Below the pieces are notes generated by a model. That model made no database searches. It was not told the DNA's origin and saw nothing but the letters and a program-made list of their open reading frames with translations. Below, piece after piece: positions 1 through 64,000 of a stretch of DNA of 64,000 bases (positions are counted from its first letter, which is position 1; each line of letters starts with the position of its first letter). This DNA comes from an uncultured delta proteobacterium (GTDB taxonomy: Bacteria; Desulfobacterota; Desulfobacteria; Desulfobacterales; Desulfosalsimonadaceae). The stretch is from NCBI GenBank assembly GCA_963826785.1, contig CAWGYD010000004.1, positions 160,001 through 224,000 on the forward strand. Direction: 5' to 3'. Made by a program: the position numbers and the translations under genes.

Positions 1-1
1 C

Positions 2-220
2 CCGGCCCACCGGATCGCCATACCCGTCCAAAAAGACGATGTCGATGTTGTGCTCCAGCGCCAGGACCACCGCCTGGGTGGAGAGCATGGCCTTGTTGGT
101 GAGGATGATGGACTCGACCTTCAAGGGGGATATGTCGAACCGCTTCTCCTCATGCTTGAGGCGGAATATCCCGTCTTTCTGGGTGATCAGGGTGCCGGGG
201 GTGTTGATGACCAACTGCAT
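2..220 (-). CDS. cas1: CRISPR-associated endonuclease Cas1, N-terminal part (runs off window start)
   Basis: Manual reverse translation from ATG at 220: MQLVINTPGTLITQKDGIFRLKHEEKRFDISPLKVESIILTNKAMLSTQAVVLALEHNIDIVFLDGYGDPVGR, matching the Cas1 N-terminal pattern (LST..V..ALEHNIDIVFLD..G.P.GR). GAGGAGG RBS at ~234-240. Not in the ORF track. Confidence 0.88.
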   Translation of the reverse strand, partial: MQLVINTPGTLITQKDGIFRLKHEEKRFDISPLKVESIILTNKAMLSTQAVVLALEHNIDIVFLDGYGDPVGR

Positions 221-574
221 GATTGCCTTGTTCCCTCCTCAGGTGTGGACGGCAAATTGAGCCCTGGGGAAACCGGAACCGATGGGTGCATGGGCCGCCT
301 GCCCGGGGGGATTGCTGGATGCGTTATAAAGATCGTATTTTGAAACCGGAACCGGATAAATTATGAGATGTTGATACTGAAATTTGGCGAGAAATTCAAG
401 TAAATATCAGATTTTATGTTCATAAAAAGCGCAACAGGTGGATGAAAATATTGCAATTTAGCGGATTCGGGTGGTATCAGTCACGTCCGGCGTGCGACAG
501 TTAGACTTTTGATACCGAAAGTGACGAGATGCATTATTACAGGCGAGTAGCCGAAGCCGGGTGCCCCCGAGGCA

Positions 575-1153
575 TCAATTCCGATCATCGGAATCATAGA
601 GGATGCAGCCCCAGAGATAGAGGCTGCCGGGTTCGATCACCCGGGGGAGGTGTTCGTTTCGGCGGTGCCAGGGTTTATACATGGCGACGGCCAGCTCGCT
701 GCAGTAGTATCGATTGGGGGTATTGATGCCGATGGTGCCGAGAAAATCGTACTTTTTGCCCACGGCAGCCCGGGCGAAGGCCAGTGCCCGGTCGCGGTTG
801 TCGTCGGTGGCCCACCGGGGACGGATCACCAGGATGCGGTGGGATTTGTTGATGAAGTCCGCCAACGGTGTGGTATGGACGCCGGACGCTTCGGCTTCGA
901 TGATTTGCATCCGGTCCAGATCCAGGATTCCGGCATGGCTTAAGGGAATGTTGGTGGCATTGGCCACAAAGGTGTCGGACACGTGGTAGCCGCGGGTCAC
1001 CAGCCAGTCGCCGTTTTGGGCCACTTTCAGGATTTCGGTTTCAAATGTTTGATTCTGGGTCAGATGGATTTTTTCGGGGGACGGTTGTACGATGGGCCGG
1101 CCCAGGCAGGCGGCAATGCTCAGGCAGAGGATCAAAAGGAGTATTTTCTTCAT
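575..1153 (-). CDS. YiiX/YebB-like permuted papain-like (NlpC/P60) lipoprotein
   Basis: Lipobox signal MKKILLLILCLSIAAC; GDWL, SHAG, YDFLG and YYCSELA motifs. Start moved from 1240 to the signal-peptide ATG. Confidence 0.8.
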   Translation of the reverse strand: MKKILLLILCLSIAACLGRPIVQPSPEKIHLTQNQTFETEILKVAQNGDWLVTRGYHVSDTFVANATNIPLSHAGILDLDRMQIIEAEASGVHTTPLADFINKSHRILVIRPRWATDDNRDRALAFARAAVGKKYDFLGTIGINTPNRYYCSELAVAMYKPWHRRNEHLPRVIEPGSLYLWGCILYDSDDRN

Positions 1154-1282
1154 GCTTTGCTCCGAATATGTGAAGAAATACTTGAAATCAGCAACTTTTG
1201 TCAGATAATCGTGGATGGAACGGATTGTCAAGTCAAACACGATAATTACCGGGATCTCTGATCGAAACGAAAATCTAATTCC

Positions 1283-1864
1283 ATGCCAGTGACGATGCCG
1301 GAAAATGCGATTTCAAATGTGGTGGGATTTGACGATGCCCCTTTTGAGCGGTCTTATCGCGGCCGGGTCAAAGTGGTGGGGGCGGTGTTTGCGGGGCTTC
1401 GGTTTGACGGCGTGCTGGTCGGGGATGTCGAACGGGATGGTGCGGATGCGGCGGACCGGCTGGCCGGAATGATCGAACAGTCCAAATTCTACGAACACAT
1501 CCGGCTGGTCATGCTGCAGGGGATCGCCCTGGCGGGATTTAACGTGGTGAACGTTTTTGCCCTTCATGAACGGCTCAATCTGCCGGTTTTAGTGGTGGCG
1601 CGCAAACAGCCGGACATGGATGCCGTCCGGGATGCGCTGCTGAACAAGATCCCCGGGGGAAGTGCCAAGTGGGCGATGATTGAGCGGCTGGGGGAAATGG
1701 AAGCGGTCGGATCCGTGTATGTCCAGCGGATGGGTCTGACGAAAGCCTGTGCGGAAAAAACAGTGGCACGGTTTGCCGTGCACAGCCATATCCCGGAGCC
1801 GCTGCGCGCAGCCCACATGATCGCCACCGCCCTGGTCGATGGACAGAGCCGGGGCAATCCATAA
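1283..1864 (+). CDS. DUF99/UPF0215 family protein (endonuclease V-like fold)
   Basis: VVGFDDAPF, DGxDA, LQGIALAGFNVV and PEPLRAAH motifs. Confidence 0.85.
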   Translation: MPVTMPENAISNVVGFDDAPFERSYRGRVKVVGAVFAGLRFDGVLVGDVERDGADAADRLAGMIEQSKFYEHIRLVMLQGIALAGFNVVNVFALHERLNLPVLVVARKQPDMDAVRDALLNKIPGGSAKWAMIERLGEMEAVGSVYVQRMGLTKACAEKTVARFAVHSHIPEPLRAAHMIATALVDGQSRGNP

Positions 1865-1898
1865 GGCCGCATCAAACCTGTCTTCTCCGGACAGGTCA

Positions 1899-2300
1899 TC
1901 AGATGCTGTCAAATTTTTCCTTCTGTTCCTTGCATTTGATACAGCGGATGGCAAACGGGCGGATTTCCAGTCGGGCCGGCCGGATCCAGCGGCCGCAATC
2001 CATGCAGCGGCCATAATCCCCGCTTTCCATCCGCTTGAGGGCCTCCTCGATCTGGTCGAGTTCATTTGCTTTTTTCCGGACGAAGGCAAGCGCGTTGTTT
2101 TCGCGAAGCTCCTCCAGCGCCCGGTCGCCGTTTTCCCTCATCAGGTCGACGATATCCTGGTGTTTCTGCTTGGCTTCGCGGTCCATGTCATGAAGTATTT
2201 CGTTCCAGAGGCGTGTCTTCCGATCAATGAGGTTCTGGCGGATGACTCCGCGTTCCTCCGGGGTTATCGGCCGCCTGATGATGTTATTTTCTTCCCCCAT
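1899..2300 (-). CDS. TraR/DksA family C4 zinc-finger transcription factor
   Basis: ALKRMESGDYGRCMDCG...RLEIRPFAIRCIKC; GGAGG RBS before ATG at 2300. Confidence 0.88.
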   Translation of the reverse strand: MGEENNIIRRPITPEERGVIRQNLIDRKTRLWNEILHDMDREAKQKHQDIVDLMRENGDRALEELRENNALAFVRKKANELDQIEEALKRMESGDYGRCMDCGRWIRPARLEIRPFAIRCIKCKEQKEKFDSI

Positions 2301-2436
2301 ATCGCCACCTCCGTTTGCATTAATCCGATCTGATAAAAGCATAATGCGCATTGCGATAATTATCAATCAGTGGGCCATGAAAGAAGATTCACTGCTTGTC
2401 ATGGTGGGGCCGCCACTGCCATGCCGGGGCGATGAA

Positions 2437-2853
2437 TTATTCTCCAATAATTTTCACCAGCACCCGTTTTTTCCTTCTGCCGTCGAACTCGCCGTAGAAG
2501 ATCTGCTCCCAGGTGCCGAAATCGAGCCGGCCTTCCGTAACCGCCACCACCACCTCCCGTCCCATGACCTGGCGCTTCATGTGGGCGTCGGCATTGTCCT
2601 CGCCGACATTGTGCCGGTATTTGGAAACCGGTTCATGGGGGGCGAGTTTTTCCAGCCAGACCTCGTAGTCGTGGTGCAGTCCGGATTCATCGTCGTTGAT
2701 GAACACCGATGCGGTGATGTGCATGGCATTGACCAGGACCAGCCCTTCCCGGACGCCGCTTTCGGCCAGACACTGGTTCACCTGGGGGGTGATGTTGATG
2801 AAGGCCCGGCGGGTGGGAACATTGAAAAACAGCTCTTTTCTGAAACTTTTCAT
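2437..2853 (-). CDS. yjbQ: YjbQ/UPF0047 family protein
   Basis: [17 protein letters not shown] and [13 protein letters not shown] motifs. Confidence 0.9.
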
Positions 2854-3154
2854 GGAGGCACCGAATCTGATAAGGGTTTATTCGATCTGTTTTTTTGAAA
2901 TTAACGGATCTGCGGGCGACTGTCAAATTGAGTGCAGGTCTTTCTTTATTTTGCCAGGCATTCCCGGGCCGTTTTCCATTTCAAAAGGGTGCAATGCTGT
3001 TTGCCTTCGTCAAATAAAGGATTGCGCCGGAAGCCGGATTGTTCCATAACATTTTTCCATTGAAAAAAACGGCTTTGTTTTTATATTTGTGCCTTTGTAT
3101 GCTGCCGTGTGCCTGTGAAGACAGCGGCCCCCGAATCGCAAGTCAGATAGTGAT

Positions 3155-6100
3155 ATGACCCTCGAAAATCGAATCCGGAAAATCCAGAGAAAAATCCGAA
3201 AGGCCATGGCCGCGGATCGTCCATCTCTTGAGCCGGGAGATCGGCCGGATCCGGTCGGCCGTGTCCTCGGGCCGGCAGGGCGAAAAGGCGCTGGAAGATC
3301 GCCTGGACAAGCTTGAACAGCGGATCCTTGCCGGCATCGACCGGAGGCGGCGGCGGGAATCATCCCGGCCGGAAATGCGCTACCCGGAAAATCTGCCCAT
3401 ACTGTCCAAAAAAGATCAAATCATCGATGCGATTTCAAAGCACCAGGTGATCATCGTTTCCGGTGAGACCGGGTCGGGCAAGACCACCCAGCTGCCCAAG
3501 TTCTGCATCGAAGCGGGGCGGGGGATCGACGGGATCATCGGATGCACCCAGCCCCGGCGCATCGCCGCCATCACCGTTGCCGGCCGCATCGCCCAGGAAC
3601 TGGAGGAGGCGCCGGGAAATTCGGTGGGCTACAAGATCCGGTTTCAGGATACGTTCAACCGGGACCGGTCTTTCATCAAGCTGATGACCGACGGCATCCT
3701 GCTGGCCGAGGCCAACCGGGACCGGTTTTTAAACGAATATGACACCCTGATCATCGATGAAGCCCACGAGCGCAGCTTGAATATCGATTTCATCCTGGGC
3801 ATGCTCCGGCAGCTGACCCGGAAACGGCCCGACCTGAAGCTGATCATCACCTCGGCCACCATCGACACGGAAAAATTTTCCAAAGCGTTTGAGGACGCGC
3901 CCATCATCGAGGTGTCCGGCCGGATGTACCCGGTGGATGTCCGGTATGCCGATGACGGGGCAAACGATGACGACACCTATGTGGACAAGGCGGCGGATGC
4001 GGCAGACCGCGTGACGGCGGAAAGCCGGTCCGGGGATGTGCTGATCTTCATGCCCACGGAGCAGGACATCCGGGACACCTGCGAGATCCTTTCCGGCCGC
4101 AGATACCCGCACACTACGGTTTTGCCCCTGTACGCGAGGCTTTCCGCAGCCGACCAGATGAAGGTATTTTCCCCCCAGCGGGGCCGCAAGATCGTGGTGG
4201 CCACCAACGTGGCGGAAACCTCGATCACGGTTCCGGGGATCCGCTACGTGATCGACACGGGCCTGGCCCGCATTTCCCGGTATGAGCCGCGCTCCCGCAC
4301 CACCTGCCTGCCCGTCCTGCCTGTTTCCAGGAGCAGCGCGGATCAGCGCAAGGGGCGCTGCGGCCGGGTGCAAAATGGGATCTGCATCCGCCTGTTTACA
4401 CAAGAGGACTACGAAAACCGGCCCCTGTACACGCTTCCTGAAATCCTGCGCGCCAACCTGTCGGATGTCATTCTTCGCATGATCGCCTTGAAGCTGGGGG
4501 ATATCGAAGATTTTCCGTTCATCGATCCCCCCCCGGCCCGCCAGATCAAAGACGGGTTTGATCTTCTCTTTGAACTGGGAGCCATTGAAAAGCAGGGGAA
4601 AAATACGATATTGACCCGCCGGGGCCGCCTGATGGCGAAAATTCCCCTGGACCCCCGGCTGTCCCGGATGCTGATCGAATCCAGGGAGCGCGGCTGCCTG
4701 GCCCAGGTGGTGGTGATCGCATCTGCCCTGACCATCGGCGATCCCCGGGAACGCCCCGAAAACTTCGAACAGGCAGCGGATGCGGCCCATGCCCCATTCA
4801 AGGACCCGGCATCTGATTTTGTCACCCTGTACAATATCTGGAAGGCCTGTTTCGGGGAGCCGAACCTGGAGAAAAGCACTTCCATCCGCGCGGCCCGGCT
4901 CAAGCAGTTCTGCAGAAAGAATTACATGTCATTCAAGCGGATGCGGGAGTGGCAGGATATTTTCGAGCAGATCACCGGCATCCTGGCCGAATCCGGCATG
5001 GACCTGAAAGCGGCAGGGGCCGCAAAGCCGTCTGCGGAAAAGCAGGGGGTCTATTCCGACCTGTACACGGCCGTTCACAAGTCGATTTTGAGCGGCTTTT
5101 TATCCAATATCGCCCTCAAGAAGGAAAAAAACCTTTACCAGGCCGCCAAGCAGCGCACGGCCATGATCTTTCCCGGCTCGGGGCTGTTCAACAAGGCCGG
5201 CACCTGGATCGTGGCCGCCGAGATGGTGGAGACCTCCCGTCTGTTCGCCCGGACAGCGGCCAATATCGATTCCGGATGGCTGGAGGAACTGGGCCGGGAG
5301 CAGTGCAGGTATGCCTGGCTGAATCCCCGGTGGGAGAAGAACAGGGAGGCCGTGGTGGCCGATGAGCAGGTCAGCCTGTTCGGGCTGGTCATCATTTCCG
5401 GGCGCACGGTCCTGTATGGTCCCCATGACCCGAAGACCGCAACGGAGATTTTCATCCGCAATGCCCTGATCGAGGGGGATGTCAAGTTCGAGCTTCCGTT
5501 TATGACCGCAAACCGGGCCCTGATCGAGGACGTAAAGGACATGGAAAGCCGGGTCCGGCGGCGGGATTTGCTGATTTCAGAAGCCGCGCTGTTTGAATTT
5601 TACGACCAACGCCTGGAAAACGTCTATGACATGCCGGGCCTGAAAAAAAAGATCCGGGAGGCGGGGTCGGATGCTTTTTTGCGCATGGGTGAAGCAGATG
5701 TCCTGGCGGCGCAGCCCGATCCGGAGCGCTTGCTGCAGTTTCCGGACACCGTGAACCTGGGCGAAAATCAGTTCGCCTGCACCTATCGCTTCCTGCCGGG
5801 GGAGAAGGAAGACGGGGTGACCATCCGGATGCCCAAATCTGCCGTCTCCTCCGTGCCCGCGGACACCGCCGACTGGATCGTGCCAGGCCTGCTGGAGGAG
5901 AAAATCACCGCCCTGATCCGGTCCCTGCCCAAGTCCCGGCGAAAGGCCCTGGTGCCGATTGGCGACACCGTGGCGGTGATCATGGAACAGATGCCCAAGT
6001 ACCAGGGCTCCCTGCTGGCAACGCTCAGCGCTTTTATATTCAAGCGCTTCAAGGTGGATATCCCCGTATCCGAGTGGAACACCGATGAACTGGCCGACCA

Positions 6101-7121
6101 CCTGAAGCTTCGCTTTTCCATCACCGATGAAGCCGGCAGGGAACTGGTCAGCGGCCGGGACCGGTCCGTACTGAGGCAGGTTGGCGGACCTGCGCCCGCG
6201 CCTGCCGGATTTGACCGGGAGCGGCGGCAGTGGGAACGCGAAGGCCTCACCGGGTGGGACTTCCCGGACCTGCCGGAAGTCATCCTGGTTTCACCGAAAA
6301 AGCGGGAAAGCTTTCCCGTGTATCCGGCGCTTACGGATGTGGACGGCCGTGTCGACCTGCGCCTGTTCACGGACAAGGCCGAGGCGCAATGCGCCCATCC
6401 CGAAGGCGTGGCGCGCCTGTTTTCCCTCTATTTTGCAAAGGATCTTAAGTTTTTGCATAAAAACCTGGCCGTGGGGCCGGACATGGCCGCTGCGGCCCGC
6501 CATTTCGGAGGAAAGACCCAGGTCAGGGACCGGCTGTATGATCGGGTAATCCGGGATCTGTTTGCCGTCAACATCCGCACGAAAAAATTATTTCTCGACC
6601 ATGCCCAATTCTGCGTCAACCGGATTCTGCCGGCCGGCCAGGCCTTGACGGATGCGGTTTTTCCGGTGATCGGCGCCTGCCATGAAGCCTACGCGTCCAT
6701 TTCCGCATTGCAGCGCGTGTATTTGAAAAGCGAGGCGATCCAGGCCTTTCTGGGCGAACTGGCACAAGGGCTGTCCCAGCTGGTGCCGCCGCATTTCATT
6801 GATCTGTACGATGGAAAAGAAATGGCGCGCCTGGTAAGGTATGCAAAAGCGGTCCGGCTGCGGGCCGAGCGGGGGGTATCCGACATGGACAAGGACCGCA
6901 GAAAAGCGGCCCGGGTGAGTCCGTTTGCCTCCGGTTTACATGACCTGGTGGACTCCCTTGATGCATCGGCCTCGGATGAAAAGCGTGATGCCGTAGAGGA
7001 ATTCTTCTGGATGCTCGAGGAGTACAAGGTCTCGGTATTCGCCCAGGAACTCAAGACCGCCTTTCCCGTCTCCCCCCGGAAACTGGCCGACCTGGAGGCG
7101 AAAATCCGGCGGATGATTTGA
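3155..7121 (+). CDS. hrpA: ATP-dependent RNA helicase HrpA (apparent +1 frameshift near 3220-3228)
   Basis: GETGSGKTTQ, DEAH, SAT and QRKGRCGR motifs, plus C-terminal WMLEEYKVSVFAQ. ATG at 3155 reads MTLENRIRKIQRKIRKAMAADRPS one base out of frame with the main ORF 3228-7121. Confidence 0.93.
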
Positions 7122-7150
7122 TGGCGCAGATTCTTGTTTGTCGCAGATTC

Positions 7151-7228
7151 TGGATGCCCGCCTTCGCGGGCATGACAATAATTATATCATTGGCCATTAC
7201 CCGTCATGCCCGCGGAGGCGGGCATCTA
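7151..7228. repeat. Inverted pair of CGTC-type REP-like palindromes
   Basis: TGGATGCCCGCCTTCGCGGGCATGAC (7151-7176) and CGTCATGCCCGCGGAGGCGGGCATCTA (7202-7228); half copy GCAGGCGGGCATCCAG at 7563-7578. Confidence 0.85.
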
Positions 7229-7237
7229 TGATTACAT

Positions 7238-7537
7238 TCATTGCCTGATAACTCCGTACAAATCTTTCCATTCAGGATTCTTTTCCTCGATCAGCCGCAT
7301 TTTCCAGTCACGATTCCACTTCTTGATCCTTTTTTCCCGGGTGATTGCCGACTCTGCATTCTGGTGAACCTCATAATAAACCAGATTCACCACATTATAC
7401 TTTTCCGTAAACCCCTTCACGAAATGTTGTTTGTGCTGCCAGACGCGCTTGAGCAGATCAGAGGTAACCCCGACGTACAAAGTGCCATTTTTTCTGCTGG
7501 CTAAAATGTAAACGTAGAACTGTTTTTCATATTCCAT
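7238..7537 (-). CDS. Small standalone GIY-YIG nuclease family protein
   Basis: FYVYILASRKNGTLYVGVTSDL..RVWQHK...AITREKRIKKWNRDWK..LIE..NP.W.DL. Confidence 0.92.
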   Translation of the reverse strand: MEYEKQFYVYILASRKNGTLYVGVTSDLLKRVWQHKQHFVKGFTEKYNVVNLVYYEVHQNAESAITREKRIKKWNRDWKMRLIEEKNPEWKDLYGVIRQ

Positions 7538-7617
7538 TCTAAACCGCCACCCCACCCATCATGCAGGCGGGCATCCAGATAATCCGCCATCATTCAATTG
7601 GCGGCATCAATTCGCAA

Positions 7618-8463
7618 TTATCCGTTTAGATTCCAATATTCCGAGAGTTTTAAGCAACCGTCAGCCTCCTCATCCCGGCCCCGCTTTCGGCATCCGGCCG
7701 CATAGATCCGGCATTTTTGCACCAGCATGGAAATGGCGGCCAGCCGCTGGGATTTTGACAAGATGCCGCTTCGCAATATTTTATCGATGCTGTAAATGCG
7801 GTATTTGTCCAGGCAGGGGGCGGCGGAAAGCTGGTCTTCGTGGCCGCCCTGTTTGACAATCAGGGGTTCGTCGATCAGGTGCACCGGGTGGTGCGCCGAT
7901 ATCCGCAGCCACAGGTCGTAATCCTCGCAGGCCGGCATGGATTCGTCAAACAGTCCCGCCTGATCAAACAGGGATCTTCGCACCATGACCGCAGATGGGC
8001 TGACCAGGCACAGCTCCAGTGAAGGTTCAAATATCATCCCGGAGGGCTTGGCATGCCTGTTTTTAGGATTCACCCGCCGGCCCCGGCGGACCCAGATCTC
8101 CTGGGTCTGGCAGATCAGGGCTTCCGGGTGGTCATCGAAAAAGGAGACCTGCCGGGACAACTTGCCCGGCAGCCAGTAATCGTCTGAATCGAGAAAGGCG
8201 ATCAGTTCCCCGGAGGAAGCTGCAATCCCGTGGTTCCGGGCGGCGGATACCCCCCTGTTGGGCTGGGTGATGACGGTGACGCGCTCCCCATAGGCGGAAA
8301 GCAGCTGCGGTGTTTCGTCGGTGGAGCCGTCATCGACAATGAGGAGTTCAAAATCGGTATCATCCTGCTCGAAAACCGAATCAATGGCCCGGGGAAGCGC
8401 CCAGGCCCGGTTGTGAGCGGGGATGATAACAGAGACGCGGGGGGAACGGCGGGTTGAGGGCAA
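7618..8463 (-). CDS. Glycosyltransferase family 2
   Basis: VSVIIPAHN, VDDGSTD, GVSAARN, FLDSDD and EDYDLWLR motifs; TTG start uncertain. Confidence 0.9.
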   Translation of the reverse strand: MPSTRRSPRVSVIIPAHNRAWALPRAIDSVFEQDDTDFELLIVDDGSTDETPQLLSAYGERVTVITQPNRGVSAARNHGIAASSGELIAFLDSDDYWLPGKLSRQVSFFDDHPEALICQTQEIWVRRGRRVNPKNRHAKPSGMIFEPSLELCLVSPSAVMVRRSLFDQAGLFDESMPACEDYDLWLRISAHHPVHLIDEPLIVKQGGHEDQLSAAPCLDKYRIYSIDKILRSGILSKSQRLAAISMLVQKCRIYAAGCRKRGRDEEADGCLKLSEYWNLNG

Positions 8464-8467
8464 GTCG

Positions 8468-8781
8468 ACACCCCCCTAACCCCCCTCGAGGGGGGAATTT
8501 TTTGGGGGTCGCCCATGCCGGCATTCCTCCTCGAGAGGGGTACTTTTTGTGGAGAGCCCGTAGCTGAATCCCTTCTCGAGGGGGGATTCTTTTGGGGGCA
8601 ACCCATGCCGGAATCTCTCTTTAAGAGGAAAATCTTTTTCGGATAACCCATGCCTGAATCCCCCCTTGAGAGGGATAGCTTTTGCGGAGAGCCCGTAGCT
8701 GAATCCTCCCCTGAGCGGGGTGCCTTTTATGGAAAACCCATACCTGAATCCCCCCTTGAGGGGGGAATTAAAGGGGGGTGT
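8468..8781. repeat. Tandem array of seven 45-bp palindromic units bounded by inverted ends ACACCCCCC / GGGGGGTGT
   Basis: CCCCCTyGAGGGGGG-type cores recur with their GAG ending at 8490, 8535, 8580, 8625, 8670, 8715 and 8760 (exact 45-bp period). Confidence 0.92.
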
Positions 8782-8817
8782 ATCCGGATGCCGATAAACA
8801 GGAATACTTCGTATCAT
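8476..8817 (-). CDS. Possible 113-aa ORF of 15-aa repeats (xPLKGGFxYGLSxKx) encoded by the 45-bp array
   Basis: ATG about 10 nt after the upstream stop; open through the array; in frame with the GT2 gene across one TAG. Expression unproven. Confidence 0.3.
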   Translation of the reverse strand: MIRSIPVYRHPDTPPFNSPLKGGFRYGFSIKGTPLRGGFSYGLSAKAIPLKGGFRHGLSEKDFPLKERFRHGLPPKESPLEKGFSYGLSTKSTPLEEECRHGRPPKNSPLEGG

Positions 8818-8826
8818 GGCCGGCCA

Positions 8827-10686
8827 TCAGCTGTTAAAGGGGATAAACAGCCGGTAGACGCCGTATTCCAGGGTGGCCTTGACCTTGGCGTCGCCTTTTT
8901 CGAACACCCGCATCATTTCCTTGTTGGCGGGGAGTACGTCCGCGGTGAAGGCCTGGATGCCGCGCTCCTTGGCCAGGCGCATGAGCATTTTATAGGTGAA
9001 GGTGGCGATTCCCAGGCCCTGGTATTCTTCATCAACGACAAAGGCCACGTCCGCGTGCGGCCGTTTGGGGTCCTTGACATACCGGGCTTCGGAGACAATG
9101 TGCCCCGCTCCTGCATCCCCCACCAATCCCACGATGGACATGACCTTGCTGTAGTCCACGTTGACATACTCCTGCATCTTGGAATGGGGCATGGTCTTTA
9201 ACGGGGTGAAATACCGATAATACACGGATTCATCCGAGAACCGGTAGAACAGCCGGCGCATCTCCTCCTCGTCGGAGGGCTTGATGGCCCGGAAGCGGAT
9301 GGTCACGTCATTCTTGAATGTGTGCTTGGTGGCGATGTCCGACGGATACAGGTGGGCACTTTCGGCCATGAAGATCTGATCTTTGTAGATCATGTTGATG
9401 GCCTTTGCCTCTTCGATGAGCTTGGCCCGGTCCTCGGGATGGGCGATTTCGACCAGCGCCTGTGCCCGCTCCCGGATGGTGCGGCCGTTTAAGTTCGCCA
9501 CACCGTATTCGGTGACCACGAAATCCACCGATTCGCGGACGTTTAACTGGTTGGGGATGTCCTCGATGGAGACCAGGATGTTGGATTCCCCCTTCAGGTT
9601 CCGGCTGGGCAGCGCGAAAATGGTGCACCCGCCTTCGGAGATTTCCGCGCCGTTGACGAAATCGATGACCTCGGCGGGATCGGTGGTGACATTGTTCTTG
9701 CCGATGTGCAGGGCGATCCGGCCGGAAAGGTCCGCTTTGCGGATGTTCACGATGGCGGTAAACCGGTGGTTTCTTCCGATGCGCATGGGGTTGAAGACCT
9801 TTTCGATTCCCTGGAATTCCACCAGCGGATTGCTGCACAGCCAGTTGATCAGCTCCTGGGTCCCCATGGCGTAGGAGGTCAGGGATTTGCCGGGGAAATG
9901 CTCCTTGATCCGGTTGGTCACCGCCCCGCTGTTGATCAGGTCCATCAGCGCGTCGGTGAAAACCGGGCTGTGCACCCCCAGATCTTTTTTGGTCATGAGG
10001 TGTTTGGCCAGGGGCTCGAACAGCGGCCCGATGGAAAACATGATGCAGCTGCCGTCTTCGATGATGGAGGCCACGTTGGCGGCCACCCGGTCAAACACGG
10101 GGTCAATGGGCCAGCGGGGAAAATAAATGGGCTTTTCCGTGGATTTGACCAGGAAGTCGAACTCGTTGATGTTCACAAAGGTGTTGCCCATGGTCACCGG
10201 GATATCGGCGTTGATCTCGCCCACCACGATGGGGGCCTGCTTCATGGCCAGCCGGGCCACATCCACGGCCACCCCGAGGCTGCAGTATCCCAGCTGGTTG
10301 GGCGGGGTGATCTGGATAAAAGCGATGTCAAAGGGGATGCGGCCGTGCGCGATCAGCTGGGTCAGGCGGGAAAAGCGGCTGGGGATCAGGTCCACCCGGC
10401 CTTCCATGATGGCTTCCTTGGCCACCCACCCGGAAAAAAAGGTCTTCAAGCGGTACTTGTTGCTCTTGAGCTCCCGGGGGGAGATGACATCCCCGAAGCT
10501 CAGCAGCTGAAAAAGCTCCAGGTCCTGAAGATTGTCCGCGTCCGAGGCCATGAGGTGTTTAACCAGGGTCCTGGGCTCTGCCGCGCCGGTTCCGATGAAG
10601 ATGCTCATTCCGGGCTCGATTTTGCTGAGCACCTTTTCCGGCGAAACCACCCGGCTTTCCCAATCCATCTGAGTTTTCTCATTCAT
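8827..10686 (-). CDS. Acetyl-CoA hydrolase/CoA-transferase family protein fused to a C-terminal GNAT acetyltransferase
   Basis: GYCSLGVAVD, DFVNGA and VVTEYGVANL.G.TIRERAQALVEIAHP; C-terminal AFVVDEEYQGLGIAT. Confidence 0.88.
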   Translation of the reverse strand: MNEKTQMDWESRVVSPEKVLSKIEPGMSIFIGTGAAEPRTLVKHLMASDADNLQDLELFQLLSFGDVISPRELKSNKYRLKTFFSGWVAKEAIMEGRVDLIPSRFSRLTQLIAHGRIPFDIAFIQITPPNQLGYCSLGVAVDVARLAMKQAPIVVGEINADIPVTMGNTFVNINEFDFLVKSTEKPIYFPRWPIDPVFDRVAANVASIIEDGSCIMFSIGPLFEPLAKHLMTKKDLGVHSPVFTDALMDLINSGAVTNRIKEHFPGKSLTSYAMGTQELINWLCSNPLVEFQGIEKVFNPMRIGRNHRFTAIVNIRKADLSGRIALHIGKNNVTTDPAEVIDFVNGAEISEGGCTIFALPSRNLKGESNILVSIEDIPNQLNVRESVDFVVTEYGVANLNGRTIRERAQALVEIAHPEDRAKLIEEAKAINMIYKDQIFMAESAHLYPSDIATKHTFKNDVTIRFRAIKPSDEEEMRRLFYRFSDESVYYRYFTPLKTMPHSKMQEYVNVDYSKVMSIVGLVGDAGAGHIVSEARYVKDPKRPHADVAFVVDEEYQGLGIATFTYKMLMRLAKERGIQAFTADVLPANKEMMRVFEKGDAKVKATLEYGVYRLFIPFNS

Positions 10687-10849
10687 GATGTCAATTCCCG
10701 ATGATCTGTTAACCAGCCCATACGTCAAGAGGCCGGCGCCGGCTGTTGTCCTGCTTCCGATTTGCCGATAAAATGCTCATTTTCGGGCGCCCTTTACAAA
10801 TGCCGCCCGAATTTTATGGAACCGGGCATGCCTGCAGGCATCAAATGAA

Positions 10850-10880
10850 AATCCCCCTGCCCGTCACAGGCAAGGGGATT
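10850..10880 (-). terminator. Probable intrinsic terminator after the acyl-CoA ligase
   Basis: ATCCCCCTGCC...GGCAAGGGGAT hairpin 30 nt past the stop. Confidence 0.5.
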
Positions 10881-10909
10881 TGGTTGAACGGGGCATGCCT
10901 GGCGGGCAA

Positions 10910-12706
10910 TCAGTTCTTTGGGTACATGGAGTCGATCTTGTCCTTGTAGGCTTCCAGCGCCACATTTTTTTTCACCTTGAGCGTCGGGGTCAGCATTTTG
11001 TTCTCAATGGTGAATTCCGGGACGATGGTGACCTTCTTGATGGTCTCGAATTTGGCGAATTTTTTATTCTTTGCCGCCACTTCCGAGTCGATCAGCTTCT
11101 GGATCTCGTCATTGATCATGAGATCTTCCAGGCTGTTGAAGGAGATCCCTTTTTCCCGGGCATATTCGGGCACGTTGTCCGGATCCAGGGTGACCAGGGC
11201 GGAAAGGAACTTGCGCTTGTCCCCGATGACCAGGACCTGGTTGATGTACTTGGAGGTGGCGATGTGCCCTTCGATGGCCGACGGGGCGATGTTCTTGCCG
11301 CCTGCGGTGATGATGAGGTCCTTTTTCCGACCGGTGATCCGCAGGAAATTCTCGGAATCGATCTCGCCCAGGTCGCCGGTCCGCAGCCACCCGTCCGGCG
11401 TCATGGTTTTGGTGGTTTCTTCGGGCATCTTGTAATATTCCCGCATGACGTTGCGGCCACGGAACAGGATCTCGCCATCCTCGTCCAGCTTCTGCTCGAT
11501 CCCCGGGCCGGGAGGGCCGACCCAGCCGACGCGGTAGTTGTCGACCCGGTTGACGTTGGTGAAGGAGGTGTTTTCCGTCATGCCGAGGCCTTCTAAGACG
11601 ATGACGTCCGCGCCGATGAAGAACTTCGCGATGGACGGGTCCAGGGGCGCCGCACCGCTGATGCAGAAGCGCAGGCGTCCGCCCAGGGCCGCGTGCAGCT
11701 TTGAGAAGACCAGCTTGGAGGCGATCTTGTGCTTGAAGGCCAGCATGGCGGGGATCGATTCCTTGTTCAGGCGGCAGTCCGCCACCTTGTCGCCCACGTC
11801 CACGGCCCATTTGAAAATCTTCAAGGCCACGCCGCCCTTGGCTTCCGCGCCGCTGACCACCTTGGAGTACACTTTTTCGTAAATCCGCGGAACGCTGGGG
11901 AACCAGTGGGGTTTTGCGATCTTCAGGTCGTCCACGATGGTGTCCATGCTGCGGGCGAAGTTCACCGTGGCGCCCAGGAGCAGGGTGGCGTAAACCAGGG
12001 TCCGGGCGAAAATGTGCGCTAAGGGCAGAAAGAGGAAGCTTTCGTCCCCGGCCCGGACATCCGCGCATCCTTCCACCGACTGGGCGGTGAAGGTGATGTT
12101 GTCGTGGGTGATGACCGCGCCCTTGGGCACGCCGGTCGTTCCGGAAGTGTAGACGATGGTGGCGATGTCCTCCGGGGTGACCGTCTTGATCCGCTGCTGC
12201 AGATCTTTTTCCGTTATCTTTTTCCCCAGCTTGAGGAATTCATCGAAGCTGATGATCCAGTCGTCGTTTTGGGATGCGCCTTCGAAGAGGATTACCTTGC
12301 GGATATTGGGAATTTCGTCTCGGATTTGCAGGAGCTTGTCCAACTGGGCCTGATCCTGTGCAAAAATCACCACGGAATCGGAATGATTGATGATGTACTT
12401 GCAGTCTTCCGGCAGGTTGGACTGGTAGATGCCCACGGTGGCAGCCCCGATGGTGGCATTGGCCATATCACACAGCACCCACTTGTAGCAGGTATAGCTG
12501 AGGATGATCACCTTGTCCCCTTTTTGAACATCCAGAGCCATGAGGCTTTTTCCGACCTGCTTCAACTGGTCGTAATACTCCGCCCAGGTAACCGATTCGG
12601 AAGTCCCCTCTGAATCCAGAAACCAGCGGTATGCCGTCGTGTCCGAATGGGCATCGATGGTCTTTTTCAGCATCTGGTGGACGTTCTGGTAATCTATGAT
12701 GCGCAT
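10910..12706 (-). CDS. Long-chain fatty acid--CoA ligase
   Basis: YTSGTTGVPKG, GLGMTE, GWLRTGDLG, GRKKDLIITAGGKN and LTPTLKVK; GGAGG RBS before ATG at 12706. Confidence 0.92.
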   Translation of the reverse strand: MRIIDYQNVHQMLKKTIDAHSDTTAYRWFLDSEGTSESVTWAEYYDQLKQVGKSLMALDVQKGDKVIILSYTCYKWVLCDMANATIGAATVGIYQSNLPEDCKYIINHSDSVVIFAQDQAQLDKLLQIRDEIPNIRKVILFEGASQNDDWIISFDEFLKLGKKITEKDLQQRIKTVTPEDIATIVYTSGTTGVPKGAVITHDNITFTAQSVEGCADVRAGDESFLFLPLAHIFARTLVYATLLLGATVNFARSMDTIVDDLKIAKPHWFPSVPRIYEKVYSKVVSGAEAKGGVALKIFKWAVDVGDKVADCRLNKESIPAMLAFKHKIASKLVFSKLHAALGGRLRFCISGAAPLDPSIAKFFIGADVIVLEGLGMTENTSFTNVNRVDNYRVGWVGPPGPGIEQKLDEDGEILFRGRNVMREYYKMPEETTKTMTPDGWLRTGDLGEIDSENFLRITGRKKDLIITAGGKNIAPSAIEGHIATSKYINQVLVIGDKRKFLSALVTLDPDNVPEYAREKGISFNSLEDLMINDEIQKLIDSEVAAKNKKFAKFETIKKVTIVPEFTIENKMLTPTLKVKKNVALEAYKDKIDSMYPKN

Positions 12707-13017
12707 TGCTGCCTCCCCTCCTTTGAATGATGAGATCGGAAAATTTTTCCCGGTTGCAATTTTTTTTGGGAATCGTCCGATCCCCAAAACCTGTAAAATC
12801 GTATTTATCGAATCCGGACTGGGATATTTTTAATCGGATATCTTTAATTGGATGCAACTACATTCCAAGGTCTGGCCGCAAGCCGTGAAACGGCTCGCCG
12901 GAGCCTGTGCCAAAGCATGAGTTTAATTGACATAAGTTAGGAGAGGCGGGTGATAATGTCAAGTATTTTCGGGTTTTGTCGCAATTTGAAGGATTTGGTA
13001 ATTATTGTGAGCTGATT

Positions 13018-13872
13018 CTATTCGAAGAGAATTCCGGTGTATCCGACAAAAGTATCCCCCGGATTCTCCTCGAAACTGGAGTGGTATCCGACCAGATGCG
13101 CCTTCGCCGCCCCCATGGCGCCGGCTGCGGATATGGCGGCAGCTGCAGCGCCTGCACAGCAGGCGTTGTGACGGGACAGCCCCTCACGGATGGTTTCCGC
13201 CGGCTTCATGTCGACCATGAGGTCGATGATCCTGCGGTCATTTTCATCCCGGACCCATTCATAGGCCTTCCGGCCGGACCCGGCCGGGGTCATGCCGAAG
13301 CTGGGACCGTAGTGAGTGAGGTCGGTGGAGCCGATGACCTTGATGGCGATATTCGATTCTTTGGCGATTTCGATGACGCGCCGGGCCATCTGCAGCGTCT
13401 CATCCATGGGAGGTGCCCCTATGGGCAGAAGACGGGCCGATTTAAAGAAGTATTTAATAAAGGGAAGCTGCAGTTCGATGGTGTTGTCGGGGGTAAACCG
13501 GCTGGCGGTTTCGATGGTGAACGTATATTCTTTTGCAATTTGTCCCGATATCTCCCGGTCGATCTCGAGGTCGCCGAAGGGCGTCTCCCAGGCGCCGTCT
13601 GTCATGATATAGCCGGAGCGCTGGGGCGGCAGGTGCATGCCGAAAATAACCACCACATCCGGATCGGCACCGTCTTTCAGGGCATGGATGACATTGCAGG
13701 CCAGGCTTCCGGAAAACTGCCATCCGGCGTGGGGCACCAGCCCGGCCGCGTAGGTTTTAGACAGGTCCGGCTGAAACCGGGTGTCTTTTAGGAACCGGGT
13801 GATCTGCCGCTCGCATTCCGCCGCCCCTGAAGGATACCAGGAACCGGCATATACGGCCCTTCGGGTGTTCAT
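13018..13872 (-). CDS. amrB: AmmeMemoRadiSam system protein B (MEMO1 family)
   Basis: RRAVYAGSWYP, LVPHAGW.FSG, WETPFG, IELQLPF and STDLTHYG. Confidence 0.88.
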   Translation of the reverse strand: MNTRRAVYAGSWYPSGAAECERQITRFLKDTRFQPDLSKTYAAGLVPHAGWQFSGSLACNVIHALKDGADPDVVVIFGMHLPPQRSGYIMTDGAWETPFGDLEIDREISGQIAKEYTFTIETASRFTPDNTIELQLPFIKYFFKSARLLPIGAPPMDETLQMARRVIEIAKESNIAIKVIGSTDLTHYGPSFGMTPAGSGRKAYEWVRDENDRRIIDLMVDMKPAETIREGLSRHNACCAGAAAAAISAAGAMGAAKAHLVGYHSSFEENPGDTFVGYTGILFE

Positions 13873-14021
13873 GGTCGCCTCCCTGTTTTTATTTGTCTAT
13901 AGATCAGGTTAACCCCGGATCTGATAATTGACAATCCACAATTGACATTGGCCATTCACAATTGGGGTTAAATGGCTAATGATTGTCTATTTTGATGAGC
14001 CGGTAAAAGCATTCTACTTTT

Positions 14022-14054
14022 ATTCCCCCCTGCGAGGGGGACCAAGGGGGGTGT
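14022..14054. repeat. Solo copy of the end unit of the 45-bp array
   Basis: ATTCCCCCCTGCGAGGGGGACCAAGGGGGGTGT compared with ATCCCCCCTTGAGGGGGGAATTAAAGGGGGGTGT at 8748-8781. Confidence 0.7.
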
Positions 14055-14146
14055 ACGGCCCTGCGAAAACAAAAAATGAAATTCGAGTTAAGTTTTCCAG
14101 CCTGCTGCAAAGACCCACAAGGGTAACCGGTGTGTTCATCCACCAA

Positions 14147-15328
14147 CTATTTATACCGTTCCATCGCCCGCTTGAATCCGGGAAGTGCGCCGGTGATGGT
14201 GGCATCGTCCACGCAGAAGGCCAGCCGGAAGTGGCCGGGGCCGCCGAATCCGGAACCGGGCACCGCCAGGATCAGCTCATCCTGCAGGGCCCGGACGAAT
14301 TGAACATCGTCTTTGAGCGGCGTTTTGGGAAAAAGATAGAAGGCCCCTGCCGGTGTGACGAATTCGTATCCGGCTTCCCTGAGCCCGTCGCAGAGCAGGT
14401 CGCGTTTCTTTGCATATTCAGAAATATCCACACTGATCCCCTGGAGCGCGCCAACGGCCCGCTGCATCAGGGCGGGGGCATTGACAAATCCGAGTATCCG
14501 GTTGGCCAGCCCCATCCCGCCCATCAGGTCGGTCTTGTGGGTGGCCGCCGGATTGACCGCGATAAACCCGATCCGCTCCCCGGGAATGGACAGGTCCTTG
14601 GAGTAAGATGTGGCCACCAGTGTTTCCGGGTAGCAGGAGAAGATGCTCGGCACGGCGACGCCGTCATAGACGATCTTGCGGTAGGGCTCGTCGGATATCA
14701 GGTAAATGGTCGTTGACAGTTGCCTGCTCTTGCGGGTCAGCAGCGCCCCCAGCTGCTCCAGCCGCTGCTTTGAATAGATCCGGCCGGTGGGATTGTTGGG
14801 CGAGTTGATCAGCACGGCCCGGGTTTTTTCGTTGATGGCCGCTTCGATGGTTTCAAGGTCAAGATCGAAATCCGGCCGGCTGGAGACCGTGATGAGCCGG
14901 CCCCCGTGATTGTCCGCATAGAACATGTATTCCACAAAATAGGGAACCGGCGTGATGACTTCCTCCCCCGGGTTCAGCAGCGTCTTTAAGATGACATTGA
15001 GCCCGCCGGCCGCGCCGCAGGTCATGATCACCTCGTTTTCGGTCACCTCCACCTGCTGCTCGCCGGAAAGGTATCCGGCCACTGACTTTCTTACGTCCGG
15101 ATATCCGATATTGGGCATGTAGGCGTGGTCGCCGGGGTGTTCGTCATTTACCAGTTCAAGAAGTTTTAGTTTGAAGGTCTCCGGGGGGGCGATATTGGGA
15201 TTGCCCAGGGAAAAATCATAGACGTTTTCCGGGCCATGGATCGATCTCAGGCGGGCGCCTTCCTCGAACATTTTCCGGATCCAGGAGGCCCGGCTGATAA
15301 AGGATTCCATCTGTTTTGCAATCGTCAT
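14147..15328 (-). CDS. PLP-dependent class I/II aminotransferase (aspartate aminotransferase-like)
   Basis: SWIRKMFEEG, NSPNNPTG, SDEPY and SYSKDLSIPGERIG. Confidence 0.92.
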   Translation of the reverse strand: MTIAKQMESFISRASWIRKMFEEGARLRSIHGPENVYDFSLGNPNIAPPETFKLKLLELVNDEHPGDHAYMPNIGYPDVRKSVAGYLSGEQQVEVTENEVIMTCGAAGGLNVILKTLLNPGEEVITPVPYFVEYMFYADNHGGRLITVSSRPDFDLDLETIEAAINEKTRAVLINSPNNPTGRIYSKQRLEQLGALLTRKSRQLSTTIYLISDEPYRKIVYDGVAVPSIFSCYPETLVATSYSKDLSIPGERIGFIAVNPAATHKTDLMGGMGLANRILGFVNAPALMQRAVGALQGISVDISEYAKKRDLLCDGLREAGYEFVTPAGAFYLFPKTPLKDDVQFVRALQDELILAVPGSGFGGPGHFRLAFCVDDATITGALPGFKRAMERYK

Positions 15329-15372
15329 TTCGCCTCCATGATTTGTGCGTTGGTCAACATTTCCTTTAGGTA

Positions 15373-15594
15373 CTATTTTGCGGCCTCGACAGACTTGATC
15401 TCCGGAATCTCCTGTTTGATGAGCCGCTCGATCCCGTTTTTAAGCGTCATCTGGGACATGGGGCATCCCGCGCACGCCCCCTTGAGGCGCACGGTTACGA
15501 TGCCGTCTTTCACTTCCAGCAGTTCCACATCACCGCCGTCGGCTTTCAGAGAAGGGCGAATCTTATCGATCACTTTTTGAACTTTTTCTTTCAT
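15373..15594 (-). CDS. NifU/NfuA C-terminal domain Fe-S carrier protein
   Basis: IRPSLKADGGDVEL...GACAGCPMSQMTLKNGIE. Confidence 0.92.
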   Translation of the reverse strand: MKEKVQKVIDKIRPSLKADGGDVELLEVKDGIVTVRLKGACAGCPMSQMTLKNGIERLIKQEIPEIKSVEAAK

Positions 15595-15728
15595 GGTGTC
15601 TCCTTTCGTTTTCGCGCAGAGAAGCGCCGGATGAACCCCGAATGGTTCGTAGACAAAAAATTATGTCTGGCTGCGGACGACCTTGTTAGAATATTCGCAT
15701 TCGTCCGCATTCGTCAATATCAGGCGCT

Positions 15729-17947
<2,219 letters not shown>

Positions 17948-18047
17948 GTATGGCGCAGCACGTTATCTGTAACCAAGTTCAAAGGGGCATCCGCGCATGA
18001 AGGTGAATGCGCGCAATGGATAGGTCGATATTTACGTAATCCCGGTG

Positions 18048-18233
18048 TCAAAGGTTTCCGAGATAGGTCAGCAGCAGTCCGGTGACCATCAGGGCAAAGC
18101 CGAATTTCCGAAGGGCATTATCGGGCATCTGCAGCACGATCCGCATCATTTTTTTGACCTGCTCGGGCAGGCCGAAGTAGGGCAGCCCCTCGATAATCAG
18201 GACCATTCCAAGGACGCTTAAGAAAAATTTCAT
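18048..18233 (-). CDS. DUF2065 family small membrane protein
   Basis: LGMVLIIEGLPYF..P...LRKFG. Confidence 0.85.
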   Translation of the reverse strand: MKFFLSVLGMVLIIEGLPYFGLPEQVKKMMRIVLQMPDNALRKFGFALMVTGLLLTYLGNL

Positions 18234-18340
18234 TGATCACAAGCCCCTGTTCTGTGTTAAAAGAGCCAATATATTTGCATTTAAAATATTGTCAAAATAA
18301 AATACAGCTTTTTTGCGAATAAGAAGAAGGGTGGGAAACA

Positions 18341-19771
18341 ATGGAATTTGAACCGGTCATCGGCCTTGAAGTCCACGCACAGCTGAAAACCGATACCAAG
18401 ATTTTCTGCGGATGCTCCACCGCTTTCGGGGCCGCGCCCAATACACAGGTCTGCCCCATATGCCTGGGAATGCCCGGGGTGCTGCCGGTGCTCAACAAGA
18501 AAGTGGTGGAATACGCCATGCGCATGGCGCTGGCCACCCGCTGCACCATTTCGCAGCAAAGCCGGTTTGCCCGAAAGAATTATTTCTATCCGGACCTGCC
18601 CAAGGGATACCAGATCTCCCAGTACGAACTCCCCATTGCCGAAAGCGGGTATGTGGAAATCACGCTGGCTGACGGGACCGCCAAGCACATCGGCATCACC
18701 CGGATCCATATGGAGGAAGATGCGGGCAAGCTGATCCATGATCCGGACCGGCCCCGGAGCCTGGTGGATCTAAACCGCACCGGCACGCCGCTGATCGAGA
18801 TCGTGTCCGAACCGGACCTCCGATCGCCGGAAGAAGCCGGGGCCTACCTGCGGCACCTGCGCTCCATCCTGCGGTACCTGGGCATCAGCGACGGCAACAT
18901 GGAGGAGGGCAGTTTCCGGTGCGACGCCAACGTGTCCATCCGGCCCGCCGGCTCCCAGACCCTGGGCACCCGGGCGGAGTTGAAGAATCTAAATTCTTTC
19001 AAATTCGTCGAAAGTGCCCTCGCCTATGAAATCAAGCGGCAGAAGGGAGTGCTGGCCGATGGCGGCAAGGTGGTGCAGGAAACCCGGCTGTGGGATTCGG
19101 CCAAAGGGCGGACCACTTCCATGCGGGGAAAAGAAGAAGCCCACGATTATCGCTATTTTCCCGACCCGGACCTGGTGCCCCTGGTGATCGATCCGCAATG
19201 GATTGAAAATGTCCGAGCCGATCTGCCCGAGCTTCCCGATGACCGCAAGAACCGGTTTGCGTCAGATTACGGTTTGCCGGAGTATGACGCCGATGTTCTG
19301 ACCGCCTCCCGGGAACTGGCCGATTATTTCGAGGCATGCGCCAAAATGGTCAAAACCCCCAAGACCGCGGCCAACTGGATCATGGGGGATCTGATGGGCG
19401 TGCTCAACGCCTCCGGGTTGACCATCGAAGACAGCCCCATTCCGGCGGAGCGGCTGGCGGAGCTGATTTTACTGATTGAAGCCGATACCATCAGCGGCAA
19501 GATCGCAAAGGCCGTCTTCGAGGAGATGGTCGACACCGGAAAGCCGGCCGGAAAGATCGTTTCTGAAAAAGGGCTGGTCCAGGTCACGGACATGAGCGCC
19601 ATCGAGGCGGTGGTGGACAAGGTGCTGGCCGACAACCCGGATGAGGTGGAAAATTACCGGGCCGGCAAAAAGAAGCTGATGGGCTTTTTTGTGGGGCAGG
19701 TGATGAAGGAAACTAAAGGAAAAGCCAACCCGCAGATGGTCAATCAGCTGCTGGGCAAAAAGCTGGGCTGA
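18341..19771 (+). CDS. gatB: Asp/Glu-tRNA amidotransferase subunit B
   Basis: [34 protein letters not shown] and YRYFPDPDL. Confidence 0.98.
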
Positions 19772-19898
19772 TTTTTCCGGGCAAGTCTTTGTTGTAAGTC
19801 GCCAATGATGCCCTTTATCGTGCCATCCGGTTTGCAAGACGGAGCACGTGCTCGTGAATATACACGAAATAAGGCTCGGGATTGTTTGAAAGCGAGGC

Positions 19899-20080
19899 GA
19901 CCGGCCTGTGGGCTTCTCCCGCTCACTGTTCATCATTTTGATGCTTCTAAGACTCGCTGCGCTGCATCCTGGAAACTCGCCTTCGGCTCAAACAGTCCAG
20001 GATGCGGCCGCTTTGCTTCGTCAAGAAGCATTCGCAAAATAATGAAGCAATGTTCGCCGGGAGAAACCCACAGGCCGGTC
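19899..20080. repeat. ~180-nt nested inverted-repeat element (MITE-like or structured RNA)
   Basis: GACCGGCCTGTGGG/CCCACAGGCCGGTC outer arms; TTCATCATTTTG/CAAAATAATGAA and TGCTTCT/AGAAGCA middle arms; GCATCCTGGA/TCCAGGATGC inner arms. Confidence 0.7.
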
Positions 20081-20233
20081 TTAGGCCGTGCAAATTCGCT
20101 GTTGCCTAAAACGCCGGCAGACCACCTGACAGCCCTGACCGGATTCCCCGGCCGCCCGGCAGGATGTGGCCAGGGGTTCTGGAAGCGAATTTTATATTTT
20201 GCGGCTCTGCTGACTGCTGACTCCTGACTGCAA

Positions 20234-20266
20234 TGCATCCGCAGGCTGAAACAGCCTGCGGATGCA
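20234..20266. terminator. Perfect 15-bp-stem hairpin between convergent gatB and acylase genes
   Basis: TGCATCCGCAGGCTG-AAA-CAGCCTGCGGATGCA. Confidence 0.7.
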
Positions 20267-20276
20267 CACATCAAAA

Positions 20277-22835
20277 CTACTTCAGAAATAGACTCCGGAT
20301 AAAGCAGGAGCCATCGTCGTCGTCGTCATCGTTTTGGTCCTGTGAAGCGGCAAACAGCGGAAATTCCCGGTAGGCGAACGGGTCGAAGACACTGGTCATG
20401 GAGTAGAAGTTGTCATCGAAGACCGGCATGCCCTGGGCGTCTGCCAGGATGGTGCCGGACTCGCCCAGGGGGAACATGCTCTGGATACGGACCGGGCCGG
20501 TTTGACCCATTTCCACGCAGTGGGCATAGGTCGACCGGGATGAAAACGGCATGGTGTGCAGCGGATTCAATGCCAGGGGCGGATTATTGAACATGGGGTG
20601 GTTGAATTCGATCACGCCCCGCTTGTCGGTCCCCCAGGGCCGGGCATCCAGGGGGAGCTGCTCGGCCAGGACATTGTCCAGGGCCGCCACAATGATGGCA
20701 TTGGCGGTCTGGGGCGCATCGGCATCCATTGCATTGGCGAACCAGTCATAGTTATTGACGATGGAGGCGTCTTCGCCGGCCAGTCCGTGCAGCAGCACAT
20801 TGAACATCACCAATGTGTTCTTCCACTGCGCCTTATCGGTATCATACTCGGTGGAGTCTCCCAGTTCATCCAAAAAGGTCAGGTTGATTACTTCCCGGAT
20901 CCAGGCGTCGGCCAGCATCCAGGCATCGGACCGGTCCATCCCTTTTTTCCAGTTGTCCCTGCCGCCCTTGACAAAGTGGCCGTCGAACCCGTCCATGATG
21001 GCCAGGGCCTCGGTGCGGGCCGGTGAGGGATCTTTGGATACCGCATACCGGAAGTCGTCTTCAACAAAGGCCCAGGGATTTCCGCCGCTGCCGAAGGAAT
21101 CGGTGGTGGCGATGTACAGGGCCAGGTCCCGCACGTCCGCAAAGCTCAGGTTATCGTGGGTGGTGAGGTAATCCTTGAGCACGTGGGCCCGGTGAAACGG
21201 GCCGAAGAAGTAGCTCAGGTTGTTGTAGGAATTGGGGTAATCCGCGCTGCTCTTGTTGTTCCAGCCGGCATAGAATTCCTGGTGGGTGTTGCGGTCCGTG
21301 GAGAGGGGTTTTAGGTCATCGACGCTCCACTCCGCCTGGGCGCCGGACATGCCCTGGGGAAAGCGCCAGTCCACCGGCTGGTCGTTGATGATGGAGGGGC
21401 GGACCGGGTCCATCCCCGACATCCAGTAGGCGATGTTCCCGTCGTTGTCGGCGTAGCAGAAATGCTGGCTGACCGCAACATTTCGCAGGGCCGCGCCGAA
21501 TTCATCCATGCTCTTTGCCCGGGCCAGGTTCAGAAATGCGGTCAGTGTGCCGAATTCCTTGCCCCACTGGGAATATTTCCAGGCGACGATGGGGCCGTCG
21601 GTGGCCGCATTGTAGGTCTGGGGATTGAAATTGGCCGGGTTGACGATGGGGCCGTGGGGGGAGCGGGTGACGGGGATGGTCACCGGCGCCTGGCCGGCCA
21701 CGTTGATGGTTTCGCTGCGGGTCGTGTAATAGCCTTCCGGCGCCGAACCCGGTGCGGGTTCAAAATAATAATCCACCGTGTGGGCATGCCCCACCTGCAT
21801 GGACCAGGCATGATGCGGTGTGCGGCCGATGACGATGCCGGGGAGTCCGGCGATGGCCATGCCGGAGATGTTTAAACCCGCCGCTTCGATGGAGCCCTCC
21901 TGGCAGATGGCGGGCGTGTCGAATCCCATCTGGGGTCCGGAATAGAGGATAGGGCGGCCCGAGGCGGTCTTGTTCCCGCTGATCACCCAGGCATAGGAGC
22001 CCATCCTGGCGAAGGCATTGATCTTTTCAAGCTTTTCCTGGCGGTCCGCCCACCGGTTCTCCAGGGATTCGGCCATTGACTGCAGATCCGATCCCGGCAT
22101 GGACGCCGGCGCCGTCACTTCCGGCCCTGCATTTTTTACCGCCATGGCCCCTGCCACCGCCTGGTCGGAAAAATCCGGGATGTAGGTGTAGGCCGCCGGG
22201 TCGTTGGTCCAGCGCAGGTCGTTGAACATGGCAAATCCCTGGGCCTGGCCGAACACGGTGCTGAGGTACTGCAGGAGGGCGGCATTGTCGACCTGTCCTG
22301 ATTTTTGGGCTTCAGGGTCGAAATTGCGAAGCATGAGCGCCTCCCAGGCCATTACATCTTCCACCGTCCAGTTGGCCGGTATATACGGAGTGCCCATCTG
22401 CTGGGAAAGAACCTGGAACTCAAAGGGAAGCTGGCTGGGATCGGCGGCGATTTCGGCGATCCGCCGGTTGAACCCGGCCACATATCCATTGATCACTTCC
22501 CGGGAGTCTTCATCCAGGGCATTGAATCCGGCGGTCAGTTCCGCGTCCGTGTACCCGGTCATGCGCACCAGCGCGTCCTGGTTCAGGTAGTCCGATCCGA
22601 AGATGGCGGCCAGGTTGCCGTTGGCGGACCGGCGGAACAGCTCCGCCTGCCAGAGCCGGTCGGTGGCCACGGCATATCCCATGGCCTCGAACACATCATA
22701 GAGGGTCTCATCCGCGTCCCCCTTGATGAACCAGACCCCCTTGTCATCCCGGGTGGTGGTCACGGCGGCGTTGGCTGAGATGGTGAAAGCGAAAACAATC
22801 AGTGTTACCAGAAAAAACCAGCGTTTGCCCTTCAT
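20277..22835 (-). CDS. Secreted penicillin acylase family Ntn-hydrolase with C-terminal CFI-box sorting signal
   Basis: Signal peptide; GYAVATDRLWQ; beta-subunit start G-SYAWVISG; HFCYAD..GNIAY; tail DDDDDDGSCFIRSL. Confidence 0.88.
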   Translation of the reverse strand: MKGKRWFFLVTLIVFAFTISANAAVTTTRDDKGVWFIKGDADETLYDVFEAMGYAVATDRLWQAELFRRSANGNLAAIFGSDYLNQDALVRMTGYTDAELTAGFNALDEDSREVINGYVAGFNRRIAEIAADPSQLPFEFQVLSQQMGTPYIPANWTVEDVMAWEALMLRNFDPEAQKSGQVDNAALLQYLSTVFGQAQGFAMFNDLRWTNDPAAYTYIPDFSDQAVAGAMAVKNAGPEVTAPASMPGSDLQSMAESLENRWADRQEKLEKINAFARMGSYAWVISGNKTASGRPILYSGPQMGFDTPAICQEGSIEAAGLNISGMAIAGLPGIVIGRTPHHAWSMQVGHAHTVDYYFEPAPGSAPEGYYTTRSETINVAGQAPVTIPVTRSPHGPIVNPANFNPQTYNAATDGPIVAWKYSQWGKEFGTLTAFLNLARAKSMDEFGAALRNVAVSQHFCYADNDGNIAYWMSGMDPVRPSIINDQPVDWRFPQGMSGAQAEWSVDDLKPLSTDRNTHQEFYAGWNNKSSADYPNSYNNLSYFFGPFHRAHVLKDYLTTHDNLSFADVRDLALYIATTDSFGSGGNPWAFVEDDFRYAVSKDPSPARTEALAIMDGFDGHFVKGGRDNWKKGMDRSDAWMLADAWIREVINLTFLDELGDSTEYDTDKAQWKNTLVMFNVLLHGLAGEDASIVNNYDWFANAMDADAPQTANAIIVAALDNVLAEQLPLDARPWGTDKRGVIEFNHPMFNNPPLALNPLHTMPFSSRSTYAHCVEMGQTGPVRIQSMFPLGESGTILADAQGMPVFDDNFYSMTSVFDPFAYREFPLFAASQDQNDDDDDDGSCFIRSLFLK

Positions 22836-23127
22836 TTTTCCTCCTTTGCCAGAGTTAATGCATTCTCAGGTGATGAAAACCGGATGGGTTTATCGGTTTG
22901 AACGGGTGAGCATCAAGTATACTGAAGTGATATCTTTGGGGGGCTGTTTTCACAGCTTCATTTATTGCATTGATGCGCCGATGTGTCAACCTGAATGAGG
23001 GCGTTGGCGCGTCGGGATAGAGGCGGGCAGAAAAGAAAGGGTTTCCCGCTATTTTCTTGAATCGGGCGTGGAAGTGAAAACGGGAGCGATCCCACCGGAT
23101 GGGCAGATGATTGGCAAACCCGATTTC

Positions 23128-23464
23128 TCAGGCAAAATTCAGGATCATACTGTCGTGGGCGGTGTACGTCTTAAACGGCATACCGGCTTCACGGGCGACA
23201 TATCCGGGGACCGCAATACCGGAGCCGAATTGCGCGTAATCGACAAAGGTCCTGCCGTCGATCAGAACTTTCATTCCCTTGGCCGGGGCTTTCAGCAAGA
23301 TGATGGCGCTGACATTTTGAAACCGGGACTGAATATCGAGACAAGCCGAGCTTCCCCGCCTGCTGTCCGATATCGACTTCCATATAGTTTTGCGACGCAT
23401 CGTCAATTTCATATTTGTAGGTTTCACCGATGTGGTTCAATACATTATTCAGATCCACGTTCAT
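23128..23464 (-). CDS. Hypothetical protein (~110 aa) split by an apparent +1 frameshift near 23340
   Basis: ATG at 23464 with GGAGG RBS; ORF 23189-23464 N-terminus joins ORF 23128-23427 C-terminus. Confidence 0.55.
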
Positions 23465-23660
23465 GGTATGCCTCCAAAACAGGTGGTTAAGCAGGACTAA
23501 AAAATCCTATGTGACCCACAATCTTTCTTTAAGGTAAGGGGGGCGGAGGCAAAGTCAATTCCATCCCATATACCTATCCGCTTGCGGCAGCCCTTGTTGC
23601 CGTTTATGTTTATGTCGAATCTGCTCATTTCTATTCATTTAAAAATTTTCCGAGGCATGC

Positions 23661-25185
23661 ATGGGCAACCGGATCGGATTTCAAAATCCCCCTTTGGAAG
23701 ATATGGTCGCAGTCGGCGCCATCAGCCCCTATGGGTTTCGGCTGTGGTTCAGGTCGAATACCCCCGGAAGCGTATTCATCCGCTGGCAAAAAGACGATCA
23801 GCCCTCTCAAGAGATTTGGGTGGATATCCCTCCGAATAATCCGAATGATAACACCGCCGCCGTCCAAATCGGCGGCGACGGTCCTTCGGAACATCGTCTG
23901 AGTCCCGGCAACCCCTTACAATTACGAGGTGCGCCATGCCGATGGCCGGCTCATCGGCGATGGGCGTGTTGAAACCGCCCCGGAAGTCCCGGGCGATATC
24001 ACCGGCCGCTATGCATTTGCGCTGATGAGCTGCAACCAGCCGTTCAAGCACGACGGCCGGGTAAATCCCACCACGGGACAGATGCTCGGAGCCGCGCTGA
24101 CATGCATCGAAAATCATCATGTCAAATATGCGCTGCTCATGGGTGATCAAATGTATGCGGACATGCCCGCTCCATTATCCCTGTTCAACCCGGATTATTT
24201 TGCCACCATCGCCCCGGACGGAAAAAAAGCCATTCAGGAGTGCACGGCCCAGGAGGTGCGGCAACTGTACCACCGGCGATATCGCCAGTTCTGGAATCTT
24301 CCCGGATTCAAACGCCTGCGGAGCGCTCTGCCCTGCTATCCCATACTGGATGATCATGATATCATCGACAACTGGGGATCGGATCCGGAACACCAGGAGG
24401 AAAAATGGGGTCGATTCATCAATGGCGCGCTGCTGGCATATATGGACTACCAGGGGGCGCCGGTTCTGCCCGTGGGCGATCGCCTTCCTGATTCTTTTGA
24501 CTACACGTTCTCCTATGGCCCCACCGCCACCTACGTGCTGGATCTGCGGTCCAACCGTCTGGCGGGAAAGAACGGCCGCATTTTCTCCGATCATCAGGAG
24601 GCCGGCCTGAAACGGTTTTTAAATACCCGTATGGAGCCGATCCTGTTTATCGTCTTGAGCGTGCCCGTGATTCATCTGCCCCGGTGGTTTTCCAAGGTCA
24701 TGGCCCGGATTTTCCCGGAACATGAAGACTTTTCAGACCGGTGGTCCACCGGGGCGCATATCCGGGACCGGGACCGGGTTCTTGAGATGATCCATGCGCA
24801 CCAGTCCGCAAATCCCGCTCAGCGGATCATCCTGCTCAGCGGAGACATCCATATCGGATGCGTGCATCAAATCCGTTTCGGGAGCCGGGTGGTCTATCAG
24901 ATGGTCTCCAGCCCCATCACCCATACGAACCACTTTCTGGTAAAGGTGGGGGCAAAATGGCTGATCCGGTCCAACCGGCGATACATGACCCGCGACGGCC
25001 GTCTGCAGGGAAAAATTCGGCTGTTGCGCGGGGGAAAAGAGCACACCAATCCATACGGCGGATTGAACATCGGCCTGGTGGAAATTGAACCCGGCGGGCA
25101 GGATTATGCCCCGAAGTTTCGGTTTCTGCTCTACGGGCACCAAAACGGGCGCCCCAGGTGTGTTTTTCGGTCGCCGTGGATCTGA
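23661..25185 (+). CDS. Alkaline phosphatase D (PhoD-like) family metallophosphatase, apparent frameshift near 23900-23930
   Basis: SCNQP, GDQMYAD, LDDHDI.DNWG, LDLRS.R and LSGDIH motifs; N-terminal part in an adjacent frame. Confidence 0.8.
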
Positions 25186-25224
25186 TGCGAAATGAATCCT
25201 TTGACTCCGGGCGCCTGTTTTTAA

Positions 25225-25375
25225 GTCCCTGCTTTTTTTTGCTCCGGTGGGCCATGAAATGTCCGAACTGAAGGCACAGCAGCGTCCACAGGGCGCCGGC
25301 GGTCCAGCCGGCCAGCACATCCGTGGGCACAGACGGCTTTTCTCCAGACCCACCGAAAAATGATCCATCGGACAT
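25225..25375 (-). pseudogene. Remnant of a PAP2-family phosphatase (start plus C-terminal motif only)
   Basis: RBS and ATG at 25375 followed after 16 codons by PTDVLAGWTAGALW, the tail of the PAP2 HxxxDVxxG motif without the His. Confidence 0.5.
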
Positions 25376-25563
25376 GCGATCGGTCTCCTGAACGGGTTAA
25401 TATTTACCTAACCATAACAACAGGGAGGGGATTTTGCATCAGGCCACATGTCAATTCCCTGATGGTACCCGGGTGAAAAAAGGATATCCCGGGCCGGAAA
25501 AATTGCCCGGGTTTGCCCGAAGTCTTAGTTTATATAAAAAACCCTAAAAAAAGAGACGATGAG

Positions 25564-26091
25564 ATGAATCATCCGGCAAAAAGACCCGCCCCCACCCGGA
25601 TGCAGGTGGTCCGGAACTCTTCCATTCTGCTCATGACAATGGTGCTCTTTTCCTGTTCGGCGGTATCCAAACAGATGCGGACCGAGGCAGTGGATGTCCC
25701 TTTTGAGACGCTGGCCTGGGACACGGAGCCGTACATCGGCAAGACCGTCATCCTGGGCGGCTATATTTATGATCGGCGGGTGCATCTGGGGGTGACCCAG
25801 CTGATCATCCTGCAGGCGCCACTGGGTCTCTCGGATCAGCCTAAATCAAAAAAGGATTCCAAGGGGTTTTTCATGGCGCTGTGCGCCGGCGACCTCGATC
25901 CGGAAATCTACCGGGTCGGTCAGGACGTCACCGTGGCCGGTACGGTCATGGGCAGGGAGATACCGGATTTTGGCGATATCAGAAAACCGATGGTGCAAAT
26001 ACGCGTTCGTGAAATTCACTATTGGGAATACGGGCACAATGAAGACCGCTGGTATGATGTTTTACAAGCCGTCCCAAGCCCGGGCAAGTAG
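25564..26091 (+). CDS. Slp family outer-membrane lipoprotein
   Basis: Lipobox VLFSC; YIGKTVILGG.I, LDPEIY..G..VTVAG.V.G. Confidence 0.85.
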   Translation: MNHPAKRPAPTRMQVVRNSSILLMTMVLFSCSAVSKQMRTEAVDVPFETLAWDTEPYIGKTVILGGYIYDRRVHLGVTQLIILQAPLGLSDQPKSKKDSKGFFMALCAGDLDPEIYRVGQDVTVAGTVMGREIPDFGDIRKPMVQIRVREIHYWEYGHNEDRWYDVLQAVPSPGK

Positions 26092-26115
26092 AAGCCGCTG
26101 CACGCATCCTTGAAA

Positions 26116-26514
26116 TTACATCTGCTGCAGAATCTGTTTGACCTGGCTGCCGTCCGCCCGGGGGCCGAAATGGGCCATGATGTCTTTCATGGCCTGCATC
26201 TTGTTCTTGTAGGCAGTGAAATCGATATTTTCATCGATCCAGTTTCGGATTTCAGTTTCATCTGCCATGCGGGGCAGGTAGGCCTCCAGAATTTCGATAT
26301 AGGGCGTATCTCCCTGGCTTTTTGTGTGGGCCAGTGTTTCACGTTCTGAATTGATGAGTTTTTTTAAAATTTTCACCACGTCGTCGTCGGGCAGGGCCTT
26401 TTTGTCGCTTCGGCCAAACTCGCCCATGACGACCCGCAGCGCACTTTTCTTTTCCTCGTTTTTTTCTTTCATGGCCCGCATGAGATCCTGCTTGATCTTT
26501 TCCTGAATGGTCAT
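26116..26514 (-). CDS. GatB/YqeY domain protein
   Basis: IKQDLMRAMKEK...ALR...LEAYLP...ADG..VK; GAGGAG RBS. Confidence 0.85.
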   Translation of the reverse strand: MTIQEKIKQDLMRAMKEKNEEKKSALRVVMGEFGRSDKKALPDDDVVKILKKLINSERETLAHTKSQGDTPYIEILEAYLPRMADETEIRNWIDENIDFTAYKNKMQAMKDIMAHFGPRADGSQVKQILQQM

Positions 26515-27406
26515 TTTCATGCTCCTCATGTAAAACGTGTGTCGAAAAATTTACCGGTATTTTGCGAGAGCATTGATATCCTGAATTTTGCAAAAGAACA
26601 AGCCGTAACCGGATGCAGGCGCCGGGTCGTTCTATTCATGTCCTTATGGGGTAATTTTCGGGTGGATACTGTTTAATTTTATCCGAAATAAATGATTTCA
26701 GTTACTTTGAAACAGTCAAGGCGGTCGGCTGCATTTGATTTCACGTCAATGAATCATTTCCTCATATTTCCCAAGTAACCGATTGCGTTGAATAGTTCGT
26801 TGAATTTAGACAAAAATACAATAAAAACAAAAGATTGTAAATATTGAAAGATTTAGTGAAACAGCAGGCGAAACGCTGATAATGCAATAGAATCAATTTT
26901 TTGAAAGATAAATCATCCGGAAACCAAGAACGGGTATTCTGACATAAAGCAAGATCACTCAATAAATACTTTACGAAAAGAGACATGCTAATGCTTAAAA
27001 ATAAAACATATACGGTCAATCATGTATTTTCAATCGGAGCAATACTTTGTTACTTCTAAAGTGCAGTTCTTCAGTAAACTGGCCTTTTCTATGAAATCAT
27101 AGGAGGGCGATGGACCCCAAAAGTGACAGCGGCATCCGATCAATATCAAAATCCATTCATCACAGGCGGTCGGATTCATGAAGGCAACAGATTACGCATC
27201 TCATGTGAAGGAGAGTCCTGATGACCGGAACCTTAGTGGAAAACAATCATCTGCATGATCAGCGATTCCGTCCATATTCGTTGAATGCTCAATCCGCAGC
27301 AGGCGCCGTGCCTGCCGGTCTTTTCAAAATGATTATAAATGAAGATGCCCCCTCATGGAAATCAAGATCGCGTCTATATCCGATGAATCCGCGAAAGGGT
27401 CTTACC

Positions 27407-27892
27407 ATGAAAACACGGCGGGCGCTGCATTTTGTTCCCCAGGAAAGTGCCGGCGTGTTGCTGATTATCGGTGAACCCCGTGATGTGGCAACGGCTGCCG
27501 AGCGTCTGAAGAATCATTTTTTGTGTATCCTGCTGCTCAATCCCGGCGATTCACCCGATCCGGAAGGCACGGTCGCCCGCAATAAAGGGGGGAATGGCCC
27601 CCTTGCCATACAGGTCACCGCACGGCTGAGATCGCTAAGAGGCCACCTGGGCCGGTTTTCCGCCACTGTTTCCTGCAGCCACCTCTCCGCCGACCTGATG
27701 TATTTTACGACAGGAAAGTGCGAATATGTTGATCTGGTTCTGGATCTGGGCAAAAAAGAGGTGATGCCTGCCGAATCTCAGCCCTACGGCTACTTCGCCC
27801 CGGGACCGGATATGACAGAGCGCTTAGCGGTCCTTCAAACCCTGATATCCCTGTCCGGCCTGATACGTGATCTCAAGCATGCCGTCCCCTGA
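27407..27892 (+). CDS. Hypothetical protein resembling the N-terminal non-cluster region of formate dehydrogenase-associated polyferredoxins; no CxxCxxC motifs
   Basis: SAGVLLIIG, GHLGRF, DLVLDL and PYGYF motifs; recognition from memory only; start uncertain (27221 or 27407). Confidence 0.4.
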   Translation: MKTRRALHFVPQESAGVLLIIGEPRDVATAAERLKNHFLCILLLNPGDSPDPEGTVARNKGGNGPLAIQVTARLRSLRGHLGRFSATVSCSHLSADLMYFTTGKCEYVDLVLDLGKKEVMPAESQPYGYFAPGPDMTERLAVLQTLISLSGLIRDLKHAVP

Positions 27893-27939
27893 TGATCCGG
27901 GAGCGCCGGGCGCCCCTTCAGCCGGATCAGCCGGTAAAT

Positions 27940-29298
27940 TCAGTTGCGCATACTGGTTACCGGGGCGGGGAGGCGGCCGCCGCGCCTGAGAAAGTCTTTT
28001 GCGGAAAACGGGTTGACGTGCATGACCGGCGCGGTGCCCAGCAGGCCGCCGAATTCCACCAGATCGCCCGCCTTTGCGCCCGGAACCGGGATGACCCGCA
28101 CGGCAGTGGTTTTGTTGTTGATGATGCCGATGGACAATTCGTCGGCGATAATCGCATTGATGGTCTCCTCGGGGGTATCTCCGGGGATGGCGAACATATC
28201 CAGTCCCACGGAGCAGACCGCGGTGAGGGCTTCGAGCTTGTCCAGCCCCAGGGCGCCGGCCTGCACCGCCTCGATCATCCCGGTGTCTTCGCTGACGGGA
28301 ATGAACGTACCGGAAAGGCCCCCCACGTTGCCCGAGGCCATGGCCCCCCCTTTCTTGACGGCATTCATCAGCAGGGCCAGGGCTAAAGTCGATCCGTGCG
28401 CTCCGATCCGTTCGATGCCGAAGGCCTCGATGACATTTGCCACGGAATCGCCGGCGGCGGTGGTGGAGGCCAGCGAGATATCCACGATGCCGAAAGGAAC
28501 GTCAAGTGCCCCGGCCAGTTCCCGGCCGATCAGTTCACCGGCCCGGGTAATTTTAAACACCGTGCGCTTGATGACCTCCGACAGCTGGGTCAGATCGCAT
28601 TCCCTGTTTTTTTCCACCACGCTCTTGACCACCCCCGGTCCGGAGATGCCGATGTTTAAGGCCACATCCGCTTCGCCCACCCCGTGGAAGGCGCCCGCCA
28701 TGAAGGGGTTGTCTTCGGGGGCGTTGGCAAATACCACGAACTTGGCGCAGCCGACGGCATTTTCGGTTTTGGCGGCCGTTTTCTTCAGCATCCCCCCGAT
28801 GAGGTTGATCGCATCCAGGTTCAGGCCGGAGATGGAAGATCCGACATTCAAAAACGAGCACACCCGGCTGGTGGCGCTCAAAACCTCCGGCAGGGTGGCG
28901 ATCAGCATCCGGTCTGCGGCGGTAAATCCCTTGTGCACCAGGGCGCCGAATCCGCCGATGAAATCGATGCCGGCATCCCGGGCGGCCGCATCCAGGGTTC
29001 TTGCCATGTCCACGAATTTTTCTTCCTGGCAGTGGATTTCCATGATCAGGCTGGCCGGGGTGATGGCGATGCGCTTATTGACGATGGGGATGCCGTACTT
29101 GAGTTCCAGTTTTTCAGATTGGGTGATCAACTGAGACGCATAGCGGTGAATTTTTTCGTACACCTTGTCCTTGAACCGGGAAAAATCCGAGTCGATGCAG
29201 TCCTTGAGGTTGATTCCCAACGTGGTGGTCCGGATATCGAGGTTCTGGTACAGGGTCATGCTGGCGGTTTCGTATATTTCTTCAAGCGAGATGGCCAT
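27940..29298 (-). CDS. UPF0210/DUF711 (PFL-like family) protein
   Basis: NLDIRTTTLGI, GIPIVNKRI, DNPFMAGAFHG and CSVGLDM. Confidence 0.92.
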   Translation of the reverse strand: MAISLEEIYETASMTLYQNLDIRTTTLGINLKDCIDSDFSRFKDKVYEKIHRYASQLITQSEKLELKYGIPIVNKRIAITPASLIMEIHCQEEKFVDMARTLDAAARDAGIDFIGGFGALVHKGFTAADRMLIATLPEVLSATSRVCSFLNVGSSISGLNLDAINLIGGMLKKTAAKTENAVGCAKFVVFANAPEDNPFMAGAFHGVGEADVALNIGISGPGVVKSVVEKNRECDLTQLSEVIKRTVFKITRAGELIGRELAGALDVPFGIVDISLASTTAAGDSVANVIEAFGIERIGAHGSTLALALLMNAVKKGGAMASGNVGGLSGTFIPVSEDTGMIEAVQAGALGLDKLEALTAVCSVGLDMFAIPGDTPEETINAIIADELSIGIINNKTTAVRVIPVPGAKAGDLVEFGGLLGTAPVMHVNPFSAKDFLRRGGRLPAPVTSMRN

Positions 29299-29302
29299 GT
29301 CG

Positions 29303-29584
29303 TTATACCCTGTGCATCATTTTAAAGATGTTTTCATGCTGGACCTGGACCTTCATCCCCAGATCGGCGCCGATACTCACCAGGTTGTTCACCATTTCAT
29401 CCATTGAAACGACGGCGTCCCTCACATCCACCAGCATGGTCATGACAAAGTAGCCGTCGGTCATGATCCGCTGGTTGATATCGATGATATTGATCTCCTG
29501 CTGGAAGAGATATGCGGAAAAGGTTGCCACGATCCCTTTCCGGTCCTTGCCGATGACGGTGATAAATACCAGTTCTTTTTCCAT
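29303..29584 (-). CDS. UPF0237 ACT domain protein
   Basis: ITVIGKDRKGIVA...NIIDINQ...QHENIFKMMHRV; usual partner of DUF711. Confidence 0.9.
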   Translation of the reverse strand: MEKELVFITVIGKDRKGIVATFSAYLFQQEINIIDINQRIMTDGYFVMTMLVDVRDAVVSMDEMVNNLVSIGADLGMKVQVQHENIFKMMHRV

Positions 29585-29968
29585 TTTTCCCCACCTGTAA
29601 GACGTTGTCGGCTCCGGCCTCCGAAGGCTGCCCAGTCGTTTATATCGGGGTATGGAAAAAAAAGAAAACCATTTTTGCCGCAAACAGGATCAAACCCGCT
29701 CTCCGGATGGATTCGCATTCCTGCATGGATCGTAAAACCGCTTTTTATCAGGTTGGGCGTATGGGCGAATTACCGGATCGAAGACGAATTTTTACCCTCC
29801 TGAGGGTATTTTCCTTTTCCAGTCCGCACCGGATGATCAGTCCATGATTCTGCCTCAATCCGTCATATTCACGATTGATGCCTTTTGGTTTTTCTTTTTT
29901 GGAAAATGATCTGAAAATGGCCGTTTTTTCTTTAACCCCTTTAACTCGCAGCATTTAGGAGGTTTCAC

Positions 29969-31491
29969 ATGAAGATAGCAAAAATGATCATCGTTTTGTT
30001 GATGGCAGCGCTGATCCCGCTGACCCTGATCACCGGATGTGATGATGATGATGACGACAACAATGATGCCAATGTTCGGGTTCTCCACATGAGCTATGAT
30101 GCGCCGGCGGTGGATGTGAGATTTGATGATCAGACCGAAATCGCCAATCTGAATTATCCGGAATCCTCCGGCTATGTGGATGTGAATGAAAACGTGAATA
30201 CCATCACCGTGTTCCCCACCGGGGCGGCTGCCGCCACTCCCGCCGTGCTCCAGCAGAATGTGGATCTGGCAAAAGATCAGCATTACACCGTGGTGGTGCT
30301 GGACCAGCTGGCCGATATCGATGCCGTAGTGGCCACGGATGATCGAAAGACGCCTTCGGATCAGGCCAAGGTCCGGTTTATCCATGCGGTACCCGATGCC
30401 CCGGCAGTGGACGTTCATATGGGTTCCGGGGCGGGGCCACCGTTTTTCAAAATGTGGCATTCAAGCAGGTGACCGATTACGTGGAAGTTCCCGGAGGAGA
30501 CTATACGTTTGCGGTGACCCCGGCCAATGCCAGCACCGAACTGGTCCGGTTCAATCCCATCGCCCTGGAAAATGGCAAAGCTTACACCCTTGTGGCCCAT
30601 GGAACTCTCGATGCGGCGGACAATGCGGATTTCGGGGTGCGGGCGTTTACGGACAACGATGATGGCGCCGCCTATGAAGACCTGTCCGACACCCAGGTGA
30701 TGGCGGTCAATTTAACGCCCAATGCCGGACCGGTGGACCTGTATGTCGATGATGAGAGCGCCGGAACCAATCTGGCCTATTCGGAAAACACCGGCTACAT
30801 GAATTTGAATTCCGGCACCCGCACGATCCGGGTGAATACGGCGGGAACACAGAATGCAGTGAGCGAAACCGACCTGGATTGCCAGACCGGAAAACGTTAC
30901 ACGTATCTCGTCGCAGACGATAACATGGAACCACTGGTGCTGGAGGATGATTTCACCCCGCCGCCCGCGGGCATGGCCTATGTGCGCTTTGTGCACCTGG
31001 CGCCGGATGCCCCTCCTGTGGATGTCGCTGCCGATGGGACCGTGCTTTTCAACAACGTGGCCTATGGCGAGTCGGACAACGGCGGGATGTTCACTGCAGT
31101 GGATGCCGGCACCTATGATCTGGAGGTTCGGGCGGCCGGAACCAATACGCCCGTTCTCACCGTGAATAATGTCGCGTTAAATGAGGGGGCGATTTACACT
31201 CTGGTCGCCGAGGGGTACGCCAACCCCGTACCGGGTCAGCCGGCACTCAATGTCCTGGTCATCGAAAACAGGGAAACGGCCGTATCGCCCGATACCCAAA
31301 CCCCGTCGGACATGAATCCTCCTTCCGACGTGCAGACGCCGGACATGGAAACCCCATCGGATATCGTTTCCCCGGTTGATATGGAAACCCCTTCGGATAG
31401 CGATATGCCTTCGGATATGGATAATCCGGATGATATGCAAGCCCCATCGGATATCGAACCGCCGATGGATATGACGATAACGCCGGAATAA
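29969..31491 (+). CDS. DUF4397 repeat lipoprotein with acidic Pro/Met-rich tail; apparent single-base deletion near 30430-30437
   Basis: Lipobox LITGC; four VR.xH.xPDAP.VDV-type repeats across ORFs 29969-30472 and 30454-31491. Confidence 0.85.
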
Positions 31492-31499
31492 GAAAAAAT

Positions 31500-31533
31500 C
31501 CCGTTTTCGATCCTTTCCGGAATGGAAAACGGG
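31500..31533. terminator. Probable terminator between convergent genes
   Basis: CCCGTTTTC...GAAAACGGG inverted repeat. Confidence 0.5.
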
Positions 31534-31602
31534 AGCAGCATTTCAAGAGGGTCAGCGCCGGCCGGATTCGTTTCCAGCCGGCGCTTTGGTGTTCAAAGGG
31601 AC

Positions 31603-33387
31603 TTAATTGGCGGTGCTGGGATACATGCTTTCGATTTCCTGGGCATATTTTTCGTTGACGATCCGGCGCTTCATCTTCATGGTGGGCGTGAGTTCACCGC
31701 CTTCCACCGAAAACTCCTCGGGGATGATCACGAACTTTTTGATGGTCTGCACCCGGGCTAAAGACTTGTTCACCTCTTCCACCTTTGCCATGAGATAGGC
31801 ATTGAACTTGGGGCATTTCGCGGCTTGGGCCATGTTTTTGGCCGGGCTTCCGGCGGCCTGGATTTCGGCTTCGATCTTGTCCGGATCAAGGGTGAACAGG
31901 GCGCTCATGTACTTGCGCCGGTCGCCGATGACCACGACCTGGTTGACCACCGGGATGGCTTTTAGTTTTCCTTCCAGCACCTGGGGCGGGATATTTTCAC
32001 CGCCCGCGGTGATGATCAGCTCCTTCTTCCGGTCGGTGATTTTCAAAAACCCCTTTTCATCGATCTTGCCCACGTCTCCGGAGTGGAGCCACCCGTCTTT
32101 GTCGAGGGACTCCTTCGTGGCTTCCTCGTTTTTAAAATATCCTTTGAACACGTGGCGTCCGCGCATGAGCACTTCCCCGTCTTCGGCGATCTTGATCTCC
32201 GAACCGGGCACCGCCGGACCGGCCCAGCCGATACGGAATTTATTGGGCTGGGGAAGAGACACGGTGCCGGGGCCGGTGCACTCGCTCATGCCGTAGACTT
32301 CCGTGACCGGAACGCCCAGGCTGTGGAAGAATTCCAGGGTGTCTAAAGCAATCGGTGCGGCGGTGGTGATGAAGATCTTGCAGCGGTCCAGTCCCAGTTT
32401 TTCTTTTACCTTGGTAAAGACGATCTTGTCGGCCAGTCCGTACATGAAGGGCATGGAGCCGCCTTCCTGGAACGCATAGGCCCCGGCAAGCCCCTTCTTT
32501 TTGGCCCACAGCGCGATTTTTTTCCGCAGGGGCGGGGCTGCGGCACCGGCCGCCACCATTTTGGCCTGAATCTTTTCCCACACCCGGGGCACGCCCACGA
32601 AAAGCGTGGGGCGGACCTCGGTGAGATTTTCTCCCAGTTTCTCCAGGCTTTCGGCAAACCAGACCGTGGCGCCCAGCTGGTAGGGGGCGTGCAGGCTGAC
32701 CGCCTGTTCGGCGATATGGCTCAAGGGGAGATAGCTGATGATCTGGTCTTCATGATCCGCATCCAGAATACCGATCACCTGCTTGGCCACCCAGACGATG
32801 TTGTCATGACTGATCATGACCCCCTTGGGATTGCCGGTGGTGCCGGACGTATAAATCAGGGTGCAGCAGTCATCCGGCTTCTGGATCTTGATCCGCTCCT
32901 CCAGCTCTTTTTCAGAGACTTTTTTGGCAAGATTGGGAAGATCCGACCATGAATACACCTGCTCGTCCGGATCGGATCCGTTCATCAGGACAATGGCCTT
33001 GAGGTCGGGAAGATCGTTTCGAATCTGTTTGAATTTGGCCAGCTGCTCCGCGTTTTCCACCACGGCGATGTTGGCTTCGCTGTGGTGGGCGATAAAATGG
33101 CACTGTTCGGGGCTGTTGGTGGTGTATATGCCGCCGGGGACGGCACCTGCAAAAATGCCGGCCAGATCGCTGATGAACCACTGGGGGCAGTTGTTTCCCA
33201 GGATGGATACCGCCTTGCCCTTTTCCAGTCCGAGGGCCATGAACGCCCGGGCCGTCGTGCGGACCTGCTGGTAATAGTCTTTCCAGGTCGTTTCCTTCCA
33301 GTCTTCCCCGACTTTGTGTTTCAATGCGATCCGGTCAGCGAATTTGTCCGCTGTTTTTTTAAATTCCGCCATGATCGTCGACTTCAT
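31603..33387 (-). CDS. Long-chain fatty acid--CoA ligase (second paralog)
   Basis: YTSGTTGNPKG, YGMSE, GWLHSGDVG, DRKKELIITAGGEN and LTPTMKMKR. Confidence 0.92.
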   Translation of the reverse strand: MKSTIMAEFKKTADKFADRIALKHKVGEDWKETTWKDYYQQVRTTARAFMALGLEKGKAVSILGNNCPQWFISDLAGIFAGAVPGGIYTTNSPEQCHFIAHHSEANIAVVENAEQLAKFKQIRNDLPDLKAIVLMNGSDPDEQVYSWSDLPNLAKKVSEKELEERIKIQKPDDCCTLIYTSGTTGNPKGVMISHDNIVWVAKQVIGILDADHEDQIISYLPLSHIAEQAVSLHAPYQLGATVWFAESLEKLGENLTEVRPTLFVGVPRVWEKIQAKMVAAGAAAPPLRKKIALWAKKKGLAGAYAFQEGGSMPFMYGLADKIVFTKVKEKLGLDRCKIFITTAAPIALDTLEFFHSLGVPVTEVYGMSECTGPGTVSLPQPNKFRIGWAGPAVPGSEIKIAEDGEVLMRGRHVFKGYFKNEEATKESLDKDGWLHSGDVGKIDEKGFLKITDRKKELIITAGGENIPPQVLEGKLKAIPVVNQVVVIGDRRKYMSALFTLDPDKIEAEIQAAGSPAKNMAQAAKCPKFNAYLMAKVEEVNKSLARVQTIKKFVIIPEEFSVEGGELTPTMKMKRRIVNEKYAQEIESMYPSTAN

Positions 33388-33736
33388 GAACTCCCCCTTT
33401 GGTGAAAAGGTTATTGTTAATGGTCATCCGCCCGGTACATCGTATAAAAGAGCACAATCGAATATGAGCCAATGCAGACGCATATTTTTTTTCGGGGTAA
33501 GAGCCGAGAAGGAATTAATAATCTGAATTTAATTTGTAAATCATTTAAACGGGGGTTTCAACTAAAAATGAACATCATCTTCATTTGTAAACGCTGTTTT
33601 CGGGCAAAGGCAGGGAATCGCTTTGCCTTTTTATCTTTGAAAACCGGGACCAACCGGTATATGTTCCACCGTATTCGGATGAAAGGCGATGTTTGATGAA
33701 ATTAAAATGTCCTAATGAGAATGGAAACCGCTCTCG

Positions 33737-34294
33737 ATGAAAAAAGATCCCGAAAAACAGGTGCACGGCCGCCGCATAGAGGTGGCAACATACGAATATG
33801 ATGGGCAATCGGTGGTGGTGGAAGGACGGCTGACCGATACCCGTTTTCGGAACACCTACTACCTGAGCGGCGAATTGAGGCCCCCCGGCATCGTGCATGA
33901 CCTGATCATCCGCATGCGGGTGACGGGGCCGGACCTGATCATCGAAGACATCGATGTGGAAATGGCGTCGGTACCCCGGGACGACTGCCGGGAAATCGAA
34001 GATTCTTTACGGCCGGTGGTGGGCTTGAAAATCAGCGCGGGGTTTACCGAACGGGTCAAGGCGCTGGTGGGGGGCCCGAGAGGCTGCACCCACCTGGTGG
34101 CGCTGCTGCTGACCATGGCGCCCGCCGCAGTTCAGGGGGCCTGGGCCGCAGTCGCCCAGCGGCCCATCGATTTCGGGAGCTATTCGGAAAAGGCGCTGGA
34201 GATTTTAGAAAACACCTGCTGGATCTGGCGTTCCGAAGGCCCGCTGATCCAGGAATACAAAGAAAAATTCGACCAGGCGAAAACCAGGAAGTGA
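33737..34294 (+). CDS. DUF2889 family protein
   Basis: H.R.I...VEGRLTD, VHDL, P...C, GLKISAGFT, GCTHL and NTC. Confidence 0.85.
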   Translation: MKKDPEKQVHGRRIEVATYEYDGQSVVVEGRLTDTRFRNTYYLSGELRPPGIVHDLIIRMRVTGPDLIIEDIDVEMASVPRDDCREIEDSLRPVVGLKISAGFTERVKALVGGPRGCTHLVALLLTMAPAAVQGAWAAVAQRPIDFGSYSEKALEILENTCWIWRSEGPLIQEYKEKFDQAKTRK

Positions 34295-34301
34295 TGTTGC
34301 A

Positions 34302-35792
34302 CTACCCGCTGTGAAATTCGCGTTTCAATAGCGCGGCCCCGATGGCAGGGGATTGATATGCGGTCTGCTCCCCTTCAAGCCAGCCCGTGAGATCCGGAGT
34401 CGGCAGACGGGGCCCCGCACCGGCGAGATACAGGATGATTCCGAAAAGAGTCGTTGCCCCGGTGAGCAGGATGGTGACCCAGATGGCGCGTTTGAGGCCC
34501 TCCAGTGTTATTTCTGCTCCTCCTGAGGATGCCACCTGGAGCATCACCGGGCCGAGGATGAAATCAGCTTCCGAGCGCACGAGTTCCACCAGTGCGATGG
34601 TCCGCCCCACCATTTTGACCGGAAGGGAAAAACTGGCCATGATCAGTCCGGGGGCCACTGTGGCGCCGGCGCCGAGCCCGAGCAGTCCGGCGGTTCCGAG
34701 CAGAATGGCATGTGACCCCTGGGGCGAAAGAAAGAGCATCGTAATGCCGCCGGCCATGATCAGGATCATGCCTGCCAGGGTCAGCAGCGGCAGAAAACGT
34801 GTTCGCAGAAGAGCGCCCAGCAGGAATGCCGTTATCAGCACACCGGCAATCTGGGGCCAGAATGCCAGCCCGGCTTCAAGCGGGGAACGGCCCAGAATTT
34901 CAATTAAATAGCGCTCGGAAAGCATCAGAAGTGAAATAAACGCGCCGCCGCCGATGCTGGCGGCAATCAGCCCGAGCAGCGGATAGGTGTGCCACATCGG
35001 CTTGACCGGCGCAAGCGGTTCTTTTTTGTGATATTGCGTCAGCAGAAGGGCGATGAGGCAGGCCAACCCTGCGGCCAGCGGTACTGCAAAAATGTATGAA
35101 GAGAGTTTGTGGCCGGTCAGCTCCCCGGTGGCCCAGAACGGCAGCACGGTTGCGGCAAATGCCAGCGGGAAGGCCGCCCGGTCATAGGGCAGATCGGGGT
35201 TGAACGGCTTCTGGTCCGGCAGGGTAAAAAGCGCAGCCGTAAATACACCGGCGCCGATTCCCGCCAGCCCTGCGTAGAACCAGCGCCAGGATTCATAGTA
35301 GGCAACCGTTCCGCCGATCATGGGGCCGATCGTCACCGCACCGAAAAAGCCGATGTTGACGGCGGTCGCCGTTCTCGGCAGCCGTTCCGGAGGAAAACGC
35401 CGGAACACCGGCGGCAAAGCCGATACCAGCAGCATCCCGGTGGCCAGACCGGTCAGGACGCGTCCGGCCCCGTACACGAGAACCCCTCCCGATACCGCAG
35501 CCAGCAGGCATCCGATAATAAAGAGGATTTCGCAGGACAAAAAAAGCGTGCGCTGGGAGAGCCGCTGGGTTAAATCACCGCCGAGCAGGGCGCCGAACGC
35601 ATATCCTGCCGTCGACAGCCCGGATATGATTTCAATGCCGTTCAGGCCGGCCCCCAGTTCGGAGACGATCTGATCCCGGTACAGGGATGCTGCGGTGGTC
35701 AGGACAATGAAAGGGGAAATTGCAAGTATCGCGATGGTCAGCATGGCACCATAGCTGCCGGCAAACGGGCGGGGTATGGATATGCGCTTCAT
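34302..35792 (-). CDS. MFS transporter
   Basis: Many hydrophobic helices; GRVLTGLATG and IGPMIGG....ESWRWFY. Confidence 0.85.
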   Translation of the reverse strand: MKRISIPRPFAGSYGAMLTIAILAISPFIVLTTAASLYRDQIVSELGAGLNGIEIISGLSTAGYAFGALLGGDLTQRLSQRTLFLSCEILFIIGCLLAAVSGGVLVYGAGRVLTGLATGMLLVSALPPVFRRFPPERLPRTATAVNIGFFGAVTIGPMIGGTVAYYESWRWFYAGLAGIGAGVFTAALFTLPDQKPFNPDLPYDRAAFPLAFAATVLPFWATGELTGHKLSSYIFAVPLAAGLACLIALLLTQYHKKEPLAPVKPMWHTYPLLGLIAASIGGGAFISLLMLSERYLIEILGRSPLEAGLAFWPQIAGVLITAFLLGALLRTRFLPLLTLAGMILIMAGGITMLFLSPQGSHAILLGTAGLLGLGAGATVAPGLIMASFSLPVKMVGRTIALVELVRSEADFILGPVMLQVASSGGAEITLEGLKRAIWVTILLTGATTLFGIILYLAGAGPRLPTPDLTGWLEGEQTAYQSPAIGAALLKREFHSG

Positions 35793-36044
35793 GGGGCTCC
35801 CTCCTGGGGCAGGTTTCCTGTTCCATTTCTTTATAATCGCCCTTGAATGGGATCGGAATGGGGTCGGTGCTGTATTTGCTCAAAAGGGAGTTGGGATATA
35901 CAAAGACCGGGAGTGGTATGGCGGTGCTGCAATGATGTTTCTCCTACAAAAAAAAACGCAAAGAAAGGTATTTAACAAAAAACCCCTTTGCTTTGCGCGA
36001 TTGCGGGAGAGATTATAATTTTTTAGATCAGAAGGCCGATGATT

Positions 36045-37355
36045 TTATCGACGACGGCTTCCTTTTCCGGAGGCAAAAACGGGCATGACGCCCGTGGCCG
36101 CGTCCCGATTCGGAAACCTTCCGTCCCTGCGGGAGGCGGTCGGCTGCTTGGCCGGAGCCTGCCGGTGACCGGTGGAAGGCTTGCGGTTGCCCGGATTCTG
36201 GATCGAAGATCGTTTAAACGGATCGGCTTTTGTGGGTGAATTATAATTGAAATCGGACAGGGTCCTGCGTTCGATGGCTGATCCGATGACCCTGTCGATG
36301 GCCCGGACCATCTGGGTGTCTTCCGCAGTGATCAGGGTAAAGGCGTCGCCCGTACGGGCCGCCCGACCGGTGCGGCCGATGCGGTGGATGTAGGCATCGG
36401 GGGTGTTGGGAATATCATAGTTGATCACGTGTGAAACATTGGCGATATCGATCCCCCGCGCGGCGATGTCGGTGGCCACCAGAATCTGGTAGGTTCCGTT
36501 GCGAAAGCCGTTAATGGCATCCTGCCGCCGGTTTTGTGAAAGGTTTCCCTGCAACGATGCGGTTTTGTATCCGGCCCGGCTCAGCTGTTCACCCAGGCGT
36601 TTGGCCCGGTGTTTGGTGCGGGTGAAGACCAGGACGGAATCGGTCCGGGTCTGCTCAAGCAGCTTGAGCAAAAGCGGTGTCTTCAAATGTTGGGAAACAG
36701 GAAAGAGCGCATGGGAAACGGTTTCTGCCGGTGCGGTGATCCCCACCTGGACAGTGACCGGATCGGTCAGGCTTTCGCCTGCCAGACTCCGGATTTCCTG
36801 CGGCATGGTGGCGGAAAAAAGCAGGGTCTGCCGTTTTGCCGGTATTTGTTTCAGGATGCGCCGGATGTCGGGCAGAAATCCCATGTCGAACATGTGATCG
36901 GCTTCGTCCAGCACCAGTACTTCAAGGGCGGAAAGGTCGACTGTTTTACGGCCGATATGGTCGAGGAGACGGCCGGGGCAGGCCACGATGACATCGGCCC
37001 TTTTGCCCGATTTGATCTGCGGGCCGATGGCCACGCCGCCGTAAATGGCCAGGCTTTTCAGGCCGGTCTTTTTCCCCAGGACCCCGATGGCATCGTGGAT
37101 CTGTTCGGCCAGTTCACGGGTGGGCGCAACGATGAGGGCGCGGGTGGTTCCCCGTTTGCCGTCAATCAGGCGGTTTAAAATCGGCAGTACGAAAGCGGCT
37201 GTTTTGCCGGTGCCGGTCTGAGCCAGGCCCATGACGTCCTTGCCGGCCATAACCGGGGGAATGGCCTGGGTCTGAATGGGGGTGGGGACAGTGTATCCGG
37301 CGGCGGTAACGCCTGCCGCGACAGCGGGATGGAGCTTAAACGTTTGGAAACTCAT
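36045..37355 (-). CDS. DEAD-box ATP-dependent RNA helicase (RhlE-like)
   Basis: PTPIQ, AQTGTGKT, PTRELA, DEAD, SAT and HRIGRTGR; start MSFQTF at 37355. Confidence 0.95.
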   Translation of the reverse strand: MSFQTFKLHPAVAAGVTAAGYTVPTPIQTQAIPPVMAGKDVMGLAQTGTGKTAAFVLPILNRLIDGKRGTTRALIVAPTRELAEQIHDAIGVLGKKTGLKSLAIYGGVAIGPQIKSGKRADVIVACPGRLLDHIGRKTVDLSALEVLVLDEADHMFDMGFLPDIRRILKQIPAKRQTLLFSATMPQEIRSLAGESLTDPVTVQVGITAPAETVSHALFPVSQHLKTPLLLKLLEQTRTDSVLVFTRTKHRAKRLGEQLSRAGYKTASLQGNLSQNRRQDAINGFRNGTYQILVATDIAARGIDIANVSHVINYDIPNTPDAYIHRIGRTGRAARTGDAFTLITAEDTQMVRAIDRVIGSAIERRTLSDFNYNSPTKADPFKRSSIQNPGNRKPSTGHRQAPAKQPTASRRDGRFPNRDAATGVMPVFASGKGSRRR

Positions 37356-37380
37356 AAAACCTCTTCTTGTGAGTGAGCAT

Positions 37381-37411
37381 AAAAAAAGCCCCGGAATTTG
37401 TTCCGGGGCTT
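37381..37411 (-). terminator. Intrinsic terminator inside the 5' leader of the DEAD-box helicase gene
   Basis: Minus strand AAGCCCCGGAA-CAAA-TTCCGGGGCTT followed by a T run. Confidence 0.75.
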
Positions 37412-37452
37412 GCAATTTCTTTTGATTTGTCCAGGAAAAACTACGATGGGCA

Positions 37453-37481
37453 AAGATAGAGGCTGATAAGGATATTGTCAA
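37453..37481 (-). promoter_or_regulatory. Putative sigma70 promoter of the helicase gene
   Basis: TTGACA (37481-37476), 17 bp, TATCTT (37458-37453). Confidence 0.65.
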
Positions 37482-37714
37482 CATAAATCTTTGCCGACAA
37501 CGTAAAAAGCGTAATTATGCCCTTCAATTGTGTCCTTTTTTACCCGTCCGTCAGCGGCGCCTCCCTATGATGTATGAGCGAGCGGACGGTTATTCGGAAA
37601 AACGGCAAGCGTTTAAATCTCTTTCTCTTCTCAATCCCTTATAATTCCGGCTTTAAAATCATTGAATGACTGGGCCTTTTCCGGGGTCAACCGGAAATTT
37701 TTTGGGTTAAGGGC

Positions 37715-37752
37715 TTGACAAGCAGCGGCAGTCCGGGTTAATGGTAGTACCA
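37715..37752 (+). promoter_or_regulatory. Putative sigma70 promoter with overlapping FadR-type GntR operator
   Basis: TTGACA at 37715-37720, GTTAAT at 37737-37742, palindrome TGGTAGTACCA at 37742-37752. Confidence 0.65.
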
Positions 37753-37904
37753 ATGCACATGCTGGATTAAAAATCGTAACCGAATCTTTAATTAAACTTA
37801 TCTGAATTAATGGCTAAATTTAATTAAAGGGGTTCCGGCTAAAATTTTAAACATCGATAATCAAGCTGTTTTTATCAGGTTAAAGTAGGACCATTTGAAC
37901 CGAA

Positions 37905-38693
37905 ATGACGGGTACCATGAATTATAAAGATACCATTTTCAGTCCCGCCCAGGTCGGCAGGGCCGGCGAAGATATCGCGCTGCAGATCGAGGCGGCCATT
38001 ATCGGCGGAAAGATTGATCCCGGAGAACGCCTGCCCAGTGAGCGGGATCTGCAGGTGCAGTTTCACACGTGCCGGGGCGTGATCCGGGAAGCCCTGGGCG
38101 CATTGAAACAAAAGGGCCTGATCGAGATCAAAAAGGGCGCCAAGGGCGGGGCGTTCGTCAAAGAGGTGGAAATGAGACTGGTCAGCGAATCGCTTGCCCT
38201 GTTTTTAAAACAGCGGCAGGTGGACCCGGCCTATCTCATCGAGTTTCGCGAAAGCCTCGACCGGACCATCACGACCCTGGCGATCGCCCGGGGAACGCTT
38301 GCGGAAAAAGAACAGCTGGTGGCCGGCGCAGAGTGTCTGCTCAAGGAACTCAAAAAGATCGAACCGGACATGGAATCGGTGTTTGAGATCGACCGGAACC
38401 TGAACCTGCTTCTGGCGCAAATGACGAAAAACCCGCTGTTCGACTGGATCATGCGGGCCATACAGTCGGGATTGAGCTCCTATGACCACCCCTTGTATAC
38501 CCATCCGGATTATCGGGAACGAACCGCGATCAACTGGCTGGAAACGGCCCGGGGAATCGCTCAAAACGAGCCGCTGCGCGCCCTTTCGGTTATCGGGTAT
38601 CATTATGTCATGCTGCGCGATTGTCTGGCAGCGCAATCGGCGCACCAGGATCAAACCGACGAATTTGCAGTAAATCATACGGAAACACAGTGA
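37905..38693 (+). CDS. GntR family (FadR subfamily) transcriptional regulator
   Basis: PGERLPSERDL...R..IREAL..L...GLIEIKKG.KGGAFV; FCD-like C-terminus. Confidence 0.92.
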   Translation: MTGTMNYKDTIFSPAQVGRAGEDIALQIEAAIIGGKIDPGERLPSERDLQVQFHTCRGVIREALGALKQKGLIEIKKGAKGGAFVKEVEMRLVSESLALFLKQRQVDPAYLIEFRESLDRTITTLAIARGTLAEKEQLVAGAECLLKELKKIEPDMESVFEIDRNLNLLLAQMTKNPLFDWIMRAIQSGLSSYDHPLYTHPDYRERTAINWLETARGIAQNEPLRALSVIGYHYVMLRDCLAAQSAHQDQTDEFAVNHTETQ

Positions 38694-38756
38694 TGCGGGC
38701 GCGCCCGGCGAACGGGATCAAAAACGCGCCTGCGCATCCGAAGGAAGTATCGATAC

Positions 38757-39476
38757 ATGTTACAGGCATCTCATCTCACTAAAAAATTCGGGGAACTGGT
38801 TGCGGTAAATGATCTGAGCTTCCGCGTGGAAACGGGTCAGGTGTATGGCATTGCCGGCCCCAATGGGGCTGGGAAATCAACGGTCTACAACCTGATCACC
38901 GGAAATTACGCGTTTGAGGGGGATATCACGTTTAACGGAACGAGCATTTCCGGGATGCCCCCCCACAAGATCGCCCAGCTGGGCATTTCACGCACCTTCC
39001 AGATTCCCCAGACCTTTCCCAGCCTCACGGTGGAGCAGACCCTGGGCGTGGGATCCCGCTTTGGTGACGATCAGGGCTATGACGCCGGGTTTGTGGATGA
39101 AATCCTGGCGTTTCTGGACCTGGAGGAAGACCGCCACCGGATGACCGGCGATCTCAATCTTCTGGGCAAGAAAAAACTCATGATCGGCGCGGCACTGGCC
39201 ACCCGCCCGAAAATACTGCTGCTCGACGAGCCCATGGCCGGCTCCAATGCCCATGAAATCCGGGCACTCATGGACCTGATCCGGCGCATCAACGAAGACA
39301 TGGGGGTTACCATCATCATCATCGAACATTTCATGAAAGTGCTCACCGAACTCACCGAAAGGCTGCTCATCATCGAAGCCGGCACCCAGGTTGCGGAAGG
39401 CGACCCGGACGAGGTGACCAGTGATCCCGAGGTGATCGAATGCTATCTGGGCGATGCGTATGCTGACGGCAACTGA
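38757..39476 (+). CDS. LIV-type ABC transporter ATP-binding protein (LivG-like)
   Basis: GPNGAGKST, RTFQIP, LLLDEP and IIEH. Confidence 0.93.
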   Translation: MLQASHLTKKFGELVAVNDLSFRVETGQVYGIAGPNGAGKSTVYNLITGNYAFEGDITFNGTSISGMPPHKIAQLGISRTFQIPQTFPSLTVEQTLGVGSRFGDDQGYDAGFVDEILAFLDLEEDRHRMTGDLNLLGKKKLMIGAALATRPKILLLDEPMAGSNAHEIRALMDLIRRINEDMGVTIIIIEHFMKVLTELTERLLIIEAGTQVAEGDPDEVTSDPEVIECYLGDAYADGN

Positions 39477-40164
39477 TGTAAATGCCTACTACGGCCAGTT
39501 CCATGTGCTGCACGGGGTTTCGTGCAGGGTGCGCAAGGGCGAAGTGGTGGTCATGCTGGGCCCCAACGGCCACGGCAAGAGCACGCTTTTAAAATCCATC
39601 TGCGGTCTGGTGGACCGGGTGGAAGGCACCATCACCTATAAAGGAGACAATATTTCCGGGCTGTCTGCGGAAAAGCTGGTCAACCGGGGGGTGATCTATA
39701 TCGCGGAAAACCGGGAACTGTTCGGCGACATGACGGTGCTGGAGAATCTGAAACTGGGGGCGTACTCCCCCAACGCGCGCCCGGCGGAAAAGAAAAACCT
39801 GGCCCAGGTGTTTGACCTTTTTCCCCGCCTGGCCGAACGGAAAAAGCAGATCGCCTCCACCATGAGCGGCGGGGAAGCCCGCATGCTGGCCATCGCCAGG
39901 GGGCTGATGTCCAATGCGGATTTTTTGTGCATCGACGAACCTTCCCTGGGCCTGCAGCCGAACCTTCGAGTGGAAGTCTTCAATATCATAAAGGAAATAA
40001 ACCGGCAGGGTAAATCCATCCTGCTGGTGGAACAGAACATTCCCCAGATTGCCGAACTGGCGGACCGGATTTATGTGCTGGAAGAAGGGTGCATCACCTT
40101 CGAGGGGGATGCCGAAGCCGCCGCCCGGGATGATCACCTGAAAGAAATTTTTTTGGGAATGTAA
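39454..40164 (+). CDS. LIV-type ABC transporter ATP-binding protein (LivF-like)
   Basis: GPNGHGKST, LFPRLAER, MSGGE, DEPSLGL.P and LVEQN. Confidence 0.93.
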   Translation: MRMLTATDVNAYYGQFHVLHGVSCRVRKGEVVVMLGPNGHGKSTLLKSICGLVDRVEGTITYKGDNISGLSAEKLVNRGVIYIAENRELFGDMTVLENLKLGAYSPNARPAEKKNLAQVFDLFPRLAERKKQIASTMSGGEARMLAIARGLMSNADFLCIDEPSLGLQPNLRVEVFNIIKEINRQGKSILLVEQNIPQIAELADRIYVLEEGCITFEGDAEAAARDDHLKEIFLGM

Positions 40165-40180
40165 TCGGAAGAAAAGAAAC

Positions 40181-41056
40181 ATGCTCCTTGAATATCTGGA
40201 TGTCTTTATCAGCGGCCTGACCAACGGTTCCGTATATGCGCTCATGGCCGTCGGCCTGACGCTGGTGTACGGTGTGAGCCGGGCGTTTAACTTCGCCTAC
40301 GGTTCGTTTTTCAGTCTGGGCGGTTATGTCGCCTGGGTTTTCATGATGTATCTGGGTGTGCGGGGCGGTTACATCATGGTCTTTTTCCTGTCCATACCGC
40401 TTCTGATGGTCTTCGGGTATTTCACCGAAAAGCTGATCGTCGCCCCTTTGCGAAAACGCTCGGACTGGGAAGTCAAGGTCATGATGATCACCCTGGGACT
40501 GGCGCTGTTTATGGACAATGGCTTCCAGGTCCTTTTCGGCCCGCGCATGAAGTCGCTTCCGCCCATCATGGAAGGCGCCATCCAGGCGGGGGATGTTTTC
40601 ATCTCCAACCAGGACCTGATGATTTTTATCCTGTCGATTTCAGGCATCCTCGCTTTCCGCTGGCTGCTCAACAACACCCGCATCGGCATGGCGGTCCGTG
40701 CCGTGGCCCAGAATCCGGCGGGTGCGCAGATTGTCGGAATTCCCAAAGACAAGATTTTCGCGGCCACTTTTGCCATATCCACGGTCATGGTGGGCACGGG
40801 GGGCATCCTGCTGGCGCAGAAATATTTTGTTTCTCCCACCGGCGGCTGGGACATCCTGGTCAAATCATGGGTGATCACGGCATTCGGCGGCATGGGCTCA
40901 ATCCGCGGAGGCCTGTATGCGGCCTTTATCCTGGGGATGCTCGAAGCGTTTGTGGGCTACTGGTTCGGCCTGAACTGGGTCCTTTTTGCCCTGTTCGCCG
41001 TGCTGCTCACCACCCTGGCCATCCGGCCACAGGGGCTCATGGGAAAGTGGGGCTGA
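40181..41056 (+). CDS. LIV-type ABC transporter permease (LivH-like)
   Basis: GSVYALMAVGLTLVYG...NFA.G, GMAVRAVAQN and RPQGLMG. Confidence 0.92.
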   Translation: MLLEYLDVFISGLTNGSVYALMAVGLTLVYGVSRAFNFAYGSFFSLGGYVAWVFMMYLGVRGGYIMVFFLSIPLLMVFGYFTEKLIVAPLRKRSDWEVKVMMITLGLALFMDNGFQVLFGPRMKSLPPIMEGAIQAGDVFISNQDLMIFILSISGILAFRWLLNNTRIGMAVRAVAQNPAGAQIVGIPKDKIFAATFAISTVMVGTGGILLAQKYFVSPTGGWDILVKSWVITAFGGMGSIRGGLYAAFILGMLEAFVGYWFGLNWVLFALFAVLLTTLAIRPQGLMGKWG

Positions 41057-41180
41057 TGGCGAAGTTAAAAGGACCATCTACGGCGTTGCAGCCATTTTTC
41101 ATCCGCTCAACATACGCGGTGTATGCCCTCGCGGATGAAAAATGGCGCGTCTTGTATATGGGCCTTTTAACTTCGCCATC
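41055..41180. mobile_element. 126-bp MITE-like palindromic element inside the ABC operon
   Basis: Ends GATGGCGAAGTTAAAAGG / CCTTTTAACTTCGCCATC; inner arms GCCATTTTTCATCCGC / GCGGATGAAAAATGGC. Confidence 0.75.
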
Positions 41181-41216
41181 CCATTAATCCCCTAATGGTT
41201 AGGAAGTAAGAACCTT

Positions 41217-42212
41217 ATGACTATGAATTTCAAACGCATGAGTGCGTTTATCGCGCTGATCTATGGCGGCATGGCGCTCATGCCGCTGTTTGTGGGCGGC
41301 GTGGATCATCTGATGCATATCCTCATCATGTGCCTGATCTGGGCAGTGGTGGCCTCGTGCTGGGACCTCATCATGGGGTTTGCCGGAATTTTTTCCTTCG
41401 GGCAGGTGGCTTTTTTCGTCATCGGCGCCTATGCCTCGGCCATCCTTTCCATCCAGTTTCATATCCATCCGCTGTTGGCCATGCTCCTGGCCGGAGTGGT
41501 GGCCGCAGCCTTCGGCGTGCTGGTGGGCCTGCCCTGCCTGCGGCTCAAGGGGGCGTATGTCGCGCTGGTGACCTTTGCCGTGCACATGATCCTGGAGCCT
41601 TTTCTGAAAAGCAGCATGGGCCGAGCCATCGGTACCGGCGGCTCCCGGGGGATACTGACCATCCCGCCGCTGGAACTTTTCGGCATCTCCTTCAACACGG
41701 ACCACAAGGTGGCCGTATTCTATGCGGCCCTGGTGCTGGCCGTGGCCTGCTCGATCATCATCATGCTGGTGATCCGATCCTTCTGGGGAAAGGCATTTCT
41801 GGCGCTCAAGGATTCTCAGGAATTTGCCGCCAGCCTGGGCGTCAGCGCGTTTCGGTACAAACTGGCCGTATTCGCCCTCACCAGTTTCCTCACCGGCGTG
41901 GTCGGCGGGTTTTATGGACATTACGTGGGCATGCTCTCCACGCGCATGCTCGGGATCGACCTTTTTGTCACGCTCATGATCATGCTGGTTCTGGGCGGCA
42001 TCGGCCAGTTTCCCGGCGCCATTCTCGGTGCCATCATGACCGTGGCCATCAATGAAAATCTTGCACCCCTCGGATCGTACCGTCCCCTGATACTGGGGGC
42101 CCTGGTGGTGGTGCTGGTGCTTCTGCTCCCCGACGGCATCATTGGCCTGCTGCGCAGGCTTACCCCGGGAAAGACCCCTGTCGCAATTGAATCGACGGCT
42201 TCCGGGGGCTGA
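41217..42212 (+). CDS. LIV-type ABC transporter permease (LivM-like)
   Basis: GFAGIFSFGQVAFF.IGAY, LRLKGAYVALVT and LPDGIIG. Confidence 0.92.
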   Translation: MTMNFKRMSAFIALIYGGMALMPLFVGGVDHLMHILIMCLIWAVVASCWDLIMGFAGIFSFGQVAFFVIGAYASAILSIQFHIHPLLAMLLAGVVAAAFGVLVGLPCLRLKGAYVALVTFAVHMILEPFLKSSMGRAIGTGGSRGILTIPPLELFGISFNTDHKVAVFYAALVLAVACSIIIMLVIRSFWGKAFLALKDSQEFAASLGVSAFRYKLAVFALTSFLTGVVGGFYGHYVGMLSTRMLGIDLFVTLMIMLVLGGIGQFPGAILGAIMTVAINENLAPLGSYRPLILGALVVVLVLLLPDGIIGLLRRLTPGKTPVAIESTASGG

Positions 42213-42280
42213 ATAAATCGCTGAAAGAAGACGGCAGAAACCGGATACCGTAAACATTCATTTAATAAATGGAGGAAAAA

Positions 42281-43502
42281 GTGAAGAGAACTGGTTTTGT
42301 AATTCTGGTAATTACGGCAATTTTGACCTTTACCGGTACGGCGCTGGCCGCCGATGTGATCAAGGTCGGCGTCCCTCAGGCCATGACCGGCCCTTATACC
42401 GACACGGGCGACAACTACTGGAAGGGGATCAAGATGGCCATCGACGAGATCAATGAAGCACGGCGGCCTTCTGGGCAAAACCCTCGTACCCGTTCGTTTC
42501 GACACCCAGGAATTTGCCCCGGAACGGGTCATGGAGGGTGCCGATTATCTGTGCGGACAGGAAAAAGTGGATTCCGTACACGCCGGCTGGGCCGGCTGGG
42601 GGCAGGATGTGCGCGCATACGGCAAATATAGTGCGCCATTCTTTGCGGACGATGGCTCCCAGTCCGCCGTGGACGTGTTCAACCAGGACCGGGAAAAGTA
42701 CGGAAATATCTTCCAGCTGACCGATACCGACGTCAACCAGGCCACGAGCATGTTCAACGTGCTGATGGCGCTGCCCTATGAATATCCCAACAAGAAGGTG
42801 GTCATCATCAACGCCGACGATGCCTGGGGCATGGGCGTGGGCGACACCCTGGAAGACAATTTCAAGAAAAAGGGGTGGGAAGTGGCCATGCACGAAGTGG
42901 TGCCCTATGGCACCCGGGAATGGGGACCGATCCTCACCCGTATCCGCAGACTCAAGCCCGCCATCATCCACGTGGAAATCGTAAGCGCCCAGGAAGTCAT
43001 CACCTTCTTCCGCCAGTTCATGAAGGCGCCCACCAATTCCATCCTGAGCTACGGCTACTCCATTGTCCCGCGTGAGGTGGTGCAGACCATGGGCAAAGAA
43101 GCCGACGGCCTGATCGGTGAAGTCCCCACGGCCATGCCCACGCCCACGGCGCCCACGCCGGAAGCCCAGGCCTGGGTGGACAAGTTCAAGAAGCAGTGGG
43201 GGCATCAGCCCCAGGCCGGTTCCTGGGCCGCGTACAGCGGCGTAAAAGCCTGGGCCGCGGCCGTTGATGCCGTGGGCAACGAAAAAGACCACAAAGCCGT
43301 CTGCGACTATATCGCCTCCAAGGGATACAAAGGCGAGACCGGCTGGTGGAAATGGGATGAAGACCATGTCATGCGCGGCGGCGGGGATGTGCCCTTCGGC
43401 CATTACCAGGTTCAGGACGGCGAGATGGTGACCATCTTCACCGATCCACCGGCAAAACCGTATCTTGATTTCAAATTCATCACCCCACGCTGGATTAAAT
43501 AA
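42281..43502 (+). CDS. LIV-type ABC substrate-binding protein, apparent +1 frameshift at ~42460
   Basis: GTG start after GGAGG; signal peptide; IKVGV....TGP....G....KG..MAIDEIN continues as GGLLGK in the next frame. Confidence 0.88.
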
Positions 43503-43505
43503 TTC

Positions 43506-43557
43506 ATGACCACTTCGCCGTGCGGGGGTGAATCCCCGCACGGCGAAGTGGCCGTCA
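43506..43557 (+). terminator. Strong hairpin after the substrate-binding protein gene (terminator or mRNA stabiliser)
   Basis: CACTTCGCCGTGCGGGG-GTGAAT-CCCCGCACGGCGAAGTG, no U tract. Confidence 0.6.
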
Positions 43558-43583
43558 TCCAGCAATTGGATTTTTCCAAAGTT

Positions 43584-43687
43584 CGTCACCCCGGCGCAGG
43601 CCGGGGTCCAGAAACAATCTAAAAAATTGGATTTCCCTGCTCCGGAATGACGGGTAGGAAGTCCCGATTTTTTTTTACGAATCCATA
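43584..43687. repeat. Degenerate CGTC-type REP pair with terminal motif
   Basis: CGTCACCCCGGCGCAGGCCGGGGTCCAG (43584-43611), TGGATT...CCGGAATGACG (43628-43652), then TTTTACGAATCCAT. Confidence 0.7.
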
Positions 43688-43713
43688 ATGATAAAACCCG
43701 TAAAGTTTCTGCT

Positions 43714-44169
43714 TTGAACCGTTTTTCGCAAAAATTATATATCAAAACCAGTTTTGACCGGTGCACGGGATGTGATCTGTGCCGGCTGGCGTGCTCCGAG
43801 CACCTGCTGGGCGGCTACAATCCGCATCGGGCCCTTCTGCACATCCGCCACGCGTGTGAAAACCTATATCATTTTCCCACCGTGTGCAATCAGTGCGAAA
43901 ATGCCTATTGCGCCAAGGTCTGCCCGGTCAACGCCATCGAACGGAACCCGGCCACCGGCGCCCTGGTGGTGGATTCCGGCAAATGCGTCGGGTGCAATCT
44001 CTGCCATCGCTACTGCCCGCTTCACGTGGTGGGCGTGGACCCGGAGCTGAAAAAATCGGTCAAGTGCGACCTGTGCGCGGGCGAGCCCGCCTGCGTGGCC
44101 GCCTGCCCCACCGGCGCCCTGGAACTGGCCGGGTGCGAAGAACGCGCCGAAGCAGGGGAGGGGGCCTGA
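43714..44169 (+). CDS. 4Fe-4S dicluster protein (AOR-associated ferredoxin subunit)
   Basis: CTGCDLCRLAC, CNQCENAYCAKVCP, CVGCNLCHRYCP and KCDLC.GEPACVAACP; stop overlaps the AOR start. Confidence 0.9.
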   Translation: MNRFSQKLYIKTSFDRCTGCDLCRLACSEHLLGGYNPHRALLHIRHACENLYHFPTVCNQCENAYCAKVCPVNAIERNPATGALVVDSGKCVGCNLCHRYCPLHVVGVDPELKKSVKCDLCAGEPACVAACPTGALELAGCEERAEAGEGA

Positions 44170-45998
44170 TGGCAACCAGCTACATGGGAAAACTGCTGTG
44201 GGTGGATTTGAGCGGCCGGAATTTCCGGGTGACGGAAACGCCGGAACGGCTGCAGTCCGATTTTGTGGGCGGCAAGGGTTTCGGGGCAAAACTGCTCCAT
44301 GACCTGACCGCCGCGGGACTCGACCCCTTTTCGCCCCAATGCCCCCTGATGTTTCTGACCGGCCCGCTGACTGCAACGGCCGCGCCGGCCATGCGGGCCT
44401 GCGTGGTGACAAAGTCTCCGCTCACGGGAACATTCCTCGATTCGTATTTCGGCGGGCGCTTCGGGCCGGAGATCAAGTACGCCGGGTATGACGGCATCAT
44501 CATCACGGGCCGGGCCGAAAAACCGGTTTACCTGTGGATCAGCGATGAGGCAGTGCAGTTTCGCTCCGCAGAAGGCATCTGGGGGGAGGATGCGCTGGCC
44601 GCAAATGAGCGCATTAAAAAAGACCTGGATGAACCGGAGGCCATGGTCGTGACCATCGGCCAGGGCGGTGAAAACCGGGTTCCCTTTGCGCTCATCAGCT
44701 GCGAATACAACCGGCAGGCCGGCCGGGGCGGCGCCGGTGCGGTCATGGGGGCCAAAAACCTGAAAGGCATCGCCGTAAAAGGTTCCGGCCTGGTGAAGGT
44801 CCATGACCTGTCCGCCTTTCAAAAAGCCTGTTGCCAGGCCCATGCGGCAATTGCCGAAAGCGAAGTCTGCAAGACGCTCACCTATGGCGGCACCAGCACC
44901 AGCGTGGCGTGGGCGTCGGAGGCGGGAGTGCTTCCGCACCGGAATTATGCCGAGCAGGTGGATGCCCGGGCCGGCAGGCTCGGCGACGAAGGCCAGTACA
45001 AGCACCTGTTTCTGGGCAAGGCCGCCTGTTTCGGTTGCCCCATCCGCTGCAGCCAGATGGGCGCGGTGCGCACGGGAAAATACGCGCATTTCATCACCGA
45101 CATCGTGGAATACGAATCCGCCGCGCTGATGGGGTCAAACCTGGACATTCACGATATCCGCGCGGTGGCGCACCTGGTGAAATTGTGCGACCGGTACGGA
45201 ATCGATTCCATGAGCGCCGGCGGGGTGATCGGCTTTGCCTTCGAAGCCGCCCGGAATGGCGCCATTCAGGAGCCTGATGGAATAAAACTCGATTTCGGAA
45301 GCGTGGAAGGCGCGCAATATCTCATCTCCGCCATGGCCCTGCAGGAAGACGAACTGGGGCGCCTTCTCTCCCAGGGCGTGAAACGCGCCAGCGAGATCCT
45401 GGGCGGCAATACGGATGCGTATGCCCAACACGTCAAGGGGCTTGAAAGTCCGGCCTGGGGGCCGCGCGGCACACCGGGCATGGGGCTTGCCTACATGACC
45501 GCCGACCGGGGCGGCTGCCACCAGCGGGGATTTATGATCGGCTATGAAGTGGGCGGCGAAACCTACAACGGACGGCCCGTTCAAGCCCACACCCTTTCGG
45601 GCAAAGCGGAGATATTAAAGGACCGGCAGGATTACCTGTCCGGAACCGATGCGCTGGTCAAGTGCGATTTTGCCGCCTTCGGGATATCGCCGCAGGTTTA
45701 TGCCGACCTGTTCACCGCCGCCACCGGAAGACCCGTGGGACCCGGATTTTTCAATGAACTGGGAGAACGCATCTGGAACCAGACCCGGCTGTTCAACCTG
45801 CGGGAAGGTTTCAGTCAAAAAGATGACCGCCTGCCGCGGCGGTTTGTCGAAGAGGCGCTTTCCAGCGGGCCACACAAGGGACAGCGCATCAGTGAAGAAG
45901 ACATGGACTTCATGCGCAACGATTATTACCGCGTGCGAGGCTGGGACGAACAGGGGCGCCCCACGGGGCAGACCCTCGATAGACTGGGGCTGGTGTAA
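44169..45998 (+). CDS. aor: Aldehyde:ferredoxin oxidoreductase family protein (W/Mo-pterin)
   Basis: KSPLTG, GRGGAGAVMGAKNLK, CFGCPIRC, EYES, CDRYGIDSMS, DRGGCH and YYRVRGWD..G.P. Confidence 0.93.
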   Translation: MATSYMGKLLWVDLSGRNFRVTETPERLQSDFVGGKGFGAKLLHDLTAAGLDPFSPQCPLMFLTGPLTATAAPAMRACVVTKSPLTGTFLDSYFGGRFGPEIKYAGYDGIIITGRAEKPVYLWISDEAVQFRSAEGIWGEDALAANERIKKDLDEPEAMVVTIGQGGENRVPFALISCEYNRQAGRGGAGAVMGAKNLKGIAVKGSGLVKVHDLSAFQKACCQAHAAIAESEVCKTLTYGGTSTSVAWASEAGVLPHRNYAEQVDARAGRLGDEGQYKHLFLGKAACFGCPIRCSQMGAVRTGKYAHFITDIVEYESAALMGSNLDIHDIRAVAHLVKLCDRYGIDSMSAGGVIGFAFEAARNGAIQEPDGIKLDFGSVEGAQYLISAMALQEDELGRLLSQGVKRASEILGGNTDAYAQHVKGLESPAWGPRGTPGMGLAYMTADRGGCHQRGFMIGYEVGGETYNGRPVQAHTLSGKAEILKDRQDYLSGTDALVKCDFAAFGISPQVYADLFTAATGRPVGPGFFNELGERIWNQTRLFNLREGFSQKDDRLPRRFVEEALSSGPHKGQRISEEDMDFMRNDYYRVRGWDEQGRPTGQTLDRLGLV

Positions 45999-46139
45999 TG
46001 TCCCGTCAAAAAGCGTTCTCGGCCGGGTTGTATCGTTACAACACGGTTGAATTTAGAAATTTGAATACAGATACCATGCCGTTTTCTTCTCCTGATATTT
46101 CGGATGAAGGGCAGGCGCATGGAACAGCAAGGAGTCAGC

Positions 46140-47798
46140 ATGAAAAAACACTATGACTATATCATCGTCGGCGGGGGGTCTGCCGGGAGCGTTCTGGCAA
46201 ATCGCCTGAGCACGAACCCGAAAAACCGGGTGCTGGTGCTGGAGGCCGGTCTGCCGGATTACAAATGGGATTTTCGCATCCACATGCCGGCCGCACTCAC
46301 CTATCCCCTGGCCAGCCGCATGTACAACTGGTGGTACGAATCCGAACCCGAGCCCTTCATGCACAACCGCCGGGTATACCAGCCGCGCGGAAAAGTCCTG
46401 GGGGGATCGAGCTGCATCAACGGCATGATCTACATTCGCGGAAACGCCCAGGATTATGAAAAGTGGGCCAAAGAGCCGGGTTTGGGAAAATGGGATTATG
46501 CCCACAACCTGCCCTATTTTCAGCGGTTTGAAGGCCGTCTCCAGGGCGCGGACGAATACCACGGTTCGGTGGGACCCCTTTATCTGACCACCCCGGAGTG
46601 CGCAAACCCCCTGTTTGACGCCTTTTTCCAAGCCGTGCAGGAGGCGGGATACCCGCTCACCACGGATGTGAACGGGTACCGGCAGGAGGGTTTCGGATCC
46701 TTTGACCGCACCTGCTACCGGGGCCGCCGCTGGAACGCGGCCCGGGCGTACATCCACCCGGTCAAAAACCGTTCCAACCTCACCGTCCTCTGCCGGGCCC
46801 ACACCACCCGCATCCTTTTTTCCGGGAAAAGGGCGGTGGGTGTGGAATATGTACGGGGCAAAAAGACCATCCAGGCTTCGGGCGGCGAGATCATCTGCTG
46901 CGGCGGGGCCATCAATTCGCCCTCGCTGCTCCAGCTTTCCGGCGTGGGTAATGCAGCCGAACTCGATGGGCTCAACATCCCCGTGGTGCAGGACCTTCCC
47001 GGTGTGGGCGAAAATCTGCAGGACCACCTGGAAGTCTATGTGCAGTATGCCTGCAAAAAGCCGGTCAGCCTCTATCCGGCCCTCAAAGCCTGGCGGCAGC
47101 CCTTTATCGGGGCACAGTGGCTGTTCAAGCGAAAGGGCGTCGGCGCCAGCAACCATTTCGAGGCGGGCGGTTTCATCCGGTCCAACGACACCCTGGAATA
47201 TCCCAACCTGCAGTATCATTTCCTGCCCATTGCCATCCGCTATGACGGTTCCGTGGCCCAGGGCGGCCACGGCTATCAGGTTCACGTGGGCCCCATGAAT
47301 ACGGACGTGCGCGGAAGCGTCAAAATCACCGGCGCAGACCCTTTTGTCTATCCCAAGGTGAAATTCAACTACCTGTCCACCGAACAGGAGCGCCGGGACT
47401 GGGTGGACGCCATCCGGGTCACCCGAAAGATCATGACCCAGCCGGCCTTCGACGAACTCCGGGGGGCGGAGCTCGCCCCGGGCGAGGCGGCCCAGACGGA
47501 CGAGCAAATTCTGGATTTCGTGGGGCGCGAAGGGGAATCCGCCTATCATCCCAGCTGCACCTGCAAAATGGGAACCGACGACATGGCGGTGGTGGACCCT
47601 CAGCTCAAGGTCCGCGGCGTCGAGAACCTGCGCGTGGTGGACGCCTCGGTCATGCCGTACATCACCAACGGCAATATTTATGCACCGGTGATGATGATTG
47701 CGGAAAAGGCGGCGGACATGATCCTGGGAAACACGCCCCTGGCGCCGTCTCAGGCACCCTTTTACACGGACGAAAAAAAGGCCGATTCATCGGTTTAA
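46140..47798 (+). CDS. betA: Choline dehydrogenase (GMC oxidoreductase)
   Basis: DYIIVGGGSAG, DFRIHMPAAL, RGKVLGGSS.INGM, NLQDHLEVYVQ, SNHFEAGGF, QYHFLP and AYHPSCTCKMG, which are BetA-typical segments. Confidence 0.9.
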   Translation: MKKHYDYIIVGGGSAGSVLANRLSTNPKNRVLVLEAGLPDYKWDFRIHMPAALTYPLASRMYNWWYESEPEPFMHNRRVYQPRGKVLGGSSCINGMIYIRGNAQDYEKWAKEPGLGKWDYAHNLPYFQRFEGRLQGADEYHGSVGPLYLTTPECANPLFDAFFQAVQEAGYPLTTDVNGYRQEGFGSFDRTCYRGRRWNAARAYIHPVKNRSNLTVLCRAHTTRILFSGKRAVGVEYVRGKKTIQASGGEIICCGGAINSPSLLQLSGVGNAAELDGLNIPVVQDLPGVGENLQDHLEVYVQYACKKPVSLYPALKAWRQPFIGAQWLFKRKGVGASNHFEAGGFIRSNDTLEYPNLQYHFLPIAIRYDGSVAQGGHGYQVHVGPMNTDVRGSVKITGADPFVYPKVKFNYLSTEQERRDWVDAIRVTRKIMTQPAFDELRGAELAPGEAAQTDEQILDFVGREGESAYHPSCTCKMGTDDMAVVDPQLKVRGVENLRVVDASVMPYITNGNIYAPVMMIAEKAADMILGNTPLAPSQAPFYTDEKKADSSV

Positions 47799-47843
47799 TC
47801 CATATATTTTTCTAAAACCATTCAACATGATCAGGAGGAGAAG

Positions 47844-48602
47844 ATGAAGAAAAAGATGATGGGAGTTTTGTTGCTGGTACTGCTGGGCGCCGCCGGCACG
47901 GCATTTGCCGGGGAAGGCCCCTTTGCCGCGGACAATTTCAGCGCCACGATGTATCTGACCACGGACTATGTTTCCCGGGGGATATCCTTTTCAGGAGAGG
48001 ACCCGGCCATTCAGGGGACGTTCGATTATGCCAACCCCAACGGCATTTTTGCCGGCATCTGGGCCAGCAGCTGGGACAGCGGGGAAACCTCCAATAACAT
48101 CGAGACCGGCTACTATGCCGGGTATGCGGGAGCGCTGGGAAATGCCGGATACAGCCTTTCGGCCAACTACTACGTCTATCCCGGTGCCGATGATGATGCA
48201 GCGGAATGGGATTACTGGGAATTTGCCGCATCGGCCAATTACACCTTCGATCAGGCGCCCCTGACCCCCGTGGCCGGTGTCGGATATGTCTATTCACCCG
48301 ACTGGTTCGGGGAAGACGGGGATCTCAACTATGTCAATTCAACCCTTGATCTGGCGCTGCCCATGAATCTGGGCCTGGGATTCGAAGTGGGATATTTCGA
48401 TCTCCAGGGCGACAAAACCACTCCGGTGGGATTCGGTCTTGACGGCGGCAGCGGATATGATTACGTCCACTGGAGAGTCGGTCTGTCCACGACCCTGGTG
48501 GGATTCGGCCTTGACCTGAGCTATCATGACACCACCGAGGAGGATTTCTTCGGAGATCTCGGCGGCTCAAGAGTCGTTTTTACCCTGTCGCGCAGCATTT
48601 AA
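47844..48602 (+). CDS. TorF/TIGR02001 family putative outer-membrane porin
   Basis: Signal peptide; TTDYVSRGIS....PAIQG.FDY, G.WAS, Y..W.VG and DLSYHDT; AGGAG RBS. Confidence 0.82.
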   Translation: MKKKMMGVLLLVLLGAAGTAFAGEGPFAADNFSATMYLTTDYVSRGISFSGEDPAIQGTFDYANPNGIFAGIWASSWDSGETSNNIETGYYAGYAGALGNAGYSLSANYYVYPGADDDAAEWDYWEFAASANYTFDQAPLTPVAGVGYVYSPDWFGEDGDLNYVNSTLDLALPMNLGLGFEVGYFDLQGDKTTPVGFGLDGGSGYDYVHWRVGLSTTLVGFGLDLSYHDTTEEDFFGDLGGSRVVFTLSRSI

Positions 48603-48636
48603 AAATTTAAAAAGATCAGGGTATCTGAAATACGAT

Positions 48637-48681
48637 GCGCCATCTTCGGCTTTGTCAGCCGGGGATGGCGCTTTTTATTTT
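48637..48681 (+). terminator. Intrinsic terminator ending the choline/AOR operon
   Basis: GCGCCATCTTCGGCT-TTGTC-AGCCGGGGATGGCGC followed by TTTTTATTTT. Confidence 0.8.
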
Positions 48682-48798
48682 GAGATCCGGTTCGGCCATG
48701 CCGGATAAAGGGCCGGCCGGGTACGGCCGTCAGCCGTTTCACCTTGGTTTCTCATGGGAAAAGCAGGTGGGTGGCGGCCATCATGTTGGGCGCCATGG

Positions 48799-50598
48799 TC
48801 ATACTTTTCTGCGAAAGCGTTTCTCGATTTCGCCCACCGGCCATTCCACCAGGGTGGGCCGGCCGTGGGGGCAGTGGAATGGGTTTTCGCACCGGTCCAG
48901 ATCGGACAGCAGGACTTTCATTTCTGTGGGGGCAAGCGGCTGATGGGCCCGGATGGCGCCGTGGCAGGCCATGAGCACCAGGCAGGCGTCAATGACGTCG
49001 GCAAGGCCGGGAGAATGGCCCACCGCGTTGATGGTCTCGGCCATTTCCACGATCAGGGGCCTGATTTCCTGCTGGCCCAGCAGGACCGGGGCCGCCTTGA
49101 CCACGAAGGTGTTCCCCCCGAAAGGTTCGATTTCCAGGCCCAGCTGATTGAGCTCTTCGATGATCTCGCCGATGGCCGATGCTTCCTTGAATCCCAGTTC
49201 GAACGTCTCCGGCAGGATCAGCTTCTGGACGGCCGTTTGCCCGGCATGCGAATGGCCGGATTTGAGGCGTTCGTAGACGATCCGTTCATGTGCGGCATGC
49301 TGGTCCACCAGGATCAGTTCGCCTTCATGCTCGCAAAGGATATAGGTGTTCTGGAACTGGCCGATCACCCGGAATTCGGAAAATCGTTTCTTCTCCCACA
49401 GGGGCGTCTGCGTAAACGCTGATTGGGGCTTTACGGGTTTGATCAACGGCAGCGGGTCTTCATGCGGTGGCTGCGGCTTCGGGGCGTGCGGCTCATCCGG
49501 GGTGCGCGGCTGGGTTTGAAAAGCGGGGGGCGAAGGATGGGCAAACAGGGGGATCGATTCCTGAACCCGGCCGGGAGGCGGAACAGAAGCGGTCCGGAAG
49601 GGTTTTTCCCGGGCCGAGGCAAACGCCCCCGCCACTGCCGCCCGGATCGCCTCGTAAATCTGCCGGGAATCGGCAAACCGGATTTCGTGCTTGGCGGGAT
49701 GCACATTGACATCCACTTCTTCGGGCGGCAGTTTCAAAAACAGCGCGGCCACGGGAAATCTGCCTTTCATGATCCTTCCCCGGAAGCCTTCAAACAGGGC
49801 ATACTGCATCCCCCGGTCGCGGATGTGACGGCCGTTGACAAAGGTGTAGATTTTCTGGGAAGTACTTCGGGTCACCGACGGGTCGGCGATCCACCCGGAA
49901 AGGCGGATGTTTCCGGTGGCAAAGGCCACCGGATGAAGAGAAGATCGGATTTCCGGCCCCAGCACGTCGGCGGTGCGGTCGATGGGGTCGGCCGCCCGGG
50001 GCCAGCTTTTCACCTCTTTTGAGTTGTGGATCAGGACAAACCGGATATCCGGCCAGGCAAGTGCCGTGCAGGCCGCCAGTTCGGCGATGTGCCCCATTTC
50101 CGTGCTGACGGTTTTCAAGAACTTGCGCCGGGCGGGGGTATTGAAAAACAGCTGGCGGACCGCGATCATGGTCCCCACCGGCGCACCGGTTTCGGCAACC
50201 GATTTGATCTTTCCCCCTTCCACCTCGATGCGGGTGCCGGCATCATGGCCGGCCTCCCGGGTCTCTATGGTCAGCCTGGAAACCGAGGCGATGCTGGGCA
50301 GGGCCTCTCCCCGGAAACCCAGCGTGCGGATGGAAAACAGGTCCGGGTCATCGGCGATCTTGCTGGTGGCATAGCGCTCCAGGGCCAGCAGGGCGTCGTC
50401 GTGCCCCATGCCCGACCCGTCATCCGCCACCCGGATCAGGCTCCGGCCTCCCTGGCCGATCTCGATGGTGATCTTCGTGCTGCCGGCATCGATGGCGTTT
50501 TCGAGCAGTTCCTTGACCACCGAGGCCGGACGCTCCACCACCTCCCCGGCGGCAATCTTGTTGGAAAGGATTTCCGGAAGGATTCTGATTTTGGTCAA
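48799..50598 (-). CDS. mutL: DNA mismatch repair protein MutL
   Basis: KIAAGEVVERPASVVKEL.ENAIDA, GFRGEAL, DQHAAHER and CPHGRP. Confidence 0.97.
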   Translation of the reverse strand: MTKIRILPEILSNKIAAGEVVERPASVVKELLENAIDAGSTKITIEIGQGGRSLIRVADDGSGMGHDDALLALERYATSKIADDPDLFSIRTLGFRGEALPSIASVSRLTIETREAGHDAGTRIEVEGGKIKSVAETGAPVGTMIAVRQLFFNTPARRKFLKTVSTEMGHIAELAACTALAWPDIRFVLIHNSKEVKSWPRAADPIDRTADVLGPEIRSSLHPVAFATGNIRLSGWIADPSVTRSTSQKIYTFVNGRHIRDRGMQYALFEGFRGRIMKGRFPVAALFLKLPPEEVDVNVHPAKHEIRFADSRQIYEAIRAAVAGAFASAREKPFRTASVPPPGRVQESIPLFAHPSPPAFQTQPRTPDEPHAPKPQPPHEDPLPLIKPVKPQSAFTQTPLWEKKRFSEFRVIGQFQNTYILCEHEGELILVDQHAAHERIVYERLKSGHSHAGQTAVQKLILPETFELGFKEASAIGEIIEELNQLGLEIEPFGGNTFVVKAAPVLLGQQEIRPLIVEMAETINAVGHSPGLADVIDACLVLMACHGAIRAHQPLAPTEMKVLLSDLDRCENPFHCPHGRPTLVEWPVGEIEKRFRRKV

Positions 50599-50601
50599 GC
50601 C

Positions 50602-50784
50602 TTACTCCGCCGGCTCGTCTTTCAGGCATTTGTATAAAAATTCCTGCTTGTCCGGGGGGAGATCAAACACCAGCGAGGCTTCCTCCACCAGCTTGTGAAT
50701 CGGCTTTTCCGGGTTGTCCTGACGCATCTGCGAAATCCACTTGACCGCCTTTCGCAGGTCTTCTCCTTTGGGTTCGATGCTCAT
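50602..50784 (-). CDS. Small hypothetical protein (60 aa)
   Basis: GAGG RBS; ends 3 nt before mutL; MSIEPKGEDLRKAVKWIS. Confidence 0.7.
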   Translation of the reverse strand: MSIEPKGEDLRKAVKWISQMRQDNPEKPIHKLVEEASLVFDLPPDKQEFLYKCLKDEPAE

Positions 50785-50810
50785 GTGTGATTTCCTCTTT
50801 TCAGAATAAT

Positions 50811-50862
50811 GATGAAATCGTAAAAATGTCTTCTCCTCATTCCCGTGAAGCCGGGAAACCAG
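50811..50862. repeat. Partial REP composite (terminal motif plus one palindrome)
   Basis: GATGAAATCGTAAAAA followed by CATTCCCGTGAAGCCGGGAAACCAG. Confidence 0.55.
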
Positions 50863-50886
50863 CTTATACCTTTAGACATTCTGCGG

Positions 50887-52348
50887 TTACAGCGCCGGCT
50901 TTTGTTTATGCCAGGAAGTGGCCTGTTCATAGCAGAAGGCCGCGTTCAGCAGGGCGGCTTCGTCAAAATGGTTTCCCATCAGCTGCAGCCCGATGGGCAG
51001 GCCGCCGCCGGAGAACCCGCAGGGGACCGACAGCCCCGGAATACCCGCCAGGTTGGCCGATATGGTGAATATATCGGACAGATACATCGTGAGCGGGTCG
51101 TCGGTGTTCTCCCCGATGGTGAAAGCGGGGGTGGGGGTCACCGGGGAAAGGATGATGTCGCATTTTTCAAAGGCGGCGGCAAAATCGCTGCGGATCAGGG
51201 TCCGGATCTGGGAGGCCTTGCCGTAGTAGGCATCATAATACCCTGCGGACAGGGCATACGTGCCCAGCAGGATGCGCCGCTGGACTTCGGCGCCGAACCC
51301 TTCCGAACGGGTGTTGTGGTACATCTCCATCAGGCTGCCGGCATCCGCCTGCCGGGTACCGTATTTGACCCCGTCATAGCGGGCCAGGTTGGAGCTGGCT
51401 TCGGCCGGGGCGATCATGTAGTACACGGCCACGCAGTATTCGGTGTGGGGCAGGGTGATGTCGACAAATTCGGCGCCGGCAGCGGACAGGACCTTCATGG
51501 CGCTTTCAATGGCCGATTTCACCTCCGGCGATATCCCTTCGGCCTGATGGTATTCCTTCGGGATGCCGATTTTCACGCCTCTGACATCGCCGGTAAGCGC
51601 GGCGCGGTAATCGGGCACCGGCCGGTCGACGGAGGTGGAATCCATGGGATCGTATCCGCATATGGACTGGAGCAGGATGGCCGCATCGGTCACGTCTTTG
51701 GCCAGAGGGCCGATCTGATCCAGAGAAGAGGCAAACGCCACCAGGCCGAACCGCGACACCCGGCCGTAGGTGGGTTTGACCCCCACCACCCCGCAGTGGG
51801 AGGCCGGCTGGCGAATGGAGCCGCCGGTGTCCGAACCCAAAGATCCCAGGCACATGTCTGCCGCCACTGCGGCCGCGGATCCGCCCGAGGACCCGCCGGG
51901 AACCCGGGTGGGGATCCCAGGGGTTTTTCGTGACGAAAAACCCTGAATTTTCCGTGGAGGAGCCCATGGCAAATTCATCCATGTTGACCTTGCCCACGCA
52001 GACGGCGCCGGCATCGTTGAGCTTTGAAGCCACGGTGGCATCATAGGGGGGAACAAAGTTTTCAAGTATTTTCGAGGCGCAGGTCGTGCGCACTCCCCGG
52101 GTGCAGATCAGGTCCTTTATTGAAAGGGGAATGCCGGTGAGCAGCCCGAAATTTCCGGCGGCAATGGCCGCATCGGCGTCATCTGCCGCCTTCAGGGCGG
52201 CTTCTTTGGTCACCGTGATATAGGCGTTGATCCGCCCGTCAACGGAATCGATCCGGTCGAGCACGGAGGAAACCAGATCCCGGCTGGATATCTCCTTTTT
52301 TTTCAGCCGGTCCAGGGCTTCATGGATGGTCAGCGTATACAATGGCAT
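50887..52348 (-). CDS. gatA: Asp/Glu-tRNA amidotransferase subunit A, apparent +1 frameshift at ~51910
   Basis: [23 protein letters not shown] / [10 protein letters not shown] and [13 protein letters not shown]; one extra C in GATCCCCACC. Confidence 0.95.
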
Positions 52349-52390
52349 CAGGCGCCTTCCTTGCGTTAGATCAAAAAAATGTTTGGATTG

Positions 52391-52678
52391 TCACTCGATG
52401 ATCCGGGGAACGATAAAAAAACCCGCTTCACTTTCCGGGGCGTTGGCAAGGGCTTCTTTCTGTCCAAGGGAGACGCCCGGACGGTCCTCCCGGAAGGCAT
52501 TGGACAGATCCACGGCATGAGCGGTGGCGGCCACGCCAGAGGTGTCGATCCGGTTCAAGGTCTCCACATATTCGAGGATCTGTCCCAGCTGGCCGGCAAA
52601 ACGGTCGACATGGTGCTCATCAATTTCCAGCCGGGCCAGTTTGGCCACATGAAGGACTTCCGCCTTGGAGATTTTCAT
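52391..52678 (-). CDS. gatC: Asp/Glu-tRNA amidotransferase subunit C
   Basis: EVLHVAKLARL...FREDR...ALANAP....FFIVPRII. Confidence 0.95.
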   Translation of the reverse strand: MKISKAEVLHVAKLARLEIDEHHVDRFAGQLGQILEYVETLNRIDTSGVAATAHAVDLSNAFREDRPGVSLGQKEALANAPESEAGFFIVPRIIE

Positions 52679-52792
52679 TTACAATTCCTTGTTTTGAACA
52701 CTTCGGTGAATCGGCGAAAACGGCATGAGAACGATTTTGCCCAAGCCTTTTTTCCTGACCGTACCATTTACATTGAACGCACGCGCATGGCG

Positions 52793-53890
52793 TTACGGCT
52801 CAATCCGAAATACCAGACCATCCACACCGGCTTCTTTGAGGCTGCTGCAGTCCTTTTCCGCCATGGCCCGGTTCGGGTAGGGACCGATGCGGACGCGATA
52901 CCAGGTCACCCCTTTTATTTCGGAGCTCTGGGCGTATGCGGGATACCCCTTGGCCATAAATTTCTGCTTGACTGAATCGGCATTTTCCCTGTCCTGCAGT
53001 GAGGCCACCTGGATGGCATACGCGGGAGAAGCGGCATCGGGCGTATTCACCTCCGGGATGGTTTCAGCAGCGGGGCCGGGCGAAATGGTCGCGTCGGGTT
53101 CATCTACGACGGCGGGCTCGACAACCGCCGCGGTTTCGGGTAAAGCGGCAATCGATGGCGAAATGGTGGGTTCGGCTGCGCTTGCCGGTTTGGATTCGAC
53201 CGGTGCCGGGGTTTTTGCGGCCGGGGCCGGTGAATCGGCCGGTTTGGAAAATCGGGCGGTCTTGATCGTCATGACCGCCGGGGCTGTATGCTCGGTCGGT
53301 TCGCTCTCAGATGTTGCTGCCTGCGGCGCATCCGATGTTCCTGCCGCATCGGGCGCAAGCGATGGCGCTGTGGCAGCGGATTCGATGGCCCGGGTTGCGG
53401 AAGACGGCGCCGCGCCTGGTGTTTGGGCCAACTCAACTGAGGCGGCCTGGCCGGTTTCGGTAACGGCGGCCTCTTTTGCGCCCGATGTCTCGAGTTCATC
53501 CGCCGCAATGTCTTTTAGGGGGTCGGTCTTGGAAAACCTGGGCTTGATCACCGGCGGGACATACTGCTTGTAGATACTTGGCTTGTCCCCCGGCTCCTGG
53601 AGCTGGGTCAGCACGTCCATGGGCTGGGCAGCTCCTTTGCGAAACGGGCCTCTTTCCTTGAGCACGCTTTCTTTCAGGTTGCCCAGTTTTTCCTCCAGAT
53701 TGTCGATATCAAATCGCACCGGCAGGGTATTTCTTCCCACCAGGACGCCCAGGTAGAACATGGTGCCGGATATAATAAACAGCGTGAGCAGCCATCCCGA
53801 CCAGTTCTTCTTGTCGATGACCACAAAAGGCCGGGGCATGGGCCTGGGCGAAGGCTTTTTATCCGGGGGAATCGGCTTTTTTTCCGCCAT
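52793..53890 (-). CDS. SPOR domain membrane-anchored protein (FtsN-like)
   Basis: N-terminal TM helix, Ala/Pro/Thr-rich linker, YAIQVAS...WYRVRIGPY; directly downstream of argS. Confidence 0.85.
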   Translation of the reverse strand: MAEKKPIPPDKKPSPRPMPRPFVVIDKKNWSGWLLTLFIISGTMFYLGVLVGRNTLPVRFDIDNLEEKLGNLKESVLKERGPFRKGAAQPMDVLTQLQEPGDKPSIYKQYVPPVIKPRFSKTDPLKDIAADELETSGAKEAAVTETGQAASVELAQTPGAAPSSATRAIESAATAPSLAPDAAGTSDAPQAATSESEPTEHTAPAVMTIKTARFSKPADSPAPAAKTPAPVESKPASAAEPTISPSIAALPETAAVVEPAVVDEPDATISPGPAAETIPEVNTPDAASPAYAIQVASLQDRENADSVKQKFMAKGYPAYAQSSEIKGVTWYRVRIGPYPNRAMAEKDCSSLKEAGVDGLVFRIEP

Positions 53891-53900
53891 GGGGGTGCGC

Positions 53901-55565
53901 CTACATGGATTCGGGTGCTGAAACACCCAGCAGGTTCAGGCCATTTCGAATGACTTTCTGGACAGCGGTTATCAGATAGAGCCTTCCGGCAGTCATTTCG
54001 GGATCATCGGTCAACACACGGTGCTTATTATAGTACGCATGAAAGGCCGCCGCAAGCTCCATCAGGTAAAAAGCGATGCGGTGGGGTTCCAGCGCCTGGG
54101 CGCCGGCGGATATGGTGTCGGGATACCGGGCCAGGTGTTTGATCAGCTGAATCTCTTCGGGTTCGGTGATGCGTTTCACGGCCGCAGCGTCTGTATCCGT
54201 TGTTTCGATGCTCCGCTCCTCGGCCGCTTTTCTCCGGATGCTGGAAATGCGCGCGTGGACGTACTGGACATAATAGACCGGGTTGTCGTTGGTTTTGGCT
54301 TTGGCTACTTCCAAGTCGAAATCAAGGGGGCTGTCATAATGGCGGGTTAAAAAAATGAAGCGGGCCGCATCCGTTCCCACTTCATCCACAACCTCCCGCA
54401 GGGTCACGAATTTTCCCGCCCGGGTGGACATGGCGATCAAAGCCCCTTTGCGCAGCAGGTTGACCAGCTGCACCAGGATGACCGAAAATTGTGCGGGGTC
54501 TTTGCCCGATGCCTTGAGGGATGCGGCAATCCGGGGGATGTAGCCGTGATGGTCCGCGCCCCACACATCGATGATCCGGTCGAATCCCCGGTCGAACTTG
54601 TCCTGGTGATAGGCGATATCCGGTGCAAAATAAGTGGTCTGGCCATTTCCGCGCACCACCACCCGGTCCTTTTCATCGCCGAACGCCGAGGTCTTGAACC
54701 AAAGCGCCCCCTCCTGCTCATAGATCAGCCCTTTTTCGCGGAAGTTTTCGATTGCGGCCGCCACTTTTCCGGAGTCAAAAAGGCTCTGCTCACTGTACCA
54801 GTTGTCAAATTCCACCCCCAGAAGTGCCAGGTCCTCTTTGATTCCCAGCATGATTTCGGATGCGGCAAACCGGGCGCAGAAATTCATGGCAGCATCTTCG
54901 GGTTGAGCAAGATACTCCGGGTGCGCCTTTTGGACCTGCCTGGCGATATCGTAGATGTAATCGCCCTGGTAGCAGTCTTCCGGAAAGGAGACGGTTTCTC
55001 CGGAAAGCGCTTTGCACCGCAGGTATACGGATCGGCCCAGGGTCTGGATCTGGCGGCCCGAGTCGTTGATGTAGTATTCGCGAAACACGTCATACCCGCA
55101 GAAAGATAGAAGCGCGGCGGTTGCATCCCCGACCACCGCACCCCGGCCGTGGCCCACATGAAGCGGACCGGTGGGGTTGGCGCTGACAAACTCCACCTGC
55201 ACCCGCTGCCCCCGGCCCATGTCCGAGGCGCCGTAATCACTGTTTTTTTGATAAATTTCCGCCAGCACCGGGTGCCAGGCCGATGCCCGGATAAAGAAGT
55301 TGATAAATCCCGGGCCGGCAATTTCGGTTCTGGAAATGATATTTTCCGGGTCATCCAGGTGCGAAACGATCGCCTCGGCGATCTTTCGGGGGGGCATTTT
55401 CTGGCCGGCGGCATTGACCATGGCGAAATTGGTGGCAAAATCCCCGTGAGTGGCGATCTTCGGCTCATCGATGTCGCCGGGCAAAAAAGCGGCGCTTTTG
55501 AGGGCGCCGTCGTCAAGGGCGCGTCCGGCCGCCTGTTGGATCAGGTTCTGAAGTTTATCTTTCAT
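53901..55565 (-). CDS. argS: Arginine--tRNA ligase
   Basis: [32 protein letters not shown] and [12 protein letters not shown]. Confidence 0.98.
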
Positions 55566-55686
55566 GACACAAGTTTTTCGGGTTGAAGGGTCAGGTCCAG
55601 GTCGTTAAAACTTCATTTTATAAGAAATTTGCCCGCTCAAGTCAAGGATGCATTCAGGAGCGCAAGGCGGGGTCAGGCCAATATCA

Positions 55687-56352
55687 TCATATCGGTATTT
55701 GGCTAAGCTTGTTCAGAAGGGGGCGAATTTTTTCCTGGTGTTCGGGGTAAATCATCAGCACGGGGATGGGGCGGTTTGGAATCAGGCCGCTGTCCGCCGC
55801 TTCTTTCAGATCTTGCCCTGTCAGGTAAAGGAGCATATCTGCGATGTTTCCCGTGTGCCCGGACGGATCCAGGTGCTCGATGAACTGGAGAAACAGGGTG
55901 TTGACCGAAAGGGTGAATTCATCGATTACCGCAGCCCCTGTGGGTTCACAGCGCGCGGTGGAGAGCATGCACCGGCATCCGAACGGGCGCAGCGCATATA
56001 TGGAACATATCCCATCGGTCAGCAGCGGGCAGGATCCCCAGGCGGGATCGATGGCTTCTTCGGGCGGCGCTTTGCGGGAAAGGCACATCTCGGCCATCTG
56101 GTTGGTGGTGACTTTCGGAATAAAGCGGGGATCCTTCAATCGGGATTGTATCCGGGCGCGCAGGGCGCTGATCCGGGGCGCATCCATTTCGGAAAGGATC
56201 AGCCGGGCCTCGACGCGGGTCAGGGTGATGTTGCAGGTGCAGCAGGTTGCGCAATATTTTTCACAGGCCGTGTTCAGGGATCGGGCATGCGCGTCATAGA
56301 GCGCATAAATTTTTTGAAGGGCGGCAATTTGCCGTTTGATATCGATTTCCAT
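55687..56352 (-). CDS. YkgJ-like cysteine cluster protein
   Basis: ACEKYCATCC...CPLL..G.CSIY..RPFGCR. Confidence 0.8.
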   Translation of the reverse strand: MEIDIKRQIAALQKIYALYDAHARSLNTACEKYCATCCTCNITLTRVEARLILSEMDAPRISALRARIQSRLKDPRFIPKVTTNQMAEMCLSRKAPPEEAIDPAWGSCPLLTDGICSIYALRPFGCRCMLSTARCEPTGAAVIDEFTLSVNTLFLQFIEHLDPSGHTGNIADMLLYLTGQDLKEAADSGLIPNRPIPVLMIYPEHQEKIRPLLNKLSQIPI

Positions 56353-56404
56353 GGAGACGCGATACCAGAAAAAGAGGTGCGGGTCAACGAAGGGGTATGA
56401 AGAA

Positions 56405-57007
56405 TCAGTCGGCGGTTCTGAACACGGAATAGTATTTTAACACTTTGCTGACGTAATTTTCCGTTTCCGGGTAGGGGGGAATGCAGTTGTAGCGCTCCAC
56501 TGCCCCGGGGCCCGCATTGTAGGCGGCCAGGCAGAGTTCGATATCGTCGAATTTTTCCATCATTCTGCGCAGGTATCGGGCGCCGGCCATGATGTTTTCC
56601 TCGGGATCGAAGGGATCTCCGACATTCAGGAGCGCCACGTTGGCCGGCATGATCTGCATGAGCCCCATGGCGCCGGCCCGGGAGACGGCGGTGGGATTGA
56701 AATTGGATTCCACCCGGATGATGGCCTTTAACAGTTCGAAGGGGACGTCATAACGCTGGGCGGCTTTCCGGATCAGGGGATCATAGCGATGGATGCTGCC
56801 GCCTTCGTAAAAATAGACCGGTGCAAAACGGGTTTCCGAACTGTAATGACGGTACCGGGAAGAGGTGGGCGCGTTGCTGAAATGCATGACGCCATTTTCA
56901 TCCACATAGGAATAGATTTCAGCGGACAAATGGGCCGACGGCAGCGCCATGGCCAGAATCAGGAGCATCGGGATCAGCTTGAACGCATATCGAAGTTTGA
57001 TCTGCAT
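56405..57007 (-). CDS. Lytic transglycosylase (DUF4124 + SLT domains)
   Basis: IYSYVDENGVMHFSNAP, IRVESNFNP.AVS.AGAMGLMQ and AAYNAG. Confidence 0.92.
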   Translation of the reverse strand: MQIKLRYAFKLIPMLLILAMALPSAHLSAEIYSYVDENGVMHFSNAPTSSRYRHYSSETRFAPVYFYEGGSIHRYDPLIRKAAQRYDVPFELLKAIIRVESNFNPTAVSRAGAMGLMQIMPANVALLNVGDPFDPEENIMAGARYLRRMMEKFDDIELCLAAYNAGPGAVERYNCIPPYPETENYVSKVLKYYSVFRTAD

Positions 57008-57223
57008 CCGGGTCGTTTCGAATTTTTCGGCCTAATCCGCAGGGATGGGCCCGGTTGATGCCAGATATCGATGAAGCGGTTCTATTTTTATCAACTCGAA
57101 ATACCTTTTTTTTCTTACCTGTTTAATTTTCTTATAAATGACTTCAATGGCGGATGTCAATTCCGAATTTAGGAGGGCCGACTAAATGTACGGACGTGCG
57201 GAAACCATAAAAATGAAATATCA

Positions 57224-58146
57224 TCAAAGTTCTTCGGGGGTAAAGGCGACGACCTCGTCGATATTTTCAGCCCCGGACAGCAGCATGACCAGGCGGTCGA
57301 TGCCCATGGCGTTTCCCGCGGCGGCGGGCATGTCCGCCAGGGCGCTGTAAAAAGGCCTCCGGCATGGGCGGGACCGGCTGGCCTGAGCGGCGCCGGCGCT
57401 CCAGTTCGTCTCCAAAATTCTTCCGCTGTATTTCCGGATCGGTCAGTTCCGTAAACCCGTTGCAAAGCTCCATCCCGGCGATGAACAGTTCGAAGCGCTG
57501 TCCGGCGGCGGGATCATGGGGGTGTGCTTTGGCCAGTGTGCATCTGTCTTTTGGAAAATCCATCAGGAACACGGGCCGGCTGTTGCCCAGGTTCGGTTCG
57601 ATCTCAAAGGCGATGGCTTCGTCAAATGTGTCCTGCTGCAATGCCTTTTGGACATCGGTCCGGGTAAATTGCAGAAAGGCGTCCGCAACGCGCAGCCGGG
57701 GCCAGGGAGGCTTCATGTCGATTGCCTTTTGCCCGTAGCGAAGAACGTGGCCCAATCCGAGGCGTCCGCAGACATGGCCGAACAGGTCTTCGCAGTGACG
57801 CATCAGATCATAATAGTCGGATTCGGCCGCATACCACTCCAGCATGGTGAACTCTTCCAGGTGCCGGCTTCCCCGCTCCCCCTGGCGGAAACACTTGCAG
57901 ATCTGGAAAATTTTATCGTAGCCCGCCGCCAGCAGCCGCTTCATGTACAGCTCCGGGGAGGTTTGGAGAAATCCGTTTCCGGCGCGAACCGGATCGATGT
58001 AGGGTTCGGGGGCCGGCGCCGGTATCCGGATGGGCGTTTCCACCTCCAGGTACCCGTTCTCGGATAAAAAAATCCCGGATGAGCTGAATCACCCGGGCCC
58101 GGAGCGCAAGGTTTTGCTTAATCAGGGTTTGTCTGGCTGTGTGCAT
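57224..58146 (-). CDS. epmA: EF-P lysine aminoacylase (EpmA/PoxA/GenX), two apparent +1 frameshifts (~58068, ~57347)
   Basis: LEVETP, LQTSPELYMKRLLAAG, EFTMLEWY, RFELFI.G.EL.NGF.EL and G.AMGIDRLVM spread over three frames. Confidence 0.9.
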
Positions 58147-58172
58147 GCGCAGAAATGGGGCAAATGAGCCAT

Positions 58173-59495
58173 TTATGGACGGGCACGACGGATCTGGTAG
58201 TCATCCTCCACCCGGTCCTGCAGGACGATGTGGTCGTATTCTTCCGGGTCGGCGGCGTTGAACCAGGAAAAACCCTGGTCCTGGCAGGCGGCGCAAGCCT
58301 TGCGGGGGATGTGGACGGCCAGGATGCGCTGCCCGTTGTCGCAGCTGGAATCAATTTTCAAGACGCCGCTGCAGTCATTGCAGATGCGCAGGGATTCGTA
58401 CTGGGTTTCGGACAGGCCGTCGGTGTCGTAGAAAATGCTTCTGCGCCGGTCGGCGAATTTCTTGGTCCCCCGCATGTGTTCCCGGATGTGTTGCTGCTGG
58501 CGCCAATTGTTGAGCACGGTCTCGCCGGTTCTTTCGATCACCTGGGTGATCTGGCCGGTCTGGCGCAGTTTTTCATGATCGTAGCCCGGTTCCTTCACCT
58601 TGGAGTAGTCGACCCCGGCCATGGCCAGGATGATCCCCACGTTCACGTAGGGAAGCGCCCCTTCGATGGAATAACCTCCTTCCAGCACGGCGATGTCCGG
58701 CTTGAGCAGGCGGGTCAGGTCCGCATACCCCTGGGCGGAAAACTGCATGTTGGTCAGCGGGTCGGTGAAATGGTTGTCCTGGCCGGCGGAATTGATGATC
58801 AGATCGGGCTTGAACTCATCCAAAATGGGCAGGACCACATGTTCGATGACGTACAGGAATCCTTCCTCGGAAGTATGCGGCGGCAGGGGAATGTTTAAGG
58901 TTGTGCCGGCGGCAGACGGCCCCCCCAGTTCTTCGGTAAAGCCGGTTCCCGGATACAGGGTACGGCCGTCCTGGTGGATGGACACATAGAGGGTGTCCGG
59001 GTCATGCCAGTAGATGTCCTGGGTGCCGTCCCCATGGTGGCAGTCGGTATCGATGATGGCCACCCGGTCGATGCCGTACTGCTTTCGGAGAAATTCCACC
59101 ATGATGGCTTCGTTGTTGACGTTGCAGAACCCTCTGCCGCCGTGCACCACCCGCATGGCGTGGTGGCCCGGGGGCCGGACCAGGGCGAATCCCCGCTCGA
59201 TCTGTTTTTCCATGACCGCCCGGGCGATGGTCTTTGCCCCGCCCGCACTGATGAAATGCGATTCGGTCATCACGCTTTTGGCATCCGGCACGCAGAAATG
59301 GACCCGCTGGACATCTGCGATCTCCACCACCTCGGCCTTGTATTCCGTGATGCCGTCGATATCGAACAATCCCTCTTCCAGGACCTGGTCCTGGGTATAC
59401 AGCAGCCGCTCCTCTCTTTCCGGATGCGTGGGGCTGATGGCCCAGTCGAATGCCGGAAAGAAAATCAGGCCGGTTTTATGTCTGGCGTACAGCAT
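58173..59495 (-). CDS. Histone deacetylase / acetylpolyamine amidohydrolase family protein
   Basis: HPERE.RL, RPPGHHA, GFC, D.HHGDGTQ, SAGQD and LEGGY; C-terminal CxxC...CxxC. Confidence 0.92.
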   Translation of the reverse strand: MLYARHKTGLIFFPAFDWAISPTHPEREERLLYTQDQVLEEGLFDIDGITEYKAEVVEIADVQRVHFCVPDAKSVMTESHFISAGGAKTIARAVMEKQIERGFALVRPPGHHAMRVVHGGRGFCNVNNEAIMVEFLRKQYGIDRVAIIDTDCHHGDGTQDIYWHDPDTLYVSIHQDGRTLYPGTGFTEELGGPSAAGTTLNIPLPPHTSEEGFLYVIEHVVLPILDEFKPDLIINSAGQDNHFTDPLTNMQFSAQGYADLTRLLKPDIAVLEGGYSIEGALPYVNVGIILAMAGVDYSKVKEPGYDHEKLRQTGQITQVIERTGETVLNNWRQQQHIREHMRGTKKFADRRRSIFYDTDGLSETQYESLRICNDCSGVLKIDSSCDNGQRILAVHIPRKACAACQDQGFSWFNAADPEEYDHIVLQDRVEDDYQIRRARP

Positions 59496-59541
59496 GAAAA
59501 GCTCTCCCGAATTGTGGGTCGCTGAAAAAATTTTTGATTAT

Positions 59542-61239
59542 TTAAGTCGGCGCCGTTTCCTGCCGCAGGCGGTTGGTGACCGTCTGGGAGCGATGAATCA
59601 GGCCCGGCTTGACCTGGAGTTTGATCCGGATATTTTTTCCCGTCAGCCGGAATCCGCGCACCATGTTGAATTCCAGTTCTTCCAGGACTTCAATTTCCAG
59701 GTCTTTGGCATCCGCGCCCGTTTTCATGGCCTTTTCCATGAGGAGGCGGCGCGCCATCTCCATTGCGTCTTTCCGGGTGAACCCGGATTTGACGGGTTCA
59801 GAAAAATCTTCCTCCGGTGCGAGGGCCACCCCTTTCTGTGTATTGACAAAAAGCGTCACCTCGCAGGTGGTGCGCGCCAGGGCGGTGCCGATGGCATTTG
59901 CCACCGACCACGCGGGGATGACGGAGACCGAATAGTCGGAGACATGCCGGAGGTGTTCGGCAAAAAAGGGTGCCGGCCCCCCCAGCACCAGGATTTTCTT
60001 CGGGTGGACCTGGTGCCCGTGCAGCGCCTCGCGTATGGTATACACCGGCTTGTTGTTGATCTGGGCCACCATATCATCGGCAGATCTCAAAATTTCCCGG
60101 CAGGCCTGGTCGAAAATTTTTTCGGCGGCTTCCTCTACTGTAATATGGAGCATTTCAGCGATGGGGGCAATCCCGGCGAGCGCGTTTTCCCGGCTGCCGC
60201 CCTCGCCCTTGCCCAGCACGAACAGCGCATCCGTGGGCGTGGGCAGTGAGCCGCCATAGGCCATGGCAGGCCCTGTCCGTTCGGGGCCGATCATGATCCG
60301 GCCGTCTTCCAGGCGGACGGTGCTGTCGCCCCCGATGGGAATGGAATAGGTATTCAACGCGCGGATCAGGGTCTTGTATCCGCCCAGTTCGATGCCCATG
60401 GGTGAAAGGAGCGGGACGCCCCGGATGAGCACGGCCATGTCGGTGGTGGTGCCGCCGATGTCCATGACAATGGTTTCCGCATCCGGGTCGGCAAAGGCTA
60501 TGGATCCCATGACAGAAGCCGACGGTCCCGAGAGGATGGATTGACCGGGAAAATCGATGGAGGTATCGAAATCCATGGTGCCGCCGTCGGCTTTCAGGAT
60601 ATAGATGGGGATGGTAATCCCTTTTTGGACCAAAGAAGACTTGACCGCTTCGAAGAATTTTTTGTGCACCGGGTACACCGATGCGTTCAAGAACGTCGTG
60701 TGAATCCGCCGGGGGAAGCTGAGCTGGCCGGAAATCCGGTGGCCGTAGAAAATTTTGTCCACGTACGGCTTTAAGATCTCTCCAATCTGCTGTTCGTGGG
60801 CGGGGTTCCGGGCGGAAAATTTTCCCACCACCCCCACCTGGGAAATGCCGGCGTCCTTGAAACGGAGGGCGATTTGCCGGATTTCATCTTCGTCGACGGC
60901 TTCGATTTCTCTGCCCCCGTGATCGATGGAGCCGGCCACGGGATAATAATCGGGGTTGGTGCGGAATGCCTCCGGGTCGATCCCGGGGCCGCTCGATACA
61001 ATCATGCCCACGGGGGGAAGTTTGTGCTGGGCAATGGCATTGGTGGTCAGGGTCGTGCTGAGGACCGCATGCCGGATTTGGGTGGGCGCAATCCCCGCGG
61101 TGATTTTTTCCAGTCCGGTCAGGACCGTCTGAAAAAGCGCCGAGGTGTCGGTGAGGACTTTCACCTGCCGTTCAAGACCGTTTCGTCCCACCAGGACGAC
61201 ATCCGTGTGCGTGCCGCCGACGTCCAGTCCGATGATCAT
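59542..61239 (-). CDS. Hydantoinase/oxoprolinase A family protein
   Basis: IGLDVGGTHTD, LSTTLTTN, SGPSAS, DIGGTTTD, PTPTDA and ANAIG. Confidence 0.9.
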   Translation of the reverse strand: MIIGLDVGGTHTDVVLVGRNGLERQVKVLTDTSALFQTVLTGLEKITAGIAPTQIRHAVLSTTLTTNAIAQHKLPPVGMIVSSGPGIDPEAFRTNPDYYPVAGSIDHGGREIEAVDEDEIRQIALRFKDAGISQVGVVGKFSARNPAHEQQIGEILKPYVDKIFYGHRISGQLSFPRRIHTTFLNASVYPVHKKFFEAVKSSLVQKGITIPIYILKADGGTMDFDTSIDFPGQSILSGPSASVMGSIAFADPDAETIVMDIGGTTTDMAVLIRGVPLLSPMGIELGGYKTLIRALNTYSIPIGGDSTVRLEDGRIMIGPERTGPAMAYGGSLPTPTDALFVLGKGEGGSRENALAGIAPIAEMLHITVEEAAEKIFDQACREILRSADDMVAQINNKPVYTIREALHGHQVHPKKILVLGGPAPFFAEHLRHVSDYSVSVIPAWSVANAIGTALARTTCEVTLFVNTQKGVALAPEEDFSEPVKSGFTRKDAMEMARRLLMEKAMKTGADAKDLEIEVLEELEFNMVRGFRLTGKNIRIKLQVKPGLIHRSQTVTNRLRQETAPT

Positions 61240-61469
61240 GGGATATCCTTATATGATGTGCGCGAAATCATGCGCACGATGGAAGCGGAGAAGGGGGCGG
61301 AAAGAGATCCGTTCATCCTGTCCTTTTTATAAAATTGCTGTTGTCATGGCATTTTAATTATCAATATCCAATAAGCCTTACCTTGTCAATACGCCTGTGC
61401 CGCCCAGCCGCCGGCAGGCGGGCGTATTCTTTTCTTGGTTTTAAGTCAATGAATTGATATAAAAAAATT

Positions 61470-61988
61470 ATGTCTGATACCCATTTCATGTCAAAAGCGA
61501 TCGAACAGGCCAAGCGCGCGTATCGGGCCGGCGAGTTTCCGGTGGGGTGCGTCATCGCCGATGGAAAAGCGGTCCTGGCCGAAGGCTTCCGGGTGAGCAC
61601 CCGGGGCCGGCATCAAAACGAGATCGATCATGCGGAAATTAACGCACTGCGGAACCTCACGCAGACGCAGGCCGCATTCTGCCTGGAAGATCTGACCCTG
61701 TATGCCACCATGGAGCCCTGCCTGATGTGCTTTGCGGCCACTCTGCTCACCGGCATCCGGCGGATCGTGTATGCATATGAAGATGCCATGGGCGGGGGGA
61801 CCGCCTGTGACCTGGACCGGCTGCCACCGCTGTACCGGGAGCGTCGGCCCACCATCGTTTCCCATGTTCTGCGCGAAAAGAGTCTTGAACTTTTTCAGCG
61901 TTATTTTGCCGACCCGGAAAACGCCTACTGGCGGGGAAGCCCCCTGGCCCAATATACCCTGGCCCAGAAACGGCGGGATCAGCCATGA
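61470..61988 (+). CDS. Nucleoside deaminase (TadA-like)
   Basis: GEFPVGCVI, HAE and TMEPCLMC. Confidence 0.88.
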   Translation: MSDTHFMSKAIEQAKRAYRAGEFPVGCVIADGKAVLAEGFRVSTRGRHQNEIDHAEINALRNLTQTQAAFCLEDLTLYATMEPCLMCFAATLLTGIRRIVYAYEDAMGGGTACDLDRLPPLYRERRPTIVSHVLREKSLELFQRYFADPENAYWRGSPLAQYTLAQKRRDQP

Positions 61989-64000
61989 AGTGGATCCCGA
62001 ATCAACCGGTGCGGATGTGCGCCGAATTTCCCGATTCCCTGGCTGACAGCGCCCGGGAAAAGTGGGACGCATTTATCCGGGCCTGCGAAGAAAAGGCGAT
62101 AGATCCCGCTGAACTGGGGGATGTGGCCAAAGAGGCAAAGAAAGTGTTCGCCCTGAGTGAATTTGTCGCCCGGCGGGCCGTTCTTTCTCCTGAATTGTTT
62201 TTGGACCTGGCTGCCAGCAGGGATTTGATGAAGCCCTATGCGCCGGGCGAATACGCGCGAAAGCTTGCGTCCGCCTGCCGGGGTGCGGAGCAGATGGAGA
62301 TGCTGTATAGCACCCTTCGAAAGGTCCGGGCCCGGGAATTGGTGCGAATCGCCTTCAGGGACCTGGCCGGGTGGTCGGCCTTGAATGAAACCATGACCGC
62401 TCTGTCGGATTTTGCCGATGCGGTTCTGGAGGCCGCCCTGGCCGTATTGCACCGGTGGGCCTGCCATGAATACGGCGTACCGGTGGGCGAAAGCGGCAGG
62501 CACCAGTCGCTGGTCGTCATCGGGGTCGGCAAGCTGGGGGGGCAGGAGCTCAATTTTTCTTCGGATATCGATATCATCTTTGCCTTCCCCGAATCCGGCA
62601 GAACCAAGGGGGCGGTCTCGTCGATCACCAATGCGGATTTTTTTGCCCGGCTGTGCCGGCGGCTGATCGAGCTGCTGTCCAAATCCACCATCGACGGGTT
62701 TGTGTTCCGGCTGGACACGCGGCTTCGGCCGTTCGGTGATTCGGGTCCCCTCGCCATGAGCTTCGATGCCATGGAAACCTATTACCAGGAGCAGGGACGG
62801 GAATGGGAGCGCTACGCGCTCATCAAGGGACGGGTGGTGGCCGGAAACCCGGATGCCGGGGCGGAGCTTATGGAGCGGCTCAAACCGTTCGTGTACCGCC
62901 GGTACCTGGATTACGGGTCCTTCGATTCATTGAGGGATATGAAACACAAGATTTCCCGGGAAGTCTCCCGCAAGGGGATGGAGGGAAACGTGAAGCTTGG
63001 CCCCGGGGGCATCCGGGAAATCGAGTTTTTCGGCCAGATGTTCCAGCTGATCCGGGGCGGCGTAAACCCGGATTATCAGCAGCGGCAAATCTTGAACATC
63101 CTGGATGTTCTTGCGCAGGATCACGTGATCCTGCCGCGGGTGCGGGATGAACTCTCCTCCGCCTACGTGTTTCTGCGCAATGTCGAGCATCGGCTCCAGA
63201 TGGCCGAGGATCTCCAGACCCATCAGCTTCCGGAGTCCGTGGCGAACCGGCAGCGCCTGGCCCTGTCCATGGGATTTGCCGGCTGGGAATCCTTTTTTCA
63301 GGAATTAACCGGGATCATGGACCGGGTTCACGCGCATTTCGACGAACTGCTGGCCACCGATGAAGAGCCGGGGCAGATGCAAAACAGCAGCCGGTTCATT
63401 CAGGCGGCATGGGAAAACCTCTCCGATCCTGCTGCCAACGCAGATCTCATCAGAAAAGCGGGATTCGGGGACCCCGTCGCCATTTTAAAGATCATGGAAC
63501 GGTTTCGGGACCTGGCAGCAGCCAAAGATGTCAGCACACAAGGCTGCCAGCGGATTCAGCGGCTGGTGCCGAAGATCATCGCCGAATCAGTGAATGCCGA
63601 CGAACCTGAAAAGGTGCTAAACCAGATCTTTCAGCTTTTGGAAGCCATCCGCAGGCGCTCCTGTTATGTGGCCCTGCTGCTGGAAAACCCGGATACCATG
63701 GCCTACCTGGTGAAGCTGGCCGGGGCCAGCGACCTGGTCATGTCTTTTCTGTCCCGCCATCCTCTGCTGCTCGATGAACTGCTCGACCCGCGGACCCTCT
63801 ATGCGCCCCTGAGCAAAAAGGAACTGGCATCGGAGCTCGATTCAAGGCTGGGACGCATCGACGCCGGTGATCTGGAGCTGCAAATGGATGATCTGCGCAT
63901 ATTCCGGCAGATCAACACCTTTCGCATCGCAGCGGCGGATGTGGCCGGCACCCTGCCCCTGATGAAAGTGAGCGACGGGCTGACCTTTCTGGCGGAAACC
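61985..64000 (+). CDS. glnE: Glutamine synthetase adenylyltransferase (partial, runs off window end)
   Basis: Manual translation from ATG 61985 (ATGA overlap): GKLGGQELNFSSDIDIIF, FRLDTRLRPFG, GREWERYALIK, NVKLGPGGIREIEF and HPLLLDELLD. Not in the ORF track. Confidence 0.95.
   Translation, partial: MKWIPNQPVRMCAEFPDSLADSAREKWDAFIRACEEKAIDPAELGDVAKEAKKVFALSEFVARRAVLSPELFLDLAASRDLMKPYAPGEYARKLASACRGAEQMEMLYSTLRKVRARELVRIAFRDLAGWSALNETMTALSDFADAVLEAALAVLHRWACHEYGVPVGESGRHQSLVVIGVGKLGGQELNFSSDIDIIFAFPESGRTKGAVSSITNADFFARLCRRLIELLSKSTIDGFVFRLDTRLRPFGDSGPLAMSFDAMETYYQEQGREWERYALIKGRVVAGNPDAGAELMERLKPFVYRRYLDYGSFDSLRDMKHKISREVSRKGMEGNVKLGPGGIREIEFFGQMFQLIRGGVNPDYQQRQILNILDVLAQDHVILPRVRDELSSAYVFLRNVEHRLQMAEDLQTHQLPESVANRQRLALSMGFAGWESFFQELTGIMDRVHAHFDELLATDEEPGQMQNSSRFIQAAWENLSDPAANADLIRKAGFGDPVAILKIMERFRDLAAAKDVSTQGCQRIQRLVPKIIAESVNADEPEKVLNQIFQLLEAIRRRSCYVALLLENPDTMAYLVKLAGASDLVMSFLSRHPLLLDELLDPRTLYAPLSKKELASELDSRLGRIDAGDLELQMDDLRIFRQINTFRIAAADVAGTLPLMKVSDGLTFLAET

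Follow-up and report, generated by a model that had tools for sequence, protein, structure and literature searches.

An AOR-family oxidoreductase predicted to act in the place of BetB after BetA in an operon of Desulfobacterales

The operon analysed here places a gene of the AOR/WOR family directly ahead of betA, and encodes no BetB, BetI or BetT. Which enzyme would then convert betaine aldehyde to glycine betaine, and is choline the substrate? The sequence-only reading had described a one-direction cluster in the window (the whole stretch of DNA analysed, 64,000 nucleotides); all the genes it named were found, all on the + strand and with unchanged coordinates. The features are as follows.

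37715..37742, + strand: possible sigma70 promoter (TTGACA, 16 nt, GTTAAT), read by eye and absent from the consensus-scan list
37740..37754, no strand: predicted palindromic FadR/GntR-type operator, core TGGT-N3-ACCA (sequence, related loci)
37905..38693, + strand: GntR/FadR-family regulator (GntR + FCD; domain search), betA-betB loci having a regulator of this family too
38757..39476, + strand: LivG-like ABC ATPase (domain/profile matches)
39454..40164, + strand: LivF-like ABC ATPase (domain/profile matches)
40181..41056, + strand: LivH-like permease (domain/profile matches)
41217..42212, + strand: LivM-like permease (domain/profile matches)
42269..43502, + strand: Peripla_BP_6 substrate-binding protein, frameshifted, predicted choline binder (domain match, homologues)
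43510..43551, no strand: strong hairpin with no T run, past the binding-protein stop and followed by a dispersed REP-like repeat (sequence)
43714..44169, + strand: AorA-like polyferredoxin whose 16 Cys are predicted to hold four [4Fe-4S], start codon TTG (best match AorA 8c0z_C, E 2.5e-25)
44169..45998, + strand: catalytic subunit of the AOR/WOR family (609 aa), a predicted oxidoreductase of betaine aldehyde (domains, alignment, model)
46140..47798, + strand: BetA choline dehydrogenase, GMC family (TIGR01810, 9lq0 match)
47844..48602, + strand: TorF-family putative porin (TIGR02001, 129.6 over 47.15)
48637..48681, + strand: intrinsic terminator (sequence scan; folding z -5.86)

The polyferredoxin and AOR genes overlap, stop and start sharing TGATG at 44167-44171. 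The betA start is likely at 46140, with AGGAG ahead of it; the longest open reading frame opens at 46104. The porin is accessory, being found among the loci compared only in the closest relatives (L128, L130, L133). The frameshift in the binding-protein gene, near 42456-42460, is probably an assembly error, because the closest 120 homologues are mostly of about 406 aa with an intact frame, and because gatA, an essential gene in the same window, is likewise split over two frames. The source genome is 88% complete and contains dsrA.

By family membership, BetA is a predicted choline dehydrogenase. It scores 833.6 on TIGR01810, above the curated equivalog cut-off of 732.1, and 877.4 on PRK02106 (cut-off 605), and matches the PDB entry 9lq0 with an E value of 8.9e-199. 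In betB loci, BetA works without an Fe-S protein. Could the substrate nevertheless be an analogue of choline (dimethylethanolamine, homocholine, or an alcohol of the sulfonium or arsonium type), with an AOR suited to its aldehyde? We find this improbable. In a tree of 76 BetA proteins, AOR-linked and BetB-linked members interleave (4 label changes, 2 of them forced by starred branches) and no separate GMC subfamily of AOR-linked BetAs appears, which argues against an analogue, as does the fact that AOR-linked BetAs pass the choline equivalog cut-off. The importer gives the analogue some credit, being of Liv type rather than ChoX, OpuC or BetT: the binding protein expected of ChoXWV/OpuC (OpuAC-type, PF04069, TIGR03414) is not encoded in the operon, which has the Peripla_BP_6 protein instead. 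The structure nearest to the latter is 3h5l, at 22% identity, and it has no close relative with a known ligand. This binding protein also occurs in 32 genomes without betA, and the neighbours of betA-less Liv loci, namely dimethylglycine-dehydrogenase-like, MttB-like, kinase and pyrrolysine genes, would suit several methylated amines. Against the analogue, an OpuAC/ChoX-like binding protein replaces the Liv type in four AOR-betA loci (L131, L132, L135, L136), and the operator is shared with betAB loci. We infer that choline is the ligand of the Liv-type importer.

The operator, which like the frameshift is absent from the sequence-only reading, is shared by the two types of betA locus. Its TGGT-N3-ACCA core occurs once in the window, and the extended consensus once in the genome. 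Among 42 related loci, 30 have the exact core 5' of gntR, against 0.13 in shuffles. AOR-type and BetB-type betA loci have this GntR in common (39-75% identity), with the same operator in both. Genes of the TetR family lying between aor and betA in three loci (L013, L118, L016) were considered as BetI and rejected, at 33-46 bits against a cut-off of 201.3.

How betA, the AOR and betB are distributed was analysed in 401 genomes of the same order (Desulfobacterales-type). The AOR of the operon belongs to a separate, well supported clade in the AOR phylogeny, marked by Q452, D500 and D311. betA was present in 41 genomes and this AOR clade in 23; 21 of these 23 had betA, where 2.4 were expected, P values for this co-occurrence being overstated since the sampled genomes are related. 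The 41 betA genomes divide into 17 with the AOR only, 16 with BetB only, 4 with both and 4 with neither. Besides the source locus, the AOR directly adjoins betA in 27 loci, in at least four gene orders (4 of 80 loci, 13 of 40 same-order betA loci, 4 of 5 AOR loci of relatives, and 6 of 6 metagenome AOR loci), and in none of the loci examined did BetB and AOR lie together beside betA. In view of such recurring adjacency and co-occurrence, chance co-location was rejected. The alternative neighbour of betA is a true BetB, 3 of 4 tested passing TIGR01804; this cut-off was reached in none of 25 AOR-type genomes. On taxonomic spread, a phylum sample gave 4 of 401, all of the same order, and protein matches also name Desulfovermiculus and Desulfomicrobiaceae. 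The sequence-only reading had proposed a search of genomes for betA-aor co-localisation and absence of betB, and both were borne out: linkage recurs, with near mutual exclusion. Its central claim, an AOR in the place of BetB, is thus well supported as a prediction, because linkage recurs, betB is nearly excluded, regulator and operator are common, and the BetAs interleave. The betA and AOR pairing was not found in the literature searched.

Eight of the 23 genomes with a clade AOR have it apart from betA. Six of these carry betA elsewhere, four of them together with BetB; betA was not found in the other two (G320, 96% complete, and G128, 81% complete), and in G128 the AOR comes after choX, choW and choV, each above its curated cut-off. 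At L129 (in G060) the AOR is counted as unlinked because some 3 kb downstream contain no betA. The four genomes retaining both AOR and BetB, with the AOR unlinked, would suit an AOR that is a broad-spectrum aldehyde detoxifier travelling with betA, with an NAD aldehyde dehydrogenase encoded elsewhere doing most of the betaine-aldehyde oxidation. So would the four betA genomes lacking both genes, two of which are 98-99% complete and show no trace of betB, as well as five AOR-type genomes with aldehyde dehydrogenases at 522-547 bits on TIGR01804, which might carry out the betaine-aldehyde step there. Known AORs are, moreover, broad-spectrum (PMC12096430). We still regard such a detoxifier as unlikely: in the source genome (88% complete) no BetB was found, the best aldehyde dehydrogenase reaching only 323 bits against 668.6; betB is missing from every AOR-betA locus examined; and of the source genome's AOR-family loci, some 8 others exist at 28-38% identity to the betA-linked AOR, yet association with betA is confined to the clade of the latter.

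The AOR itself has the domains AFOR_N and AFOR_C, and its predicted model (pLDDT 91.8) superposes with a TM-score of 0.94 on 1aor, 8c0z, 9mqx and 9g7j. Second-shell residues T242, Y315, E316 and H451 are kept, and so are the cluster cysteines C287, C290, C294 and C499. Its best sequence match is the Pyrococcus furiosus AOR (1AOR, E 1.3e-110), whose T243/Y312/E313/H448 and cluster cysteines it preserves; the D-x-x-G-L-C motif of 1AOR reads D-A-L-V-K-C in the source AOR. Unlike it, 1AOR is a homodimer without a polyferredoxin subunit, and acts on a broad range of peptide-derived aldehydes. The arrangement of a four-cluster AorA-like protein with a catalytic subunit resembles Aromatoleum aromaticum AorABC (8C0Z) and WOR1LS (9MQX), where His464/Tyr468/Phe511/Phe514 correspond to H451/F455/F501/F504. 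Identity to these is only 35-37%, however, and the source AOR belongs to its own clade, tied to one pathway; its operon has no AorC, bifurcating module or moaD, the AorA-like partner standing alone. By alignment, pocket aromatics F455 and F501 are equivalent to Y468 and F511 of AOR-Aa; such aromatics are common among broad-spectrum AORs. All 35 clade members compared have D500, next to F501, and an aromatic residue at position 248; D500 occurs in 0 of 11 outgroups. The metal is probably tungsten; the AOR scores 202.8 on the YdhV model, far under 868, and a TupA-like protein 209.5, under the cut-off of 400.

Oxidation of betaine aldehyde to betaine, as a second step, is ascribed by a 2025 review to P. 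furiosus WOR5/ASOR, in whose second shell the Thr is lost and the Tyr replaced by His (PMC12096430). WOR5/ASOR is likewise a heterodimer with a polyferredoxin, but shows 30% identity and a TM-score of 0.84 to the source AOR, and takes sulfonates as substrates. Its second-shell signature is not that of the source clade, which has T242 in 35 of 35 members and Y315 in 34 of 35. Taurine has no N-methyl groups, and for this reason the same review's "taurine to glycine betaine" for WOR5/ASOR is chemically odd.

We consider it likely, from these comparisons of genes and families, that the operon serves choline import, oxidation by BetA to betaine aldehyde, and conversion of the latter to glycine betaine by an AorAB-type, probably tungsten-dependent enzyme in the place of BetB. 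The Liv-type importer would bring choline into the cell. BetA-type flavoproteins pass electrons to menaquinone, and BetA would do so here while producing betaine aldehyde. Electrons from the AOR would pass to the four-cluster partner and from there to a low-potential carrier such as ferredoxin, an acceptor suggested because the operon encodes no AorC-like flavin subunit. The four electrons per choline would feed sulfate respiration. As in the BetA/BetB pathway (E. coli betIBA), there would be a BetA equivalog, a regulator, an importer and two oxidation steps; sulfate reducers with annotated betAB include Desulfohalobium retbaense. It would differ from the canonical pathway in its W/Mo-pterin AorAB as second step, in a FadR-type GntR instead of the TetR-type BetI, and in its Liv-type importer.

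Eubacterium limosum MthK/MthB and CutC/CutD also allow anaerobic use of choline, the former likewise bypassing trimethylamine, but neither oxidises choline to betaine, unlike the predicted route. In betA-less relatives, a kinase and MttB-like pair lies ahead of the same Liv importer, reminiscent of MthK/MthB; searches did not link this kinase to MthK, as no named MthK figured among the 120 matches listed for it, its PDB search returned homoserine kinase only, and one published supplement gave no match. No such kinase/MttB pair was found in the source genome, nor, at 88% completeness, a BCCT importer or CutC (best 456 against 1050); a ProU/OpuA-like ABC importer is encoded elsewhere in it. CutC was above its cut-off in none of 25 AOR-type genomes, which fits the earlier proposal that no trimethylamine is released.

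What would become of the betaine? In the source genome it would most likely be retained as a compatible solute. The sequence-only reading had also offered it as a methyl donor, and for this genome that suggestion is not supported. MtgB betaine methyltransferase is characterised by Y97, R312, H348 and F356 (PMC13080624), and the search for MtgB-type proteins gave two MttBs, one keeping 1 of these 4 residues and the other 1 of 3 checkable ones, only the His in each case, as judged by eye in alignments whose residue numbering depends on an inferred offset. A mainly catabolic role for the same chemistry, choline being converted to betaine and then demethylated by corrinoid-dependent enzymes, therefore seems very unlikely to us. 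Elsewhere it has some attraction: MttB-family genes occur in 16 of 25 AOR-type genomes, some with 9-21 copies, MttB and dimethylglycine-dehydrogenase-like genes flank the Desulfotignum locus, and Desulfobacterium strains are described as demethylating betaine to dimethylglycine (PMC6716910). But BetB-only genomes are similar (8 of 16), so that there is no enrichment, and the 9 AOR-type genomes (of 25) without MttB include three at 100% completeness. Betaine may undergo further demethylation in MttB-rich relatives.

The retained reading, an AOR completing the work of BetA, would provide one of many uncharacterised AOR/WOR clades with a likely physiological substrate, predict that betaine-aldehyde oxidation gives low-potential electrons, and explain betA without betB in sulfate-reducer genomes. 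It also provides a candidate new choline-importer family and a candidate choline regulon under the GntR, for which an operator is defined. Much more tentatively, marine and saline Desulfobacterales might possess an undescribed third anaerobic choline route, in which a new Liv-family importer and BetA are joined by a tungsten oxidoreductase dedicated to betaine aldehyde; this would deliver low-potential electrons to sulfate respiration and divert sediment choline from trimethylamine and methane. If active in sediments, it would be a choline sink without trimethylamine production. Cultured organisms are at hand for its study: the locus is present in Desulfocicer vacuolatum DSM 3385, and the AOR in Desulfatitalea alkaliphila and Desulfovermiculus halophilus.

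The sequence-only reading had described a co-oriented gntR-to-TorF cluster closed by a terminator, and all of its genes were found on the + strand of the window:

37905..48681, + strand: gntR, livG, livF, livH, livM, binding protein, four-cluster Fe-S protein, AOR, betA and TorF porin, then the terminator
43575-43686: REP/MITE-like palindromic repeat between the binding-protein and Fe-S genes, with 7 further blast matches in the genome
44169-45998, + strand: AOR (609 aa), its start overlapped by the stop of the Fe-S gene
50887-52348, - strand: gatA, read in two frames

BetA passed the equivalog model TIGR01810 (score 833.6, cut-off 732.1). The frame change in the binding-protein gene, near 42456-42460, was taken for a probable assembly error, because gatA and several other genes are likewise two-frame; two AOR paralogues, one MttB and one glycyl-radical gene elsewhere in the genome are so too, which suggests that indels are a frequent fault of the assembly. 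With dsrA above cut-off, the host is a sulfate reducer; its relatives carry Desulfobacterales names. The sequence-only reading had seen no betB, betT, opu/proU or cutC in the window; in the whole genome (88% complete) no BetB, BCCT carrier or CutC was found either, but a ProU/OpuA-like importer is encoded elsewhere in it. The genome also holds about eight other AOR-family loci (28-38% identity) and, on contigs C4, C6, C1 and C8, five glycyl-radical enzymes; none is CutC, and one, from an ORF of 1021 aa, is extended at its N-terminus.

Co-localisation of betA and AOR recurs in other genomes. Among 401 genomes of the order, three AOR candidates being scored per genome, 41 have betA and 23 the clade of the window AOR (at least 54% identity, the next AORs lying no higher than 44%); betA is present in 21 of these 23, versus 2.4 expected. 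At 40 other betA loci, AOR was adjacent in 13, betB in 18, both in 0, and neither was in view in 9, 5 of which are cut by contig ends. AOR lay beside betA in 4/5 AOR loci fetched from closer relatives, in 6/6 metagenome AOR loci and in 4/80 betA loci from named genomes; Desulfocicer vacuolatum DSM 3385, Desulfotignum and Desulfobacula are among the carriers in this last set. Gene orders vary (gntR-liv-FeS-aor-betA; gntR-FeS-aor-betA; gntR-betA-opuAC-FeS-aor; FeS-aor-tetR-betA), with 26-248 bases between AOR and betA in 22 of 25 loci measured. In two genomes an alkaline phosphatase gene directly 3' of betA (L010:11750-13378, L120:13825-15453) possibly serves to release choline from phosphocholine. 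No description of betA paired with AOR was found in the literature searched, mostly non-subscription papers and partly excerpts; the available text of PMC12096430 lacks the word choline and names betaine aldehyde for WOR5/ASOR only, and a term search for choline returned nothing from PMC6365974, PMC11887813 or PMC11291895.

The 41 betA genomes divide into 17 with AOR only (over 12 families, kin genomes not being independent), 16 with BetB only (one truncated), 4 with both and 4 with neither. The BetB model TIGR01804 was passed by 12 of the 20 BetB genomes, 7 more scoring 611-668, and no AOR-type genome (0/25) exceeded 547. Both types of locus carry the same GntR, whose gene is preceded by a TGGT-N3-ACCA core in 7/13 AOR-type loci (one mismatch in the other 6; one locus dropped as too short) and 23/29 others; shuffled sequences gave 0.13 of 42. 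The extended site occurs once in the host genome, at the operon start. In a tree of 76 BetA proteins, AOR-linked and BetB-linked members interleave; 4 changes are needed, 2 forced by starred branches, and each may be a gain or a loss. Against replacement, AOR lies apart from betA in six genomes, four of which have BetB; betA was not found in two further clade-AOR genomes; four betA genomes carry neither AOR nor BetB; and ALDHs scoring 522-547 bits on TIGR01804 occur in five AOR-type genomes. The betA-AOR cluster is real and conserved, and the best reading, of good probability, is that a dedicated but non-orthologous clade of AORs has taken the place of BetB. Four betA loci without clade AOR have betB truncated or missing (L093, L096, L117 and L120, in genomes G405, G300, G109 and G397, 98-99% complete).

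The 35 AORs compared form one clade (SH-aLRT 100, quick tree), separate from 11 outgroups. The predicted model (pLDDT 91.8) matches tungsten AORs at TM 0.94, WOR5 at 0.84 and BamB at 0.83, and catalytic and cluster residues are kept. The Fe-S partner is closest to AorA, and no AorC is encoded with the pair. Aldehyde/acid couples lie at about -580 mV and menaquinone at about -74 mV. The clade has in addition an invariant D500 beside F501 and a Q452 that neighbours the catalytic His, and its position 248 is aromatic. Tyr468, Phe511 and Phe514, through which AOR-Aa binds substrate according to the accessible part of PMC10413684, align to F455, F501 and F504; a trimethylammonium aldehyde would be well matched to a cage of this kind, built of aromatic residues and an acid. 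Another group of AORs (37-39% identity) has the order MttB-FeS-AOR (L176:1706-5476, L150, L151), in one case immediately ahead of the Liv importer that the window also encodes.

A link to choline is seen in genome G128, where clade AOR follows choX, choW and choV, each above its curated cut-off; betA was not found in this genome (81% complete). The Liv binding protein occurs in 43/401 genomes, 11 with betA, and in 0/20 BetB genomes. Among 19 betA-less Liv loci, fetched of 32, an APH-family kinase precedes livG in 8 (L161, L163, L165, L166, L167, L170, L172, L174). A divergent MttB accompanies the kinase in 5 of these; a DMG-dehydrogenase-like gene occurs in 5 and pylB in 3. This layout, its kinase known only as APH-family, resembles the E. 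limosum MthK/MthB choline route, whose homologues co-localise in deltaproteobacteria (PMC12155760, in excerpt), and may possibly represent similar choline demethylation loci. In the binding-protein tree, betA-linked and kinase-linked members are intermixed.

CutC scored above cut-off in 2/51 genomes, both BetB-type, and MttB-family genes occur in 16/25 AOR-type versus 8/16 BetB-only genomes. Betaine had also been proposed as a methyl donor; this found no backing in the host, whose two MttBs, in alignments read by eye, lack the MtgB motif as described in the available portion of PMC13080624. A compatible solute would therefore be betaine's likelier end there. The betAB genes of sulfate reducers have been so interpreted (passages of PMC3035252, PMC6491731 and PMC11505543), and betaine demethylation by Desulfobacterium is cited in an excerpt of PMC6716910. 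A cluster at about 81-91 kb of host contig C1 (L152:9007-19350) carries a sarcosine/dimethylglycine N-methyltransferase-like gene (404 versus a cut-off of 550), a hydantoinase-like gene and the genes for a corrinoid protein, a RACo activator and two MttBs that are not MtgB, one of which is frameshifted.
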